A stretch of 64,000 nucleotides of DNA from contig JAHLKU010000002.1 in assembly GCA_020444505.1 (NCBI GenBank), forward strand, positions 50,921 through 114,920, written 5' to 3'. A program made the position numbers and the translations under genes. Position 1 is the stretch's first letter. The number at the start of each line of letters is the position of its first letter. Shown piece by piece: positions 1-64,000 of the stretch. Below the pieces are notes generated by a model. It worked only from the letters and a program-made list of their open reading frames with translations, made no database searches and was not told where the DNA came from. The stretch is from Actinomycetota bacterium (GTDB lineage: Bacteria; Actinomycetota; Acidimicrobiia; Spongiisociales; UBA11373).

Positions 1-1
1 G

Positions 2-115
2 GTGCTGTACCTGCCCTACGGCATCGTCGGCACCTGGAGGGTGAAGAAGGCCGGCATCAAGGAGGGGAGAGCGCGATTGCGCCGCATGTTCGAGCGGGCG
101 CTGTCGAGATCGTGA
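2..115 (+). CDS. 3' end of a CDS that starts upstream of the window; the tail resembles a branched-chain amino-acid ABC permease (LivH/LivM-like)
   Basis: Open frame from the window edge to TGA at 113-115. The tail ...LYLPYGIVGTWRVKK is similar to Liv permease C-termini. A GAGGTGA RBS for the next gene follows. Confidence 0.3.
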   Translation: MLYLPYGIVGTWRVKKAGIKEGRARLRRMFERALSRS

Positions 116-124
116 GGTGACCCC

Positions 125-1645
125 GTGTCGTTGACGTTCGATTGGCTCGCCAAGCGGGCCGCCCTGTCGGCCGGCAAGACCGCCCTCGTGGATGCCGCCA
201 CCGGCAGGGAGTACACCTACCGGGAGTTCGACGACCGCGCCGGCCGCCTCGCCCGGGTGTGGCGGGAGGAGTGGGGCCTCGCCCCCGGCGACCGGGTCGC
301 CATCCTGGCGCACAACTCGTCGGAGTACTTCGAGGCGCTGTTCGCCGCCGCCAAGGCGGAGGTGATCCTGGTGCCGCTCAACTGGCGGCTGGCGGTGCCC
401 GAATTGGAGGGCATCGTCGCCGACGCTGCGCCGCGCGGCATCGTACACGACGCCGAGTTCGCCGACACCGCCGGCGCGCTGCTGGGAGGCATCGAGGGCG
501 GACGGCGGATCGCCTACGGCGGCGCCGTCCCCGACGGTGCGGCGGACTACGAGGCGGCGCTGGCCGCCTCGGCGCCCATGGAGATGGCGCCGCGCCCCGA
601 CGGCGACACCTGGTACATCCTCTACACGGCGGGCACCACCGGCCGCCCCAAGGGCGTCATCCAGACCTTCGAGATGGCGCTGGCCAACTACCTGAACATC
701 GGCATCCCGATCGGCCTCACCCAGGACGACACATCGCTGAACCTGCTGCCGACGTTCCACTCCGGCGGGCTCAACCTGTACGCCATCCCCACGTTCCTCG
801 CCGGAGGGACGGCGATCGTCCAGAAGGTGTTCGACCCGGCCGAGACGTTCGAGTTGATCAAGGACCGGACCACGCTGTTCTTCGGCGTGCCGGCCGTGTA
901 CCTGTTCCTGAGCCAGCACCCCGACTTCGACACCGCCGACCTGTCGGGCGTCCGGTCGTGGGCGTGCGGTGGGGCGCCGATGCCGGTGCCGCTGCTGGAG
1001 AGGTACGCGGCGCGGGGCATCGACATCCGCCAGGGGTTCGGCATGACCGAGACCGGGCCCACCGTGTTCCTGGTGGACGAGGCGCACGCGGTGTCCAAGG
1101 CGGGGTCGGTGGGGCTGCCGCAGATGTTCGTTGAGGTGCGCATCGTGGACCGGGACGGCAACGACGTCCCTCCGGGGCAGAACGGGGAGTTGCTGATTCG
1201 CGGCCCCGGCGTCACCCCCGGCTACTGGAAGCTGCCGGAGGTGACGGCGGAGTCCATCGAGGACGGGTGGCTCCACTCCGGCGACGTCGCGGTGTGCGAC
1301 GAGGACGGCTACTACGCCATCGTGGACCGGTGGAAGGACATGTACATCTCGGGCGGCGAGAACGTGTACCCGGCCGAGGTGGAGAACGTCCTCTACGGCC
1401 ACCCCGCTGTGGCCGAGGCGGCCGTCATCGGGGTGGCGAGCGAGCGGTGGGGCGAGGTCGGGCGGGCCGTCGTGGCGCTGGCCGAGGGCGCCGAGGCCAC
1501 CGCCGAGGACCTGATCGCCCACTGCGCCGAGCGCCTCGCCAAGTTCAAGGTGCCGGCGTCGGTGGTGTTCGTGGACGCGTTGCCCCGCAACGCAGCGGGC
1601 AAGGTGCTGAAGCAGGACCTGCGGGCCGACCATGGCGCTGCCTGA
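125..1645 (+). CDS. AMP-dependent acyl-CoA synthetase/ligase (long-chain fatty acid-CoA ligase family)
   Basis: 506-aa ORF with a GTG start after a GAGGTGA RBS. It carries the AMP-binding signature YTAGTTGRPKGV and a C-terminal KVLK motif. Confidence 0.9.
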   Translation: MSLTFDWLAKRAALSAGKTALVDAATGREYTYREFDDRAGRLARVWREEWGLAPGDRVAILAHNSSEYFEALFAAAKAEVILVPLNWRLAVPELEGIVADAAPRGIVHDAEFADTAGALLGGIEGGRRIAYGGAVPDGAADYEAALAASAPMEMAPRPDGDTWYILYTAGTTGRPKGVIQTFEMALANYLNIGIPIGLTQDDTSLNLLPTFHSGGLNLYAIPTFLAGGTAIVQKVFDPAETFELIKDRTTLFFGVPAVYLFLSQHPDFDTADLSGVRSWACGGAPMPVPLLERYAARGIDIRQGFGMTETGPTVFLVDEAHAVSKAGSVGLPQMFVEVRIVDRDGNDVPPGQNGELLIRGPGVTPGYWKLPEVTAESIEDGWLHSGDVAVCDEDGYYAIVDRWKDMYISGGENVYPAEVENVLYGHPAVAEAAVIGVASERWGEVGRAVVALAEGAEATAEDLIAHCAERLAKFKVPASVVFVDALPRNAAGKVLKQDLRADHGAA

Positions 1646-2021
1646 GCCCGGCGCCGCCTTCACCCGGCGGCGCACCTTCACCCAGGGCGACTTCGACCGG
1701 TTCGCCGGGCTGTCGGGCGACGACAACCCCATCCACGTCGATGCGGAGTACTCGGCGGCGGCGGCGTTCGGCAGGCCGGTGGCGCACGGCATGTTCCTGT
1801 ACTCCTGCCTGTGCGGGCTGCTGGCCGAGGCGTTCCCCGGCGCCGTGCAGCGACGCCAGGACCTGAAGTTCCCGGCGCCCACCTTCACCGGCGAGCAGAT
1901 GACGCTGCGGGCCGAGGTCTCCTCGTCGTCGCCCGGCGAAGTGGTGGTGGCCACCGAGGTGACACGCGCCGACGGCACCGTCACCGCCACCGGGTCGGCC
2001 GTGCTCCGGGTGGCGTCGTGA
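1632..2021 (+). CDS. MaoC-like (R)-specific enoyl-CoA hydratase, hotdog fold
   Basis: 129 aa; FTQGDFDRFAGLSGDDNPIHVD...HGM is the MaoC dehydratase signature. It overlaps the upstream stop. Confidence 0.8.
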   Translation: MALPEPGAAFTRRRTFTQGDFDRFAGLSGDDNPIHVDAEYSAAAAFGRPVAHGMFLYSCLCGLLAEAFPGAVQRRQDLKFPAPTFTGEQMTLRAEVSSSSPGEVVVATEVTRADGTVTATGSAVLRVAS

Positions 2022-2023
2022 GC

Positions 2024-2776
2024 ATGGTGGCCGCCTCCGTGCAGGGCCCGGTGGGGCTGATCGAACTGCAGCGGCCCGAACGCCACAACAGCCTGGTGCC
2101 CGAGTTGCTGGAGGACCTGCTCGCCGCCCACCGGGAGATGGCCGACGCCGGGGTGGGAGCGGCGGTGCTGGCGGCGGCCGGGCCCACGTTCTCCACCGGC
2201 GGCGACATCAAGGGCATCATGGGCGCCGACGACACGGTGGCCAACGCGGCGCGCCTGGTGGGCCTCCTCAACGAGGTGATCCTGGCCATGGTGGGCGGCC
2301 CGGTGCCGATGGTGGGCGCCGTCCACGGCGTGGTCACCGGCGGGTCGATCGGCCTGGTGCTGGCGTGCGACCACGTGGTGATGGGCTCACAGGTGACGAT
2401 GCGCCCCTGGTACGCCGCGGTCGGCTTCGCCCCCGACGGAGGCTGGACCGCCCTGCTGCCGGAGCGCATCGGCTCGCTGCGGGCCCGGAGCATCCTGCTC
2501 ACCGACGCCACCGTCTCCGCCGCCGAGGCGCTGCAGTGGGGCATCGCCGACGAGGTGGTGCCCGCACCGCGGGTGCGCGAGCGCGCCCTGGCCGCCGCCG
2601 CCCGCATCGCAGGCGGCAAGGCCGGCACCCGGGCGGTGATCCGCCGCCTCGCCGGGCCCGATCTGGAGGCGCTGGCCGCCCGGCTCGAGGCCGAGCGGCA
2701 GGCGTTCCTGGAACTGGTCGTTGGCGACGAGGCCCGGGACGGCATGGACCGATTCCTGCGGGGGGACCTGACGTGA
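2024..2776 (+). CDS. enoyl-CoA hydratase/isomerase (crotonase family)
   Basis: Start ATG at 2024, which is Met72 of track ORF 1811..2776. The crotonase fold shows IELQRPERHNSL...FSTGGDIKG. Confidence 0.85.
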   Translation: MVAASVQGPVGLIELQRPERHNSLVPELLEDLLAAHREMADAGVGAAVLAAAGPTFSTGGDIKGIMGADDTVANAARLVGLLNEVILAMVGGPVPMVGAVHGVVTGGSIGLVLACDHVVMGSQVTMRPWYAAVGFAPDGGWTALLPERIGSLRARSILLTDATVSAAEALQWGIADEVVPAPRVRERALAAAARIAGGKAGTRAVIRRLAGPDLEALAARLEAERQAFLELVVGDEARDGMDRFLRGDLT

Positions 2777-3177
2777 GGCACGCCGACACGTTCTCCCTGC
2801 GTTTGGGCGACTCGGCCACCCGGGTGCGTTCGTTCACCGCCGCCGACATCGAGGGCTATCGGGACCTCTCGGGCGACCCGGGCCTGGGCTTCGGGGACGG
2901 CGCCGGGGGCGTGCCGGGCCCGCTGCTGGCCGGCATGATCTCCGACCTGCTCGGCACCACGCTGCCGGGGCTGGGGACGATGTGGATGAAACAGTCCCTG
3001 GAGTACGGCGGCTCGGCGCCGGTGGGCGCCGAGGTGACCGCCGAGGTGACGATCACCCGCATGGTCCCCGAGAAGGGCCTCGTCTACCTCGACTCGGCAT
3101 GCCGGGTGGGCGGCGAGACGGTGGTGGCGGGCTCCACCCTGGTCATGGTCCCGAACCTGGGCGAGCGGGCGACATAG
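2773..3177 (+). CDS. MaoC/hotdog-fold dehydratase domain protein
   Basis: GTG start overlapping the upstream TGA (GTGA). VRHADTFSLRLGD...LVMVPN shows a hotdog-like C-terminal pattern. The upstream part of track ORF 2365..3177 is an Arg-rich artefact. Confidence 0.7.
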   Translation: MRHADTFSLRLGDSATRVRSFTAADIEGYRDLSGDPGLGFGDGAGGVPGPLLAGMISDLLGTTLPGLGTMWMKQSLEYGGSAPVGAEVTAEVTITRMVPEKGLVYLDSACRVGGETVVAGSTLVMVPNLGERAT

Positions 3178-3202
3178 CCCGTTTCCCTCCCTCAAGGGAC
3201 GG
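3178..3202. terminator. hairpin directly after the hotdog gene stop, in a convergent gap
   Basis: CCCGTTTCCCT-CCCTCA-AGGGACGG: imperfect stem of about 9 bp with no U-tract, as is common in high-GC genomes. Confidence 0.3.
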
Positions 3203-3211
3203 TGCACGTGC

Positions 3212-3234
3212 ATGACGCCTGAGAGGGGCGTCAT
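3212..3234. terminator. perfect 8-bp stem-loop between convergent genes; candidate bidirectional terminator
   Basis: ATGACGCC-tgagagg-GGCGTCAT, 16 nt downstream of the clp-like gene stop. Confidence 0.4.
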
Positions 3235-3249
3235 CAACGGCCGGGTGCG

Positions 3250-5574
3250 CTACGACAACGCGATCACCATCGCCGTGCCGTCGATGCGGCGGGTGGGCAG
3301 CGCGCCGACCTCCTCGCCCTCGGCCAGTTCGAGGCGGACCTCCTCGATGCCCTGCAACTCGCCCTGGACGTCGGCGATGGCCAGCTGCTCCAGGATGCGG
3401 TGGCGCAGGATCGAGGTGAGGTGGCGGACACCGAAGCGCGGCTGCCACTGGTCCACCAGGTGATCGACGATGGCCGGGTCCCAGGTGAGCGTGTAGCCCT
3501 GCAACTCGGCGGCGCCCTCCAGGCCGTCGAGTTGCCGCTCCAGGATGACCCGGATGTCGTCCTGGTCGAGCGCCTCGAACACCACGAAGTCGATGTTGCG
3601 GCCCAGGAACTCCTCACGGAACCCGCGGCGCCGCAGGTCGTCCATCACGCTGTCGCGGGTCACCCGCGGCGTCCCCGACCCCGCCGTGTTCGCCTCCTGC
3701 CCCGGCGGGGCGAAGCCGATCGGCCCTCCGCCGGCCTCGTAGGTGGTGCCGGCGTTGGTGGTGAACACGATGAACGCCCGCCGGAAGTCGAGCAGGTTGT
3801 CGTCGGTGTCGTTGACCCGGCCCTCGTCGAGGATCTGCAGCAGCAGGTCGGCGATGGCCGGGTTGGCCTTCTCGATCTCGTCGAACAGGACCACGCACTC
3901 GGGCATGTCGCGGATCTTGGACAGCAGGCCGCCCTCGCCGCGGGCGTAGCCCAGGTAGCCGCGGGGCACGCCGAGCAACTGGTTGGCGATGACGCCCTTG
4001 GCGTCGATGCCGCGGCCGGCGATGGTGTTGCAGTCGATGCGGAGCAGCGCCTCCCGCCCCCCGCCGAGCAGCTTGGCGAGTTGCTTGGCGGTCTCGGTCT
4101 TGCCGACGCCGGTGGGCCCCCCGAAGAAGAAGATGCCCTGCGGCTCGCCCTTCTTGCCCCAGCCGGCGCTGAGGCCGGCGACGAACGACTCGGCGATCTT
4201 CCGCAGCGCCCCGTCCTGGCCCACGATCTTCGCCTGGAGATGCTCCAGCACCTTCTCGATGGTCAGCGCCTCGGGCCGCACCAGGCCGTGGCCGACGGCG
4301 TCCTCGAGCGCCTCCTGGATGGCGGCCTCGGTGAGCACGGTGGCCTCCGGGTCGTCGATGCTGGTGAGGGCGCACGCCTCGTCGAGGATCTGGATGGCCT
4401 TGTCGGGCTGGTACCGGGTGGGGAGGTGCTCGTCGGTGAGGTCGACGGCCTTCTCCAGCATCTCGTCGGGCACCGTGAGCGGGGCGTAGTGGGCCTCCAG
4501 CCGGGGGCGCCGCGCCTCCAGGATGCGGATGGTGGCCTCGCGCGACGGCGGGTCCACCTTCAGCACCCCGAAGCGCCGCTCCAGGGCGCGGTCGGGGGCG
4601 ATGTGGTGGCGGTACTCGGCGATCGTGGTGGCGCCGATGATGGTGATCGTGCCGCGGCCCAGCGCCTGCTTGAACGCTTCGTTGGCGTCGGAGAAGGCGG
4701 TGCGCTGGTGCATGCCGCTCGACAGCAGCGAGTGCACCTCGTCCACGAACATCAGCACCTTGGGGCTGGCCTCCAGCACCTTGATGAGCGCCGACACCCG
4801 CTTGTCGTACTCGCCGACGACGCCCGCGCCGGCCCGCAGGAACGACGGCGACAACTCGAACACGTCGCAGTCGCGCAGGCGGGGGTCGATGGTCTCGTCG
4901 CCGATGAGCAGGCGGCGGGCGAACTCCAGCACCAGGGCGGTCTTGCCGGTGCCGGGGTGGCCGGTGACGATCACGTTGCGCCGCTTCATCTTCAGCAGCG
5001 TCTTCTGCAGGCGGCGCAACTCCACGTCCATCTCGACCACCGACCCGGCGGGCGGCTCGCCCTCGGTGAGCATGCGGCCGTACGACGAGAGCGCTTCCAG
5101 GGCCTCGGCGCGCGCCCCCGACGACCGCCACTCGCCCGTCTCGGCGCCCCCGGCCTCCGCCGACGATGCCTTCGCGGCCGGCGGCCTGGGCGGCGCCTCG
5201 TGGCCGCGCACGACCTTGGCGGCCCGCTCGACGTACTTGGCCGGCAGCCCGGCGCCGACCAGGAAGCCCTTCCCGGCGTCGCTCTCCAGCAGCGCCGTCA
5301 TCAGCTCGTCGATGGTGACGAAGTCGTCGGCGTCCAGCACCTCGAACACCGGCTCGAGCCCGGCGTCCACGTCCACCGAGTCGGGGACCTTCTTGCGGCG
5401 GGTCTTGAGGTCCTCCATGTAGGTCGCGAGCTCGGGGATCGACGAGGACATCTCGCCGACCGCGTACGCCGCCGCCATCAGGACGTCGGCGGTGAGCTTG
5501 CCGTCCTCGCCGACGAAGCGTTTGGCGAGGTCGACGGCCTCCCGGGCCTCCGGTGAGAAGTGGTCGAATGCCAT
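3250..5574 (-). CDS. ClpA/ClpC-like double AAA+ ATPase (Clp_N-like N-terminal domain, two nucleotide-binding domains, IGF loop)
   Basis: Start at MAFDHF, which is Met23 of the 796-aa ORF. D1 has Walker A GHPGTGKT and Walker B FVDEVH. D2 has GGPTGVGKTE and VVLFDEIEKA. A GPIGFAPPG loop resembles the ClpP-docking IGF/IGL loop. Confidence 0.85.
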   Translation of the reverse strand: MAFDHFSPEAREAVDLAKRFVGEDGKLTADVLMAAAYAVGEMSSSIPELATYMEDLKTRRKKVPDSVDVDAGLEPVFEVLDADDFVTIDELMTALLESDAGKGFLVGAGLPAKYVERAAKVVRGHEAPPRPPAAKASSAEAGGAETGEWRSSGARAEALEALSSYGRMLTEGEPPAGSVVEMDVELRRLQKTLLKMKRRNVIVTGHPGTGKTALVLEFARRLLIGDETIDPRLRDCDVFELSPSFLRAGAGVVGEYDKRVSALIKVLEASPKVLMFVDEVHSLLSSGMHQRTAFSDANEAFKQALGRGTITIIGATTIAEYRHHIAPDRALERRFGVLKVDPPSREATIRILEARRPRLEAHYAPLTVPDEMLEKAVDLTDEHLPTRYQPDKAIQILDEACALTSIDDPEATVLTEAAIQEALEDAVGHGLVRPEALTIEKVLEHLQAKIVGQDGALRKIAESFVAGLSAGWGKKGEPQGIFFFGGPTGVGKTETAKQLAKLLGGGREALLRIDCNTIAGRGIDAKGVIANQLLGVPRGYLGYARGEGGLLSKIRDMPECVVLFDEIEKANPAIADLLLQILDEGRVNDTDDNLLDFRRAFIVFTTNAGTTYEAGGGPIGFAPPGQEANTAGSGTPRVTRDSVMDDLRRRGFREEFLGRNIDFVVFEALDQDDIRVILERQLDGLEGAAELQGYTLTWDPAIVDHLVDQWQPRFGVRHLTSILRHRILEQLAIADVQGELQGIEEVRLELAEGEEVGALPTRRIDGTAMVIALS

Positions 5575-5682
5575 GTCTGCTCCCTTGCCCTCGGCGCCCG
5601 CCCGCGACCGGCCACCCGGCCGGGGCGGGACGTCTCCCATCGTCGGTCCACGGCTCTGCCCGCCACCAGGGGAGAACGTCCC

Positions 5683-7404
5683 CTACGGCCGGGAACCACC
5701 CGGTTCGCCGGTCCGGATCACCCGGTACCCGGCCCGTGCCAGCAGCTGGGGCACCGACCGGGCGGCGAGGCGGTCCAGGTCCTTGATCTCCTCGGCCTCC
5801 GGCCCGGTGAGCCGGTCCCACGGCACCAGGTAGGGGCTCGTCTTCTTTTCGGGGTCGCGGGGGCCGTCCTTCCACCCGTCGCTGCGCCGCTGCCGCACGA
5901 ACCGCTCGTGCTCGAAGCGGGCGAGCTCCTCGATCTCGTCGTCGGTGAGCGGCTCCGGCGGCGCGTCCCAATCGTCCAGCGGGGCCACCCCGCACCCGAT
6001 CCGGCGCAGCTTCTCGCCGAGATGGGCTGCCTGCGCCCGGTTGGAGCGCCGCAGGCTCTCGGGGAGGTGCTCCCACGCCATCAGGGACGGGTCGTCCGGT
6101 CGGGCACCGGTGGACAGGCGCAGGTCCACGTAGGCGGCGTGGATCTCCCTGGCGAGCCGCTCGCCGAGGCCGGCGAGGAGGATGTCGGCGTGCAGCAGCC
6201 GGTCGGGGATGAGGAAGGGGTGGATCGCCCTGGTGCCCGACGCGCCGGAGGTGAGCATCGCCGCCATCCCGGCCCAGTGGCCGAGTGCCACCACGATCGG
6301 CGTGCCCGGCAGTTGCTCGGCCAGCGACAGGGTGATGGCGATCGCCGTGGTGTCCTCGTCGAGGCACACGAACACCAGGCGGCACGACGCCAGCCGCTCG
6401 ACGTCGGCGGGCACGAGCGGGTCGGGGCCGCCGATGCGCTCCACCTCGGCGCCGGCGCGCAGTTGCGGGAACCGGGCGTGGAGGCGCTCGACGACGCCCT
6501 CCTCCTCGGCGATGACCACGCGCACCGGGTCGCGAGCGTGGCGGCGGCGCACCCGGGCGGCCTCCGACACCACGGCGGCGGCCACGTCGTTGCCCCCGAC
6601 CACGCCGATCGCGGCCGGGCCGTCCCCGGCCAGGAACCCGGCGTGCTCCTCCAGCATGATGGCCGCCGCCTCCTCGGCGACGTTGAAGAACTCGAGGCGG
6701 AATCCCTCCGCCTGTGGGCCGGCGAGCGTCTCGGTGCGCAGGATGCGGCACAACTGCGGGTCGCGGATGTGGGCCAGGCACACCACCGGGTTCTCGGCCG
6801 ACTCCAGGTAGACGGTGCGGGCGGCGAGCGCCACCTCGGCGCTGACCTCGTCGGCGCCGGCCAGCACCACGATGTGGTCCGCCGCCTCGGCGCGGGCCTC
6901 CCGCAGCACGTCGGGGTCCCTGGCGTCCCCGACCACCACCGACACCTTCGACCGCCCGATCGAGGCGACGGCCTCCTCGTCGAGGTCCAGGTCGACGGCC
7001 ACGACGTCGTGGCCCTGTTCCACCAGGCGCTCGACCAGTTCCAGGCCCAGCCAGCCGAGGCCGGCCACCACCACGTGGCCGCTGCGGCGCTTGAGGCGCC
7101 AGCGATCGATGCGCGACCGGAAGATCTCCACCAGGGCCCGCCCCAGGGCGTAGGCGGTGGCGGCGGGGGCGGCGAACCGGGCGATCTCGAGTGTGATCGG
7201 CGGCGACGGGCCGGCCGCGTTCCCGGATTCGACGGTGAACAACTGCAGCGACAGGTAGGCGATGTCCACGGCCGAGCGCTCGCTGCCGAGCCGTGTGTGG
7301 AAGCCCAGGTACCCGAGCACGAAGGCGGTGGCCGCCAGCAGGGCGACGAGGGGCCACCCCATCAGCCTCCGCATCCAGCGCACCCGATTCCCGGTCCCGG
7401 CCAT
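5683..7404 (-). CDS. 2TM cation-channel pore + tandem RCK/TrkA-N domains + C-terminal RyR domain protein
   Basis: 573 aa. TM1 is WPLVALLAATAFVLGYLGF. A pore-helix and filter-like segment AYLSLQLFTVESGNAAGPSP is NaK/CNG-like rather than GYG-containing. A TM2 follows, then Rossmann motifs VVVAGLGWLGLE and IGVVGGNDV. The C-terminal block is LRRSNRAQAAHLGEKL...EHERFVRQRRSDGWKDGPRDPEKKTSPYLVPWDRL, matching the RyR repeat (RyR domain, PF02026). Confidence 0.8.
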   Translation of the reverse strand: MAGTGNRVRWMRRLMGWPLVALLAATAFVLGYLGFHTRLGSERSAVDIAYLSLQLFTVESGNAAGPSPPITLEIARFAAPAATAYALGRALVEIFRSRIDRWRLKRRSGHVVVAGLGWLGLELVERLVEQGHDVVAVDLDLDEEAVASIGRSKVSVVVGDARDPDVLREARAEAADHIVVLAGADEVSAEVALAARTVYLESAENPVVCLAHIRDPQLCRILRTETLAGPQAEGFRLEFFNVAEEAAAIMLEEHAGFLAGDGPAAIGVVGGNDVAAAVVSEAARVRRRHARDPVRVVIAEEEGVVERLHARFPQLRAGAEVERIGGPDPLVPADVERLASCRLVFVCLDEDTTAIAITLSLAEQLPGTPIVVALGHWAGMAAMLTSGASGTRAIHPFLIPDRLLHADILLAGLGERLAREIHAAYVDLRLSTGARPDDPSLMAWEHLPESLRRSNRAQAAHLGEKLRRIGCGVAPLDDWDAPPEPLTDDEIEELARFEHERFVRQRRSDGWKDGPRDPEKKTSPYLVPWDRLTGPEAEEIKDLDRLAARSVPQLLARAGYRVIRTGEPGGSRP

Positions 7405-7517
7405 GCTCCCCGCGTCCCGTCGCGTTCTGTCAGGCTAGAGAAACGCGAGGGGCCGATGGCCTCTGGACGCCGATGGCTCCCGCCGGGGAGCATGGGCGGG
7501 CAGAGCGGGGAGGACCG
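7405..7517. promoter_or_regulatory. shared divergent promoter region between the two RyR-domain genes
   Basis: 113-bp gap between the divergent starts. A GGAGGA RBS sits 5 nt before ATG 7518. Confidence 0.4.
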
Positions 7518-10001
7518 ATGACGGAGCCGTGCAGCAGGCCGTGGCTCGAAGGCCAGGTGACGGAGTACGCCCGTCTGTACCCGATCTACGAGCGGTACGG
7601 GCGGGTGCTCGAAGACGTGCTGCGGGCGGCGGCACGGCGGCATGCGCCGCTCGCCATCGTCCAGACCAGGGCCAAGAAGGTGCCGTCGTTCGCCGAGAAG
7701 TGCCTCCGGAAATGCCACAAGTACCCGATGCCGGCCCATCAACTGACCGACCTGTGCGGCGCCCGCCTCATCGCCAGGACGGCGTCGGAGGTGAAGGCGG
7801 TCCGTGCGTTCCTGCACGAGCACCTGGAGATCGACTGGGAGAACAGCGACGACGTCTCGGAGCGGCTCTCGTGGTCGGAGTTCGGCTACCGCTCGATCCA
7901 CTACGTGGTGGCGCTGCGCCGGGGCGACGGCCTGGTGGACGTGGACGACGACCTGTACGGCTTCACCTGCGAGTCCCCGGAGTGCCCCGGCGTGGGGACG
8001 TTCCACCCCTTCAAGGCCGAGATCCAGGTGCGGACGCTGGCGGAGCACGCCTGGGCCGACTTCGCCCACGACATCACCTACAAGGGCGCGTTCACCCTGC
8101 CCGACACCTGGCTGCGGGAGATCGCCCTGATGGCCGCCGACCTCGAGGACGTCGACCGCACCGTGGAGCGGATCGAGGAGGGCCTGCGCACCTACGCGGC
8201 GTCGTACGGCGCCTACCTCTCGCCCGACGACCTCGCCGCCGAGATCGAGACGCTGTCCACCGTGCTCTCCTTCGACCCGGGTAACGCCGATCTCGCCTGG
8301 CGCATCGGCAAACTGGCGATGACGGCCGGCGATTGGGACCGGGCGGTCGAGGTGATGGGCCCGTTCGTGGACCCCGACGCCCCGGGCGATGCGATGCAAC
8401 CACTGCTGCGGGACCTGGGGGTGGCGTTGCGCAAGGCGGGCGACGTGGCCCTGGGCAGGAGGTACCTGGAGGCCGCGGTGGAGGCCGATCCCACCGACGC
8501 CGACGCCGTCGCCTCGCTGGCCGGCACCTGGCGGGGTGAGGACGACGACCGGGCCCACGACCTGTACCGCAGGGCGTTCGAGGTGGACCCCACCGACTAC
8601 TACCCGCTGCTCAACTACGTGGACGGCGAGATCGAGCGCTCGGGGACCACCGGGGTCCTCGACGTGCTGGCCCCGATGGCGTCGCAGGCCATGGCGCGGT
8701 GCCGCGCCCACGTGGACGTGGGCATCAACGTGCCGTGGTCGCTGTCGTCGCTCGCCAAGTTCCACCTGCTGCTCGGCGACCCGTTCGCCGCACTGGAGTG
8801 GTACGCGCTGGCGATCCGCTCCGCACCGGCGGCGTTCGCCATCCCCGGCCTGGATCGCATCCGCGGCGCCGGGATCGAGGGCCTGGAGTGGTCCGACCGG
8901 TTGCTGACGCTGGCCGCCGCGGCGCGCTTCGGCGACGAGGCGGCGCTGGAGCGCGTGCGGGCGCTGGCCACGCCGGGCGCCGACCCCCTGGAGGGCCCGG
9001 TGACGATCTTCGCCGGCGGCACCGACCCGGCGTTCGCCGAGCAGATGGAGGGCTACCGCTCGCTGGTGGAGGAGGCCGTCGCCGGCCTGTCGGGCACCGT
9101 CGTCTCGGGCGGCACCCGCCAGGGCGTGTGCGGGATGGTGGGCGCGGCCGGCGTGCCCCACCGGGGACGGGTCCGCACGGTGGGCTACCTGCCGTCCGGC
9201 GTCCCGGAGGACGCCGACCCGGACGACCGCTACGACGAGATCCGGGAGACCGCCGGGCAGGGGTTCACGCCGCTCGACCCGCTGCAGAACTGGATCGACG
9301 TGGTGGCCTCGGGCATCGACCCGGCGGAGGTGATCGTGGTGGGCCTCGGCGGCGGGCGGATCGCCGCCGCCGAGTACCGCATCGCGCTGGCGCTCGGGGC
9401 CACGGTCGGCATCGTGGAGGGGAGCGGGCGGGAGGCCTCGCGCCTGCTGGCCGACCCCCGTTGGAAGGACGCGCCCACGCTGGTGCCGCTGCCGGCCGAC
9501 CCCCACACGGTGCGGGCCTTCGTCACCCGGCCCACCGCGGCCCTGTCCGACGGCGACCGCGAAGCGGTGGCGCGGGGCATGCACGACGTGTACCGCCGGG
9601 ACATCGCCGCAGCGGCCGCCGACGACCCGGCCCGGCGCCCGTGGGAGGCCCTCTCGGACGACCTCCGGCAGAGCAACCTGCACCAGGCAGACCACATCGG
9701 CGCCAAGGTGGCCGAGGTCGGCTGCCGGGTGGTGGCGGCCGCCGACGCCGACCCCGGTTTCGAGTTCACCGCCGCCGAGGTGGAGCGGCTGTCCGAGATG
9801 GAGCACGGCCGGTGGACCGCCGACCGGCTTCGCTCCGGATGGCGGTGGGGCCCCGAGCGCGACCCGGGCGCCCGGCGGAGCCCCCACCTGGTGCCGTGGT
9901 CCCGCCTCCCCGACGACATCCGCGAGTACGACCGGGCGTTCGTGCGCCGCATCCCCGCACTGCTCGGCACGGTCGGCCTCGGCGTGGCCCGGGAGGGCTA
10001 G
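7518..10001 (+). CDS. multidomain protein: N-terminal RelA/SpoT-type nucleotidyltransferase (alarmone synthetase) - TPR-like repeats - SLOG/LOG-like Rossmann domain - C-terminal RyR domain
   Basis: Start is Met76 of track ORF 7293..10001, after a GGAGGA RBS. All RelA_SpoT synthetase motifs are intact: RAKKVPSFAEK, DLCGARLIAR, GYRSIHYVV and EIQVRTLAEHAWADFAHDITYK. The SLOG/LOG-like motifs are SGGTRQGVCGMVGAAG and VGLGGGRIAAAEY. The C-terminal block LRQSNLHQADHIGAKV...EHGRWTADRLRSGWRWGPERDPGARRSPHLVPWSRL is homologous to the C-terminus of the divergent neighbour. Confidence 0.85.
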   Translation: MTEPCSRPWLEGQVTEYARLYPIYERYGRVLEDVLRAAARRHAPLAIVQTRAKKVPSFAEKCLRKCHKYPMPAHQLTDLCGARLIARTASEVKAVRAFLHEHLEIDWENSDDVSERLSWSEFGYRSIHYVVALRRGDGLVDVDDDLYGFTCESPECPGVGTFHPFKAEIQVRTLAEHAWADFAHDITYKGAFTLPDTWLREIALMAADLEDVDRTVERIEEGLRTYAASYGAYLSPDDLAAEIETLSTVLSFDPGNADLAWRIGKLAMTAGDWDRAVEVMGPFVDPDAPGDAMQPLLRDLGVALRKAGDVALGRRYLEAAVEADPTDADAVASLAGTWRGEDDDRAHDLYRRAFEVDPTDYYPLLNYVDGEIERSGTTGVLDVLAPMASQAMARCRAHVDVGINVPWSLSSLAKFHLLLGDPFAALEWYALAIRSAPAAFAIPGLDRIRGAGIEGLEWSDRLLTLAAAARFGDEAALERVRALATPGADPLEGPVTIFAGGTDPAFAEQMEGYRSLVEEAVAGLSGTVVSGGTRQGVCGMVGAAGVPHRGRVRTVGYLPSGVPEDADPDDRYDEIRETAGQGFTPLDPLQNWIDVVASGIDPAEVIVVGLGGGRIAAAEYRIALALGATVGIVEGSGREASRLLADPRWKDAPTLVPLPADPHTVRAFVTRPTAALSDGDREAVARGMHDVYRRDIAAAAADDPARRPWEALSDDLRQSNLHQADHIGAKVAEVGCRVVAAADADPGFEFTAAEVERLSEMEHGRWTADRLRSGWRWGPERDPGARRSPHLVPWSRLPDDIREYDRAFVRRIPALLGTVGLGVAREG

Positions 10002-10003
10002 CG

Positions 10004-10360
10004 ATGGAAGACGAGACGACGATCATGTTCTTCTCCTACGACCTGGTGAGCAAGTTCGGGTTCGGGGACGGGGACATGCTGTGGGACCTCATCGAGGAGC
10101 GCGATCTCGGGGTCGACCACCACGACCTCTTGATCGCGGTGGTCGAGCGCCTGCTGGTGCCGAGGCTCGATGAGGAGGTGGAGACCTACACGATCGGGGC
10201 GACCCTCCACAACCCGATCCGGGCCAGGACGGTGGACGGCGAGGAGGCCGGCGCCTCCTCGGTGTTCACCCCGGAATCGGTGGGCATCGCCGTCGACGAC
10301 ATCCTCGCGATCGCCGCCGAGCTGCCCCGTGTGGAGCCGGACCCGGACGAGTGGGCATGA
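10004..10360 (+). CDS. small acidic hypothetical protein (118 aa)
   Basis: ATG 3 nt after the upstream stop. Strong GC3 bias. The product MEDETTIMFFSYDLVSKFGFGDGDMLWDLIEERD... is very acidic. Confidence 0.7.
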   Translation: MEDETTIMFFSYDLVSKFGFGDGDMLWDLIEERDLGVDHHDLLIAVVERLLVPRLDEEVETYTIGATLHNPIRARTVDGEEAGASSVFTPESVGIAVDDILAIAAELPRVEPDPDEWA

Positions 10361-10680
10361 CCGCCGACTGGGGCGCCTTCTACCGGGCGGTGTGCGCCTC
10401 GGCGGGGTCGCTGCTCACCGGCCTCGACGACGAGGCCCGGGAGGCGATCGCCGAGGCTGCGGGAGCCTTCGACGTCTTCTGGTCGGTTTCGATGCTCGAC
10501 ACGTTCACCGACTTCGCTCCGGAGAGCACTCGCACCGGCGTGGAGTTGGCCCTCGAGGTGTGGAGGGAGAACGTGCTGGAGGCGTTCGGCGACCTGCTCG
10601 ATCTGGACCCGGCGGCGGTGGGCATCGACCCGCGTGCGATCGGGCCGCTCGTGGCGGCTGCCGAGGGGGAGGACGGCTAG
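10357..10680 (+). CDS. small acidic hypothetical protein (107 aa)
   Basis: ATGA overlap with the upstream stop, implying translational coupling. Strong GC3 bias. Product is MTADWGAFYRAVCASAG... Confidence 0.7.
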   Translation: MTADWGAFYRAVCASAGSLLTGLDDEAREAIAEAAGAFDVFWSVSMLDTFTDFAPESTRTGVELALEVWRENVLEAFGDLLDLDPAAVGIDPRAIGPLVAAAEGEDG

Positions 10681-10690
10681 GGTCGCCGCC

Positions 10691-11179
10691 ATGCGCAGCC
10701 CGCTCGAACAGCGAGTGATCGGCCACCTCGATGCGCTCGGGGCCCGGTACGAGGTGCTGGACTGCGACCCCGCCCTGGCCGACACCGCCGCGTTCTGCGA
10801 GCACTACGGCTACGGCCTCGACGTGTCGGCCAACGCCATCGTCATCGCCTCCCGCCGCCCGCCGGGGGAGGTGTGCGTGTGCCTGGGCCTGGCGACCACG
10901 AGGCTGGACGTGAACCGCCGGGTGAAGGGCTTGATGGGCGTCTCCAAGCTGTCGTTCGCCCCGGCGGAGGCCACCGTGGAGGCCACCGGCATGGAGATCG
11001 GCGGGGTGACGCCGTTCGGCCTCCCCGACGGCCTGCCGGTGTACGTGGACGCCCGCATCCCGGCGCTGGAGCAGTGCATCGTTGGCGGCGGCAGCCGGGC
11101 GATCAAGCTGCTGGTGGACCCCGAGGTGTTCACCCGGATGCCGGGCGTCGAGGTGGTCGAGGGCCTGGCAACGGAGTAG
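10691..11179 (+). CDS. ybaK: YbaK/ProX-family aminoacyl-tRNA deacylase (Cys-tRNA(Pro) deacylase-like)
   Basis: Start at Met20 (MRSPLEQRV) of the track ORF. Carries the YbaK/EbsC-type motifs ...SANAIVIASRRP...GGVTPFGLP. Confidence 0.75.
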   Translation: MRSPLEQRVIGHLDALGARYEVLDCDPALADTAAFCEHYGYGLDVSANAIVIASRRPPGEVCVCLGLATTRLDVNRRVKGLMGVSKLSFAPAEATVEATGMEIGGVTPFGLPDGLPVYVDARIPALEQCIVGGGSRAIKLLVDPEVFTRMPGVEVVEGLATE

Positions 11180-11196
11180 CCGCCCGGGCGGGCCGA

Positions 11197-11877
11197 TCAG
11201 GGAGCGATGCCCTCGGCGCCGCTGGAGCCGATCCCCGACAGCAGCGCCCCCAGCCCCCATTCGAACTGGACGTCCGAGGCCACAGAGCCGACATGGGGCC
11301 GTGCGCTCCGGGTGACGGTGGGGTATGCGGCCGGGTCGAGCCGCCGGATGAGCTCGTCCCATTGGGCTGCGTACGCCTCCGGAGGCTGCAGGCGGCTCCT
11401 GGGGACCTCCCAGACCACGAAGCCGATCGTGTACGACAGGCAGGAGAAGAACGAGCGAACGCTCTCCTCGGGGCCCACTCCGTCGTGCTGCAGTTCTGTG
11501 AGCAGGTTCTCGAGGTGATCGAAGACGGCGGGGATCGTGACGCGCCCCCCCGCGAGGAGCCGGGTCAGCGCCGGATGAGCGAGTGCGATGCGCCTGAACG
11601 ACCGGAAGTACTCGGCGAGCCGTTCGAGGCCGCGGCCGGGAGGGACCTCGAGGTCCACGAACAGGGACGTCGCCATGCGGTCGAGCAGGTCCTCCTTGTC
11701 GCGGACGTAGCTGTAGAGGGTCATGGTCCCCACCCCGAGGCGGGCGCCGATCTTGGCCATGGACAGCCCGTCGAGCCCCACCTCGTCGACGATCGCGATG
11801 GCCGCATCGACCACCTGGTCGGCGCTGAGGCTCGGTGGACGGCCTGCCCGATGCGGTCCGGGGGCCCCGGCGTTCAT
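11197..11877 (-). CDS. TetR-family transcriptional regulator
   Basis: Start MNAGAPGP after a GGAGG RBS; MSTV at 11901 is an alternative start. The HTH is LSMAKIGARLGVGTMTLYSYVRDKEDLL. The long N-terminal extension in the track is an artefact. Confidence 0.8.
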   Translation of the reverse strand: MNAGAPGPHRAGRPPSLSADQVVDAAIAIVDEVGLDGLSMAKIGARLGVGTMTLYSYVRDKEDLLDRMATSLFVDLEVPPGRGLERLAEYFRSFRRIALAHPALTRLLAGGRVTIPAVFDHLENLLTELQHDGVGPEESVRSFFSCLSYTIGFVVWEVPRSRLQPPEAYAAQWDELIRRLDPAAYPTVTRSARPHVGSVASDVQFEWGLGALLSGIGSSGAEGIAP

Positions 11878-11907
11878 CACGGCCTCCTCGACAGTTGACA
11901 TGGTTGT

Positions 11908-11950
11908 CGTACCGACTACGATAATATGTCGTATGCAGTACGACAAGTCC
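11908..11950. promoter_or_regulatory. candidate TetR operator: 9-bp perfect inverted repeat in the divergent intergenic region
   Basis: TTGTCGTAC-N25-GTACGACAA, with an internal ACGATAATATGTCGT sub-palindrome, between tetR and the SRPBCC gene. This stretch is AT-richer than its surroundings. Confidence 0.35.
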
Positions 11951-11970
11951 ACGACCCCTGGAGAACGACG

Positions 11971-12417
11971 ATGATCACGTTTGCCAACACGCTCGAGATC
12001 GAGCGGCCCATCGACGACGTCTTCGCCTACCTCGGAGACCTCAGGCACGTCCCGGCGTGGAACTGGGCGGTGACCTCCACCCGCAAGGTGAGTGAGGGCC
12101 CGATCGGGGTGGGCACCGAGTTCCTGCAGACCCGGAGTACCCCCGCTCCCGCCACCGAGACGCTGAGGCTCACCGCCTTCGAACCACCGCACACGATCGC
12201 CATCGAAGGCGCGCTGGGCCCGTTCGCCGCACGGCTGCGCTACCGGCTCGAACAGGCCGGCGCCCTCACCAGGGTCGTCAACGACGTCGAGCTCACGTCT
12301 CCCGGAATGCTGAGGCTCGCGGCGCCGATCCTCGCCCGTCGCATCCAGGGGTCGGTCGCCGAGAACCTGCGGGTGCTCAAGGCACTCCTCGAGGGACCGC
12401 AGGCGGTCCGGAGGTGA
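11971..12417 (+). CDS. SRPBCC (Bet v1-like / polyketide cyclase-dehydrase) ligand-binding protein
   Basis: Start MITFANTLEIERPIDDVFAYLGDLRHVPAWN after a GGAGAA RBS. This is an SRPBCC signature. It sits divergent from tetR. Confidence 0.7.
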   Translation: MITFANTLEIERPIDDVFAYLGDLRHVPAWNWAVTSTRKVSEGPIGVGTEFLQTRSTPAPATETLRLTAFEPPHTIAIEGALGPFAARLRYRLEQAGALTRVVNDVELTSPGMLRLAAPILARRIQGSVAENLRVLKALLEGPQAVRR

Positions 12418-12476
12418 CGGCGACCGGCCCCGCAGACCGGCTCGACGGCAGGGCGACGCACGAAGGGGTGATCGGG

Positions 12477-13154
12477 ATGACGGCACGGCGCTCGACGGCA
12501 CGGTGGACCGGCGTCTCCTACCTGGTGATGGCCGTGGCGGGACTCATCGGGTTCCTGTTCGTGAGGAGCGAACTGTTCGTCGAATCCGACGCAGCCGCAA
12601 CACTGGCGAACCTGGTGCGGCGGCCGTCGCTCGCCAGGCTCGGGATCGTCGCCGACCTGACCGTGGTCGTCGCCCAGGCCATCACCGCCCTGTGGTTCCT
12701 CGAACTGTTCCGTGCGAGGAGCGGGCTCGCGGCGCGCTCGATCGCGGCATTCGGCCTGGTCAACGCCGGCGCGGTCCTGGTGGCCACCGCCTTCTCGGTT
12801 GCGGCCCTGGTCGTCGCCCACGACGCCTCGCTCGCACCCGGTGGGGATCAGGCCGCGACTGTGCAGGTGCTCTACCGGCTCGGGGGCGCGCTCTGGGACC
12901 TGGGAGGCGTGTTCTTCGGCCTGTGGCTCATCCCCATGGGGTATGCCGTGGCTGCGTCCAGGCGGATGCCGTCCGCTCTGGGCTGGGTGCTGGGGCTCGG
13001 CGGTGTCGGGTACGTGCTCAGCACCTACCTCACCCAGGCCTTCCCGGGCGCGCCGGCCGCGATCGAGGCGAGCCTGGTCGGACTGGCCACCGTGGGCGAG
13101 TTCTGGATGATCGGGCACCTGCTCTTCTCCAGGGCGGGCGAGCCGGAGCGATGA
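12477..13154 (+). CDS. membrane protein (DUF4386-like)
   Basis: Hydrophobic multi-TM ORF. A GTG at 12414 overlapping the upstream stop is an alternative start. Confidence 0.55.
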   Translation: MTARRSTARWTGVSYLVMAVAGLIGFLFVRSELFVESDAAATLANLVRRPSLARLGIVADLTVVVAQAITALWFLELFRARSGLAARSIAAFGLVNAGAVLVATAFSVAALVVAHDASLAPGGDQAATVQVLYRLGGALWDLGGVFFGLWLIPMGYAVAASRRMPSALGWVLGLGGVGYVLSTYLTQAFPGAPAAIEASLVGLATVGEFWMIGHLLFSRAGEPER

Positions 13155-13221
13155 GCAACGGAGTAGCCGCCCGGGCGGGAAAAGACACCGTCGCGGCCGC
13201 CCCCCTCCCTACGCTCGCCCC

Positions 13222-14373
13222 GTGAGCGACAGGACCGTCGAGACCCCGCCGCCGGCCAGGGAGCGCCGCTCCTGGCTGGGCGACGACGGCATGCCCGGCT
13301 GGATCCCCCGGCTGCTGGCGATGGTGTTCGGCACCATCGTGGCGCTGTGGGCTGCGTTCCACGTGCTGGGGCGGCTGCGGGGCCTGCTGATCATCATCCT
13401 GATCTCCTTCTTCCTGTCGATCGCCCTGGAGCCCGGCGTCAACTACCTGGCGAAGCGGGGGTGGAGACGGGGCCTGGCCACGGGCCTGCTCTTCTTCTCC
13501 ATGCTGCTGGTGATCGGCCTGTTCATCGGCCTGATGGTGCCGCTCGTCGTGAACCAGACGATCAAGCTCATCGACAAGATCCCCACCTACGTGGACTCGG
13601 CGTCGGAGTTCCTCACCCGGTTCGGCATCGACTTCTCCGGCGACCGGCTGGCCTCGGCGCTGTCGAACCTGGGCAACGACCTGCAGGGCGTGGCCGCAGA
13701 CGTGGCCGGCAGCGTGTTCGGCGTGGGGTCTGCGCTGCTGGGGACCGTGCTGCAGTTGCTGACCATCGGCCTGTTCACGTTCTACATGACGGCCGAGGGC
13801 CCCAGACTGCGGAGGACCGTGCTGTCGGCCCTGCCCCCCGCCCGCCAGCACGAGGTGCTGCGGGTGATCGACATCGCCATCGACAAGACCGGCGGGTACT
13901 TCTACAGCAGGGCGCTGCTGGCGCTGTTCGGGGCCGCGGTGGCGTGGGCGACGTTCGCCATCATCGGCCTGCCGTTCGCCCTGGCCCTGGCGCTGTGGCT
14001 GGGCGTGCTGTCGCAGTTCGTCCCCGTGGTCGGCACCTACATCGGCGGCATCCTGCCGTTGCTGATCGCCCTGCTGGAGAGCCCGTGGATGGCGCTGGCC
14101 GTGCTGATCTACGTGGTCGTGTACCAGCAGATCGAGAACTACCTGCTGGCCCCCAAGATCACCCACCGCACCATGTCGCTGCACCCGGCCGTGTCCTTCG
14201 GCTCGGCCATCGCAGGCGGCACGCTGATGGGGGCGCCGGGTGCGCTGATGGCGCTGCCGGTTGCGGCCACCATCCAGGCGTTCGTCAGCACCTACATCCG
14301 GCGGCACGAGGTGGTGGAGTCGCCGCTCACCGACGAGGACGAGGACGAGGACGACGCCCCCGGCGATGCCTGA
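13222..14373 (+). CDS. AI-2E family transporter (UPF0118/PerM-like)
   Basis: 383 aa, 8 TM, with the typical AI-2E pattern ...KTGGYFYSRALLALF...YQQIENYLLAPKI. It has an acidic C-tail. Confidence 0.85.
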   Translation: MSDRTVETPPPARERRSWLGDDGMPGWIPRLLAMVFGTIVALWAAFHVLGRLRGLLIIILISFFLSIALEPGVNYLAKRGWRRGLATGLLFFSMLLVIGLFIGLMVPLVVNQTIKLIDKIPTYVDSASEFLTRFGIDFSGDRLASALSNLGNDLQGVAADVAGSVFGVGSALLGTVLQLLTIGLFTFYMTAEGPRLRRTVLSALPPARQHEVLRVIDIAIDKTGGYFYSRALLALFGAAVAWATFAIIGLPFALALALWLGVLSQFVPVVGTYIGGILPLLIALLESPWMALAVLIYVVVYQQIENYLLAPKITHRTMSLHPAVSFGSAIAGGTLMGAPGALMALPVAATIQAFVSTYIRRHEVVESPLTDEDEDEDDAPGDA

Positions 14374-14788
14374 GCGCCGGGTCCTCTTCGTCTGCACCGG
14401 CAACATCTGCCGGTCCCCGATGGCGGCGGCCGTCGCCGCGGCGCGGGCGGGGGACCGCACCGCGTTCGAGAGCGCCGGCATCCGGGCGCTGGCGGGGGAA
14501 CCGGCCACGCCGGAGGCGGTGGAGGCCTGTGCGGAGGCCGGGGTGGCCCTCGCCGGCCACCGCGCCCGGGCGTTCGATCGCGGCGGGTCGTGGGACCGGG
14601 TGTACGTCATGACCGCCGACCACCTGCGGGCGGTGCTCGCCGCCGCCCCCCACCTGCGGGGACGGGTGGAGATGCTGCGCCCCGACGGCGGCGACGTCGA
14701 CGACCCCTACGGGTGGGGGATCGAGGCGTACCGCCGGGCGCGGGACGAGATCACCGCGGCGATCGATGCCAGGGGGAGCGGCCTCTAG
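14366..14788 (+). CDS. low-molecular-weight protein-tyrosine phosphatase / ArsC-like
   Basis: Start MPERRVLFVCTGNICRSPMA gives the CX5R P-loop. It overlaps the AI-2E gene stop. Confidence 0.85.
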   Translation: MPERRVLFVCTGNICRSPMAAAVAAARAGDRTAFESAGIRALAGEPATPEAVEACAEAGVALAGHRARAFDRGGSWDRVYVMTADHLRAVLAAAPHLRGRVEMLRPDGGDVDDPYGWGIEAYRRARDEITAAIDARGSGL

Positions 14789-14789
14789 G

Positions 14790-15569
14790 TCAGGCCGCGG
14801 CGGCCGGGCGGCACCGCAGGCAGGCCCGGTACCCGGCGCGTTCGGCGTCGGCGGCCGAGCGGAACTCCACCCGGTGGGCGTCGGTGATGCGGCGGGCGTG
14901 CCCGCAGGTGGGGTGGCAGTACACGTGCGTGGTGTCGCTGCCCACCAGGCGGACGCCCCGGGCGGCGAGGGCGGCGAGGCCATCCACGTCGAGGCCCTCC
15001 ATCTCCAGCAGGCGGCGCTTGTTGGCGTCCTCGCCCAGCGAGTAGCGGCCCAGCACCCCGTCGGAGCGGACCACCCGGTGGCAGGGGATCACCACCGGCA
15101 CCGGGTTGCGGGCCAGCGCCGAGCCGACCGCCCGGGTGGCGCCGGGCCTGCCGATCTCGCCGGCCACCCAGCCGTAGGGGCGCACTTCGCCGCGGGGGAT
15201 CTCGGCGGTCTTGGCCAGCACGGCGGCCTGGAACGGGGTGACGCTGCGCAGGTCCAGCGGCAGCGCCCCGGGCCTCCCCTCGGCGATGGCCCGGTCGATG
15301 CGGGCCGCCAGGGCCTCCGGCAGGGCTGCGGCCGGGACGGCCGGGCGGCCGAAGCGCTCGGCGAAGCGGGCCTCGAACCGGGCGGGGTCGGTGGCCACGT
15401 CGACGGCGGAGACGCCCTCGTCGTTGAACGCCACGTACACGTCGCCCAGCGGGCTGGGGCGGGTGACGTACCCGTCGGCGAGGCCGGTGGCGGTGAGCAC
15501 GGCCGGCAGCAGGGTGGAGGGGGCGGCCCGCCGCAGGGCGGCGAGGTCGCCGATGGGTCGGTCGCTCAT
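14790..15569 (-). CDS. ogt: methylated-DNA-protein-cysteine methyltransferase (Ogt/MGMT) fused to a C-terminal Ada-type zinc-binding domain
   Basis: Start Met53 (MSDRPIGD) after a GAGGAGG RBS. The active site is PCHRVV. The C-terminus HVYCHPTCGHAR...GYRACLRCRP has the Ada Zn Cys4 pattern. ATGA overlap with the sigma gene. Confidence 0.8.
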   Translation of the reverse strand: MSDRPIGDLAALRRAAPSTLLPAVLTATGLADGYVTRPSPLGDVYVAFNDEGVSAVDVATDPARFEARFAERFGRPAVPAAALPEALAARIDRAIAEGRPGALPLDLRSVTPFQAAVLAKTAEIPRGEVRPYGWVAGEIGRPGATRAVGSALARNPVPVVIPCHRVVRSDGVLGRYSLGEDANKRRLLEMEGLDVDGLAALAARGVRLVGSDTTHVYCHPTCGHARRITDAHRVEFRSAADAERAGYRACLRCRPAAAA

Positions 15570-16129
15570 GGTGCCTCCTCGGTGCCCACGGCGGCCCGCA
15601 AGCGGGCCAGGCCGCGGTGGACGTCGGCCTTCACGGTCCCGACGGGACGCTCGACCGCGGCGGCGATCTCCTCGTAGGAGAGGCCGACCACGTGGCGCAG
15701 CACCACTCCCCGGCGCTGCGCCCACGGCAGCCCGGCCACCAGCGCCCCGAGGCGCCCGGAGCCGTCCGCGTCGAGGGCGGCCTGCTCGGGCCCCACCCCG
15801 GTGTCGGGCGGCTCCACGCCCTCACCGAGGGCGGTCTCGGGTCGCCTGGCCCGGCTCCGGGCACGGTTGCGGCACAGGTTGAGGGCGATCGTCCACATCC
15901 ACCCCCGCAGCCGGAGCGCCCGGATGCGCTCGGGCGGGTAGCCCTGCAGCGCCCGGTACGCCCGGACGAACGCTTCCTGGGCCACGTCCTCGGCGTCGGC
16001 CCATCCGCCGGTGAGCCGCAGCGCACCGGAGAACAGGTCGTCCTGGAGCAGGCGGACCAGGTCGGGGAAGGCCCCGTCGAGGTCGGCCGCCAGGGCCGCG
16101 GTGAGGGTGTCGAGTGGTGGTGCGTCCAT
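15566..16129 (-). CDS. ECF (sigma-70 family, sigma-24) RNA polymerase sigma factor
   Basis: 187 aa, with region 2 (EDVAQEAFVRAYRAL) and region 4 (LSYEEIAAAVERPVGTVKADVHRG). Confidence 0.85.
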   Translation of the reverse strand: MDAPPLDTLTAALAADLDGAFPDLVRLLQDDLFSGALRLTGGWADAEDVAQEAFVRAYRALQGYPPERIRALRLRGWMWTIALNLCRNRARSRARRPETALGEGVEPPDTGVGPEQAALDADGSGRLGALVAGLPWAQRRGVVLRHVVGLSYEEIAAAVERPVGTVKADVHRGLARLRAAVGTEEAP

Positions 16130-16318
16130 GTGTGTCCCGTCTACCTACCAGAACCCCGGGCGGCGTGCACCGGTTGCACCCCTCCGGCGGCGCATCCGGC
16201 ATTCCCCCTCGCGGGGGAGGGGCAACCCCCTGGCGGCGTGATGACGGCGCCGGCCCCGCGCCGCATGCTGAGCCCATGCACGGGACCCCTACCCTTCCCC
16301 ACGAGACGAGGCACTGAC

Positions 16319-17614
16319 ATGGACGGATTCTTCACCCCCTTGGCCAGGGCGCGCACCTACCGGCGGCTCGCCTACCTGCTGCTGGGCCTGCCGCTCGGCA
16401 TCTTCTACTTCGTGTTCCTCACCGTCGCCGTGTCGGTGGGCGTCGGCCTGGTCATCGTGTGGGTGGGCGTGCTGATCCTGGTCGGCTCGGTGGCGGCGTG
16501 GCGGTCGATGGGCCACTTCGAGCGGGGCCTGGCCAACGCCATGCTCGGCGCGTCGATCGAAGCGCCCGACCCGGCGCTGCCGCCCGGGTCGCGGCCGCAG
16601 ACCATGTGGGGCCGCACCAAGGCGGTGCTGGCCGACTCGTACACCTACCGCTCGTTCTTCTGGCTGCTGCTGCGCTTCCCCTTCGGCATCGGCGGCTTCG
16701 TCGTCGGCGTCACCGGCCTGTCGCTGGCGGTCGGGCTGCTCATGGGGCCGCTGGTCCTGCTGATCCCCGACACGTTCGCCGTGGACGTCGCCGGCCTGCC
16801 GGAGGTGCTCGAGAGCCTGGAGTGGCTGGCAGTGCTGGCGCCCCTGGCCGGGGTGCTGGTGGCGGCGGTGACCGCCCACGTGGTGAACGCCTTCGCCGAG
16901 GTGCACGTGATGGTGGCCCGCTCCCTGCTGGGGCCGGGGGCGCGCCGCCAGGTGCAGCAGGAGCGGCGCCGGGCCCAGGCCGCCGAGGAGCGCACCCGCC
17001 TGGCCCACGAACTGCACGACTCGGTGGGCCACACCCTCACGATGATGGTGGTGCAGGCGGGGGCGGCCCGTCACGTGTACGAGCGGGACCCCGGTTTCGC
17101 GCTGCGGGCGCTGGAGAACATCGAGACCAGCGGCCGCCAGGCGCTCGGGGAACTCGACCGCATCCTCGGCATCCTGCACGAGGACGACGCCGCCGCCCGC
17201 GCCCCGCAGCCGGGCCTCGACGCCGTGGACGGCCTGGTCGGCGACCTGCGCGAGGCGGGCCTGCGGGTGGACCTGGCGGTGGAGGGATCGCTGGACGGCA
17301 TCCCGCTGGAGGTGTCCCGTTCGGGGTACCGGATCGTGCAGGAGGCGCTCACCAACGTGCTGAAGCACGCCGGCCCGGTCCCCACCCGGGTGTCGCTCCA
17401 CCGCAGCGCCGGGGCCGTCGAGATCGAGGTGCTCAACGACCCTCCGGGGCGCGATGCCCCCGACACCCCGTTCGGGGGCGAGGCCGGCGGCGGGCGCGGC
17501 CTGGTGGGCATCGAGGAGCGGGCCGTCATCCTGGGCGGTAGCGTCGAGGCCGGGCCCCGCCCGGACGGCGGCTTCCGGGTGTGGGCGAGGCTCCCGCTGG
17601 GGACGGAGACATGA
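16319..17614 (+). CDS. membrane sensor histidine kinase (HisKA_3, DesK/LiaS/NarX type)
   Basis: Start MDGFFTPL. Multiple TM segments, H-box ELHDSVGHTLT and HATPase motifs. The upstream 700 nt of the track ORF is an artefact. Confidence 0.85.
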   Translation: MDGFFTPLARARTYRRLAYLLLGLPLGIFYFVFLTVAVSVGVGLVIVWVGVLILVGSVAAWRSMGHFERGLANAMLGASIEAPDPALPPGSRPQTMWGRTKAVLADSYTYRSFFWLLLRFPFGIGGFVVGVTGLSLAVGLLMGPLVLLIPDTFAVDVAGLPEVLESLEWLAVLAPLAGVLVAAVTAHVVNAFAEVHVMVARSLLGPGARRQVQQERRRAQAAEERTRLAHELHDSVGHTLTMMVVQAGAARHVYERDPGFALRALENIETSGRQALGELDRILGILHEDDAAARAPQPGLDAVDGLVGDLREAGLRVDLAVEGSLDGIPLEVSRSGYRIVQEALTNVLKHAGPVPTRVSLHRSAGAVEIEVLNDPPGRDAPDTPFGGEAGGGRGLVGIEERAVILGGSVEAGPRPDGGFRVWARLPLGTET

Positions 17615-18267
17615 CCAGGATCCTGATCGCCGACGACGACTCGCTGGTCCGCATGGGCCTGCAGGTGGTGCTCGACGGCGAGGACGGCCTGGAGGTGGTC
17701 GGCGAGGCCGCAGACGGGCGCGCCGCACTGCAGCAGGTGCGCGACCTCGACCCCGACCTGGTGATCATGGACATCCGCATGCCCAACCTCGACGGCCTGG
17801 CAGCCACCCGGGAGCTCACCCGCACCGGCGACCGGCCCAGGGTGCTCATCCTGACCACCTTCGAACTCGACGAGTACGTCTACGAGGCGCTGCGGGCCGG
17901 CGCCAGCGGGTTCGTCCTCAAGCGGGTGCCGCCCGCAGAGTTGATCGAGGCGGTCCGGGTGGTGGCCGGCGGCGAGTCGATGGTGTACCCGGCGGCCACC
18001 CGGCGGCTGGTGGAGCGGTTCGCCGCCCCCTCCCCGAGCCCGGAGCAGGCGAGGGCCATCGGCATGCTCACCGACCGCGAGCGAGAGGTGCTGCGCCTGC
18101 TGGCGCAGGGGCAGAGCAACCGGGAGATGAGCGAGCAGTTGTTCGTCGGCATGGAGACCGTCAAGAGCCATGTCGGCTCGGTGCTCCTGAAACTCGGCGT
18201 GCGCGACCGCACCCAGGCCGTGATCGCCGCCTACGAGACCGGCTTCATCCGGCCCGGGGAGGCGTAG
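17611..18267 (+). CDS. NarL/LuxR-family response regulator
   Basis: ATGA overlap with the HK. Receiver domain (ILIADDD...IMDIRMP) plus a LuxR HTH (REREVLRLLAQGQSNREM). Confidence 0.9.
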   Translation: MTRILIADDDSLVRMGLQVVLDGEDGLEVVGEAADGRAALQQVRDLDPDLVIMDIRMPNLDGLAATRELTRTGDRPRVLILTTFELDEYVYEALRAGASGFVLKRVPPAELIEAVRVVAGGESMVYPAATRRLVERFAAPSPSPEQARAIGMLTDREREVLRLLAQGQSNREMSEQLFVGMETVKSHVGSVLLKLGVRDRTQAVIAAYETGFIRPGEA

Positions 18268-18273
18268 GGAGGT

Positions 18274-18295
18274 ACGGGGTCCCGAGGGACCTCTG
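18274..18295 (+). repeat. island repeat copy 1 (ACGGGGTCCCGAGGGACCTCTG), at the left edge of the lower-GC island
   Basis: 7 nt after the RR stop. Palindromic core GGTCCC-GA-GGGACC. Confidence 0.6.
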
Positions 18296-18435
18296 GAGAG
18301 ACCTTCCTGCGGATCTCCTGCGACTGGGTGAGCCCGGGTGGGGTGCTGCCGGTGATGCCGAGCGTGTGGTCGGCGGCGACTGTGATCCGGAGCCGCAGGA
18401 GCCGATTTCCTACTGCAGCACCCGTGTGGGCCGTG

Positions 18436-18600
18436 CTATTTGTCGATGATGAGCAGTGCAGCGGTTGCCAGGGCGCCGACCGCCAGGATCTTGTCCGCAC
18501 CACCGAAGGTAAAGACCTCGAACAACATCAGTGCCCAGAACACCAGGACCACGGCCAGGGCTTGTTGCCAGAACCTTGGTTTGCCCAGTTTGAACTTCAT
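18436..18600 (-). CDS. small hydrophobic protein (54 aa, about 2 TM); absent from the ORF track (<60 aa)
   Basis: ATG preceded by a GGGAG RBS. Product is MKFKLGKPRFWQQALAVVLVFWALMLFEVFTFGGADKILAVGALATAALLIIDK. It lies in the lower-GC segment. Confidence 0.45.
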   Translation of the reverse strand: MKFKLGKPRFWQQALAVVLVFWALMLFEVFTFGGADKILAVGALATAALLIIDK

Positions 18601-18618
18601 GGGATCTCCCGCCCGTGC

Positions 18619-18789
18619 CTAGTCGAATACGCCAAAGATGCTGAGTCCGCCGAGCAGGATCCCGATGATGATGAGCACCACTCCCAGCATCATCTTGCGC
18701 CGGTACAAATAGACGGCCCCGGCGATGAGGCACACCACGCCGATGGCAATGCTGACTGTCATGGCGACCGCTGCGAGGATCACAGGCAT
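18619..18789 (-). CDS. small hydrophobic protein (56 aa, 2 TM); absent from the ORF track
   Basis: ATG preceded by an AAGGAG RBS at 6-nt spacing. Product is MPVILAAVAMTVSIAIGVVCLIAGAVYLYRRKMMLGVVLIIIGILLGGLSIFGVFD. Confidence 0.5.
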   Translation of the reverse strand: MPVILAAVAMTVSIAIGVVCLIAGAVYLYRRKMMLGVVLIIIGILLGGLSIFGVFD

Positions 18790-19007
18790 TTCGCACTCCT
18801 TGCTCTACGAGTGACAGTAGCCGTCCGGTGGCCACAGCGTCGGGGCCGTGCCGCCTTTGCCCGCAGTCCGCCCGACAAGGGGGGATGGGAATCGCCGGCA
18901 GGATTCGGCCTTGGGATGTGGAGATGGTCGTCTCGTCGGATCGAAGGCCGGTGGACGGCCTCCGCCCTGTGGCCTACATTGCTCATGCGGATGCAAGGAG
19001 GGCTTTT

Positions 19008-19418
19008 ATGAGCGACCGCGAGTCCGACAACGGACACCTTGAGGAAACCGGCCCGGCCCCGGAGGCGCCGGCCCCAGATGTGACAGGGTCGGGTCAGCCG
19101 GGGCTGTCCCCCTCTCCCAGACCGGAGCCCGCCGAGGTGGAGGTCCGTCGGGTCTTCGTCGGCACCGGCGTCTTCTGGGGATTGGCGATCGCGGTACTCC
19201 TGACGGTTGCCGTGATCATCCTCGCCGCCCAGAACACCCAGCAGATCACACTCGAGTTTCTTTCCTTCGAGATCGACACCCCTCTGATCGTGGTGCTGCT
19301 CGTCGCGCTGCTGATCGGCGTCGTCCTGGACGAGATCTTCGGCTGGGTCTATCGGGCTCGGCGGCGCCGCACACTCACCGACAGGGAAGAATTGAAGCAG
19401 TTGCGAGCCGACCGCTAA
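19008..19418 (+). CDS. LapA-domain (DUF1049) membrane protein
   Basis: Start Met61 (MSDRESD) after a GGAGGG RBS. A TM is followed by QNTQQITLEFLSFEIDTPLIVVLLVALLIGVVLD, which is LapA-like. Confidence 0.6.
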   Translation: MSDRESDNGHLEETGPAPEAPAPDVTGSGQPGLSPSPRPEPAEVEVRRVFVGTGVFWGLAIAVLLTVAVIILAAQNTQQITLEFLSFEIDTPLIVVLLVALLIGVVLDEIFGWVYRARRRRTLTDREELKQLRADR

Positions 19419-19802
19419 CGGAACACCCAGCAGGGAACAACGATCCGCTCTGAGCCTTCCAATTGTGGCGGGACTCCGCAGGGCCTTCATCCCTATCGTC
19501 GTTAACCCTCACCTCCTGGCCGACGATGGCGAAGACAGCGGGCAATCCGGGGCGCACGTGGGAGGCTCGTCCCGCGCCGGTACCCCCGCCTCCCGTTCCA
19601 GAAGCCCAGGCGGCATCAAACGATCGCGAATCGGAATGGGACCGCAGACCCAGCCGACTCCTGACCGGAGTTCTGAAGAGACTCCTGAGGAACCTTCCCA
19701 GGGGCCTCGGGTTGTTTTGGTGAGTCCGTGTCCCGGAAGGTCTGGCCGCGGAACGGCACCAGTGAGTGGCGTCGCCGCTCCGGGCGGTGTGTGTTCGACG
19801 AC

Positions 19803-21140
19803 TCAATCGATCGATTGATTGCTCAGGTCAGACGTCGCTGACTCGAAACGATCGCGGTGAGCAGATCGAACTCGCTCGTGATCTAGCGCGGGTAGATCAG
19901 CCATCTCGCTGACCTCAAGGGCTAGATCGGCTTGACTCCGCAACGCAGCCGTCGCTTCGTCGCCATTCGCAGCCGAAGCGATCGACGTCGTGAGCAGGTG
20001 CAGGATCTCGAGGAGGTAGATCTGCACGGTAGGCATCCCTGCCGATGCCAAGCGGATCTCGTCGAACGCCAATCCCACGATCTCGGCATGCGTCCAGGCT
20101 CGTGGTATCAGAAGTTCACGGCCCTCCTCGCCAGAGAGATGACGAGTGGGAACGTTTCTGACGAGCAGTTCCCGAAGGACCGCTCCCAAGTGGAACATCG
20201 CGTCCTGGGCCGTTGTCGGGTCGTTGATGCCCGGCGAGAGTGCTTTCAGTGCCACGTCGGCAAGCTGACGCAAGCCGTAGGTGACATCGCCCTGAGCGGT
20301 CCGAGTCTGTCCGACTCCGATGGCATGACGGACTCGACGCTCGACCACGTCCGGATCAGATGGCGTCGGCACGATCCGGCACAACGGCGTCGCCACGATC
20401 GCGTACCGGCCGGCGACGGTATCGAGCCACATCGTCGCGCCGGGTTCGAGCGCCCTGAGAAGGGCACTGTGATCGACCTGTTGCACCCACCCGCTCCGTT
20501 CGAAGGTGACCACGAAGGCGTCGTCCGGCGCAGTCTCGCCGGTGGATTCCTCCCGTGCAGCATCAGTGTCGCTGCCCTCTCCCCACTGGGCCGACACCTC
20601 AGCGATCGCCGCCTCGGTGACGCCATGCAGGATCTTCGAGATGTCCATCGAGTGAGCGGCGTGGCTGATGAAGGCAACGATCGCGAGGATCGTGGTGATA
20701 CCGAGGAGCAACGCCACCGCAATCGAGAGACTGGGGATGACGGCCTCCCCACCGCCATCGAGAGGACTGCGCACAGCGCGCAGCACGACGAGGCAGTAGG
20801 TGAACGTCCCGATCACCACGCCCATGACGCGCTTGTTGAATGGGTCGCGGAAGAGTCCGTGGACGACACGGGGTGAGTACTGACTCGAGGACAGCGAGAT
20901 CAGCAAGAGGCTTACGGAGAACGCGATGCCGGCGAACGCGATCGTGGCGCCGGCGATCACCCCCAACACGGCTCGGGCGCTGTCCACCGTCGCCGTCAGG
21001 CCGGTCGGGATGTTCGTGACTTGCTGATCAGCCCACAGGAACAGTTGGCCTAGTCCCAAGCCGACCATCGTGAGGATCATCGGCGTGTAGAACAGACTGC
21101 TCTTCAACTTCTCCCGGATGGACCTCAGCCGAGTGATCAT
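19803..21140 (-). CDS. DUF2254-like integral membrane protein
   Basis: 445 aa with N-terminal TMs and a large C-terminal domain. A perfect palindrome CAATCGATCGATTG overlaps its stop codon. Confidence 0.75.
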   Translation of the reverse strand: MITRLRSIREKLKSSLFYTPMILTMVGLGLGQLFLWADQQVTNIPTGLTATVDSARAVLGVIAGATIAFAGIAFSVSLLLISLSSSQYSPRVVHGLFRDPFNKRVMGVVIGTFTYCLVVLRAVRSPLDGGGEAVIPSLSIAVALLLGITTILAIVAFISHAAHSMDISKILHGVTEAAIAEVSAQWGEGSDTDAAREESTGETAPDDAFVVTFERSGWVQQVDHSALLRALEPGATMWLDTVAGRYAIVATPLCRIVPTPSDPDVVERRVRHAIGVGQTRTAQGDVTYGLRQLADVALKALSPGINDPTTAQDAMFHLGAVLRELLVRNVPTRHLSGEEGRELLIPRAWTHAEIVGLAFDEIRLASAGMPTVQIYLLEILHLLTTSIASAANGDEATAALRSQADLALEVSEMADLPALDHERVRSAHRDRFESATSDLSNQSID

Positions 21141-21542
21141 GCGCCGGTCTGCTCTCTCTTGGTGTGGCGAGATCGCGCCGCTGTCTGACCCTACCTACCG
21201 GTCCTCGTATCCGCGGCCGTCCGGATACCCCGTTCACATGAACGGATTCTTTCATCGGCGCACCACACGGCAATCCGGACGAGCAGATCTGCCCCCACAA
21301 CCGTTGGCTGGGTGATGGCCGACTTCGGTGGCGCCGACCAGCTGGAGGGGACGCATAGGGGGTTCGAAAGAGAGCGACTGCGTTGGGTGGGAGCGGTGGC
21401 CCTGACCTGGCCTCTGACCTTCGGCAACGTTGCTGCACTCACAACGAGTGAGCCTGAAGGGACTCTGAGACCGCGTACGGCCACAAGGGCCGCGTTATCC
21501 AGAAGGCAACCTGAACGCGATGTCCGGAACGGCCAACTCTTG

Positions 21543-21565
21543 ACAGGGGCCCCGAAGCACCTCTG
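21543..21565 (+). repeat. island repeat copy 2 (ACAGGGGCCCCGAAGCACCTCTG, variant)
   Basis: Lies in the 547-bp non-coding stretch 21141..21687. Confidence 0.5.
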
Positions 21566-21687
21566 CGGAAGCTTCGCTGTCGATGGCGAGGGGTCTGTCG
21601 CCGGGGATGTTGCCGTGAATGTCGAGGGATCGGTCCGGGGCGACTCGTATGTCGGATCGGAGCGAACTGTGCTGCTCGTTCTCCCAG

Positions 21688-22632
21688 TCATCGGCTCCCT
21701 GATTGAAGCGGTGGGCTCGCACAACGGAATCCCAAGTTATTCAACTGAGTCTCGCGAGGATTCCTGAGGCGGAATGCACAACGCACGTTGCGGCGCGTGC
21801 CCATCCAGGAACCACCGCGCATCACCTTGAATCGCCGCCCGAAGTTCTCGTGTTCTGCCTGGCTGCCGGGGTACGCGTCATACCAGGAGTCACACCACTC
21901 CCACACATTGCCCGCCATGTCCAACAAGCCGTGAGGACTGGCGCCAGCGGGGAACTCGCCGACAGCCGTCGTACGGACTGATTGGAGCAGAGTGTCGTTC
22001 TCAGCCCACCATTCCTGCCACTGGCTCACCTTCAGCATTTCGCTCGTGGTGAGACGTTCGGCGCAATTGAGCCGTTCCTGATCCCACGCGTCACCCCATG
22101 GGTACCGGCGCCCATCCTCACCCCGGGCGCCCTTCTCCCACTGCTCCTCGCTGGGCAGCGCCTTGCCGACCCAACGGCTATAGGCGTGTGCGTCATCCCA
22201 GCTCACCAGCACCACCGGGTGATCCAGCAACGTCTCCGGAGGACGACGGCTCTGTTCGTCCCAGTTGTACGGTTCGGCCCCCGGTTCGTCCACTACCGGG
22301 ACTGGATGGTCCGGATTCGCAGCCAGGAACCGAACGTACTCATCGTGCGTCACCGGCACCACATCGAGGTAGAAGTCAGGCAACGTCTCTTGACGCTGGG
22401 GGGTTTCTGCCATCGCCCAAGGCAATGACCACTCGTACTCATCGACCATTTGCCTGGCGTCGGCCTCTGTCGTCCCCATGATGAATGCGCCGGCCGGGAT
22501 CAAGGCCATCTCTCTGCGGTCTTCTGCCCAGACGATGCGCGGTGGCAGCTCCGCGGCACCCTGCAACTGCTCCCATGATTCGATCAGTGGCAATCCCCGG
22601 TCACTCACCTGCCACTGCGCGCTCTCGCTCAT
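21688..22632 (-). CDS. formylglycine-generating enzyme (FGE-sulfatase/SUMF1) domain protein
   Basis: Start MSESAQWQ, which is Met307 of the 620-aa track ORF, after an AAGGCAGGA RBS. Motifs IPAGAFIMG, RGGSW and GFRC. The upstream 306 codons are non-coding-like. Confidence 0.8.
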   Translation of the reverse strand: MSESAQWQVSDRGLPLIESWEQLQGAAELPPRIVWAEDRREMALIPAGAFIMGTTEADARQMVDEYEWSLPWAMAETPQRQETLPDFYLDVVPVTHDEYVRFLAANPDHPVPVVDEPGAEPYNWDEQSRRPPETLLDHPVVLVSWDDAHAYSRWVGKALPSEEQWEKGARGEDGRRYPWGDAWDQERLNCAERLTTSEMLKVSQWQEWWAENDTLLQSVRTTAVGEFPAGASPHGLLDMAGNVWEWCDSWYDAYPGSQAEHENFGRRFKVMRGGSWMGTRRNVRCAFRLRNPRETQLNNLGFRCASPPLQSGSR

Positions 22633-22906
22633 TCCTGCCTTCTCTTTTCTCTGCCGGGCGGAGGCTGCAGCGAACTGATCGTGGTTGACCAACTGCCCGA
22701 TCCAGTTTCCGTGGGCGTCCTGTCGGAACTCCTCCGGATACGGTCGACGTATGCCAGGTTTCCTTCCGTTGGGTCGGCGTGACGAAATGTCCCCAGAGGA
22801 GATCCAATGGTAGGTGAGACGTCCTGGGATTCCCCGTGCCTGATCAGCGCCTACCCAACCGATCGGAGATTGGGTCGAGATGGAATGCAATGGCGGGAAG
22901 GTTTCT

Positions 22907-22927
22907 GTAGGGGTCCCGAGGGGCTGC
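22907..22927 (+). repeat. island repeat copy 3 (TGTAGGGGTCCCGAGGGGCTG)
   Basis: Lies in the divergent gap between the FGE and serine hydrolase genes. Confidence 0.55.
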
Positions 22928-22975
22928 CGACTCGTCTGCTCCAGTGGTCCCGGACTCGGACAGTAGGCTCGCCGG

Positions 22976-24139
22976 ATGCGATGGCTGCGCTGGATCCTGA
23001 TCACACTCGGGTCATTCCTCGCGCTCGGTGCGATCCTGATGGCGGCGTGGTCGATCGCAATCGGGCCTGCCGCAGTGTGGAGGGTCCTCACCCACGGTAC
23101 GACCACCGTCTGGGACCACCTCGAATATCCGGGCAGGGACCTCGAAGCTTCAGATTCCCCACGCCCGTGGACCGTCGACGAGGGTGCGGTGCCGGTGGTG
23201 TTGGTGGACGGCAGGGAGTTGCGGCTGCCCGAAGTCCTGGCCGAGCGCAATGCCCTCGCCTTTCTGGTCATTCGCGACGGCGTGATCGAGTACTCATGGG
23301 CAGCCCCGGGGCATTCGGTATCGACTCCATCGATGCTGTTCAGCATCACCAAGTCGGTGACATCTCTGATGATTGGGGCTGCGATCGAGGACGGTTTGAT
23401 CGGCTCCGTCGGCGACGCCGTCACCGTGTACCTCCCCGAATTGTCTACTCGTGGATTCGAGGATGTGACGATCGAGGATGCTCTGCAGATGGACACGGGT
23501 TCGATGTATGTCGAAGGCGACAACCCTTTCGGGATACACGTCGAGTTCAACTACACCGACCGTCTTGAGAGCCGGATCTTGGGCTTGGCGGCCGACGCCG
23601 AGCGTCGAGGTGAGTTCACGTACAAGTCCGGGGACAACGCGCTCCTGGGTCTGATCCTTCACCGGGCGGTGGAACCGGAGAGCATCTCGGAGTACTTGCA
23701 GCGGAGGCTGCTGAACCCGCTTGGGGTCGAAGACGGCGGCGTGTGGAGCACCGACCACGATGGGGGACTGGAGCGGACATGGTGCTGTCTGGCCTTGTCG
23801 GCTCGGGATCTGGCCCGGCTTGGCCAACTGATAGTCGACGGCGGCGTCAGTGGTGGTGCCCGCGTGATCTCACAGGGATGGCTCGATTCGTCCTTCGCCA
23901 CCCACTATGGACCCGAACGGTGGCCGTCAGAGTACGCCGAGACGTTGCTCGCCGACTACGGATACCAGTGGTGGTTGCTGAACGACGGTTCGGTGCTCGC
24001 GCTCGGCAAGGACGGCCAATACCTCTACGTCGACACTGCGCGTCGGCTTGTGCTTGTGCGCACAGGCACGTCGCAAGGCGGAATCGGGTGGCTCGACGTT
24101 CTCCGGCAGATCGCCGAGGCCTATCCAGTCATCGACTAG
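22976..24139 (+). CDS. beta-lactamase-related serine hydrolase (class C/PBP4-like esterase)
   Basis: 387 aa. An N-terminal TM is followed by the S-x-x-K motif FSITKSVTS and a C-terminal ...GWLDVL pattern. Confidence 0.85.
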   Translation: MRWLRWILITLGSFLALGAILMAAWSIAIGPAAVWRVLTHGTTTVWDHLEYPGRDLEASDSPRPWTVDEGAVPVVLVDGRELRLPEVLAERNALAFLVIRDGVIEYSWAAPGHSVSTPSMLFSITKSVTSLMIGAAIEDGLIGSVGDAVTVYLPELSTRGFEDVTIEDALQMDTGSMYVEGDNPFGIHVEFNYTDRLESRILGLAADAERRGEFTYKSGDNALLGLILHRAVEPESISEYLQRRLLNPLGVEDGGVWSTDHDGGLERTWCCLALSARDLARLGQLIVDGGVSGGARVISQGWLDSSFATHYGPERWPSEYAETLLADYGYQWWLLNDGSVLALGKDGQYLYVDTARRLVLVRTGTSQGGIGWLDVLRQIAEAYPVID

Positions 24140-24210
24140 GGATGCCCGCCCGGCGGGGGAGGAACGCTGTGGCCTTCGCAGGAGGGATCGAGGGAGAACG
24201 GGAGTCCTGT

Positions 24211-24242
24211 GAACTCCCGACAGGGGTCCCGAGGGGCCTCTG
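24211..24242 (+). repeat. island repeat copy 4 (GAACTCCCGACAGGGGTCCCGAGGGGCCTCTG)
   Basis: Lies between the convergent serine hydrolase and Fic genes. Confidence 0.6.
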
Positions 24243-24243
24243 A

Positions 24244-24271
24244 CCCCAGCCGACCTAGGTTGGGGCTGGGG
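24244..24271. terminator. hairpin CCCCAGCC-N12-GGCTGGGG spanning the Fic stop codon; candidate bidirectional terminator
   Basis: 8-bp perfect stem immediately 3' of repeat copy 4. Confidence 0.35.
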
Positions 24272-25418
24272 CGTCGTAGACGGCAGCCATGATCGATGCC
24301 GCTTGGTAGATGCGGTTCCGCGCTCGGCCGGTGATCTCTCTGAGATGGCCGAGTTCCTGGAGAGCCTCTATGGCCGCCTGCGCTGTGGGGAAGGTGACAT
24401 CCAGCATCCTGGCTACCTGCGGAGCTGTCACATACGGGCGATCGATCAGGCGTTCAGCAAGGCGAATCGTGGTCAATGTTGCACCGCCTTCCTGAAGGCC
24501 GACTCGCAAGTCCCGCTGGAGATCCACAAGGGCAACGGTCCGTTCCTCGGCGTCCCGGGCGTATGGCGCAACTCCCCTGAGGAAGTAGTCGAGCCACGCG
24601 AAGGGACTACCGCCGAAGCGTGTCTCATCCAGGCGCGCGTAGTACTCAGCGCGGTCTCGTTCGAAGTAGGCCGAGAGGTAGAGCACCGGAATCGAGAGGA
24701 CCCCCCTATCGATCAGCATCAGCGGGATCAGGAGTCGACCGATCCGCCCGTTCCCGTCAACGAAGGGGTGAATCGTCTCGAACTGGTAGTGAGCGAGTGC
24801 CACGGCGACGAGATTCGGAAGGTCTCGACCATGAATGAAGTGCTCCAGCGCACCAATCGCTCCCGGTACCTCGTCAGGCGGTGGTGGGACGAAGATTGCG
24901 TCGGCCAACAGGGTCCCGGGGGGTCCGATCCAGTTCTGCGTCGTCCTGAACTCACCAGGCAGGGCGTGCTCGCCGCGCACCCCTCGCATCAGGATGGCAT
25001 GGGTCTCCTTGATGAGGCGGCTGGAGAGAGGCAGGGTGGCTAGCCGGTCTTGGGCGTGTCGGAGCGCGTCCACATAGTTGAGGACTTCTTGCACGTCTTC
25101 GCGCCCCTCGACCTCCCCGCCCGCCTCGAGAAGGAGAAGGTCCCCGACCGTGGCCTGTGTGCCCTCGATTCGGCTACTCAGAACGGCTTCGAGTCGCACA
25201 TAGGGCCCAATCAGGATGTCAGCGGTTGGCAGCAGCCGACTGACCCCAGCTAGCCGATGTACGGCAGCGGTGGCTTCGGTCAGAAGGTTGACAGTGCTCT
25301 CTGGGTAGTCGAGCGTGACAGGCAGATCCGCAGGGTAGAAGGCGTCATAGCCGCCGGGGGCGCGTCGCAGCGTCCCGGGATTCCAGACACCGTCGTTGGC
25401 CGTCATGATCGCTGTCAA
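24255..25418 (-). CDS. Fic-family adenylyltransferase (class II, N-terminal auto-inhibitory helix)
   Basis: Fic motif HPFVDGNGRIGR. An inhibitory (S/T)xxxE(G/N) helix is present as SSRIEG. A wHTH-like C-terminus is also present. Confidence 0.9.
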   Translation of the reverse strand: MTAIMTANDGVWNPGTLRRAPGGYDAFYPADLPVTLDYPESTVNLLTEATAAVHRLAGVSRLLPTADILIGPYVRLEAVLSSRIEGTQATVGDLLLLEAGGEVEGREDVQEVLNYVDALRHAQDRLATLPLSSRLIKETHAILMRGVRGEHALPGEFRTTQNWIGPPGTLLADAIFVPPPPDEVPGAIGALEHFIHGRDLPNLVAVALAHYQFETIHPFVDGNGRIGRLLIPLMLIDRGVLSIPVLYLSAYFERDRAEYYARLDETRFGGSPFAWLDYFLRGVAPYARDAEERTVALVDLQRDLRVGLQEGGATLTTIRLAERLIDRPYVTAPQVARMLDVTFPTAQAAIEALQELGHLREITGRARNRIYQAASIMAAVYDAPAPT

Positions 25419-25562
25419 ACTCCGCGATAGTCGCCGTCTGGACTATTAAAGCACATCGGTGTTCGCTTTATTAACGAACCGGCGTGGTTGAGTCTGTCTT
25501 GATTGGACAGTTGGCTTCGACCGGGTCTCTGAGGGTTGGAGAGCCACCGCGAACTGAGCAGC

Positions 25563-25598
25563 GAACTCCCGACAGGGGTCCCGAGACACCCCGGTCTG
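25563..25598 (+). repeat. island repeat copy 5 (GAACTCCCGACAGGGGTCCCGAGACACCCCGGTCTG)
   Basis: Lies between the isochorismatase stop and the Fic start. A GCGAACT half-copy sits just upstream. Confidence 0.6.
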
Positions 25599-25618
25599 CC
25601 CGGGTGACAGGTGTCACA

Positions 25619-26152
25619 TCAGGCGGCCGGGAGTGTCCAGTCCGCCATCACATCTGCGGCGGAGCGGAGCTTCCCGAAGGACGCCAGCTGCAGGTTCACG
25701 GACTCGATCACCGACGCCGCCGGGTCGTCCCCATCGAACGTCGAGTGGCCGTCCTCCACGACAACGACCTCCAGGTCGCTTCGTGCTGCTCCCCTGGACG
25801 TCGCGCTCACGCAGTACTCGCTCTGGAGGCCGGCGATCACCACCGAGGTCACGCCGGCTCTCTCGATGAAGCCCATGAGCTCCTCGGTGGCGAAGGCGTC
25901 CGGCCCCCACTTGTCCACGATGAGGTCGCCCGGGTGGGGAGCCAGTCGCGGATGGATCTCCCATCCCGGCGTACCGGGGGCGTCCGGGTCCTCTTCGCCG
26001 CCGTTGTTGCGAACGAAGACGATGGGGATCTGTCGGCGTCGCGCTGCCGCCACGAGGTCCTCCAGACGCTGCAGCAGAGGCGCAGCGTCATGGGCCGGTG
26101 TGGGCTCGAACATGTTCACTTGAGCATCGATGACGATGAGTGCCTGGGACAT
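25619..26152 (-). CDS. isochorismatase-family cysteine hydrolase
   Basis: 177 aa with the isochorismatase fold pattern LIVIDAQ...VIAGLQSEYCV. Confidence 0.85.
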   Translation of the reverse strand: MSQALIVIDAQVNMFEPTPAHDAAPLLQRLEDLVAAARRRQIPIVFVRNNGGEEDPDAPGTPGWEIHPRLAPHPGDLIVDKWGPDAFATEELMGFIERAGVTSVVIAGLQSEYCVSATSRGAARSDLEVVVVEDGHSTFDGDDPAASVIESVNLQLASFGKLRSAADVMADWTLPAA

Positions 26153-26228
26153 GCGGCGAGACTACCCGAACACACGTTCGGCCTCAATCGGAGTCGTCGA
26201 TTGCCTCCTCGATGTGGTCCGACACAGC

Positions 26229-26256
26229 GAACTCATCACAGGGGTCCCGAGGGGCG
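26229..26256 (+). repeat. island repeat copy 6 (GAACTCATCACAGGGGTCCCGAGGGGCG)
   Basis: Lies in the divergent gap between the isochorismatase and LLM genes. Confidence 0.6.
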
Positions 26257-26451
26257 GGATTCCTCGAGCCTCGATCATCCGGCCGCAAACCCTGGAAGGG
26301 TGGCCGACTGGGTCGTGCTCCGCGCCCGCGTGCCGGCGCGTCCCTGTCGTTGGGGGCGATGCCGCCGGTGCCGTAGGGTGGCACTCGACCAGCGAGAGGG
26401 CCGCCGAAGCGTTCGGCTGCGGTTCGTTCGCTCGAGTGAGAGGGGTGCCAC

Positions 26452-27417
26452 GTGGCAGAGAGCGATCGTCCGGCGCTCAGATTCGGTGCCGACTGCTTCA
26501 GCCAGCACACAGACTGGCCGTCGTACCTGCACGCGATGCGGACGGCTGAGGATCTGGGCTACGACTCACTGTGGACGCCGGACCACCTGATCCCGACGCC
26601 GCCCGGTGCCGACCCCGAGGGCCCGATCCTGGAGCCGTACACGTGTCTGGCCGGAGTCGCTGCGATGACGTCGAGGGCCACGGTCGGATGCCTGGTCAGC
26701 CCGATCAGCCTTCGCCAACCGGCACTCCTGGTGAAGATGGTCACGGCTCTCGATCACGTGAGCGACGGACGTGCCGTGCTGGCGGTGGGCTCCGGATGGC
26801 ATCGAGAGGAGCATCGGCAGTACGGATTCGAGTTCGGAAGCGGATTCGGAGAGCGGCTCGATTGGCTTCGACAGGCCCTCCCGGTGATGCGCGGGATGCT
26901 CGATGGAATCCGGCCGTCGTCGTCCGGAGGTCGATACGACGTCCGGGAAGCCGTGAACTCTCCCGCACCCGTTCAGGCCCGCCTCCCGATCCTCATCGGG
27001 GGCTCCGGCCCCAAGGTGACACTTCGGCTGGTCGCCGAGTACGGGGACATGTGCAACCTGATCGGATCACCCGACCAGGTCGCGGTCGCCGAGGCCAGAC
27101 TGGTCGAGCACTGTGAGGCCGTGGACAGGGATCCATCCCAGATCGAACGAACGGTCGCAATCCGCCAACCGATCATCCGAGACTCCCACACAGAAGCCGA
27201 GCAGGTGCTGAACGAGGTCTTTGCCCACAACGACTCCGAGCCGTGGAGCCGGGACATGGTCGGGACCCCGCACGACCTTGTCGAGAGATGTGCTCCCTAC
27301 GTCGAGATGGGGTACCGGCATCTCATCTTCCAGTTCCTCGCCCCCTTCGACGGGGAGACGATGGAACGCCTCGCAACGGAGGTGAGGCCCCAGCTCGAGG
27401 CCATCGCCGCCGCCTGA
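26452..27417 (+). CDS. LLM-class F420-dependent oxidoreductase (luciferase-like monooxygenase family)
   Basis: GTG start. TIM-barrel LLM motifs LWTPDHL...LAVGSGW...LIGGSGPK. Confidence 0.85.
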   Translation: MAESDRPALRFGADCFSQHTDWPSYLHAMRTAEDLGYDSLWTPDHLIPTPPGADPEGPILEPYTCLAGVAAMTSRATVGCLVSPISLRQPALLVKMVTALDHVSDGRAVLAVGSGWHREEHRQYGFEFGSGFGERLDWLRQALPVMRGMLDGIRPSSSGGRYDVREAVNSPAPVQARLPILIGGSGPKVTLRLVAEYGDMCNLIGSPDQVAVAEARLVEHCEAVDRDPSQIERTVAIRQPIIRDSHTEAEQVLNEVFAHNDSEPWSRDMVGTPHDLVERCAPYVEMGYRHLIFQFLAPFDGETMERLATEVRPQLEAIAAA

Positions 27418-27493
27418 TCCGCCGAGATCTCCCGTGCAGCCTCCTGGTGTGTGCCACGTGATGTGCTCAGACGGAACCGAACGGGACCACAGC

Positions 27494-27530
27494 GGAGTCC
27501 CGACAGGCACCCCGCACCGGTGGTCCCGGG
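27494..27530 (+). repeat. island repeat copy 7 (degenerate: GGAGTCCCGACAGGCACCCCG...GGTCCCGGGG), at the right edge of the island
   Basis: 17 nt upstream of the lipoprotein gene stop, where GC returns to about 72%. Confidence 0.45.
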
Positions 27531-27546
27531 GCGCGGGATCGGTCGC

Positions 27547-28572
27547 CTAGGGCCGTGATCCGGCGGCGAACGCCAGCCAGGCGTCCCACGCGATGCGGGG
27601 CTCCCCGGACGAGTCGAACAGGCCCATCGTGGAGAACGGCTCGCCGATCGGCTGGTCGTACATGAACGCCCAGGTGACGAACCCGACGTCGAGGCCGGCG
27701 AGCATCTCCTCGAACCGCGTGATGAACTCGGCCTGGAGGCCCGGGTCCCCGGTGTAGGGGCCCAGGTCGCCGCCGGCCTGCCAGCCGACCTCGGTGAATG
27801 CGATCGGACGATCGACGTGGTCGAGGATCGAGGAGTAGTACTCGTCGGGGAGATCGGCCGGCGACTCGAACACCAGGCCCGGGTAGGTCGTGAAGGCGAT
27901 CAGGTCTGCGTCGGGGAAGTCGTCGATGAGGTGCCAGGTGGCCGCTTCCGGGTCGTTCTCACCTCCGAAGAGGCCCCCGTGCATGCCGCGCATCCGCTCC
28001 AGCTGGAACACGACGAAGACGCTGGTCTCGGGCGACGATGCTTCGACCGCGGCAGCGAACCGCGCGAACATCTCGGTCGCACGTCCCCACTCGTCGGGAT
28101 GCGCCCGCCAGTTGCTGTCGACCTCGACCCCGAAGCCCATGAAACGCGGACGGTGGCGCGCGGCGAACGAGGCCGCGGCCTCCACGTACCCGTCGGCCGC
28201 CTCGTCGGTCGGCGGCCGGAGGAACTCTCCGTCTTCGGTCCGGGACCACCCCCCGACGGTGACGGCCACGACGCCCGTCTGGGCTGCGATCCCGGCCGTC
28301 GCCTCCGGGCCGGCATCGGGCTCCCCCCACTCCATGGCATCACCCACCCACTCCAGGAGCGTGGCGCCTTCGGCGAGGTGGTCCAGGAACGCTGCGAAGT
28401 CCTCGGGCGACGTGCTCCGCGGCGACACGGAGAAGCCGCGCAACGGATCGCCGCCGGCCTCCCCCGATCCGCCGGCGGTGGCGGGAGACGGCGTCCCCGC
28501 GTCCTGGCCGCACGCCCCGGCGAGCAGGGCGGCCACCGTGACGACGAGCCAGATGCGACGCATGCGGGGCAT
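27547..28572 (-). CDS. secreted lipoprotein, glycoside-hydrolase-like (TIM-barrel) domain; function uncertain
   Basis: Signal peptide plus lipobox LLAGACG; 341 aa. Confidence 0.6.
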   Translation of the reverse strand: MPRMRRIWLVVTVAALLAGACGQDAGTPSPATAGGSGEAGGDPLRGFSVSPRSTSPEDFAAFLDHLAEGATLLEWVGDAMEWGEPDAGPEATAGIAAQTGVVAVTVGGWSRTEDGEFLRPPTDEAADGYVEAAASFAARHRPRFMGFGVEVDSNWRAHPDEWGRATEMFARFAAAVEASSPETSVFVVFQLERMRGMHGGLFGGENDPEAATWHLIDDFPDADLIAFTTYPGLVFESPADLPDEYYSSILDHVDRPIAFTEVGWQAGGDLGPYTGDPGLQAEFITRFEEMLAGLDVGFVTWAFMYDQPIGEPFSTMGLFDSSGEPRIAWDAWLAFAAGSRP

Positions 28573-28640
28573 CGTAGAGCCGCGTCCCCACCGCGCGGGA
28601 GGCCCTCAGGCCCGTTCACGGCGCGTCGCCGCCTCGCCCC

Positions 28641-30317
28641 CTACTTGACCCTCCGTCCCCCGATCTCGCCGGCGACCACCCAGGCGACCACCGAGCCGAT
28701 CTCGATCTCGTCGCGCAGGCTGGTCTCGCCGGCGAACCCGGCGGAGCCGCGTTGGGTGCGGCCGGGGCGGGTCTCCCGCATCTCGCGGAAGCGCTCCTGC
28801 CACTTCTCCCAGTTGCAGGGGCGCAGATCCACCCACCCCTTCGCCGCCCAGGCGTCTCGGTCGGCATCGGTCATGGGGACCACCGTCTGCCCCGGCACCT
28901 CCGGGATGCGGACGAACGGGCCCCGCAGCAGCGTGGCGCCGTCGGGCCCCAGGATCGGCAGGCCCAGCGACGTGATGGTGTCCCGCAGTCCGGTGCGCTC
29001 GGCGACCAGGTCGTCGGCGTCCTTGGCGATCGTGTCGGGACCGGTCTCCAGGACCCGGGTGGGCGTGCCGTACAGGGCCCGCAGCAACTCGGCCTCCCAC
29101 AGCAGTTTCGACAACTCCGGCGGGCCCAACTGGCCCAGCGCCACGCTGTGGGTGCCGGTGGCGTCCTCGATCGCCGAGAACTCCTCCATCGCCCTGGCGC
29201 GCAGCACCCCTGCCCGGTAGGTGGGGCCGAGGACGGCGCCGTCGAGGGCGGCGATCACGTCGTGGCCGGTGTTGCCGCCCTCGATCTCGCGGACCACCTG
29301 GCGGGCGATCTCCTCGGGGGTGATCATCTCCATCATCCCGAGGGCGGTGACCACCTCGAACTCGCCCTTGGTGAACACGCCGTTCTCGCCGGTGTCGATG
29401 ACCGGCAACTGCAACTCGGCCTCGTCCTCGAACCCCTCCGGGTCGAGGCGGAGCTCGAGATGGTCGCCGAGCGACTCCCTGCGGGCGGCGTAGCGGTGCA
29501 CCACCCGGCCCTTCTCCCGGATGGTCCGGTAGCCCAGGTCGGAGTAGCCGATCAGCGTGCTCGGCTTGATCTCCTTGACCAGGGGGCCGTCGGTGCGGGC
29601 CATCAGGAACAGCAGGCCGGTGTGGGCGAAGGCGCAGGCGTTCTTGGTCAGCAGGCGCGCCGAGGGGCGGTCCTCGCTGTGGGTGAAGGGGATGTCGAGG
29701 CCCATGCCGCCGGTGCCGCTGGTGCCGACCTTCAGGTACATGCGGGTGCCGGCCTCGCGCAGGGCCCGCAGCAGGATGAGGACGTGGCGGATCAACTGGG
29801 GGATGGTGAGCGACAGGATCAGGGTCTCGATGTCTTCGGCCACCACGTTGGGGGGGATCAGCGACCCGTTGAGCATCGCCTCGATGTCGCGCTCGGCGAT
29901 GATGGCCGAGGTGTACACGTCCTGGTACGAGATGGCCGTCGCGGTGTTGATGGCGTCCACCACCACGTCGGGCCGGTAGGCGGCCACCAGGCCGGCCAGG
30001 CGGGACCGCTCGTAGGCCTCGTCGATGGGGCCGAGCATGTCCTCGAACGCCTTCTCGCGGTTGCCGTGGTCCTCGATCATGGCCCGGCGCCCGATGCGGG
30101 TGAACTCCTCCCGCACGAACACGTCTCCCCACTCCCCGACGATCTCCACGCCGGGCGGGGCGAGGGCGCGGAGGTCGTCGACGGCGCGGGCGACCTCCTC
30201 CTCTCCCAGGGAGACGATGACGATTCGCTCGGGGCGCAGGTCCACGGCGATCCGGTGGGCCACCTGGTAGCCCACCATGCCTGCACCACCGAGCACCACA
30301 AACGTGCGGTCGGGCAC
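28641..30317 (-). CDS. NAD(P)-binding Rossmann-fold protein, saccharopine dehydrogenase-like; function uncertain
   Basis: GTG start (VPDRTFVVLGGAGMVGYQVAHRIA) after a GGAGG RBS. This is the real lower part of the 1112-aa track ORF; the upper 550 codons are an artefact. Confidence 0.6.
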   Translation of the reverse strand: MPDRTFVVLGGAGMVGYQVAHRIAVDLRPERIVIVSLGEEEVARAVDDLRALAPPGVEIVGEWGDVFVREEFTRIGRRAMIEDHGNREKAFEDMLGPIDEAYERSRLAGLVAAYRPDVVVDAINTATAISYQDVYTSAIIAERDIEAMLNGSLIPPNVVAEDIETLILSLTIPQLIRHVLILLRALREAGTRMYLKVGTSGTGGMGLDIPFTHSEDRPSARLLTKNACAFAHTGLLFLMARTDGPLVKEIKPSTLIGYSDLGYRTIREKGRVVHRYAARRESLGDHLELRLDPEGFEDEAELQLPVIDTGENGVFTKGEFEVVTALGMMEMITPEEIARQVVREIEGGNTGHDVIAALDGAVLGPTYRAGVLRARAMEEFSAIEDATGTHSVALGQLGPPELSKLLWEAELLRALYGTPTRVLETGPDTIAKDADDLVAERTGLRDTITSLGLPILGPDGATLLRGPFVRIPEVPGQTVVPMTDADRDAWAAKGWVDLRPCNWEKWQERFREMRETRPGRTQRGSAGFAGETSLRDEIEIGSVVAWVVAGEIGGRRVK

Positions 30318-30449
30318 GACCAGACCTCCTGCCACGGTGTCGCCCCAGGTGTACCGGAGGGCCGTTGCGCTGCCTAGAGGACTCCGTCCCTGCCGGGCGA
30401 CGGCCGTTCGCCTCTGTGCCGGCGGCGCCGGTGCGATAGCTTGGGGGCG

Positions 30450-32066
30450 ATGACCACTGCGGCCCTGCGCGCTCGCGTGCTGCTGGGCGACGAAGCGGTC
30501 GCCCTCGGTGCGCTCGACGCCGGGGTGAGCGCCGCCTACGCCTACCCCGGCACCCCGTCCACGGAGATCTTCGAGTACCTGCACGCCCACGCCGCCGACT
30601 ACGGGGTGCGTGCCGACTGGTGCGCCAACGAGAAGACCTCCTACGAGCAGGCGCTGGGCGTGTCGATGGCGGGACGGCGGGCCATGGTGTCGATGAAGCA
30701 CGTCGGCCTCAACGTGGCGGCCGACCCGTTCGTCAACTCGGCGCTGGTGGGCATCGAGGGCGGCCTGGTGGTGGTGGTGGCCGACGACCCCGGCATGCAC
30801 TCGTCGCAGAACGAGCAGGACAGCCGCCACCTGGCCGATTTCGCCCGCATCGTGTGCCTGGAACCCGCCGACCAGCAGCAGGCGTACGACATGACGCGCG
30901 AGGCGTTCGACCTGTCGGAGCGCTTCCGCATCCCGGTGATGATCCGCCTCGTCACCCGCCTGTGCCACAGCCGGGCGCTGGTGGACCCCGGCCCGGCCGC
31001 CGAGCAGCGGCCGGGGGCCAAGGCGCACGACCCCGGAGAGTGGACCCTGCTGCCGTCGATCAGCCGGAGGCTGTGGCGGGGCCTGCTCGACCTGCAACCC
31101 GGCCTGGCGGCCTGGTCGGAGGGCTCCGGCCACAGCGTCCTGGAGGCCGGGGAGGGCCGCACCGGCATCGTCACCACCGGCATCGCCCGCAACTACGTGG
31201 CGGAGAACCTCGATGGGACGGCCGCCCCGCCGCCCCGCCTGCACATCGGCGCCTACCCGGCCCCCGCCGGCATGCTGCGCGAGTTCGCCGCAGGGCTCGA
31301 CCGGATCCTGGTGGTGGAGGAGGGGTACCCCTTCGTGGAGGACCGCCTGCGGGGCGTGCTGCCGCACCGCTGGGAGATCGCAGGCAAGCGCGACGGCACC
31401 CTGCCCCTGGACGGGGAGCTGACCCCCGACACCGTCCGGGAGGCGATGGGCCTGCCACCGCGGCCGCGCCTGGTGGTGGGGGGCCTCGACCTGCCGGTCC
31501 GCCCGCCGCAACTGTGCAAGGGATGCCCCCACCGCGACTCGTACGACTCGCTGGCGATGGCGCTCGGCGGCGAGGAGGCGCCGGTGGTCACCTCCGACAT
31601 CGGGTGCTACACGCTGGGTGCGCTGCCGCCGTACCAGGCCATCGAGTCGTGCGTGTGCATGGGGGCGTCGGTCGGCATGGCGAAGGGCGCCTCCGACGCG
31701 GGCATCCGCCCGGCCGTGGCGGTCATCGGCGACAGCACCTTCCTCCACAGCGGGGTCACCGGCCTCATGGACGCGGTGGCGGCCGACACCGACATGACGC
31801 TGCTGATCCTCGACAACGAGATCGTGGCGATGACCGGCCTGCAGCCCACGGTGCTGGGCGGGCGGCTGGGCCCCATCGTCGAGGGGCTGGGCGTGGACCC
31901 GGCCCACGTGCGGGTGGTGGAGATCGACCACCGCGACCCGGGCGTGCTGGCCGCGGTGCTGCGGGAGGAGATCGCCCACACCGGGCTGTCGGTGGTGGTG
32001 GCCGTGCGCGAGTGCGTCGAGGCCGCCAAGGCGACCCGCCGGACCGGGCGGGAGGAGCGGGCGTGA
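30450..32066 (+). CDS. iorA: indolepyruvate ferredoxin oxidoreductase, alpha subunit
   Basis: TPP-binding and PFOR domains, with a CKGCPHRDSYDSL Cys cluster; IorA-like length. Confidence 0.85.
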   Translation: MTTAALRARVLLGDEAVALGALDAGVSAAYAYPGTPSTEIFEYLHAHAADYGVRADWCANEKTSYEQALGVSMAGRRAMVSMKHVGLNVAADPFVNSALVGIEGGLVVVVADDPGMHSSQNEQDSRHLADFARIVCLEPADQQQAYDMTREAFDLSERFRIPVMIRLVTRLCHSRALVDPGPAAEQRPGAKAHDPGEWTLLPSISRRLWRGLLDLQPGLAAWSEGSGHSVLEAGEGRTGIVTTGIARNYVAENLDGTAAPPPRLHIGAYPAPAGMLREFAAGLDRILVVEEGYPFVEDRLRGVLPHRWEIAGKRDGTLPLDGELTPDTVREAMGLPPRPRLVVGGLDLPVRPPQLCKGCPHRDSYDSLAMALGGEEAPVVTSDIGCYTLGALPPYQAIESCVCMGASVGMAKGASDAGIRPAVAVIGDSTFLHSGVTGLMDAVAADTDMTLLILDNEIVAMTGLQPTVLGGRLGPIVEGLGVDPAHVRVVEIDHRDPGVLAAVLREEIAHTGLSVVVAVRECVEAAKATRRTGREERA

Positions 32067-32647
32067 GGGCCGACGTGGTGCTCGCCGGGGTGGGCGGCCA
32101 GGGCGTGCTGACCGTGGCCGCCATCCTCGCCGAGGCCGCCCGGCGCGAGGGCCTCGAGGTGAAACAGGGCGAGATCCACGGCATGTCGCAGCGGGGCGGG
32201 GCCGTGTTCGCCGGCGTGCGCCTGGCCGACGGCCCCATCGCCAGCGACCTCATCCCCCGCGGCGCCGCGACCCTGCTGGTGGGCCTGGAGCCGGTCGAGG
32301 CCCTCCGCTACGTGGACTACCTGGCGCCGGAGGGGCGCCTGGTGGCGGCGGCCGACCCGATGGCAGACATCCCCGGCTACCCCGACCTCGCCGAGGTCCA
32401 CCGCATGGTGGGGTCGGTGCCCGGCGCCGTGCTGGTGGAGGCGGCCGCGCTCGCCAGGGAGGCCGGCTCGCCCCGGTCGGCGAACGTGGTGATGGTGGGC
32501 GCGGCCAGTGCCTTCCTGCCGCTGCGGCCCGCAACCGTGGCGGCCTGCATCGCCGACGGGTTCGCCCGCAAGGGGAAGCGGGTCGTGGAGGTGAACGGCC
32601 GGGCCTTCGAGGCGGGGCGGGACGCGGTCGCCGCCGCCGCCCGCTGA
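32063..32647 (+). CDS. iorB: indolepyruvate ferredoxin oxidoreductase, beta subunit
   Basis: GTG overlapping the iorA stop (GTGA). The POR gamma-like motif is ADVVLAGVGGQGVLT. Confidence 0.8.
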   Translation: MRADVVLAGVGGQGVLTVAAILAEAARREGLEVKQGEIHGMSQRGGAVFAGVRLADGPIASDLIPRGAATLLVGLEPVEALRYVDYLAPEGRLVAAADPMADIPGYPDLAEVHRMVGSVPGAVLVEAAALAREAGSPRSANVVMVGAASAFLPLRPATVAACIADGFARKGKRVVEVNGRAFEAGRDAVAAAAR

Positions 32648-32648
32648 C

Positions 32649-34844
32649 GTGAACGGCCCGCTCGCCCCGGTGATCGCCGCGGTCGAGGCGGCCCGCGCCG
32701 GAGGGCGCGATCTGCTGTACGAGACCGAGGCGCTGACGGTGGCCGCCTGCCTCGGGGTGGGCATCCCCTCCCACCTGGTGGTGCCCGGCCCCGGCGATGT
32801 GGCCCGGTTCGACCTCTCGGTGCTGCTCGGCGACCGCGTGGTCGTGAAGGCCATGGCCCCCGGCCTGGCCCACAAGACCGAGGCCGGGGCCGTGGTGGAA
32901 GCGGCGAAGGACGGGGCCGCCATCTCGTCGGCCATCGCCTCGATGGCCGAGCGGGTGCCGGAGGCGCAGGCGTTCCTGGTGGCCGAGCACGTCGCGCACG
33001 AGCCCGGTCCCGGCGGCGAGGTGCTGCTGGGGATGCGGTGGACCGACGCGTTCGGCCCGGTGGCGACGTTCGGCTTCGGCGGCACGTCGGCGGAGTTCCT
33101 GGCGGCTCTGGCGCCTGCGGCCGTGTTCAGCCCCGCCCTGCGGGCCGGCATCGGGCCGGCCCTCGACGCCTGCGCTGCGGCCGCCCCGGTCACCGGCGGC
33201 GTGCGGGGGCGCCCGCCGGCGATGGAGCGCCCGGCGCTGGAGCGCCTGGTCGGGGCCGCGCTCGACGCGGCGGCCCGCCTCATGCCGCACCACCTGGTGG
33301 AGTTCGAGATCAACCCGCTTGCCCTCACCCCGCGGGGGCCGATGGCGCTCGACGCGCTGGGCCGCATCGGGCCGCCGCCGGAGGCCGCGGCCCGCCCCGA
33401 CCTGCGACCCGGCGCGGTGGCCGGCATGCTCGCCCCGGAGACGATCGGGGTGATCGGTGTGTCGGAGCGGGTCAACCTGGGGCGGGTGATCCTCCGCAAC
33501 GTGCTCGCCGCCGGGTTCCCGCCGGAGCGGGTGGTGGTGGTGAAGCCGGGCGCGGACGAGATCGACGGGGTGCGCTGCGTGCCCGACCTGGAGGCGATGG
33601 GGCAGGTGGGCCTGCTCGTGGTCGCGGTGGGCGCCGACGCCGTGCCCGACATCGTGGAGGGGGTGGCCGCCGCCGGCCTGGCATCGGGCGTGATCCTGGT
33701 GCCGGGCGGCCTCGGCGAACGGGCCGGCACCGAGGGCCACGCCGGGCGGATCGCCGCCGCGCTGGCGGCGGCGCCGCATCCGCGGCCGGTGGTGAACGGC
33801 GGCAACTGCATGGGCATCCGGTCGGTGCCCGGCGGCTACGACACCACGTTCATCCCGGCCCACAAGACCGCGCCGCAGGGCAGGGAGGGGCGCCATCCGG
33901 TGGCCGTCGTCAGCCAGAGCGGGGCGTTCGCCATCGCCCGCCACGACCGCCTGCCGTGGCTCGACCCGGCCTACGTGATCACGGTCGGCAACCAGGTGGA
34001 CCTCACCGTCGGCGACTACCTCGACCACCTGGCCGACGACCCGGCCGTGCAGGTGGCCGCCTGCTACGTCGAGGGATTCCGGCCCGGCGACGGGCTGCGC
34101 TGGGCGGGCGCCGCCGCCCGGATGCGGGAGCGGGGCGGGCGGGTGATCCTGTACCTGGGCGGACGCACCGCCGCCGGCGCCGCCGCTGCCGCCTCCCACA
34201 CCGCCGCCGTGGCCGGCGACGCCGTGGTGGCGGCCGGCCTGGCCCGCGCCGCCGGGGCGCTGGTGGCAGGGTCGCTCGATGAGTTCGAGGACCTGCTGCG
34301 GGCGGCGGTGCTGCTGGCGGACCGGCCCTTCGGCGGACGGCGCCTCGGTGCGGTCACCAACGCCGGGTTCGAGGCGGTGGCGGTGGCCGATGCGCTCGGC
34401 ACCCTGCAGGCGGCCCGCCTGGCGCCCGCCACCCTGGAGCGCATCGACGCGATTCTCGCCGGGGAGCGGCTCGGCGGGGTGGTGGCGGCGGGCAATCCGC
34501 TGGACCTGACGCCCAACTGCCGGGCGGAGGCGTACGCGGCGGCGGCCGCCGCCGTGCTGGGCGACCCGGGCGTGGACGTGGGCTTGGTGGGCTGTGTGCC
34601 GCTGACGCCGTCGCTGGCCACGCTGGCGGCGGGCGAGGGGCACGACGAGGACACCGCGGCGGCGGATTCACTCGCCTCGTTGCTGGGCGGCCTGTGGGCG
34701 GAGACCACGCTGCCGTGGGCGGCGGTGGTGGACGGAGGGGCGCCCTACGACCCGATGGCCGGCGTCCTCGAGGCCGCCGGGATCCCGGTCTTCCGCGCCG
34801 CCGACCGGGCGCTGCGGGCGCTCGGCGCCCTCGCCGCCGGCTGA
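32649..34844 (+). CDS. acyl-CoA synthetase (NDP/ADP-forming), ATP-grasp + CoA-binding domains
   Basis: 731 aa; GTG 1 nt after the iorB stop. It has CoA-binding (Rossmann) and succinyl-CoA-synthetase-like domains, as in ADP-forming acetyl-CoA synthetases commonly found downstream of iorAB. Confidence 0.8.
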   Translation: MNGPLAPVIAAVEAARAGGRDLLYETEALTVAACLGVGIPSHLVVPGPGDVARFDLSVLLGDRVVVKAMAPGLAHKTEAGAVVEAAKDGAAISSAIASMAERVPEAQAFLVAEHVAHEPGPGGEVLLGMRWTDAFGPVATFGFGGTSAEFLAALAPAAVFSPALRAGIGPALDACAAAAPVTGGVRGRPPAMERPALERLVGAALDAAARLMPHHLVEFEINPLALTPRGPMALDALGRIGPPPEAAARPDLRPGAVAGMLAPETIGVIGVSERVNLGRVILRNVLAAGFPPERVVVVKPGADEIDGVRCVPDLEAMGQVGLLVVAVGADAVPDIVEGVAAAGLASGVILVPGGLGERAGTEGHAGRIAAALAAAPHPRPVVNGGNCMGIRSVPGGYDTTFIPAHKTAPQGREGRHPVAVVSQSGAFAIARHDRLPWLDPAYVITVGNQVDLTVGDYLDHLADDPAVQVAACYVEGFRPGDGLRWAGAAARMRERGGRVILYLGGRTAAGAAAAASHTAAVAGDAVVAAGLARAAGALVAGSLDEFEDLLRAAVLLADRPFGGRRLGAVTNAGFEAVAVADALGTLQAARLAPATLERIDAILAGERLGGVVAAGNPLDLTPNCRAEAYAAAAAAVLGDPGVDVGLVGCVPLTPSLATLAAGEGHDEDTAAADSLASLLGGLWAETTLPWAAVVDGGAPYDPMAGVLEAAGIPVFRAADRALRALGALAAG

Positions 34845-34956
34845 GTCGGTTCGGGCCCTCCAACTCCATGCGGCGCTCCCGGAGGAGCGCCGCATGAGGG
34901 GAGGGCGGTGGCGGCTTCGGGCGGGGATGAAGCCGCCACCGCGGGGGGATCGGTTG

Positions 34957-35160
34957 TCAGATCAGCGTGCGCCGGTGGTGGGCCATCTCGGCGCGGGCCC
35001 GGTGGAGGGCGCCGCGAGCCTGGACCACGGCCCCTGCAGGGGCGCCGGCGGACTTCAGCATCTCGTATCCGAGGCGGGCGTCGACGAGGCGCTCGTAGGC
35101 GCGGTCGAAGCCGTCGGCCTCGGTGCCGAGGGGGGTGGGGCGATGTGCGGTGATGGTCAT
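34957..35160 (-). CDS. small hypothetical protein (67 aa)
   Basis: ATG preceded by a GAAGGAGA RBS; this is the C-terminal real part of track ORF 34957..35736. Divergent from lrp. Confidence 0.4.
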   Translation of the reverse strand: MTITAHRPTPLGTEADGFDRAYERLVDARLGYEMLKSAGAPAGAVVQARGALHRARAEMAHHRRTLI

Positions 35161-35355
35161 GTTCTTCAGATCTCCTTCGCCACCATCCGACCACACCTTG
35201 ACGCGCATTTCAACCATCCGACCAGCCGACAGTGGTGGCCAAACGCCATAGATTGCGTGTTTCGTAATGTCTAGAGAGGGAATCGTGTTACGATCGCATG
35301 TAGGCGGGCTCGCACGACGTCGCTCGCCTTCGGAACGCGAATTCTGGGAGCCCCG

Positions 35356-35841
35356 ATGCGACTCGACGACATCGACTGGGAGATCCTCGACGCCCTGCAG
35401 GCCGACGGGAGGGCCGGCTACCGGGAACTGGGCCGCCGCATCGGCCTCAGCGCCCCGGCGGTGGCGGCCCGCGTGCACAAACTGGAGGCCGCCGGCATCG
35501 TGTCGGGCTACCGCGCGGTGGTGGACCCGGAGCGCCTCGGCCTGCGGGTGGAGGCGTTCGTGCAGTTGGCGGTGTCGGGCAGTCCCGACGCCGACGAGCG
35601 GGTCATCGAGGCCGCCCGGGGCATCCCCGAGATCCTCGACGTGTGGCGGGTCACCGGGCGGGAGACCTACCTGCTGCGGGTGGTGGTTCCCGTGGTGCAC
35701 GACCTCGAGCGGGTGCTCCGCCCGTTGTGGCAGCACGGCGAGACGATCACCTCGGCGGTGCTGTCGGCGCCGCTGGAGGACCGGCCGATCACCAGGGAGA
35801 TGGCCGAGGCGGCCGCGGCGGCCGTCGAACGGGCGCGGTGA
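35356..35841 (+). CDS. lrp: Lrp/AsnC-family transcriptional regulator
   Basis: HTH_AsnC (IDWEILDALQADGRAGYRELGRRIGLSAPAVAARVHKLE) plus a RAM domain. Confidence 0.85.
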   Translation: MRLDDIDWEILDALQADGRAGYRELGRRIGLSAPAVAARVHKLEAAGIVSGYRAVVDPERLGLRVEAFVQLAVSGSPDADERVIEAARGIPEILDVWRVTGRETYLLRVVVPVVHDLERVLRPLWQHGETITSAVLSAPLEDRPITREMAEAAAAAVERAR

Positions 35842-35889
35842 GCGGGCAGGTTGATCGGGGCCGGCGGCGAGGGCAGCCGCCGGTGGTGT

Positions 35890-36561
35890 TCACACGATCA
35901 ACCAGGCGGCGGTGAAGGCCGACGCGTTGGCGGCGGCGTGCACCAGCACCGGGACGGCGAGGCCGTCGAAGCGGTCCCGCAGCGCGGTCAGCACCGCCCC
36001 CGCCGCAGCCGTCGCGGCCACCGCCAGCGCCACCACCACGGCCACCGGGAGCCCGCCGGCGGTCTCGTTGGCGTGGGCGGCGTCCACCGCCGGGGCGATG
36101 TGCCACAGGCCGAACCCCAGGGCCGGCAGCCACGTGCCGGCACGCCGCCCCCACGCCTTCCTGCCGAGCCCCACCAGCACGCCCCGGAAGGCGGCCTCCT
36201 CGAAGAGGGCGGTGCCCACCGGGATGCGGAGCGCCACCTGGTACAGCAGCCCGCCCATGCCTACGCCGGCGGCCCGGTCGTCACGGAAGAGGTCCCGGAG
36301 GGCGGGGACCGCCGCGAGCGCGGCGACGGCAGCGGCGACCACGGCGGCGGCGGCGAGGCCGGCCCGCAGGCCCGGCCGCAGCCGGGAGGCCTCGAGGCCC
36401 AGGTCCCCCGCTCCGGCTCCGGACCGGCGGGCGATCGCCACCAGGGCGGCCAGGGCCGCCAGGTTCACCGGCAGGTAGGACCACCCGGGCAGGAGGACGC
36501 CGCCCAGGTTGACGGCGCCGAGGAGCCCCGCTGCGGCGGCGAAGCCCTTCCCGGCGCTCAT
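35890..36561 (-). CDS. CPBP-family intramembrane metalloprotease (CAAX protease-like)
   Basis: Start Met213 of track ORF 35890..37197. Motifs EEAAFRG, FGLWH and HAAAN. Confidence 0.75.
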   Translation of the reverse strand: MSAGKGFAAAAGLLGAVNLGGVLLPGWSYLPVNLAALAALVAIARRSGAGAGDLGLEASRLRPGLRAGLAAAAVVAAAVAALAAVPALRDLFRDDRAAGVGMGGLLYQVALRIPVGTALFEEAAFRGVLVGLGRKAWGRRAGTWLPALGFGLWHIAPAVDAAHANETAGGLPVAVVVALAVAATAAAGAVLTALRDRFDGLAVPVLVHAAANASAFTAAWLIV

Positions 36562-36682
36562 GCGGCGCAGGCTAGGGCGCCCGCGGCCCCGGTGGCGTTG
36601 GGCACCGCTGCCGGCCACTCCCGGCGGTCGGCCGGTATGCTCCGCCCCAACCGCCGGAACGACGGAGGCAGGCGTGCAAGCG

Positions 36683-38032
36683 ATGTCGCAGCGGAGACCG
36701 GCCGCCGCCCTCGGGCGGGCGGCCACGGTGTTCGCCACCACCGTGCTCCTGCTGGCCACGGTCCTCACTCCCGCTGCGAGTGCGGCGACGCGCACCTGCC
36801 GCGGCCTGGCGCCGACCATCACCGCCGATGCCGGGGGAGGCGCCATCCTGGGCACCCGCTTCGACGACGTGATCCTCGGCACGCCGGGCGACGACGTGAT
36901 CCTCGGCCGCGGCGGCAACGACACCATCTGCGGGCTCGGGGGGGACGACGAGATCTCCGGCGGAGCCGGGGACGATTGGATCGACGGCAACGCCGGCGCC
37001 GACGTCATCCACGGGAACAGCGGGGACGACATCATCTCCGGAGGCTCGGGGTCCGACGTGCTGGACGGGGGCACCGGGGCCAACGTGCTCCGCGGCAAGA
37101 GCGGCAACGACACCATCGACGGCGGGCCGGACCGCGACAGGATCGCAGGCGGGAACGGCGCCGACGTCCTGCGGGGGAACGGCGGCGACGACACCATCAG
37201 CGGCGGCGGAGGGCCCGATGCGCTGGAGGGCGGCGACGGCGCCGACCGGCTGCTGGGCCGCAGCGGCGGCGACGCGGCGTTCGGCGGCGACGGCCCGGAC
37301 GAGATCCTGGCGGGCAGCGGCGTCGACGAGTGCGACGGTGAGACGCTGCTGAGCTGCGAGAAGACCGCCGTGTCGCCCGGCGACGAGGGCCCGTCCGTCG
37401 CCTACCTCCAGAAGCGGCTGACGCGGGCCCGGCTGTACCGGGGCCCCATCGACGGGGTGTACCCGGACGACCCCGCCACCTTGCCGGGGGACTTCACGGC
37501 GGCGGTGTACGCCTTCCACAAGCTGCACCAGGCGCCGTCCGGCGACGTGTGGACCGCCGACGACCACGTGTCCGCGGAGTGGACGCTCGCCGACTGGCAC
37601 CTGCTGGAGGGGTTCGAACCGGCGCCGCCGGTGGCCCGTGACGGCGAGCCCGACCGGTTCGAGGTGGACGCCACGGCCGAGGTGATGTGGCTGATCCTCG
37701 ACGGAGAGGTCGCCGGCATCTTCCACGTCAGCGTCGGCGGCGAGTTCACCTACTGGTACAGCCCGAACCAGGCGTACGAAGTGGCCCACACGCCGCGCGG
37801 CGACCTGGACGTCGATCACTACAGCCTGGTGCGGTACCGGCAGACCTACTGGATGTACCGGGCCTGGTACTACAAGTACACCCACCGGTGGATGGCGCTG
37901 CACGGCTACTACACCGTGCCCCCGTACCCCGCCTCGCACGGGTGCGTGCGGGTCACCTACGACGACGCCGACTGGATCTACGCCCGCGTCGGCGCGGCGC
38001 CCGGCTGGCCGTTCCACATCTGGGACGGCTAG
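36683..38032 (+). CDS. secreted protein: RTX-type Ca-binding GG-x-G-x-D repeats fused to a C-terminal L,D-transpeptidase (YkuD) domain
   Basis: Signal peptide MSQRRPAAALGRAATVFATTVLLLATVLTPAASA. About 12 GGxGxD nonapeptide repeats. The Ldt catalytic motif is SHGCVR. Confidence 0.8.
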   Translation: MSQRRPAAALGRAATVFATTVLLLATVLTPAASAATRTCRGLAPTITADAGGGAILGTRFDDVILGTPGDDVILGRGGNDTICGLGGDDEISGGAGDDWIDGNAGADVIHGNSGDDIISGGSGSDVLDGGTGANVLRGKSGNDTIDGGPDRDRIAGGNGADVLRGNGGDDTISGGGGPDALEGGDGADRLLGRSGGDAAFGGDGPDEILAGSGVDECDGETLLSCEKTAVSPGDEGPSVAYLQKRLTRARLYRGPIDGVYPDDPATLPGDFTAAVYAFHKLHQAPSGDVWTADDHVSAEWTLADWHLLEGFEPAPPVARDGEPDRFEVDATAEVMWLILDGEVAGIFHVSVGGEFTYWYSPNQAYEVAHTPRGDLDVDHYSLVRYRQTYWMYRAWYYKYTHRWMALHGYYTVPPYPASHGCVRVTYDDADWIYARVGAAPGWPFHIWDG

Positions 38033-38095
38033 ACGCGACCGGGGGCCGCGCCGGCGGCACGGCCCCCGTCTCGTGGTGCGCTTCGCCCGCGGCGA

Positions 38096-40792
38096 CTACG
38101 CCGAGCGCAGCGCCGCCTGGGCGGCGGCGAGGCGGGCGATCGGCACCCGGAACGGCGAGCAGGACACGTAGTTGAGCCCCAGCTCGTGGCAGAGGGCGAT
38201 CGACTTCGGGTCGCCGCCGTGCTCCCCGCAGATGCCGATCTCCAGGTCGGGGCGGGTGCTGCGGCCGCCCTCCACCGCGATGCCCATCAGCTTGCCGATG
38301 CCGTTGCGGTCGATGGTGGCGAACGGGTTCTCCGTCAGGATCCCCTGCTCCAGGTAGGCCATCAGGAACCCGGACTCGGCGTCGTCGCGGCTGATGCCGT
38401 ACGTGGTCTGGGTCAGGTCGTTGGTGCCGAACGAGAAGAACTGGGCGTACTCGGCCACCTCGTCGGCGGTGAGCGCCGCCCGGGGGATCTCGATCATCGT
38501 GCCGAACTTGTAGTCGACCTCGATGCCCTGCTCCTCCATGACGGCCTTCGCCTCGGCTTCCAGCACCGAGCGCTGGCGCTTCAACTCGTTGACGTGGCTG
38601 GTGAGGGGGATCATCACCTCGGGGTGGACGTCCACCCCGTCCTTGGCCGCCTCACAGGCCGCCTCGAAGATGGCCCGCACCTGCATCCTGGTCAGCTCGG
38701 GGATCATGATCCCCAGGCGGACGCCGCGGGTGCCGAGCATCGGGTTGGCCTCGTGGAGGGCCTCCACCCGCTCGAGCATGGCCGTGTCGGCGGCGATCTT
38801 CGCCTCCAAGCCGGACGCGTCGCCTTCGCCTGCGGCCAGGGAGACCTGGGCGGCTGCGATGTCCCGCAGCAACTGGCCGTGCTCGGGCAGGAACTCGTGC
38901 AGCGGAGGGTCGATGAGCCGGATGATCACCGGCAGCCCGTCCATCGCCCGGAACAGCCCGGCGAAATCGCCGCGCTGGTAGGGGAGCAGGCCGTCGAGGG
39001 CCTCCTGGCGGGCGGCCGGGTCCTCGGTGGTGATCATCTTCTGGACCAGCGGCAGCCGCTCGGTCTCGAAGAACATGTGCTCGGTGCGCGCCAGGCCGAT
39101 GCCCTCGGCGCCGTAGCGGCGGGCCCGCTCGGCGTCCACCGGGTAGTCGGCGTTGGCCCACACCCCGAGGGTGCGGAACTCGTCGGCCCACGACAGCAGC
39201 TTCATGAGCCACGGGTCGGAGATGTCGGGCACCAGCGTCTCGAGCTGCCCGGTGAACACCTCGCCGGTGGTGCCGTCGATGCTGATCCAGTCGCCTTCGG
39301 AGACCGTCGCCCCGCCGACGCTCATGGTGTGGGCCTTGAGGTCGATCTCCATCTCGGCGACGCCGACCACGGCCGGCTTGCCGAACTGGCGAGCCACCAG
39401 GGCGGCGTGGCTGGTGCGCCCGCCCTTGCTGGTGAGGATGCCCTCGGCGGCCAGCATGCCGTGGACGTCGTCCGGCTTGGTCTCGGGCCGCACCATGATG
39501 ACCTTGCGGCCCTCGTCCTTGGCCCACGACTCGGCGAGGTCGGCGGTGAACGCCACCTGGCCCACCGCAGCGCCCGGCGACACGTTCAGGCCCTCGGCCA
39601 GTTTGCCGGCGGCGGCCTTCGACTCGGCCGAGAACTGCGGATGGAGGAAGAAGTCCACCTGGTCGGGGCTGACCCGCGAGACGGCGGTCTTGCGGTCGAT
39701 GAGCCCCTCCTCGGCCTGGTCGACGGCGATCCGCACCGCCGCCTGGGCGGTCCGCTTGCCGTCGCGGGTCTGCAGCAGCCACAGCGTGCCGCGCTCGATG
39801 GTGAACTCCATGTCCTGCATCTCGTGGTAGTGCTGCTCGAGACGCCCGGCGATGTCGATGAACTCGGCGTAGGAGTCGGGCATGATCTCGGCCATGTCCT
39901 CCACGTGGAGGGTGGGCCGGGTGCCGGCCACCACGTCCTCGCCCTGGGCGTTGACCAGGAAGTCGCCCTCCACCTTGTTCTCGCCGGTGGTGGCGTTGCG
40001 GCTCATCGCCACGCCGGTGGCCGACGTGTCGCCCATGTTGCCGAACACCATCGTCTGGATGTTGACGGCGGTGCCCAGGTCGTGGGCGATGCCGGCGGCG
40101 TTGCGGTAGTCGATGGCCCGCTTGCCGTTCCAGGAGCGGAACACGGCCTCGGCGGCCAGCTTGAGCTGCTCGCGGGGGTCGGAGGGGAACGCCGGCGCCA
40201 GTTGCTTGAACTCGGCGATCACACCGAGCAGCGCCTCCGGGGGCAGTTCGCTGTCGCTGGCCACTCCGGCCGCCTTGCGGGCCCCGGTGAGCACCTCCTC
40301 GAACGGCTCGTCGTCGAGGCCCAGCACCACCGAGCCGAACATCTGGATGAGGCGGCGGTAGGAGTCGTAGACGAAGCGGGCGTCGCCGGTGAGGGCGATC
40401 ATGCCCTCGGCGACGTCGTCGTTGAGGCCGATGTTGAGGACGGTGTCCATCATCCCCGGCATCGAGAACTTGGCGCCGCTGCGGCACGACACCAGCAGCG
40501 GGTTGTCCTTGTCGCCGAAGGTCTTGCCGGTGGCCTCCTCGACCCTGGCGAGGGCGGCCTCGGCCTGCGCCCACGAGTCGCCGGGGAACTGCTCGCCCGC
40601 GTCGAGGTAGGCGAGGCACGCCTCGGTGGTGATCGTGAAGCCGGGGGGCACGGGGACGCCGAGGCGGGTCATCTCGCCGAGGTTGGCGCCCTTGCCGCCG
40701 AGGAGGCCCCGGACCTCGTCCCAATCGCCGCCGACGGCCGCCTGGGCGTCGGCGACCTCATCGAATCCATACACCCACTTGGTGTCAGACAT
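38096..40792 (-). CDS. ppdK: pyruvate, phosphate dikinase
   Basis: 898 aa with end-to-end PPDK architecture: ATP-grasp, phosphohistidine domain GGRTSHAA, and a PEP-utilising TIM barrel. Confidence 0.95.
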   Translation of the reverse strand: MSDTKWVYGFDEVADAQAAVGGDWDEVRGLLGGKGANLGEMTRLGVPVPPGFTITTEACLAYLDAGEQFPGDSWAQAEAALARVEEATGKTFGDKDNPLLVSCRSGAKFSMPGMMDTVLNIGLNDDVAEGMIALTGDARFVYDSYRRLIQMFGSVVLGLDDEPFEEVLTGARKAAGVASDSELPPEALLGVIAEFKQLAPAFPSDPREQLKLAAEAVFRSWNGKRAIDYRNAAGIAHDLGTAVNIQTMVFGNMGDTSATGVAMSRNATTGENKVEGDFLVNAQGEDVVAGTRPTLHVEDMAEIMPDSYAEFIDIAGRLEQHYHEMQDMEFTIERGTLWLLQTRDGKRTAQAAVRIAVDQAEEGLIDRKTAVSRVSPDQVDFFLHPQFSAESKAAAGKLAEGLNVSPGAAVGQVAFTADLAESWAKDEGRKVIMVRPETKPDDVHGMLAAEGILTSKGGRTSHAALVARQFGKPAVVGVAEMEIDLKAHTMSVGGATVSEGDWISIDGTTGEVFTGQLETLVPDISDPWLMKLLSWADEFRTLGVWANADYPVDAERARRYGAEGIGLARTEHMFFETERLPLVQKMITTEDPAARQEALDGLLPYQRGDFAGLFRAMDGLPVIIRLIDPPLHEFLPEHGQLLRDIAAAQVSLAAGEGDASGLEAKIAADTAMLERVEALHEANPMLGTRGVRLGIMIPELTRMQVRAIFEAACEAAKDGVDVHPEVMIPLTSHVNELKRQRSVLEAEAKAVMEEQGIEVDYKFGTMIEIPRAALTADEVAEYAQFFSFGTNDLTQTTYGISRDDAESGFLMAYLEQGILTENPFATIDRNGIGKLMGIAVEGGRSTRPDLEIGICGEHGGDPKSIALCHELGLNYVSCSPFRVPIARLAAAQAALRSA

Positions 40793-40912
40793 GGGTCAGC
40801 CTTCTGTTCGTGGAACCGGTTCCCGTGCATGGTAGGGCGAATGCGTGCGGCGCATTCCGGTCGCGGCCCGGCCGGGGTTCAGCGGCGCGGCCCCGATGCC
40901 GATGTCTCGTGC

Positions 40913-41602
40913 ATGCGTTCCGGTCTCCTGCAGCGTCCGGTGGCGGCCGCCGTCGTGGCCGCCGTCCTGGCCGCCGCGTCCCCGGCCGCCGCGTCCCCTG
41001 CCGCCGCCGCCCCGGCGCTGGTCGTGAGCGGCGGGGCGTCGCCCGCCGAGGCCGCCGAGATCCGGGCGCAGTGGGCCCGCTTCAGCGGCGCCTTCGACGG
41101 CCTCGCCGGCTGCCTTGGGCCGATCGAGGTGATGGTGGTGGCGAGAGCCGAGGACTGGTACGGCGGCCGCGACGTGGGCCCGATCGCCGCCTTCTACGAC
41201 CCCCTGCCCATCGCCATGGTGGTGATCGAGCACGGCAAGGTGACGCCGAGGACGCTGCTGCACGAGTTCGCCCACCACCTCGACCTGTCGTGCGGCATCG
41301 GCGAGGGTCCCGCCGCCGACCGCCTGCGGGCCGCCCACGGCATCCCCGCCGGCCGCGGCTGGCACCGCGGCGACTCGTGGGCGGACGTGCCGGCGGAGGT
41401 GTTCGCCGAGGCGGTGGTGGCGTACCTGGGCGAGCGGCCGGCGTTCGAGGTGGGCGACGGCGCGCTCGAGGTGATCGCCGGCCTCGCGGGGAAGCCGGCG
41501 TCGGCCGATCCGGCGCCGGTGCCGGCCCATGGGGACGGCACCCCGGTGCCGGCGCCCCGCCGCGGGCCCTCCGGTGCCGGGCGCATGCTCTACCCCCGCT
41601 GA
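40913..41602 (+). CDS. secreted protein with an HExxH zinc-metallopeptidase-like motif
   Basis: Signal peptide MRSGLLQRPVAAAVVAAVLAAASPAAA; HEFAHHLD motif. It is the 3' part of the 1138-aa artefact ORF. Confidence 0.55.
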   Translation: MRSGLLQRPVAAAVVAAVLAAASPAAASPAAAAPALVVSGGASPAEAAEIRAQWARFSGAFDGLAGCLGPIEVMVVARAEDWYGGRDVGPIAAFYDPLPIAMVVIEHGKVTPRTLLHEFAHHLDLSCGIGEGPAADRLRAAHGIPAGRGWHRGDSWADVPAEVFAEAVVAYLGERPAFEVGDGALEVIAGLAGKPASADPAPVPAHGDGTPVPAPRRGPSGAGRMLYPR

Positions 41603-41660
41603 CCGGCGCGGGCGAGGCTCCCGGGCGTAGGCTCGGCGGTGCCGGCCGAGGAGGGCGCTC

Positions 41661-43550
41661 GTGGCGGTGTTCGAGACCAGGGGGGCGTGCCACGCGGCGC
41701 TCTCCACCGTGCTCGCCGCGGCCGTATCCCTCTGTGCTGCGTGCGGCGGCGCCGACGTGGGCGCCGGGACGTCGTCCACCGCAACCGCCGCGACCTCTCC
41801 CCCGGCAGGCGCCGGGTCGATCCCGGTGCCGCCCGGCGAGGCCGGCGGCCTCCCGCCGCTGGTCGAGGGCGCCGCGCCCGGGGCGGTGATCGACCTCGAG
41901 GCCGGCGAGTACCTGCTGGACGGCACACTGCGGCTCGGGAAGGCGATCACGCTGCGGGGTGCCGGGTCGGGGGACACCGTGCTGGTCGGCGGGGGGAGCG
42001 GGCCGGTGGTGACCGTCGAGGGCGGCGGGCCGGTGGTGCTCTCGGGCATGACGATCCGCAACGACACCGGGATCCGCCTGCCGGTGGTCTCGGTCATCGG
42101 CGCCACCTTCTCCCTCAGCGACGTGGTCGTCACCGGCGGCCGGTCGGCGGAGGACGGCGCCGGGGGGCGCGGCATCGAGGTGAGCGGGTCGTCGGACGGC
42201 CGGTTGGACGACACCGTGGTCACCGGGAACGACGGCGCCGCGATGATCGCGATCGACGGGGCCGCGCTGCTGCTCACCGGATGCGAACTGTCGGGCAACG
42301 GCGGCGGCGGACTGGCGCTGTTCGACACCTCGACGGCCGGCGTGTCGGCTTCCGAGATCTCCGGCAACGGCTCCATCGGGCTGCGGGTGCGGGGCTCCGC
42401 CCGCGTCGAGGTGGAGGACGCTGCCATCGAACTCGGCACGGAGACCGGGGTGGAGGTGGCCGAGGAGGCGGAGGCGACGGTGACCGCCTCGCGGGTGAGC
42501 GGGAACGGGGCGCACGGCTTCTACCTGGGCGGGGACGCCGTGCTCACCCTCGACCGCTCGGTCGTGGAGGGCAACGCCAAGCGGGGCATCCAGGCGATCG
42601 ATCGCTCGTCGGTCTCCGGCAGCGGGTCGGTGGTCCGGGAGAACGGGGGCATGGGCCTGATCCTCTTCGACTCCACTTCGGCGCGCATCGAGAACTGGGC
42701 CTTCACCGCCAACGGCTCGAACGCGATCGAGGTCAAGGACGACGCGATGCTCTCGGTGTCGGGCTCCGAGTTCACCGGCCACCGCGCCCCCGAGGAGACC
42801 GATCTGGACCACTCCGGCGTCGCCGTGGTCGCGACGGCGGGGACGTCGATCACCGGGTGCCGGTTCATCGACAACGACGACGGCATCGCGCTCGCCGTGG
42901 GCGTGTCGGCGGACGTCGAGATGGAGGGCAACACGTTCTCCGGGAACGACGAGGACGTCGACGACGACGTCGAGTTCGTGCTCCCCGAGGGCACGGAGGC
43001 CCCGCCGTCCACGACCACGACCACCACGATGGCGGCTGCGGAGGCCACCTGGTCGGACGTCGAGTTGCCGGAAGGGACCCCCTACGACGGGTACGAGATC
43101 GTGGAGGACGAGACCGGCCGCATCCTCATCGGGCTGCCCACCGCGTGGTCGGAGCACCGCAGCGGGCCGTTCTCCCAGGATGGAGGCGTGTACGGGTTCT
43201 CGCTCACGGCATCGGCGGACGTGGATGCGTTCATCAGCGGCCACGACACGCCGGGGCTGTTCATCGGCGCGGCCACCGACCTCGACATCGGCGTGGAGGA
43301 GTGGCTCGACCAGTACGACCTGTCGGACGCCTGCACCTTCGACACCCGGTCCTCCTACGACACGCAGTCGTACTCGGGCCTCATGGACCGCTGGATCGAC
43401 TGCGGCGGGACCGGGGCGGTGCTGGAGATCCTGATCGCAGAGCCCGGGGACGCCGACGGCATCGTGATCCTCCAGATGCGGTCGCTGACCCAGGCCGATC
43501 GCGTGGCACTCAGCCGGGCGCTCGTCAGCTTCGTGATCGACTACGTCTGA
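41661..43550 (+). CDS. lipoprotein with right-handed parallel beta-helix repeats (pectin-lyase fold / NosD-like)
   Basis: Lipobox LCAACGG. Repeated GNxGxG and GxxxxxxxN beta-helix turns. An acidic and Thr-rich linker precedes a C-terminal domain. Confidence 0.7.
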   Translation: MAVFETRGACHAALSTVLAAAVSLCAACGGADVGAGTSSTATAATSPPAGAGSIPVPPGEAGGLPPLVEGAAPGAVIDLEAGEYLLDGTLRLGKAITLRGAGSGDTVLVGGGSGPVVTVEGGGPVVLSGMTIRNDTGIRLPVVSVIGATFSLSDVVVTGGRSAEDGAGGRGIEVSGSSDGRLDDTVVTGNDGAAMIAIDGAALLLTGCELSGNGGGGLALFDTSTAGVSASEISGNGSIGLRVRGSARVEVEDAAIELGTETGVEVAEEAEATVTASRVSGNGAHGFYLGGDAVLTLDRSVVEGNAKRGIQAIDRSSVSGSGSVVRENGGMGLILFDSTSARIENWAFTANGSNAIEVKDDAMLSVSGSEFTGHRAPEETDLDHSGVAVVATAGTSITGCRFIDNDDGIALAVGVSADVEMEGNTFSGNDEDVDDDVEFVLPEGTEAPPSTTTTTTMAAAEATWSDVELPEGTPYDGYEIVEDETGRILIGLPTAWSEHRSGPFSQDGGVYGFSLTASADVDAFISGHDTPGLFIGAATDLDIGVEEWLDQYDLSDACTFDTRSSYDTQSYSGLMDRWIDCGGTGAVLEILIAEPGDADGIVILQMRSLTQADRVALSRALVSFVIDYV

Positions 43551-43619
43551 GCGCGCCCGGGCTGCCGGGCGGCGCTGCTGCGAGTAGCGTGCCCGTAGGT
43601 ACCGATGCAAGGGGAGGGC

Positions 43620-44522
43620 ATGGATCGCATCTACCTTCGATGGCTGATCGGCATCGGCACGGCCATCGTCGTGCTGCTGGTGGCGCTCGTGGTGGTGGTG
43701 GCCACGGGCGACGGGACGGACGAGGCCGCGGGGACCACCGAGACGACGGCGACGACCCTGCTGCCCACCACCGTGACCACCGCGCCGGGCACCACCGTGA
43801 CCACGGCGCCGCCGACGACGGTGACCACCGCGCCGCCGACGACGGTGACCACGGCGCCGCCGACCACCACCACGACGCTGCCTCCACCCCCGACCCCGTC
43901 GTGCACCGATGCGGGGCCCATCCCCGGCGGCGCGACGGACGTCAGCACGATGGCGGGCGACTACGACGGGGACGGCTCGGCCGACGAGTTCTCCGCCTAC
44001 CGGCTGGCCGGCTCCTGGTTCCTGTGGGCCCACCTGTCGGACGGCGACTACCGCCTGGTCTCCCCGCTCGATGCGGCGTGGTCGGGCACGTACTGGGACG
44101 GCACCACCCCGACCAACGTGGCGGTCCTCGACGCCAGCCTCCTCGGCGACCCCCGTGAGGTGGCGACGGTGCGCCTGTACGCCGGCCTCGGGCAGCTCTA
44201 CGGCCTGTTCGCGGTGGAGTCGTGCGGCATCGTGCCGATGACCGACGCGGCCGGGGCCATCCCGGGCCTGTACTCGGCGATGGGCCCCAGCCACTCGGAG
44301 TTCCCCGCGTGCATGGAGCCCGACTCCATCGTCCAGCAGATCGAGCTCTCCTGCCCCGGCGGCAGCGACATGGCGTCCTGCGCGGCGATCGATGCCGTCG
44401 TGACCCCCTACGTCGCCACCCGGGACCCGGCGCACCTCTACCTCGACGGCGGCGGGTCGTGGACGGTCACGATCGACCAGGCCCAGTACCAGGTGTTCCT
44501 CGGCTTCAGCTGCCTGGGGTAG
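43620..44522 (+). CDS. membrane-anchored protein with a Thr/Pro-rich tandem-repeat linker
   Basis: Start MDRIYLRWLIG after a GGGGAGGG RBS. One TM, then a TTVTTAPP x4 linker and a Cys-containing C-terminal domain. Confidence 0.65.
   Translation: MDRIYLRWLIGIGTAIVVLLVALVVVVATGDGTDEAAGTTETTATTLLPTTVTTAPGTTVTTAPPTTVTTAPPTTVTTAPPTTTTTLPPPPTPSCTDAGPIPGGATDVSTMAGDYDGDGSADEFSAYRLAGSWFLWAHLSDGDYRLVSPLDAAWSGTYWDGTTPTNVAVLDASLLGDPREVATVRLYAGLGQLYGLFAVESCGIVPMTDAAGAIPGLYSAMGPSHSEFPACMEPDSIVQQIELSCPGGSDMASCAAIDAVVTPYVATRDPAHLYLDGGGSWTVTIDQAQYQVFLGFSCLG
43767..43862 (+). repeat. 4 x 24-bp near-perfect tandem repeat inside the CDS (ACC ACC GTG ACC ACS GCG CCG SSS)
   Basis: Encodes the TTVTTAPP repeats; potential slippage-prone copy-number variation. 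Confidence 0.8.
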
Positions 44523-44569
44523 GCCGCAGGCGATTCGGCGCGGTGTGCGGCCGGGCCTAGCGTGATCCC

Positions 44570-45769
44570 GTGGATCGCGCCGACGCCGACGTCTTCAACC
44601 CTGCCCCCGCCGCGGCGCTGTCGGTGACGATCGCCCTCACCGTCATGAACATGACGCTGATCGTGCCGGTGTTGCCGGACTTCGCAGACCACTTCGGCGT
44701 CAGCCTGGCGGCGGCCGCCGCGATGGTGTCGGTGTTCGCCGGCGGGCGCCTGGTGTTCCGCTTCTGGGGGGGCATCGGCGCCGACCGCTTCGGGGCGCGC
44801 CGCGTGTCGGTCATCGCCACGGTGGTGGTCGGCGCCTGTGCCGCCTGGGCGGCGCTGCTCGACTCGTTCTGGCCGGTGCTGGGGGTGCGGCTGGTGCAGG
44901 GCATGGCGGTGGGGATGATCGGCGTCGCCACCAACCAGTACCTGCTGCGGACCACGCCCCGGCAGCACCTGGGGAGGGCGACGGCGGTGTTCCAGACCGG
45001 GATCGTGGCCGGGGCGTCGGTGGGGCCCCTGGCGGGGGGCGTCCTCGCCGACCTGGGCGGCCTGTGGGCGCCGTTCTGGGCCCAGGCCGTGCTCAGCCTC
45101 GCCCTGGTGCCGGTGATCCTGCTGGTGATGTCGGCGGGGGAGACCGAGGTGCGCACCGTGCGGTCGTCACTCCACATGGCAGGCGCCCTGCTGCGCAGGC
45201 CCGTGTTCCTGGGCGTCATGCTGCTCGGCTTCACGCTGTTCTTCCTGCGGGCCGGCGCCGCCAACGCGTTGCTGCCGGCCTACGGCGACGAGGTGGCCGG
45301 CCTGTCGCCGACGGCGATCGGCTTCGTGGTCAGCGCCGCGACGTTCACGTCGGTGCTGGCGATGATCCCGGCGGGGCGCCTGGTGGATCGCGTGGGCCGC
45401 AAGCCGGTGATGCTGACGGGGGTGGTGGCGGTCACCGCCACGGTGGCGCTGTACGGCACGGTGTCGTCGTTCTGGGGCCTGATCGGTGTCTCCTGCCTGA
45501 CCGGGCTCACGGTGGGTCTGGCGTCCGTGCCGCCGCCGACGATGATCGGCGACCTGGCTCCCCCCGGCAGCGAGGGCATCGCCGCCGGGGTGTTCCGCAT
45601 GTCGTCCGACCTGGGGTGGATCGTCGGGCCGCTCGCGCTGGGAGCGATGGCCGACGCCGGGCGGTGGGGCCTCGGCTTCGTCGTCGCCGGCGTGCCGCTG
45701 CTGGCGGCCGGCGCCCTGTTCCTGGCCGCCCCCGAGACCGGGGAGCGGGCCTCGGCCCGCGGCGGCTAG
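44570..45769 (+). CDS. MFS transporter
   Basis: 12 TM; GTG start; has the MFS loop motif GADRFGARR. Confidence 0.85.
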   Translation: MDRADADVFNPAPAAALSVTIALTVMNMTLIVPVLPDFADHFGVSLAAAAAMVSVFAGGRLVFRFWGGIGADRFGARRVSVIATVVVGACAAWAALLDSFWPVLGVRLVQGMAVGMIGVATNQYLLRTTPRQHLGRATAVFQTGIVAGASVGPLAGGVLADLGGLWAPFWAQAVLSLALVPVILLVMSAGETEVRTVRSSLHMAGALLRRPVFLGVMLLGFTLFFLRAGAANALLPAYGDEVAGLSPTAIGFVVSAATFTSVLAMIPAGRLVDRVGRKPVMLTGVVAVTATVALYGTVSSFWGLIGVSCLTGLTVGLASVPPPTMIGDLAPPGSEGIAAGVFRMSSDLGWIVGPLALGAMADAGRWGLGFVVAGVPLLAAGALFLAAPETGERASARGG

Positions 45770-46317
45770 CGCCCGAGCGCCGCCGCCACCTGTGCGGCGA
45801 TCTCGGCGGGAGTCACGTACATCGACCCGCCGTTCTCGGGAGCGCCGTAGTCACGAATCCAGGCGATCTCGCCGCCGTCCACCAGGACGAAGGTGTGCCC
45901 CGGCTCGCCGGTGGCGACCGCCCACTGCAGGACGTCGTAGGACTCGGACACGGCGTGGTCGGCGTCGGAGAGCATCGGGGTGGACTCCACCCCGTACTGC
46001 CCGGCGGCGGCGTCCTGGACCGCTACCGGGTCGAAGGCGATGCTCACGATGGGGACGCCGAGTGAGGTGTAGGTGCTGTCGTTCTCCAGATCCACGATCT
46101 GTTGGATGCAGGGCGGTCACCCGTCCGCCATGTGGAAGAAGAGCAGCACGGGCCCGTCGCCGTAGTCGGCGAGGGACACGGTGCCGCCGCCGGCGGCCGG
46201 CAGCGCGAAGCCGGGCGCCGGGTTCCCCACGGCGATCTCCGTCCCGCCGCTGCACCCGGCGAGCGAGACCCCGAGCAGCGCCGTGCCCAGCACGGCTGCG
46301 ATCCATCGTCGGCCCAT
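45766..46317 (-). CDS. thioredoxin-fold (TlpA/redoxin-like) lipoprotein with an in-frame TGA at the first Cys of the CxxC motif: candidate selenoprotein (U-P-P-C), or alternatively a nonsense pseudogene
   Basis: Track ORFs 46117..46317 (signal peptide + lipobox, ...PVLLFFHMADG) and 45766..46095 (...GHTFVLVDGGEIAWI..., redoxin-like) are in the same frame. Only TGA 46117..46119 separates them, followed directly by CCG CCC TGC. Start ATG 46317 has an AGGAGG RBS. Confidence 0.5.
46087..46101 (-). promoter_or_regulatory. SECIS-like hairpin 19-33 nt downstream of the in-frame UGA
   Basis: mRNA CAGAUC-GUG-GAUCUG: 6-bp stem with a G/U-containing apical loop about 25 nt from the UGA. This is within the bacterial SECIS spacing range. 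Confidence 0.4.
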
Positions 46318-46374
46318 GGCACCCCTCCTGCACGTCGAACCGGGATCTTGGCAGCGGCGGATCCGGACGGCGTG

Positions 46375-46743
46375 TCAGATCCCCGCGGCCTCCTGCAGCG
46401 CGCGGACGAAGGCCACCAGGTCGGCGACCTGGGCGTCGCTCACGCCGCCGATCGCAGGCATCGGGCCGAAGTCCCAGTGATGAGCGCGTACCCCGTTGCG
46501 GACCGCCAGCCAGAACGACAGGTCGGCGTGATGGCCCGGCGCGTAGATCGCGTCCACCAGCGGCGGCCCGTGGTCGGCGCCCTCGCCCGAAGCACCATGA
46601 CACCCCGCACACCTGGCTTCCCACACGACGGCACCGGCCGCCGGGTCACCTCCGGAGAGGTCGGGCGGCGCGGCGTCGGCGCCCCCGCAGGCGGCAGCCC
46701 CCAGCGCGATCACGATGGCAAGCGCGGCGCGGCGTCGGTCCAC
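46375..46743 (-). CDS. class I c-type cytochrome (lipoprotein)
   Basis: Signal peptide plus lipobox LGAAACGG; haem-binding CAGCH; a distal Met is present. Confidence 0.8.
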   Translation of the reverse strand: MDRRRAALAIVIALGAAACGGADAAPPDLSGGDPAAGAVVWEARCAGCHGASGEGADHGPPLVDAIYAPGHHADLSFWLAVRNGVRAHHWDFGPMPAIGGVSDAQVADLVAFVRALQEAAGI

Positions 46744-46813
46744 GGCACTCCCTCCTGTGCTGGCGCCACCCTAGAGGGCCGCCGCCGACGGATGGGCCCG
46801 CGCCTGCCTAGCC

Positions 46814-47530
46814 TTGGGTGCAGGAACCCGACGCCCGAGGTGTGCGGTGTGCTTCTCACCCGAAGCCGATCTGGTGGGCGGCCTGGTCGTGACCGGGGCC
46901 GGGGTCGACGCCGTCCGCCACCTCCGCCACAAGCGCGAGATCGGCATGGCGCTCCTCCCCCTCGCCTTCGGTGCCCACCAGGTGATCGAGGCCCTGGCGT
47001 GGTGGGGCCTCGGCGGGGTGGTCCCGGAGGAGGTGGGCGAGGCGGCCGCGTGGCTGTACCTGCTGATCGCCTTCCTCCTGCCGCTCGCCGTGCCGCTGGT
47101 GGTGCGCGCCGTGGAGGACGACCCGGTGCGGCGGGGGATCATGGCCGGGTTCGCTGCGCTCGGCGGCGCCGTCGCCGCCGCGCTGATCGTCCAACTCGCC
47201 GACGGGCCGCTGGTGGTGCGCGACGCCGGCCGGTACCTCGACTACGACGCCGGCCTCACCTACGGCGGAGTGATCGCCGCCCTGTACATCGCCGCGGTGT
47301 GCGTGCCGCTGCTGGCGTCCAGCATCGGCCGCATCCGCCTGTTCGGCGCCGCCAACCTGGCGGCGGTCCTGGCGCTGGCATGGCTGCTGTCGTCGGGGCT
47401 CATCTCGCTGTGGTGCGCCTGGGCGGCGGTGACGAGCATCGTGATCGCGTTGCATCTGCGGACCGCCCCGGGCGACGGGACGCCGACGGGGGTGCACGGC
47501 ACCGGCACGGAGGCAGCGGCAGGGCGGTGA
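46814..47530 (+). CDS. hypothetical integral membrane protein
   Basis: Multi-TM ORF with good GC3 bias. The start is uncertain: GTG near 46850 or ATG 46946. Confidence 0.45.
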   Translation: MGAGTRRPRCAVCFSPEADLVGGLVVTGAGVDAVRHLRHKREIGMALLPLAFGAHQVIEALAWWGLGGVVPEEVGEAAAWLYLLIAFLLPLAVPLVVRAVEDDPVRRGIMAGFAALGGAVAAALIVQLADGPLVVRDAGRYLDYDAGLTYGGVIAALYIAAVCVPLLASSIGRIRLFGAANLAAVLALAWLLSSGLISLWCAWAAVTSIVIALHLRTAPGDGTPTGVHGTGTEAAAGR

Positions 47531-47589
47531 GCGCCGCGGTCGCGATCCCCGGGGGAGGGGGCGGTCGGGGCGACTGCTAGCTTCTCAGC

Positions 47590-48354
47590 ATGGATGCAGC
47601 CCGTCCCCGGGCCGTCGACCTTCCGCCGACGGAGCACCAGTCGCAGGAGACGGCTCCGGCACCGAGGGTCGGCTTCGTGCGCCACGTCGCCGTGGTCGAA
47701 CCCGACGCCGCCGTCCGCCAGGTGATCATCGGCGCCCTCAAGAGCGACGGGTGCGAGGTCACCGGGGTCTGCGACGGCGAGTCCCTGCTGGCCCTGGTGG
47801 CCCACCACCGGCCGGACCTGGTGGTGACCAACCTCGACCTGCCGTCCATCAGCGGCCTGGAACTGGTCCGGCGGCTGTTCTCTCGGGGCCGCCTGCCCAC
47901 CATCGTCGTCACCGACCGGGACTCGGAGACCGACCTGGTGGTGACGCTCGAGATGGGCGCCGACGACTACATCACCAAGCCGTTCTCGGAGCGCGAGTTG
48001 CTGGCGCGGGTGCACGCCGTCCTCCGGCGCAGCGAGCACTGCGTGGAGTGCGAGTCGCTCCGCTTCGACGGGTTGACCGTCGAGTTGGGGAGCCGGGAGG
48101 TGATGGTCGGCGACGAGCACGTGGACCTGACCGCGCTGGAGTTCGACCTGCTGGCCTTCCTGGCGTCGTCGCCGCGGCAGGTGTTCTCCCGGGAGACGCT
48201 GCTGGACCGGGTGTGGGGGTCGTCGAGCGAGTGGCAGACGACCAGCACGGTCAGCGAGCACATCCACCGCCTGCGCCGCAAGATCGAAGAGGACCCGTCC
48301 CATCCCCGCTGGATCCAGACGTTGCGCGGCGTGGGGTACCGCTTCGTCCCCTGA
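47590..48354 (+). CDS. OmpR-family response regulator (orphan)
   Basis: Receiver domain plus winged helix (LTALEFDLLAFLASSPRQVFSRETLLDRVWG...RLRRKIE). There is no adjacent kinase gene. Confidence 0.85.
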   Translation: MDAARPRAVDLPPTEHQSQETAPAPRVGFVRHVAVVEPDAAVRQVIIGALKSDGCEVTGVCDGESLLALVAHHRPDLVVTNLDLPSISGLELVRRLFSRGRLPTIVVTDRDSETDLVVTLEMGADDYITKPFSERELLARVHAVLRRSEHCVECESLRFDGLTVELGSREVMVGDEHVDLTALEFDLLAFLASSPRQVFSRETLLDRVWGSSSEWQTTSTVSEHIHRLRRKIEEDPSHPRWIQTLRGVGYRFVP

Positions 48355-48415
48355 TCCGGAGGCGCCCCGTCCCCGGAGCCAGTTGATGGACTGTTGATGG
48401 GCGCCCAATGGGGGC

Positions 48416-48736
48416 GTGATGGCGCTCCGGTACAACTTCCCCATGAGCAACACCAACGGATCGTCAACCCGGACGACGGCCGGGGCCCCGGAGGAGACCC
48501 GGGATCGGGTGTCGAACGGCATCTGCGATGCAGGGGTCGGCGTGCTCGCGCTCGGCGTGTGCCTGCATGCCCTGGCCGCGGCTGCAGCTCTCGCCGTCGC
48601 CGTCGGCATGGCCGTCCTCGGCGTCACCGGCGGCTCCGTGGTTTGGGCCGCGGGGGTCGGCGCCGTGCTCGCGGCGGGGATCTGCGGATGGATCGCGGGC
48701 TGCCGCCGGCGGGCGCAGGGAGCCGGGCAGTCGTGA
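48416..48736 (+). CDS. small hypothetical membrane protein
   Basis: ORF with 2 predicted TM segments; start ambiguous. Confidence 0.3.
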   Translation: MMALRYNFPMSNTNGSSTRTTAGAPEETRDRVSNGICDAGVGVLALGVCLHALAAAAALAVAVGMAVLGVTGGSVVWAAGVGAVLAAGICGWIAGCRRRAQGAGQS

Positions 48737-48773
48737 CCCGGGCCGCCCCCGGGCAGGCCGGAGGGAGGCGGCC

Positions 48774-49250
48774 GTGACGCCTCGCGGATCGGCTCCGTTC
48801 CGGGCGTTCACCACGCTCGAGCAGGAGATCCACGAGCTGATCGACCGCATGGGCGGCAGGGCGTGGTCGGAGGGCCTGGGGTGGCGGCCCGACACCGACA
48901 TCTACCGGGACGGGGCGACGCTGGTGGTCGAGGCCGAACTGCCCGGCATCGATGCGGACCGCGACCTGCGCGTGACGGTGGACGGCTGCGTGCTGTCGAT
49001 CACCGGCATCTCCAGGCAGCGGCCGGACGGGTCCGAGTCGGACCGCCTGATCACGGAGCGCAGGTTCGGCCCCTTCCACCGCGAGGTGATGCTCCCCGAC
49101 GGATGCTGCCCGGCGGGCATCGACGCCGCCTTCGGCAACGGCCTCCTCACCGTGCGGGTGGCCTGCCCCGAGGAACCGGCGGCCGACGCCGCGCCCAGCC
49201 CGATCCGGGTGATGGTCCGCGGCCGCTCCGCCGGCAACGGCGACGGGTAG
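48774..49250 (+). CDS. Hsp20/alpha-crystallin family small heat-shock protein
   Basis: GTG start after a GGAGGGAGG RBS. The ACD pattern is WRPDTDIYRDGATLVVEAELPGI...GLLTVRV. Confidence 0.8.
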   Translation: MTPRGSAPFRAFTTLEQEIHELIDRMGGRAWSEGLGWRPDTDIYRDGATLVVEAELPGIDADRDLRVTVDGCVLSITGISRQRPDGSESDRLITERRFGPFHREVMLPDGCCPAGIDAAFGNGLLTVRVACPEEPAADAAPSPIRVMVRGRSAGNGDG

Positions 49251-49327
49251 CGCGGCCGGTCACGCCCGCCGGCACCCCGGGGGCACGGCGCATCGCCGGC
49301 GGGACGGGGCCCGGGGCGGCGTCCCGC

Positions 49328-50562
49328 TCAGTCCCGGCACTCGGTGGCCATCTCCCTGATCGCCGAGGCGTCGGTGGGGGCGGAGGCGCCGAAGTAGAAG
49401 CACAACTCGCCGTTCGAGTCCGTGAAGCGGTAGTAGTGCTCGTCGTCGTTGCTGCCCGACTTCACCTTGCTGCCGTAGGCCGCCTTCAACTCGGAGAGCG
49501 TGTCGCCCACCGTGATGCCTTCGGCGGTCGTCACGTAGTGGTCGGGCCGCGCCTCGCCGGAGGCGTCGTCGGACGGGCCTTCGAAGCGGATGCGCGCCAG
49601 GCGCTCCGGCTGGGCGGGGTAGTCGGTGCTCGGCCCGTAGAACAGGAAGGCCATGCCTTCGATGAACACGCCGCGCAAGCCGATGGCGCCGGGCTGCTCG
49701 GTCCAACCGGTGTCGAACTCGGCGTAGGCGCCCCGCACGCCGTGGCCGAGGATGTCGACCACCTCGTCGATGACGGTCTGGGCGTCGTCGCCGATCTCCA
49801 GCGTCGTGCTCCCGTACGTGAGGCGGTCGGTTCCCATGATCCAGGCACCGGTGGGCAGGATCGTGTCGGAGATCGTCACCTCCAGTTCGAAGAGGGTCTC
49901 CTCCTCCGCCTCCACCTGCAGCAGGTGCGTGCCGCCCACCTCGATCACCCACAGGGTCGGCGTCAGCTCGTCGGGAGGCTCCACCTCGAAGCCTTCGGCG
50001 GTCCGCAGGGTCACGGTGATCCCCTCGGCGGGTGTGGCGTCGACGGCCACGCTGGTGCCGGCCTGGAGCGAGATCTCGTACACCTCGGGGTCGTCGGGGG
50101 CGGCGCTGCCCACCACGGTCGTCTCGTCGGCGACGTCGAGTGCCCGGCGGAGGGAGCAGGCGCGAGACAGGACCGAGAACATGATGTCGCCGACCACGCC
50201 GTCCTGCACGAATCCGAGCGCCTCCTGGGCGGCCTCCACGGCCGCCAGCGTCGCCGGGCCGAACGACCCGTCCACGGTGAGGTCGCCGAACCCGCCGCAG
50301 TTCAGCAGGTGCTGGACCGCCGCCACCGTCTCGCCCTTGTCACCGTCCTCGGCGAGGGCGTCGCCGCCGGGGATGGTGGTGGTGGTCGTCGAGGTGGTCG
50401 TCGTGCCGGGGACGGTGGTGGTCGTGGTGGAGGCCGCGGTGGTGGTCACGGCGGGCTGGGTGGAGGTGGTGGTGGACTCGAGCGTGCCGCCGCCGCCGCA
50501 GGCCGCCAGCGCGAGTGCCAACGCCACGAGCATCGGGCCGGTCCGGACGGGGGTCGGTCGCA
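49328..50562 (-). CDS. lipoprotein with a peptidoglycan-binding (PG_binding_1) domain and a Thr-rich linker
   Basis: Start MRPTPVRTGPMLVALALALAACGG after an AGGTGGATC RBS. The PGBD is VAAVQHLLNCGGFGDLTVDGSFGPATLAAVEAAQ. Confidence 0.75.
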
Positions 50563-50634
50563 TGATCCACCTGCCTTGGCGTCGTGTCCGCGCAGACACC
50601 AGCCTACGGATCGCTGATCCCGGCGGCCCGGGCG

Positions 50635-51225
50635 TCACCAGTTGGCGCTGGCGATCATCCAGAACAGGTTGCCGAGGAACCCGACCACCTGGAGCAGGAC
50701 GATGAAGCCCGACAGCGGGGCGTGCTCCTGGACGGCCTTGCGGTCGGCCCGGCCCCGCTTCCACCGGCCGGCCCCCTCCTCGTGCACCGCGGCCCGGCGG
50801 GCGAGGCCCCGGGCGTGGCTGTCGAGCACGGCCGACAGCACCACCGCGGCGATGCCCCCGACGGCGGCGCCGACGTTCTGCCAGTGGGCGGCCACCCACC
50901 ACAGCGCCAGCGACCCGCCGGCGAACAGCGCTGCGAAGATCTCCCAGACCACGATGGAGCCGAGCGCCCTGTCGTCGATCGGCCGGCGCCCGGCGGGGGT
51001 GGTGTGCGGCGCTGCAGCGTGCGGCGGGCGGGCCCCGGCCGGGGGAGGCGGGATCGCCCCGGTGGGGGGCTGGGCGGCCCCGGTCGGCGGCGGCACCGAT
51101 CCCGGTGGAGGGCCTGCGGCCGGCGGCGCACCCCCGGCGGAGGCGATCGGGTAGGCGCAATCCGGGCACGCCGGGGCGCGGTCGGACACGTTGCGCCCGC
51201 ATTCGGGGCAGTTGATGATGGCCAC
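50635..51225 (-). CDS. zinc-ribbon (CPxCG) membrane protein with a Pro/Ala-rich linker
   Basis: MAIINCPECGRNVSDRAPACPDC, followed by a PA-rich linker and then 3 TM. Confidence 0.6.
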   Translation of the reverse strand: MAIINCPECGRNVSDRAPACPDCAYPIASAGGAPPAAGPPPGSVPPPTGAAQPPTGAIPPPPAGARPPHAAAPHTTPAGRRPIDDRALGSIVVWEIFAALFAGGSLALWWVAAHWQNVGAAVGGIAAVVLSAVLDSHARGLARRAAVHEEGAGRWKRGRADRKAVQEHAPLSGFIVLLQVVGFLGNLFWMIASANW

Positions 51226-51291
51226 GGTGGGTCCCCCTCCCTCTCTGCGAGCGACCCTAGTGGAAGGGCCCGGCCGGCCGCAGGCCCCCGG

Positions 51292-53064
51292 TCACATCAC
51301 CGCCGTGCCGGTCTCCCAATCGGCGTACAGGGCCGCGTAGACCCCGCCCCCGGCGACGAGGCCGGCGTGGGTGCCGGCCTCCACCAGGCGGCCGGCGTCG
51401 AACACCAGCACGGTGTCGGCGGCCTCGGCGGTGGCGAGGCGGTGGGCGACGGTCACCGAGGTCCGCCCGGCGATGAGGCGGTCCATGGCGGCCCGCAACT
51501 GCACGTCGAGCGCCGGGTCCACGGCCGAGGTCGCCTCGTCCAGCAGCAGCAGGTCGGGGTCGGAGATCCACGCCCGGGCGAGGGCCACCAACTGCCGCTC
51601 GCCGGCCGACAGCGACGAGCCCCGCTCGCCCACCTGGGTGCCGATGCCCTGCGGCATGGTGCGCAGCCATCGGTCCAACCCCAGTTCCTCGCAGGCGAAC
51701 CGCACCTGCTCGTCGGTGGCCGCCGGCTTCCCGTAGCGGATGTTGTCGGCGATGGTGCCGCTGAACAGGAACCCCTCCTGCGGGACGAACGCCACGCGCG
51801 ACCGCAGGCTCGCCCAGGAGACGTCCCGCACGTCCAGGCCGCCCACCCGCACGACGCCCCGGTCGGGATCCAGCAGTCGCACCAGCAGCTTGGCGAACGT
51901 GGTCTTGCCCGACCCGGTGGCCCCGACCACGGCGACCCGCGACCCGGCCGGAACCTCCACGGTGACGTCCGAGAGCACCTCGGGCCCCTCGACGTAGCGG
52001 AACCCGACGTCCTCGAACCGCACCTCGAGCGGGCCGGGCGGCAGCGTCGCCGGGTCGTCGGCCTCGGGCAGTTCCACCGGGGCGTCGAGCGTGGCGACGA
52101 TCCGCCGCAGCCCGGAGGCGGCGCTCTGGGCGAAGTCGAGGATCTCCACCAGCGTCTGCACCGGGGCGATCAACAGGTTGACCAGGAACAGGAACGCCAG
52201 CAGGACGCCCGCGGTGATCCCCTGGGCCGGGCCCAGCAGCAGCCCGGCGACCACCACCGCCGCCGTCACCGCGGCGGCGAACAACTCGGAGGTGGCGAAC
52301 AGCACGTTGCCGAGATGGGCGGCCTTGAACTGCGCCCAGAAGCGATCCTCGAGCACCTCCTCGACCCGGTCCATGGTGATCTGCTCCGCGGCGTGCGCCC
52401 GGATGGCGGGCAGGGCGTTGATGGCCTCGCCCATCACGGCGAGGCTGTCGGCCACCTTCTCCCGCACCCGGTCGTACCGCTTCCGCAGCAGCCGCTGGAA
52501 CCACAGCATCGTGCCGGCGTACACCACCACCCCGACGGTGACGATGAGGGCGAGGCGCCAGTCGTACGCCGCCATCACCCCGAGCGCCACGAGCACCTGG
52601 GTGCCGTTGACGAGGAACATCACCCCGCCCCACTCCATGAACTCCTGCACCGTCTGCACGTCGGAGGTGACCCGCGACACCAGCGCCCCGCGCCGCTCCG
52701 ACTGCACGTGCAGCACCGACCGCCGGAAGAGGTGGCGGAACGTGAGCACCCGCAACTGCGACATGCCGGTGGACGCCTGGGTGACCAGGCGCACCAGCCC
52801 GGCCCGGGTCATGACGCCGCCCACCACCGCGATCCCGAGGCCGACCGCCACGGTGGCGGCCACCCCGGCGATGTCCACCCCGGAGTCGCCGATCCGCTTG
52901 TCGAGGGTCTGCTGGACGATCACCGGGATCAGCACCTGCACGGCGGTGCCGCCGAGGTTGAGGATCAGGATCAGCCACAGCCGCCGGCCGATGACCGGCA
53001 CCTCGGTGATGGCGCGGCGGATGGAGGAGAACGTGGAGGCCCTGGCCGGAGGTGGGGCCGTCAT
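51292..53064 (-). CDS. ABC transporter, fused permease/ATP-binding subunit (type I exporter)
   Basis: 6 TM plus NBD: Walker A GATGSGKTT, signature LSAGERQ, Walker B LLLLDEATSA. ATGA overlap with the upstream partner. Confidence 0.9.
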   Translation of the reverse strand: MTAPPPARASTFSSIRRAITEVPVIGRRLWLILILNLGGTAVQVLIPVIVQQTLDKRIGDSGVDIAGVAATVAVGLGIAVVGGVMTRAGLVRLVTQASTGMSQLRVLTFRHLFRRSVLHVQSERRGALVSRVTSDVQTVQEFMEWGGVMFLVNGTQVLVALGVMAAYDWRLALIVTVGVVVYAGTMLWFQRLLRKRYDRVREKVADSLAVMGEAINALPAIRAHAAEQITMDRVEEVLEDRFWAQFKAAHLGNVLFATSELFAAAVTAAVVVAGLLLGPAQGITAGVLLAFLFLVNLLIAPVQTLVEILDFAQSAASGLRRIVATLDAPVELPEADDPATLPPGPLEVRFEDVGFRYVEGPEVLSDVTVEVPAGSRVAVVGATGSGKTTFAKLLVRLLDPDRGVVRVGGLDVRDVSWASLRSRVAFVPQEGFLFSGTIADNIRYGKPAATDEQVRFACEELGLDRWLRTMPQGIGTQVGERGSSLSAGERQLVALARAWISDPDLLLLDEATSAVDPALDVQLRAAMDRLIAGRTSVTVAHRLATAEAADTVLVFDAGRLVEAGTHAGLVAGGGVYAALYADWETGTAVM

Positions 53065-54866
53065 GCGCCACCTTCCCGGCGGGCGGCCGCCTCCCGTTCG
53101 TACGCCTGCACCAGGTCGGCGTACCCGGGGTGGGCGGCCAGCAGGTCGGAGTGCGAGCCCTGGGCGACGACGCGCCCCTCGTCGATGAACACCACCTCGT
53201 CGGCGAGGCGGATCGACGACGGCCGGTAGGCCACGATGACGATGGTGGACGGCAGGGCCGACGCCCGCAACCTGCGGAGGATCTCGGCCTCCACCGACGG
53301 GTCCACGGCCGAGGTGGCGTCGTCCATGATCAGCAGCCGGGGCCGCCGCACCAGCGCCCTGGCGAGGGCGATCCGCTGGCGCTGGCCGCCCGACAGGGAC
53401 GCCCCCCGCTCCCCGATGCGGGTGCCGTACCCCTCGGGGAGGCCCTCGATGAACTCGTGGGCCCCGGCGAGACGGGCCGCCTCCTCCACCCGCTCGGGGG
53501 GCAGGTCGATGCCCATGGTGATGTTGCCGAGCACCGTGTCGTCGAACAGGTAGGCGGTCTGGGCGACGTAGGCGATCTCGCGGGGCAGTTCGTAGCGGGC
53601 GAACGCCCGCAGGTCGCGCCCGTCGATGGCGATGGCGCCGCTGCCGGGGTCCCACAGCCGTGCCATCAGCAGCGTGAGGGTGGTCTTGCCCGACCCGGTC
53701 GGGCCGACCACGGCGACCGTCCTCCCGGCGGTGATGTCCACCCTGACGTCGGTGAGGACGGCCTCGTCCTCCTCGTAGCGGAAGTCGACGCGGTCGGTGT
53801 CCACCCCGGCGGCGCCTGCGGCCGGGTCGGCGCGCTCCTCTCCGTAGGCGACCAGTTCGTCGGCCTCGAGCACGGCCGCCACCCGGTCCCACGACGGGAT
53901 GGCGATGGCCAGGTCGAACAGGACGAAGGCGATCAACTGGATGGGGAAGGTCAGCAGCGACAGCAGGTAGAGGGCGGTCACCACGTCGCCTGCGGTGATG
54001 GCTCCGGCGTCCACCCGCATCGCCCCCACCAGCAGCGCGACGAGGCCGATCGCCGGCAGCATCGTCACGATGATGGTGCGGTACGTCTCCCACCGGACGC
54101 CCACGTAGACGATCTTGTCCCGCAGGTCGTCCGACTCCACCCGGAGGCGCTCGGTCTCGTAGTCCTCCCGGCCGAGTGCCTTCACGGTCAGCGCCCCGTC
54201 GAAGCTCTCGTGGGCGGCGCCGGTGACCACGCCGGTCTGCGTCTGGATCTGCTCCCAGTGGGGATACAGCCGGATCGCCGAGCGCACCTCCACCCACACC
54301 ACCAGCGACAACCCCACCACCGCCACCAGGCCGAGCCAGGGGTCGAGCAGGGTCAGCAGCACCATCGACCCGATCACCAGCAGCGACACCCCGGTGGCAT
54401 AGGGGAGCGGGGCCAGCACGTTGGTGCCGCGGCTGGTGTCGTTGTCGGCGACGGCAAGCAGGTCGCCGATCGACTGCCGCTCGAACCAGGACATCTCCAG
54501 GCGCAACTGGTGCTCCACCAGCATGCGGCGCAGGTCCTGCTGGTTGCGCAACTGGAGCCACCCCGCCGAGGTGCGGCGCATGACGATGGAGAGGCCCTTC
54601 CAGGTGGCGACCAGGAGCACGGCCGCCAGCACCCCGAGCACCTTCGGGGACGCCTCCTCGCCGTCGGTGAGCACCGGGATGACGGCCGAGTCGGTGATCC
54701 ACCCGATGACGGCCGACGAGGCGATGATCGACCCGGCGAACATGGCCGCGCCGGTGACCGCCGACGCAAAGCTCCAGGGATGGGCCTTCACGAACCGCCA
54801 GACGATCCGCAGCCCGTCCCGGAGCACGCCGAGCGCGCTCACGGATCGGTCGGGGGGAGCACTCAC
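53061..54866 (-). CDS. ABC transporter, fused permease/ATP-binding subunit (heterodimeric partner)
   Basis: 6 TM plus NBD: GPTGSGKTT, LSGGQRQ, LLIMDDATSA. There is no ATG start; GTG at 54866 (alternative 54842) is inferred. Different frame from the 1223-aa track ORF. Confidence 0.8.
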   Translation of the reverse strand: MSAPPDRSVSALGVLRDGLRIVWRFVKAHPWSFASAVTGAAMFAGSIIASSAVIGWITDSAVIPVLTDGEEASPKVLGVLAAVLLVATWKGLSIVMRRTSAGWLQLRNQQDLRRMLVEHQLRLEMSWFERQSIGDLLAVADNDTSRGTNVLAPLPYATGVSLLVIGSMVLLTLLDPWLGLVAVVGLSLVVWVEVRSAIRLYPHWEQIQTQTGVVTGAAHESFDGALTVKALGREDYETERLRVESDDLRDKIVYVGVRWETYRTIIVTMLPAIGLVALLVGAMRVDAGAITAGDVVTALYLLSLLTFPIQLIAFVLFDLAIAIPSWDRVAAVLEADELVAYGEERADPAAGAAGVDTDRVDFRYEEDEAVLTDVRVDITAGRTVAVVGPTGSGKTTLTLLMARLWDPGSGAIAIDGRDLRAFARYELPREIAYVAQTAYLFDDTVLGNITMGIDLPPERVEEAARLAGAHEFIEGLPEGYGTRIGERGASLSGGQRQRIALARALVRRPRLLIMDDATSAVDPSVEAEILRRLRASALPSTIVIVAYRPSSIRLADEVVFIDEGRVVAQGSHSDLLAAHPGYADLVQAYEREAAARREGGA

Positions 54867-55021
54867 GAGTGCTGAGCCTAGGCCCGCGGGAGTGGTCCGT
54901 ACCCGGTAACCCGGGGCACATCCGCGTAAGGTAGCCCGGGAGACACTCCGGGGAGCCGACCATCGACGATCACGCCGACGCCGCGCCGGCCGAGCAGCAG
55001 CGTCCACCCGTCTGGAAACGG

Positions 55022-56044
55022 GTGGCGCAGGCCGTGGTGTCGCTCGCCATCGTCCTCGGCATCTTCCTGGGGGTGATGCCCCGCATCGCCGACTACGGCG
55101 AGGTGTGGGCGACGATCCGCGACATGACCGGCCTGGAGCTGGGGACGCTGCTGGCGATCGGCCTGTGGAACCTGGTCACCTACTGGCTGGTGCTGACCGC
55201 CGTGCTCCCGGGGCTCACCTACCTGCAGGCGGCGGTGAGCAACCAGGCGTCGACGGCCATCTCCAACACCCTTCCGGCCGGCGGCGCGCTGGGGGTGGGG
55301 GTCACCTACGCCATGTACTCGTCGTGGGGGTTCTCCGGCGCCGACGTGACCCGTTCGGTGATCGTGTCGGGCATCTGGAACACCTTCGCCAAGCTGGGCC
55401 TGCCGGTGGTGGCGCTGGCGCTGCTGGCGGCCACCTCCGACGTGAGCGCCTCGCTGGTGGTGGCGTCGCTGGTGGGGGTCGCCATCCTGCTGGCCGCCGT
55501 CGTGGTGTTCGGCCTGATCCTGAAGAGCGACTGGCTCGCCGAACGCCTCGGCAACGGCCTCGGGCGGGCGGTGTCGTGGTTCAAGGGCCTGGTCCGGAAG
55601 CCCCCGGTGACCACGTGGGGCGAGGCGGCGGTCCGCTTCCGGTCCAACACCTCCGGGCTCCTCTCCCAGCGGTGGAAGCGGCTCACCATCGCCACCGTCG
55701 TCAGCCACCTCTCGCTGTACGTCGTGCTGCTGGTGGCGCTCCGCCACGTGGGGGTCTCGGAGATCGAGGTGTCGTGGATCAAGGTGCTGGCGGCGTTCGC
55801 CTTCGTCCGGCTGATCTCGGCGCTGCCGGTGACGCCGGGCGGCCTGGGCGTGGTCGAGCTCGGCTACACCGCCGCGCTCGGCATCGGCATGGACGACACG
55901 ACCAAGGCGCAGATCGTCGCCGCCGTCCTGGTGTTCCGCTTCATCACCTACTTCCTCCCCATCCCCTTCGGCGCCGCCTCCTACGTGTACTGGCGCAGCA
56001 CCACCGGGGGCCGGGCGGGGAGGAAGGCGGCTGCGCATGGCTGA
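55022..56044 (+). CDS. UPF0104 / lysyl-phosphatidylglycerol-synthase-TM-like (flippase-like) membrane protein
   Basis: 8 TM with the characteristic ...RLISALPVTPGGLGVVE... motif. Confidence 0.75.
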   Translation: MAQAVVSLAIVLGIFLGVMPRIADYGEVWATIRDMTGLELGTLLAIGLWNLVTYWLVLTAVLPGLTYLQAAVSNQASTAISNTLPAGGALGVGVTYAMYSSWGFSGADVTRSVIVSGIWNTFAKLGLPVVALALLAATSDVSASLVVASLVGVAILLAAVVVFGLILKSDWLAERLGNGLGRAVSWFKGLVRKPPVTTWGEAAVRFRSNTSGLLSQRWKRLTIATVVSHLSLYVVLLVALRHVGVSEIEVSWIKVLAAFAFVRLISALPVTPGGLGVVELGYTAALGIGMDDTTKAQIVAAVLVFRFITYFLPIPFGAASYVYWRSTTGGRAGRKAAAHG

Positions 56045-57779
56045 CGACCGGGGCCCCGGCGGCCCCGACCCCGGGGATCGGGCAGTCCCGGGCCTGGAGT
56101 CCGTGGCCCAGCGCCGTCATGTCCAGATCGCCGGCCTCCGGCTGAGCGGGCGCCGCCGCCGCCCATCCGGGGAGCGGCCCCCGCTGCCGCGTGAACTGCA
56201 GGCGAGCGGGTGGTTCTGGCTGGTCACCGGCATCGTCGCCGTCGGCATCTGGGTGTCGCTGTTCGCGTGGCCGGCCTCCTCCGACTGGTGGACCCGCCAG
56301 GACACGGCGGTGTTGCGGTGGCTCAGCGATCTCCGCAACGACACGCTCACGGCCATCGCCAAGGCGTGCCACGCCCTCGGGTCGGCGTGGCTGATCCGCC
56401 CGCTGCGGTGGGCGATCGTGCTGGTGCTGCTGCTGTTCAAGCGGTGGCGGTCCCTGCTGGCGGCGCTCGCCTCGATCCTGCTGGTCGGCGAGGTGGTGCG
56501 CGCCATCAGCCTGGCCGTCGGCCGCCCCCGGCCGCTGGTGGAGATGATCGGCGAATGGAGCGGGTACTCGCACCCGTCGATCCCGGTGGCGGCGCTGGCG
56601 GTGACCCTCTCGGTGGCGGGCCTGGCGCTGATCCCCAAGGGGCGGTGGCGCCGCCTGTGGTTCATCGACTCGGCCATGGTGATCGCCCTGCTCGGCATCG
56701 CCCGGATGTACCTGGGTGTGGACCACCCCACCGACGTGTGGACCGCGGCCATGATCGGCCCGGCCATCCCGTTCGTGGTGTTCCGGCTGTTCGTGCCCGA
56801 GACCGTGTTCCCGGTGACCTACCGCCGCGGCGTCACCGCCCACCTCGACGTCACCGGTGCCAGGGGGGAGGCCATCCGCGCCGCCCTCGAGGAGCAACTG
56901 GGGCTGACGGTGCGCTCGATCGAGCCGTTCGGCCTCGAGGGCTCGGGCGGGTCCACCCCGCTGCGGGTGAAGGTGGCGGGCGACCCCGACCGCCACGTGT
57001 TCGCCAAGCTGTACGCCCGCAGCCACCTGCGGGCCGACCGCTGGTACAAGGCGGGCCGGACGATCCTGTACGGGTCGCTGGAGGACGAGGTCCGCTTCCA
57101 ATCGGTGCGGCGGCTGGTGGAGTACGAGGACTACATGCTGCTGCTGCTCGACCGCGCCGGGCTCCCGTCGCCGCGCACCTTCGGGTTCGTGGAGATCACC
57201 CCCGAGCGCGAGTACATGATCGTCACCGAGTTCATCGAAGGGGCCAGGGAGATGGGCGACGCCGAGGTGACCGACGCGGTCGTCGACGACGCGCTGCTGG
57301 TGGTGCGGCGCATGTGGGACGCCGGACTGGCCCACCGCGACATCAAGCCGGCCAACGTGCTCGTCAAGGACGATCACGTGGTGCTGATCGACCCTGCGTT
57401 CGCCACCGTCCGTCCCAGCCCGTGGCGCCAGGCCGTGGACCTGGCGAACATGATGATCATCCTGGGGATGCGCTGCGACCCGGAGCGGGTCTACCAGCGG
57501 GCCCTGCAGTTCTTCACGCCCGACGACCTGGCCGAGGCGTTCGCCGCAGGCAGGGGCGTCACCATCCCGACCCAGTCCCGCAGCATGCTGGCCGACATGA
57601 GGCGCGAGAAGGGCGTGGACCTGCTCGAGCAGTTCCGTGCGATGGCGCCCCGCCGCGAGATGATCTCCATCCAGCGGTGGAGCGCCCGCCGCCTCGGCCT
57701 GGCGGCAGGGGCGCTGCTGGTGGGCCTGATCCTGCTGGGGATGATCATCGACAACATCAGGGGAGCGGGGTTCCTGTGA
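56037..57779 (+). CDS. PAP2 phosphatase domain fused to a C-terminal kinase-like domain
   Basis: ATG overlapping the upstream stop. PAP2 motifs RP..., PSIP and RMYLGVDHPTDV. The C-terminal motifs HRDIKPANVLV and DPAF are kinase-like. Confidence 0.8.
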   Translation: MADDRGPGGPDPGDRAVPGLESVAQRRHVQIAGLRLSGRRRRPSGERPPLPRELQASGWFWLVTGIVAVGIWVSLFAWPASSDWWTRQDTAVLRWLSDLRNDTLTAIAKACHALGSAWLIRPLRWAIVLVLLLFKRWRSLLAALASILLVGEVVRAISLAVGRPRPLVEMIGEWSGYSHPSIPVAALAVTLSVAGLALIPKGRWRRLWFIDSAMVIALLGIARMYLGVDHPTDVWTAAMIGPAIPFVVFRLFVPETVFPVTYRRGVTAHLDVTGARGEAIRAALEEQLGLTVRSIEPFGLEGSGGSTPLRVKVAGDPDRHVFAKLYARSHLRADRWYKAGRTILYGSLEDEVRFQSVRRLVEYEDYMLLLLDRAGLPSPRTFGFVEITPEREYMIVTEFIEGAREMGDAEVTDAVVDDALLVVRRMWDAGLAHRDIKPANVLVKDDHVVLIDPAFATVRPSPWRQAVDLANMMIILGMRCDPERVYQRALQFFTPDDLAEAFAAGRGVTIPTQSRSMLADMRREKGVDLLEQFRAMAPRREMISIQRWSARRLGLAAGALLVGLILLGMIIDNIRGAGFL

Positions 57780-58633
57780 TCGCGCGCCGTCTGGTCCCAC
57801 TCCTCGCCGCCGCGTTGGTGGCATCCGGCTGCAGCGGGACCCTGGGCCGCGTGATGCCGGCGTGCGACAACGACCGGATCAACTCGGCGGTGCTGATCAC
57901 CGGGCAGTCGGTGGCCGGGGCCGAGTACATCCCCTGCATCGAGGACCTCAAGCCGGGATGGACCTACGAGCACCTGCAGGCGGAGCGGGGCCGGACCCGG
58001 TTCTGGCTCGGCAGCGATCGCGTCGGGCTGCGGTTCCTGGAGGTGGCGTTCGAGGGCTCGTGCGACCTGAGCGGCGCCGTGCGGGCACCCAGCGACGAGC
58101 CGGACATCGAACGGTGGGTCGAGGACGTGGAGGAGGACCTGTTCGTCGAGGTGGTCCTGATCCCCGAGGGGGACGACCCGGGCCTGCGGGATCATGCCGC
58201 CGACCTGGTGTCCGAGGTGGGCGGCGGCCGGGTGGAGACCCGCCTGGTCCGGGTGACGCTGGACGCCACCGACCGCCCCACCGCGGAGCGCATCGACGAC
58301 GCGCTGCGCTCCGGCGCCGCAGCCTTCGTCATCGGGCCCCGCGAACTCGAAGAGGGCACCGTGGAGGTGCACGTGATGCGGGGCGGTGGCGAGGAGGTGT
58401 GGCCGGGGATGGAACCGGAGCACGCCGTCGAGGAGATCGCCGAGTACCTCGGCGACCCCGTGTACCGGGCCGTCTGGTACTACCCGTTCGGGCACGGGTG
58501 CGTCACCTACCGCTTCGATGCCAAAGGCATCGGAGCCGAGGACGTCGCCTACGACGTGATGGACTCGCTGGGGTTCCTCGACCTGGGGCCGCTGCGCGAT
58601 CTGGGCGAGGACCTGGGCTACGTGCTCCCCTGA
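57776..58633 (+). CDS. hypothetical lipoprotein
   Basis: GTG overlapping the upstream TGA; lipobox LVASGCSG. This is the real 3' part of the artefact ORF 56210..58633. Confidence 0.6.
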   Translation: MIARRLVPLLAAALVASGCSGTLGRVMPACDNDRINSAVLITGQSVAGAEYIPCIEDLKPGWTYEHLQAERGRTRFWLGSDRVGLRFLEVAFEGSCDLSGAVRAPSDEPDIERWVEDVEEDLFVEVVLIPEGDDPGLRDHAADLVSEVGGGRVETRLVRVTLDATDRPTAERIDDALRSGAAAFVIGPRELEEGTVEVHVMRGGGEEVWPGMEPEHAVEEIAEYLGDPVYRAVWYYPFGHGCVTYRFDAKGIGAEDVAYDVMDSLGFLDLGPLRDLGEDLGYVLP

Positions 58634-59289
58634 GCCCGCCGGGCCCGGATCGAATCCACCGCCCCCGCCAGCAGCAGCGCCGTCGCCGCTCCCAGCAGGA
58701 GGCCGGCCAGCACATCGGTGAGCCAGTGGGCGCGGAGGTAGGCGCGGCTCAACCCCATCACGAGCGCGAACGCCGCCGCCCGCACTTCCCAGACCCGCCG
58801 CTCCACCCCCGGCGCGAGCAGCACGATCACCAGGGCCACCGAGGTGGCTGCCACGGCGACCGCATGCCCGGAGGGGAACGAGGCCCCGCTCGTCGCGACC
58901 AGCGGCAGCGGCGGCCGGGGGCGCCCGTACGCCACCTTGAGGGAGCCGATGGCGGCCTCCGACACGACGGCGGCCGCCACCCAGTAGCCGAGCAGGATCC
59001 AGAACCTGCGCACCCCCAACAGCACCGCGACGCCGATGCGCAGCGGCCAGGTGACCCAGACCGACCCGACCACGTCCAGGACCCTGGCGAGGACGGTGAC
59101 CCAGCCCGCTTCGACGCCGACCATGCGGGCGTGCCACCAGTCGTCGAGGGGTTGCACGATCCCGGGGTCGACGGCCATCGCCACGAACAGGGCAGCCGCG
59201 GCCAGGTACATCGCGGCCGCGCCGGCCACCGCCCAGCGGTGGTCGTCGAACAGACCCAGATGGTGGTGGTCGACCGGGTGGCGGATCAT
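58618..59289 (-). CDS. PAP2-family phosphatase (membrane)
   Basis: KVAYGRPRP, PSGH and SRAYLRAHWLTD motifs. Confidence 0.75.
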   Translation of the reverse strand: MIRHPVDHHHLGLFDDHRWAVAGAAAMYLAAAALFVAMAVDPGIVQPLDDWWHARMVGVEAGWVTVLARVLDVVGSVWVTWPLRIGVAVLLGVRRFWILLGYWVAAAVVSEAAIGSLKVAYGRPRPPLPLVATSGASFPSGHAVAVAATSVALVIVLLAPGVERRVWEVRAAAFALVMGLSRAYLRAHWLTDVLAGLLLGAATALLLAGAVDSIRARRAQGST

Positions 59290-59368
59290 GCCGGAGGCCT
59301 CGCGCGCTTCTTGAGCAGCCCAGACTACGGCGAAGCCGGGCAGCGCCTGCCTTCCCGGCCGGGTGCGC

Positions 59369-60556
59369 TCACCCGACGGCGGCGAGCGCCGAACGGAAGA
59401 GCCCGGCCGCCTCGTCGATCTCGGCGTCGGTGACGATCAGGGGCGGGGTGAAGCGGACCACGCCGGGCCCGGCCGGGCAGACCAGCAGTCCCCGCTCGGC
59501 GGCGGCCGCGGTGACGTCGGCGGCCAGCGGCCCGGTGAGCGCCACGCCCTGCATCAGGCCCCGGCCCCGCACGGCCCCGGCGAGGGGGTGGCCTGTCACG
59601 GCGGCGGCCAGCGACCCGGAGAGTGCCTCGCCGGCCTGCCGCACCCGCGGGAGGAACCCGTCCGACAGGATCACCTGCAGGACGGCGTCGGCGACGGCGG
59701 CCACCAGCGGCCCGCCACCGAAGGTGGAGGCGTGGTCGCCCGGCTGCAGTGCCCCGGCGGCCTCGCCGCGTGCCAGCAGCGCGCCCATCGGCAGCCCCCC
59801 GGCCAGTGCCTTGGCCGAGGTGACGGCGTCGGGCACCACGCCCTCGGCCTGGAAGGCGAACAGGGTCCCGGTGCGGCCCATGCCGCTCTGCACCTCGTCG
59901 AACACCAGCAGGGCACCGGCGGCGTCGCACGCCTCTCGCAGGGCGGCCAGCCACCCGGGGGGCGCGGGCCGGACCCCGCCCTCGCCCTGGACGGGCTCCA
60001 CCAGCACCATCGCCACGGTGCCGTCGATCGCGCCGAGGGCGGCAGGGTCGCCGAAGGGCAGGATGGTGGTGCCGGGGACCAGCGGGCGGAACGGCTCCTG
60101 GTAGGCGGGCCGGGCGGTCAGCGACAGCGCGCCCAGCGTCCTGCCGTGGAACGCCCCGTCGAAGGCGACGAGCCGGGTGCGGCCGGGCCGTGCCCTGCGG
60201 GCCATCTTGATCGCCGCCTCCACCGACTCGGCGCCGGAGTTGCAGAAGAACGCCCGCTCCATGCCCGCGGCGGCGGTGAGCCGCTCGGCGAGCCGGACCA
60301 TGGGCTCGGTCCAGTACAGGTTGCTGGTGTGGACGAGGCCGTCGGCGGCCCGGTGGAGCGCCTCCACCACGGCGGGGTGGCCGTGGCCGAGCGCGGTGAC
60401 GGCGATGCCGGCCACCATGTCGAGGTACTCCCGCCCGTCGGCGTCGGCCACCCGGCAGCCCCGTCCCGACACCAGTTCGATGGGGTAGCGGCCGTAGGTG
60501 TGCATCAGGGCGCCGCCGCGTTCGGCGAGCGTGCCGGCCCACTCGGGTGTGGTCAC
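59369..60556 (-). CDS. argD: acetylornithine aminotransferase
   Basis: GTG start after a GGAGGAGG RBS. Class III PLP aminotransferase with the lysine motif in ...DEVQSGMGRTG. Confidence 0.9.
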   Translation of the reverse strand: MTTPEWAGTLAERGGALMHTYGRYPIELVSGRGCRVADADGREYLDMVAGIAVTALGHGHPAVVEALHRAADGLVHTSNLYWTEPMVRLAERLTAAAGMERAFFCNSGAESVEAAIKMARRARPGRTRLVAFDGAFHGRTLGALSLTARPAYQEPFRPLVPGTTILPFGDPAALGAIDGTVAMVLVEPVQGEGGVRPAPPGWLAALREACDAAGALLVFDEVQSGMGRTGTLFAFQAEGVVPDAVTSAKALAGGLPMGALLARGEAAGALQPGDHASTFGGGPLVAAVADAVLQVILSDGFLPRVRQAGEALSGSLAAAVTGHPLAGAVRGRGLMQGVALTGPLAADVTAAAAERGLLVCPAGPGVVRFTPPLIVTDAEIDEAAGLFRSALAAVG

Positions 60557-61401
60557 GGTGCCTCCTCCCCGGGGTCGGGCACGAGCCGGGTGCCCGGCCC
60601 CTGCGCGGTCACCAGCCGGCGGATGGTGGCGCCGGGGTCCCGCCCATCGATGAGGCAGACCCGGCCCACCCCTCCGGCCAGGGCGGCCATCCCGGCCTCC
60701 AGTTTGGGGCGCATGCCGCCGCTGGCTTCGCCGGAGGCCACCAGCGCGGCGGCCTCGGATGCGGTCAGCCGGGCGCGGACCTCCCCGCCCACGATCACCC
60801 CGGGCACGTCGGTCAGGAACAGCGCCGCGTCGGCGCCGAGGGCGGCGGCGAGCGCGCCGGCCACCAGGTCGGCGTTGATGTTGTGGGGCCGCCCGTCCTC
60901 GCCGGCGGCGGTGGACGACACCACGGGGACGAAGCCGCCGTCCGTCAGCACGTCGAGAAGCGCCGTGTCCACCCCGGTCACCCGCCCCACGAAGCCGATG
61001 TCGGCGCCGCCGGGCCGGTGCGGCTCGTGGGAGAGCATCCCACCGTCGGTGCCGGAGAGGCCGACGGCCCGGCACCCGGCGCGCTGCAGGTGGGAGACCA
61101 CCCACTTGTTGACCCGACCGGACAGCACCATCTCGGCGATCTCGGCGGTGTCGGCGTCGGTGACCCGGTGCCCGTCGTGGAAGGCGGTCGGCACCCCCAT
61201 CCGCTCCAGGACGCGGGTCAGGGCGGGCCCGCCCCCGTGGGTGACGACCACCCGGACGTCGGCGGCGGCCAGGTGTGCGATCTCCTCCGCCCAATGCGAT
61301 GCCGCGGCGTCGTCGCGCATCGCTGCGCCCCCGTACTTGACGACGACGGTGGCGCCCCGCAGGCCGGCGAGGGCCCCGGGCTCAGGTGCGGTAGCCGGCA
61401 T
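60553..61401 (-). CDS. argB: acetylglutamate kinase
   Basis: TVVVKYGG and GGGP motifs; GTGA overlap with argD. Confidence 0.85.
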   Translation of the reverse strand: MPATAPEPGALAGLRGATVVVKYGGAAMRDDAAASHWAEEIAHLAAADVRVVVTHGGGPALTRVLERMGVPTAFHDGHRVTDADTAEIAEMVLSGRVNKWVVSHLQRAGCRAVGLSGTDGGMLSHEPHRPGGADIGFVGRVTGVDTALLDVLTDGGFVPVVSSTAAGEDGRPHNINADLVAGALAAALGADAALFLTDVPGVIVGGEVRARLTASEAAALVASGEASGGMRPKLEAGMAALAGGVGRVCLIDGRDPGATIRRLVTAQGPGTRLVPDPGEEAP

Positions 61402-62578
61402 TGATGTCCACGTACCGCTGGTTCAGGTCGCAGGTCCAGGTGGTGGCCTCGGCGTGGCCGAGGCCGAGGTCGAGCCGGATCTCCACCTCCGGCTGCGACA
61501 GCAGGTGGGTGGCCTCGGCCTCCGAGAATTCCGAGTGGTAGCCGGGGCCGAGCACCTCGAGGCCGCCGATGGCGAGGGTCATCGCCGCGCCGTCGACGGC
61601 CACGCCCGATCTGCCGGCGGCGGCCAGGATCCGCCCCCAGTTGGCGTCGGAGCCGAAGACGGCGGTCTTGACCAGCGGCGACGTCGAGATGGTGCGCGAC
61701 ACCGCCAGGGCGTCGGCCTCGGTGGCCGCCCCGGTGACGCGCACGGTGATGAGGCGGGTGGCGCCCTCCCCGTCCCGGGCGATCTCCTTGGCCAGGTGGA
61801 CGAGGACGTGGGTGAGTGCCTGCTCGAAGCCGGGGTCGCCCTCGGGGACGGTGACGCCGGATGCCCCGTTGGCCAGGATCACGATCATGTCGTTGGTGGA
61901 CGTGTCGCCGTCCACGCTGACCCGGTTGTACGAGCGGTCGGTGGCCGCCCGCAGCGCCCGCAGCAGCGTCTCCGGCGCGGCGGCGGCGTCGGTGGTGACG
62001 AACCCGAGGGTGGTGGCCATGTCGGGGTGGATCATCCCCGAGCCCTTGGTCATCCCCCCGATGGTGTACCCCCCGCAGGGGCCCTCCACCTGCTCGACGG
62101 TCTCCTTGATGTGCGTGTCGGTGGTGAGGATCGCCCGTGCCGCCGACGGGCCGCCGTCGATCGACAGCAGGTCGACCGCCAGGGGCAGGCCCTCGGCGAT
62201 CCTGTCGAGCGGCAACTGCCGGCCGATCACGCCGGTGGAGGCGACCAGCACCTCGTCGGAGGGGATTCCGAGCAGGCGGCCGGCGTGCTCGGCGGTCCAC
62301 CGGGCGGCGTGGTCGCCCTGCTCTCCGGTGCAGGCGTTGGCGTTGCCGGAGTTGACGACCAGGGCGCGGGCGGCTCCGCCGGTGCGGGCGAGCGCCTCGC
62401 GGTTGCGGGTCAGGGGCGCGGCCTTGACGGCGTTGGAGGTGTAGACGGCGGCGGCCGACGCCGGGCGGTCCGACACGACGAGGGCGAGATCGGGCTTGTG
62501 GTTGCGGATGCCGCAGTGGATGCCGGAGGCCCGGAAGCCCTCGGGTGCGGTCACACCGACGGAGCTGCGCCTGGTCAC
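61382..62578 (-). CDS. argJ: bifunctional glutamate N-acetyltransferase / amino-acid acetyltransferase
   Basis: GTG start (VTRRSSVGVTAPEGF) after a GGGAGG RBS. ArgJ motif ATTLGFV (autoproteolytic Thr). The upstream 300 codons of the track ORF are an artefact. Confidence 0.9.
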   Translation of the reverse strand: MTRRSSVGVTAPEGFRASGIHCGIRNHKPDLALVVSDRPASAAAVYTSNAVKAAPLTRNREALARTGGAARALVVNSGNANACTGEQGDHAARWTAEHAGRLLGIPSDEVLVASTGVIGRQLPLDRIAEGLPLAVDLLSIDGGPSAARAILTTDTHIKETVEQVEGPCGGYTIGGMTKGSGMIHPDMATTLGFVTTDAAAAPETLLRALRAATDRSYNRVSVDGDTSTNDMIVILANGASGVTVPEGDPGFEQALTHVLVHLAKEIARDGEGATRLITVRVTGAATEADALAVSRTISTSPLVKTAVFGSDANWGRILAAAGRSGVAVDGAAMTLAIGGLEVLGPGYHSEFSEAEATHLLSQPEVEIRLDLGLGHAEATTWTCDLNQRYVDINAGYRT

Positions 62579-63612
62579 GGGGCCTCCCGTCGCGGCAGGA
62601 GCCCCGCCTCGTCGGGGAGGCCGAAGCGCCGGTTCATCACCTGGACGGCCTGGCCGGCGGCGCCCTTCACCAGGTTGTCGATGGCCGCCACCACCACGAT
62701 GGCGCCGGTGCCGCGGTCCACCGAGGGTGCGACCTCGCAGAAGTTGGTGCCGGCCACGGCCCGCACCGAGGGGAGCCGGTCGGACGGGTCGAGCACCCGG
62801 ACGAACGGCGCACCGGCGTAGAACGACCGGTAGGTGTCCAGCAGCGCCCCGGGGTCGACGGGACGATGCGCCTCGACGATCACCGTGGCGTGGATGCCGC
62901 GCTCGATGGGGACGAGGTGGGGCACGAAGGTGACGCCGACGGGGCGCCCCGCCGCGCGGCTCAGGCCCATGGCCATCTCGGGGGCGTGCTGGTGCCGTCC
63001 CACCCGGTAGGCGCGGGTGTCGCCGAACATCTCGGAGAACGAGAGCGCCGGGTCGCTGCTGCGGCCGGCGCCGGAGGTGCCCGACACCGCAGTGGCCGCC
63101 ACGGTGGAGGCCGCCCCGTCCACGGTCAGCGCCGGTGCGGCGGCCAACTGGACGGCGGTGGGATAGCAGCCGGGGTTGGCGATCAGGTCGGCGCCGGCCA
63201 GGCCGCCGCCGAACAGCTCGGGCAGCCCGTACGCGGCGCGGCCGACGAGTCCCGGGGCGGGGTGGGGCCTGCCGTACCAGGCCTCGTACGTCCCGACGTC
63301 GGGGAGGCGCAGGTCGCCGGACAGGTCGATGACCGCGCCCACGGTCCCCACCAGGGCGGCGGCGGCCGCCGCCGAGGCGCCGTGGGGGAGGGCCAGGAAG
63401 ACGGCGTCCAGGCCGGACAGCGCCGCCGGGTCGTACGCCTCGATGATCCCCCGGTGCAGGTGGCTGCGCGCCGGGTGGAGGTCCTCCCACCGCCTGCCGG
63501 CGGTGGAGGAGCCGGCCAGGGCCTCGAGGCGCACCCCGGGATGGACGGCGAGGAGCCCGACCAGTTCGGCGCCGGTGGTGCCGGCGGCCCCGACGACGGC
63601 GGTGCGGATCAC
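62575..63612 (-). CDS. argC: N-acetyl-gamma-glutamyl-phosphate reductase
   Basis: GTG start (VIRTAVVGAAGTTG) after a GAGAGGG RBS. The catalytic Cys is in GCYPT. Confidence 0.9.
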   Translation of the reverse strand: MIRTAVVGAAGTTGAELVGLLAVHPGVRLEALAGSSTAGRRWEDLHPARSHLHRGIIEAYDPAALSGLDAVFLALPHGASAAAAAALVGTVGAVIDLSGDLRLPDVGTYEAWYGRPHPAPGLVGRAAYGLPELFGGGLAGADLIANPGCYPTAVQLAAAPALTVDGAASTVAATAVSGTSGAGRSSDPALSFSEMFGDTRAYRVGRHQHAPEMAMGLSRAAGRPVGVTFVPHLVPIERGIHATVIVEAHRPVDPGALLDTYRSFYAGAPFVRVLDPSDRLPSVRAVAGTNFCEVAPSVDRGTGAIVVVAAIDNLVKGAAGQAVQVMNRRFGLPDEAGLLPRREAP

Positions 63613-63679
63613 GGTGCCCTCTCGATGTGAAGGGAGGAACTTAGGCGCGCAGGGCGCACGCGCCAAAGCGGCCCGGCGC

Positions 63680-63982
63680 TCAGCCGTCGTCGCGGGTCGC
63701 GTCGGCGCGCGCCATGCGGCGCATCACCCACCACGACAGCGGGAGCCCGGCGACGGCGCCGAGGATCAGGAAGCCGCCGCGGAGGCGGGAGCGGGGCGCC
63801 ATGTCGATGAACGGGCCGTCGCCGAAGCCCTCGAACCCGAAGAACGCTCCGGCCAGCGCTTCACCGGCGGCGAACAGGAGGAACCCGGCGATGGCGCCCA
63901 CGACGAGCCCCGCCAGTGACCCGGCGAGCAGCGCCATGGCCTGGCCCCCGAGCCGTCCCAGCGTGGTGCGCACCCGTCCCAT
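63680..63982 (-). CDS. small hypothetical membrane protein (100 aa, 2 TM)
   Basis: ORF with TM segments; weak. Confidence 0.35.
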   Translation of the reverse strand: MGRVRTTLGRLGGQAMALLAGSLAGLVVGAIAGFLLFAAGEALAGAFFGFEGFGDGPFIDMAPRSRLRGGFLILGAVAGLPLSWWVMRRMARADATRDDG

Positions 63983-64000
63983 GAGGGCACTGTAGATGGC

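Follow-up and report, generated by a model that had tools for sequence, protein, structure and literature searches.

A predicted selenocysteine-containing redoxin lipoprotein from an actinobacterial genome, and its family of thioredoxin-fold UxxC proteins with a putative link to copper

The 64-kb stretch of DNA analysed here (the window) carries on its minus strand, at 46317..45766, one reading frame of 183 codons closed by a TAG (45768..45766), which is predicted to be the complete coding sequence of a selenoprotein. The sole internal stop is a TGA at 46119..46117, the predicted selenocysteine (Sec) codon for residue 67, in the context LLFFHMADG-stop-PPC-IQQIVDLEND. The N-terminal and C-terminal open reading frames that the first-pass annotation had joined therefore do share a frame and are split by this TGA only, and reading through gives FHMADG-U-PPC, with the Sec codon opening a U-P-P-C motif (46119..46108). 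The N-terminal piece (46317..46120) begins MGRRWIAAVLGTALLGVSLAG-C, a lipoprotein signal peptide of 22 residues (46252..46317) ending in the lipobox L-A-G-C, with Cys22 at 46254..46252. A hydrophobic segment ending in a small residue and Cys is likewise found in 147 of the 152 family members with a complete N-terminus. As read from the sequence, an AGGAGG ribosome-binding site (46324..46329) lies 6 nt 5' of the ATG at 46317. With U written as C, the read-through protein matches the Pfam AhpC-TSA domain (4.7e-21; residues 30–153, 45859..46230), a thioredoxin-fold domain of the AhpC/TSA-redoxin type, and also Redoxin (3.7e-16), both matches spanning the stop; the NCBI annotation of the locus consists only of a 109-aa C-terminal piece, MCB2222760.1. 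As a control for chance, all TGA codons of the window (71.9% GC) flanked in their own frame by open stretches of 40 codons or more on either side were scored, and TGA 46119..46117 ranked first for a two-sided coding-frame signature (GC3 of 0.98 and 0.93), the runner-up being far weaker. The scan for TGA codons with coding frame on both sides returned no other selenoprotein gene in the 64-kb window.

The same architecture was observed in 160 retrieved relatives, 80 from genomes (the top-ranking ones among 174) and 80 from metagenomes (the top-ranking ones among more than 480); the homologous codon is TGA in 80 of 80 and 80 of 80, respectively. The 80 genome loci are species representatives from two phyla, Chloroflexota (mainly Anaerolineae) and Actinomycetota (Acidimicrobiia), and complete or near-complete genomes with the TGA form include CP070708.1, CBDCXQ010000001.1, CBDCER010000003.1 and CAWGNX010000002.1. 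Where public full-length calls show W at the Sec site, the DNA reads TGA. Rare Cys homologues carry TGC at the TGA column, namely P0011 (G-C-SPC) and P0094 (G-C-EGC), so that the Cys falls at this column and not elsewhere in the alignment, and in the alignment to ResA the U falls on the first Cys of its CxxC; this bears out the earlier proposal that the UGA takes the place of the first redox Cys in such a motif. Met63, Sec67, Cys70, His141 and Met166 are 100% conserved among 146 distinct members, although the invariance of His141, and that of Asp76/Leu77, is partly by construction, since these residues belonged to the search patterns used to collect the relatives. Reassignment of UGA in the genetic code was also considered and rejected for these genomes, since about half of the family genes (75 of 151) and the cytochrome c gene next to the selenoprotein gene in the window end in a genuine TGA stop.

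Within the codons for Q-I-V-D-L lies a SECIS-like hairpin (46087..46101, minus strand), with the 5' arm CAGAUC at 46101..46096, the loop GUG at 46095..46093 and the 3' arm GAUCUG at 46092..46087. It begins 15 nt past the UGA and spans +19 to +33 (counting the U of UGA as 1), with 21 nt from the UGA to the loop, which is the position originally proposed for it. Across the family the stem has 5–7 bp (six in the window) and the loop is GUN or, in one clade, 5 nt long. The bSECIS model calls for a loop of 3–9 nt, a stem of 4–16 bp, a G in the first two loop positions, 16–37 nt from UGA to loop and a free energy limit of −7.5 kcal/mol (PMC13188914). The hairpin agrees with this model in loop, stem, G position and spacing; in energy, the window copy (−6.3 kcal/mol) and that of locus L012 (−6.9) lie above the limit, and Chloroflexota copies (−9.6 and −11.6/−11.8) lie below it. 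The z-score is −2.67 for the 20-nt window hairpin and +0.22 for a 76-nt fold of the window sequence, and a 40-nt stretch around the hairpin has a different minimum-free-energy fold. Because folding of a single sequence fails to single out the hairpin, comparative analysis was relied on.

This comparison revealed compensatory covariation across the family. Among 145 distinct sequences, pair 34–42 is A-U in 78 and G-C in 67, and pair 33–43 is G-C in 136 and A-U in nine, with neither one-sided changes nor mismatches; together the two pairs account for 76 double-changed cells, and on a rough tree they require at least three and at least four independent double changes. In these sequences 91.7% of the hairpin cells are paired versus 18–39% in slid controls (92–94% versus 10–39% over the two comparisons made), and the observed covariation score was reached by 0 of 500 shuffles. 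Codon usage in 79 genome-derived sequences agrees with this: the hairpin Ile codon is ATC in 68 of 68 (56% in the background), the Asp codon is GAT solely with ATC and GAC solely with GTN, and Leu CTG or TTG pairs one-to-one with Gln CAG or CAA, while the Val in the loop uses four codons freely, its synonymous site being unconstrained. The Cys homologue P0011 still has the hairpin, and in the more distant P0094 a pair is broken (ATC with GAC). Part of the conservation is due to the protein, since the hairpin sits in five nearly invariant codons. A second helix suggested by RNAalifold around the UGA (alignment columns 10–12 with 18–20) was discarded, as it is explained by Gly and Pro codons and is unconserved in the soil clade. 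Rfam gave no match in the window at the gathering threshold, and a permissive search of 45700..46400 gave one chance match (E 4.4); coverage of bacterial SECIS elements in Rfam is poor, and this null is uninformative. Like the fdhF-type SECIS of E. coli and the bSECISearch consensus, the element is a stem-loop directly after the UGA and inside the coding sequence, with G then U opening a small apical loop and with spacing and stem in range. It differs from them in being very short, without a bulged U and embedded in the five invariant codons Q-I/V-V-D-L, and the energy of the window copy is weaker than the limit of the model.

From these sequence comparisons, the gene at 46317..45766 is very probably a genuine selenoprotein gene with UGA 46119..46117 decoded as Sec, in which case SelB with Sec-tRNA(Sec) would bind the hairpin while the ribosome stands at the UGA and would insert Sec. 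Two other explanations of the stop codon have to be weighed. A lone sequence with an in-frame stop, of which NCBI annotates the C-terminal part only, is compatible with a nonsense pseudogene or with a sequencing or assembly error, the TGA being accidental and the gene dead or misread. The TGA is, however, present in two independent SRA assemblies (SRR14069905 and SRR14069912), which answers the concern about sequencing error, and in all 160 relatives from two phyla, which are not one clonal contaminant since their identities are 50–80%. Protein-level conservation acts on both halves, and TGC or TGT (Cys), although one base away, is almost never found in close relatives; an accidental stop is thus extremely improbable. 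The UGA could instead be conserved but not decoded as Sec, either as a leaky stop read by a near-cognate Trp or Cys tRNA or as the boundary between two polypeptides, namely a lipopeptide of 66 aa and a C-terminal domain translated from a new start. In many members an ATG occurs four codons past the TGA and is taken as a start by gene callers, and the window context is UGA-C, a weak termination context. The Sec machinery is also missing from the vicinity: no tRNA-Sec was found by ARAGORN in the 64-kb window, the 80 genome loci and 83 metagenome or other loci, and no selA, selB or selD by tblastn with E. coli SelA, SelB and SelD in the window and the fetched loci (about 1.7 Mb of flanks in all), which means only that these genes are not adjacent. 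Against such a reading, PPC is followed in many members, that of the window included, by Ile, Leu, Asn or Val, and there is therefore no conserved restart codon; no comparable ribosome-binding site precedes GTG 46095, the gene callers' start of the truncated frame, and a restarted product would be without the signal peptide and without half of the thioredoxin-fold active site. The nucleotide 3' of the UGA is unconserved in the soil clade, the hairpin covaries and fits the bSECIS rules for loop, stem and spacing, and TGA is selected over TGY exactly where homologues carry the redox Cys, which is the classical signature of Sec. A conserved UGA that is not decoded as Sec is accordingly regarded as very unlikely. 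Reports from related lineages, namely SelB and a Sec-containing FdhA in Anaerolineales (PMC4959059) and selA, selC and selD in an order of Acidimicrobiia (bioRxiv 10.64898/2026.04.03.716425), would make Sec decoding plausible here by analogy.

The structure of the Cys homologue P0011 was modelled with AlphaFold (pLDDT 88.8, pTM 0.82) and has the motif just ahead of helix 71–82. The family protein thus has a CxxC-type motif at the start of helix 1 of a thioredoxin fold and a predicted extracytoplasmic location, with Sec in place of the first Cys. The top Foldseek matches of the model are 2-Cys peroxiredoxins, with ResA also found (TM ~0.8), and the best match in a sequence search of the PDB is the BCP-type peroxiredoxin 5enu (5.4e-07). 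In the alignment to ResA, U-P-P-C lies over C-E-P-C, column for column, with U at the nucleophilic first Cys. The family shares with ResA of B. subtilis (PDB 1st9, 2h1b) and TlpA of Bradyrhizobium a membrane-anchored extracytoplasmic thioredoxin fold, as predicted here, and the proximity, among relatives, of CcdA/DsbD_TM and of a second TlpA-like redoxin; with TlpA it further shares an association with c-type cytochrome and copper genes. TlpA reduces Sco and CoxB. The tlpA gene of Corynebacterium glutamicum shows a 235-fold induction by copper (PMC3140484). Unlike ResA and TlpA, the family has Sec for Cys, G-U-P-P-C rather than W-C-x-P-C, and a lipoprotein anchor rather than a transmembrane helix, and it differs from ResA in its own invariant residues Met63, His141, Trp132, DYG156–158 and MYV166–168. 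The score against the NCBIfam ResA model NF002854 is 30.4 bits versus a cut-off of 170, and the family protein is therefore not a ResA orthologue. Once exported and lipidated, the protein would sit on the outer face of the cytoplasmic membrane, where U67-x-x-C70 would cycle between selenol/thiol and selenosulfide, with Sec attacking as Cys74 does in ResA.

Immediately upstream of the selenoprotein gene, on the same strand and 57 nt from its start, is a c-type cytochrome gene (46375..46743) of 122 aa with a CAGCH haem motif and a lipoprotein-like N-terminus (PF00034, 2.4e-13), with which it is probably co-transcribed. The first-pass annotation had named a c-type cytochrome lipoprotein as the next gene, which is right as to adjacency and type, but the gene lies upstream and not downstream. 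A cytochrome c just downstream of the selenoprotein gene in eight Chloroflexota loci is related to that of the window (30% identity, E 7e-9), and this recurrence hints at the role in cytochrome c maturation that had also been suggested; however, no ccs, res or ccdA genes lie near the selenoprotein gene within the window, and across the family the strongest recurrent neighbours are copper-handling genes. The neighbours in the window are the cytochrome c, an MFS transporter and a DUF6629 gene, with no copper genes there. Copper genes adjoin the gene in about a third of the family loci, with a CopA-like ATPase in 20 of 78 genome loci, CopZ in 12 and CsoR in 11; among 79 short metagenome loci, CopC-CopD occur in 27 and a second TlpA-like redoxin in 36. 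In many loci the copper genes are directly adjacent and co-oriented, and beside the Cys homologue P0094 are CcdA (DsbD_TM) and a CopY-like repressor. Because CopA/CopZ/CsoR, CopC-CopD, the second TlpA-like redoxin and cytochrome c recur as neighbours, the most likely job of the protein would be linked to copper and haem: it would maintain the Cys ligands of copper or haem proteins in the reduced state during copper stress, or handle Cu(I) directly. That the physiological role is related to copper is given a little less than an even chance.

As to chemistry, we lean with moderate confidence towards a thiol-disulfide (selenosulfide) oxidoreductase rather than a peroxidase. A peroxiredoxin-like Sec enzyme that removes peroxides on the outer side of the membrane would agree with the best Pfam match (AhpC/TSA), with 5enu as the best PDB match by sequence and 2-Cys peroxiredoxins as the top Foldseek matches, and with the existence of Sec-containing peroxiredoxins (PMC13188914). 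The peroxiredoxin signature PxxxTxxC with its peroxidatic Cys is nevertheless not present, for in the alignment to 5enu its Pro and Thr are occupied by Met63 and Sec67, and the Cys alone is kept. The position of the catalytic Arg appears to be taken by the invariant His141, judging from the loop GEPGHTF versus RGxF, and the NCBIfam peroxiredoxin models score far under their cut-offs (35.9 versus 140, and 19.1 versus 270 for PrxU). Known Sec-containing peroxiredoxins carry Sec at the opposite position (TxxU), and the neighbouring genes are of copper and TlpA/CcdA type rather than ahpF or trxB, all of which makes a peroxidase improbable. The proteins could alternatively serve chiefly to bind copper instead of transferring electrons, through a Sco-like or chaperone-like Cu(I) site formed by Sec67, Cys70, His141 and Met63/Met166 and supplied by CopA or CopCD. 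Sco proteins have a thioredoxin fold with two Cys and a His, and both the complete conservation of these five residues and the adjacent, co-oriented copper genes would suit such a site. However, the read-through protein has no match to the Pfam SCO1-SenC domain (PF02630) at E ≤ 0.01, the spacing is UxxC and not CxxxC, the invariance of His141 carries the reservation about the search patterns given above, and the second redoxin and CcdA beside relatives fit an electron-transfer chain; copper binding as the main job is therefore rather unlikely, albeit less so than a peroxidase. The whole explanation preferred here, that of a Sec-UGA redoxin lipoprotein acting as a putative oxidoreductase with a link to copper, is held with good confidence.

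By sequence comparison, the family appears to match no curated selenoprotein model or catalogue representative among those checked. The closest catalogued selenoprotein is the Sec-containing peroxiredoxin WP_011365628.1 (TxxU), with 27% identity over 100 residues (E 1e-9); it and BCP/PrxQ have their fold in common with the family, which, in contrast to them, bears Sec at the other end of the motif, with U for Thr, Cys at the peroxidatic position and Met for the catalytic Pro. The 'Prx-like thiol:disulfide oxidoreductase' family (Kryukov and Gladyshev, 2004), corresponding to 'Prx-like 1' of the GOS study and represented by WP_010940744.1 of Geobacter sulfurreducens, is itself predicted and not experimentally verified. 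PF00578 together with UxxC is the operational definition used for it in the catalogues (PMC13188914, PMC2398784), a loose definition that the present family shares. WP_010940744.1, however, shows no BLASTP similarity at E ≤ 10, and the family it represents differs in being cytoplasmic, in its helical extension at the N-terminus and in its motif, W-U-P-Y-C. The score against the NCBIfam SelL-related model NF040769 is 23.4 versus a cut-off of 120. Two metagenomic thioredoxin-fold selenoproteins of lipoprotein type, the 'Thiol-disulfide isomerase-like protein' MDP6341533.1 and the 'Redoxin family protein' of GOS, likewise have a signal peptide with a lipobox-like Cys, UxxC and a predicted extracytoplasmic redox role, but they bear N-U-G-Q-C and F-U-T-V-C and are of marine origin; MDP6341533.1 gave only a spurious 32-residue match (E 8.7) and the GOS protein no detectable similarity. 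Neither EPGHTF nor QQ[IV]VDL, both motifs of the present family, occurs in the supplementary sequence sets checked from the GOS, Peng 2016 and deep-Sep papers. Identity with the catalogue 'Redoxin family protein' (HEU0032618.1) was considered and dropped, as none of the accessions looked up matched and the sequence under that name in the deep-Sep supplement is dissimilar. The present family is most suitably classed as new within a kind already known, the thioredoxin-fold UxxC selenoproteins, and its tie to copper offers a fresh lead.

In public databases, several hundred members of the family are listed either as 'peroxiredoxin' fragments of 108–116 residues or at full length but with a spurious Trp, and recognition of the Sec codon corrects these annotations. 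The same recognition brings a widespread family into the selenoproteomes of Chloroflexota and Acidimicrobiia, which abound in soil, in groundwater and in activated sludge. The unusually small SECIS-like element within five invariant codons offers a clean natural case of overlapping RNA and protein constraints, and the window hairpin, which fails the usual energy threshold, is well suited to testing SECIS predictors. The repeated position of the gene beside three different copper gene sets suggests that selenium use and extracytoplasmic copper homeostasis are connected, and no connection of this kind was found described in the literature searched. Tentatively, and with less assurance than the general role in copper handling, the family may be the first among selenoproteins to specialise in copper handling, lipid-anchored and acting either through a predicted Cu(I) site of Sec67, Cys70, His141, Met63 and Met166 or by repairing copper-oxidised thiols of cuproprotein or cytochrome partners. 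If true, a copper-dedicated selenoprotein family that is missing from the catalogues checked, and systematically truncated in public annotation, would share operons with CopA/CopZ/CsoR or CopC-CopD genes in Chloroflexota and Acidimicrobiia that abound in soil and wastewater.

The gene under study is carried on the minus strand (46317..45766) as one frame of 183 sense codons ending in TAG, with a single interruption, an in-frame TGA (46119..46117, minus; context ...GPVLLFFHMADG-TGA-PPC-IQQIVDLEND...). An AGGAGG ribosome-binding site (46329..46324, minus) stands ahead of the ATG at 46317, and nothing comparable can be read in the window sequence ahead of the GTG at 46095, from which ORF finders and NCBI call a 109-residue fragment. 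A lipoprotein signal, MGRRWIAAVLGTALLGVSLAG-C, forms the N-terminus, and once Cys is put in for the stop, the Pfam matches run across it (AhpC-TSA, 4.7e-21, residues 30–153; Redoxin, 3.7e-16). When every TGA joining two open stretches in one frame was ranked across the 64-kb window (71.9% GC), this one came first for coding signature on both sides (GC3 0.98 and 0.93). The reading of the frame, the Pfam matches and the GC3 ranking confirm the single TGA-split frame described in the first-pass annotation. The runner-up TGA, at 11896 (+; ...HHGLLDS-stop-HGCRTDYDN...), has a GC3 of 0.77 on both sides and a much weaker signature, and the frame around it is probably not coding.

Judged by the sequences of its relatives, the stop is conserved and no accident. 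When each GTDB species was scanned through one genome, 174 relatives were returned, and in all of the best 80, which were examined, TGA occupies exactly the same codon with both halves in frame. These 80 come from Anaerolineae and other Chloroflexota, Acidimicrobiia and other Actinomycetota, and one contig binned as Methanosarcinales. The last (JAIWHF010000120.1, from a MAG labelled Methanosarcinales archaeon) has a coverage of 0.35x and neighbours resembling those of two Anaerolineales loci (L079 and L082), and is probably a mis-binned bacterial contig. A metagenome scan seeded by Cys-type relatives gave more than 480 further relatives, the best 80 of which, mostly from soil, again have the TGA (80/80) and define a second subclade, YFSMGPG-U-x(G/P)C-MQQVVDLQ. 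The window gene's own sequence, TGA included, is present in two independent SRA assemblies. Cys homologues are rare (P0011, G-C-SPC; P0094, G-C-EGC), and the alignment with such homologues that had been proposed as a check bears the prediction out, with TGC in both at the column of the UGA. Among the 612 relatives from the protein search, nearly all of the best 120 are ORFs of 108–116 residues starting just past the stop, typically with MQQIVDL..., a pattern that reads as the signature of a family tripping every gene caller at one place.

Genome-wide reassignment of UGA can be ruled out because 75 of 151 family genes end at a genuine TGA terminator. The cytochrome gene upstream of the window gene also ends in TGA, and UGA is therefore an ordinary stop in the window organism. 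Trp does stand at the Sec site in four 'full-length' database entries (P0002, P0003, P0010, and P0027); in the one checked in DNA, P0003 (L085:115-645), the gene caller had applied a UGA=Trp code to a short contig, since the DNA reads TGA at this codon. Such entries are a database artefact disguising selenoproteins as ordinary proteins, and the public names that could be retrieved are all of truncated 'peroxiredoxin' or 'redoxin domain-containing protein'.

The SECIS-like hairpin claimed downstream of the UGA is present (CAGAUC-GUG-GAUCUG, 46101..46087, minus; 6 bp, −6.3 kcal/mol) and is conserved by compensatory changes. Taken alone, the window copy is unimpressive, and a different structure has the minimum free energy when 40 or 76 nt around it are folded. 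Across 145 distinct sequences aligned with no gaps, base 1 of the Ile/Val codon and base 3 of the Asp codon are paired as A-U (78) or G-C (67) and in no other way, and Gln base 3 and Leu base 1 as G-C (136) or A-U (9), again with no other combination. Paired cells make up 91.7%, compared with 18–39% when the partner column is slid, none of 500 shuffles gave a covariation score as high, and a rough neighbour-joining tree calls for a minimum of three double changes for one pair and four for the other, all independent. Outside the hairpin, the codon background of the 79 genome-derived genes is 52% GAT for Asp, 56% ATC for Ile and 42% CTG for Leu; within it, Ile is ATC in 68 of 68 cases, Asp is GAT exclusively beside ATC and GAC exclusively beside GTN, Leu is CTG or TTG alone, one-to-one with Gln CAG or CAA, and the Val codon of the loop varies freely (GTG, GTT, GTC, and GTA). 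The conservation is owed in part to the invariant Q-I/V-V-D-L peptide, of which the closer Cys homologue P0011 (L086:279-845) is a reminder, as its complete hairpin persists in an A-U variant (CAA-ATC-GTG-GAT-TTG), which points to a Sec-to-Cys replacement too recent for the SECIS to have been lost. The more distant P0094 combines ATC with GAC, a broken pair. The hairpin conforms to the published bSECIS consensus in its loop, its stem, the G of the loop and the spacing (UGA and loop are 21 nt apart), but the window copy misses the energy rule of −7.5 kcal/mol, which two Chloroflexota copies pass at −9.6 and −11.6 (PMC13188914). A seventh G-C pair is missing in the window copy and the other 26 sequences of its subgroup, the 'Glu-variant'.

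Neither the window nor any of the retrieved flanks encodes a tRNA-Sec, SelA, SelB or SelD, and support for Sec machinery in the family's genomes is at the level of lineage only. SelB is encoded by Anaerolineales single-cell genomes, some of which have a Sec-containing formate dehydrogenase, and by Anaerolinea thermophila (PMC4959059), selC, selA and selD occur in all 84 complete genomes of Actinomarina, class Acidimicrobiia (bioRxiv 10.64898/2026.04.03.716425), and both phyla are among those containing selenoproteins (PMC1794560). The conservation of the TGA, the Cys homologues and the covariation of the hairpin support the interpretation of the UGA as Sec, and the window gene is very probably a genuine selenoprotein gene.

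The nearest solved structures by sequence are all remote: a BCP-type peroxiredoxin (5enu, 5.4e-07), a TlpA-like thioredoxin (2l5o, 1.3e-06) and Bacillus ResA (~1e-05). Aligned with ResA, U-P-P-C lies over C-E-P-C, and U takes the column of the nucleophilic Cys at the N-terminal end, whereas with BCP, U falls on Thr and Met63 on Pro of PxxxTxxC, and the peroxidatic Cys is matched by the second Cys alone. P0011 was modelled with AlphaFold at good confidence (pLDDT 88.8, pTM 0.82) and has the expected fold, matched by Foldseek to 2-Cys peroxiredoxins (TM 0.6–0.77) and ResA (target-normalised TM ~0.8). NCBIfam scores are all far under cut-off (BCP 35.9 vs 140; ResA 30.4 vs 170; SelL-related 23.4 vs 120; PrxU 19.1 vs 270). 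The residues that never vary across 146 distinct full-length sequences of the family are M63, U67, C70, D76, W132, P139, H141, T142, W153, D156, G158, and M166, the invariance of H141 and D76/L77 being partly by construction because both were in the search patterns, and 147 of 152 members carry a lipoprotein-type signal. The protein is most economically read as a predicted extracytoplasmic, lipid-anchored thiol-disulfide oxidoreductase with a selenol nucleophile, and strictly speaking is no peroxiredoxin.

Selenoproteins of the UxxC type with a thioredoxin fold are already well known, and a 2026 catalogue includes, with many others, the classes 'Prx-like thiol:disulfide oxidoreductase' (PF00578; UxxC/UxxU), 'Redoxin family protein' (PF08534; UxxC) and 'Thiol-disulfide isomerase-like protein' (PMC13188914, PMC2398784). 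The loose definition of the first, PF00578 plus UxxC, fits the window gene, but BLASTP similarity to its representative is absent, as it is for the second, and the third gave a spurious short match alone (E 8.7). The closest catalogued selenoprotein compared is a TxxU peroxiredoxin (27% identity), with its Sec at the other end of the motif. The family's invariant motifs EPGHTF, QQIVDL and QQVVDL are absent from the supplementary sequence sets searched of three selenoprotein surveys, GOS (an incomplete set), Peng 2016 and deep-Sep, and 'UPPC' together with 'selenoprotein' has no match in the searchable literature. The family is large and apparently uncatalogued, inside a known kind.

The family gene is often solitary, and three neighbour themes recur. 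A CopA-like HMA-domain P-type ATPase is found within the flank at 20 of 78 genome loci, usually co-oriented with the selenoprotein gene and ending 20–50 nt ahead of its start. Its companions are a CopZ-like HMA protein at 12 loci, a CsoR-like repressor at 11 and a small membrane protein with a SHOCT domain. A conserved operon-like order is seen in Anaerolineae, namely CsoR or CopZ-like HMA, SHOCT membrane protein, HMA P-type ATPase, selenoprotein, then cytochrome c or two response-regulator/GGDEF genes (L051:7515-9941, CopA-like, and the regions upstream in L034 and L024; similarly L008, L020, L023, L029, L055, and L057). In the soil clade, where the median contig is just 3.4 kb, a CopC-CopD fusion of 590–980 residues lies directly upstream in 27 of 79 loci, YcnJ-like and ending at the selenoprotein start in L128:3941-6001, L111:729-3674 and L105:1248-3629, and 36 of the 79 have a second TlpA-like redoxin. 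This second, Cys-containing redoxin comes after the selenoprotein gene (e.g., L090:1873-2778). To one side of the Cys homologue P0094 are a CopY-type repressor with DUF305 and genes for cation efflux; to the other, a second redoxin and CcdA (DsbD_TM). The third theme is a cytochrome c lipoprotein, directly downstream in eight Chloroflexota loci (e.g., L025:2922-3677).

In the window, a small c-type cytochrome (46743..46375, minus; 122 aa, CAGCH motif, lipoprotein-like N-terminus ...LGAAAC) lies immediately upstream of the selenoprotein gene, 57 nt away on the same strand, and does not follow it as first described. It is homologous to the longer Chloroflexota cytochrome c (30% identity, E 7e-9), thus both phyla have the pairing, in opposite gene orders. 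The role in cytochrome maturation proposed earlier is weakly supported: the recurrent cytochrome c neighbour favors it, but no copper or cytochrome-maturation genes are found within 10 kb of the window gene, leaving cytochrome c as the sole visible association. On the other side, a convergent MFS gene (44570-45769, +) overlaps the selenoprotein gene (45766-46317, −) by 4 nt at the 3′ ends, leaving no terminator space between the two, and an MFS gene has the same place and orientation in Acidimicrobiia loci L006, L007, L009, L032, and L037. Downstream, beyond this MFS gene, 43605-44522 (+) encodes a 305-aa predicted membrane-anchored protein with several copies of a Thr/Pro-rich tandem repeat (TTVTTAPP) and no Pfam match on record.

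In Corynebacterium glutamicum, tlpA of the copper-excess stimulon is induced 235-fold, alongside a Cu-ATPase, an HMA protein and a multicopper oxidase, a gene arrangement comparable to that of the family loci (PMC3140484). Because of this parallel and the recurrent copper, redoxin and cytochrome neighbours, the protein would act under copper stress in an extracytoplasmic reducing pathway that protects or matures copper and haem proteins with cysteine ligands; direct binding of Cu(I) by a putative Sec/Cys/His/Met cluster is a live alternative. Another thioredoxin-fold UxxC selenoprotein will be no surprise to the specialist; what is new is how large the family is, how systematically it is mis-annotated, the minimal SECIS embedded in its codons and the copper context that recurs around its genes.
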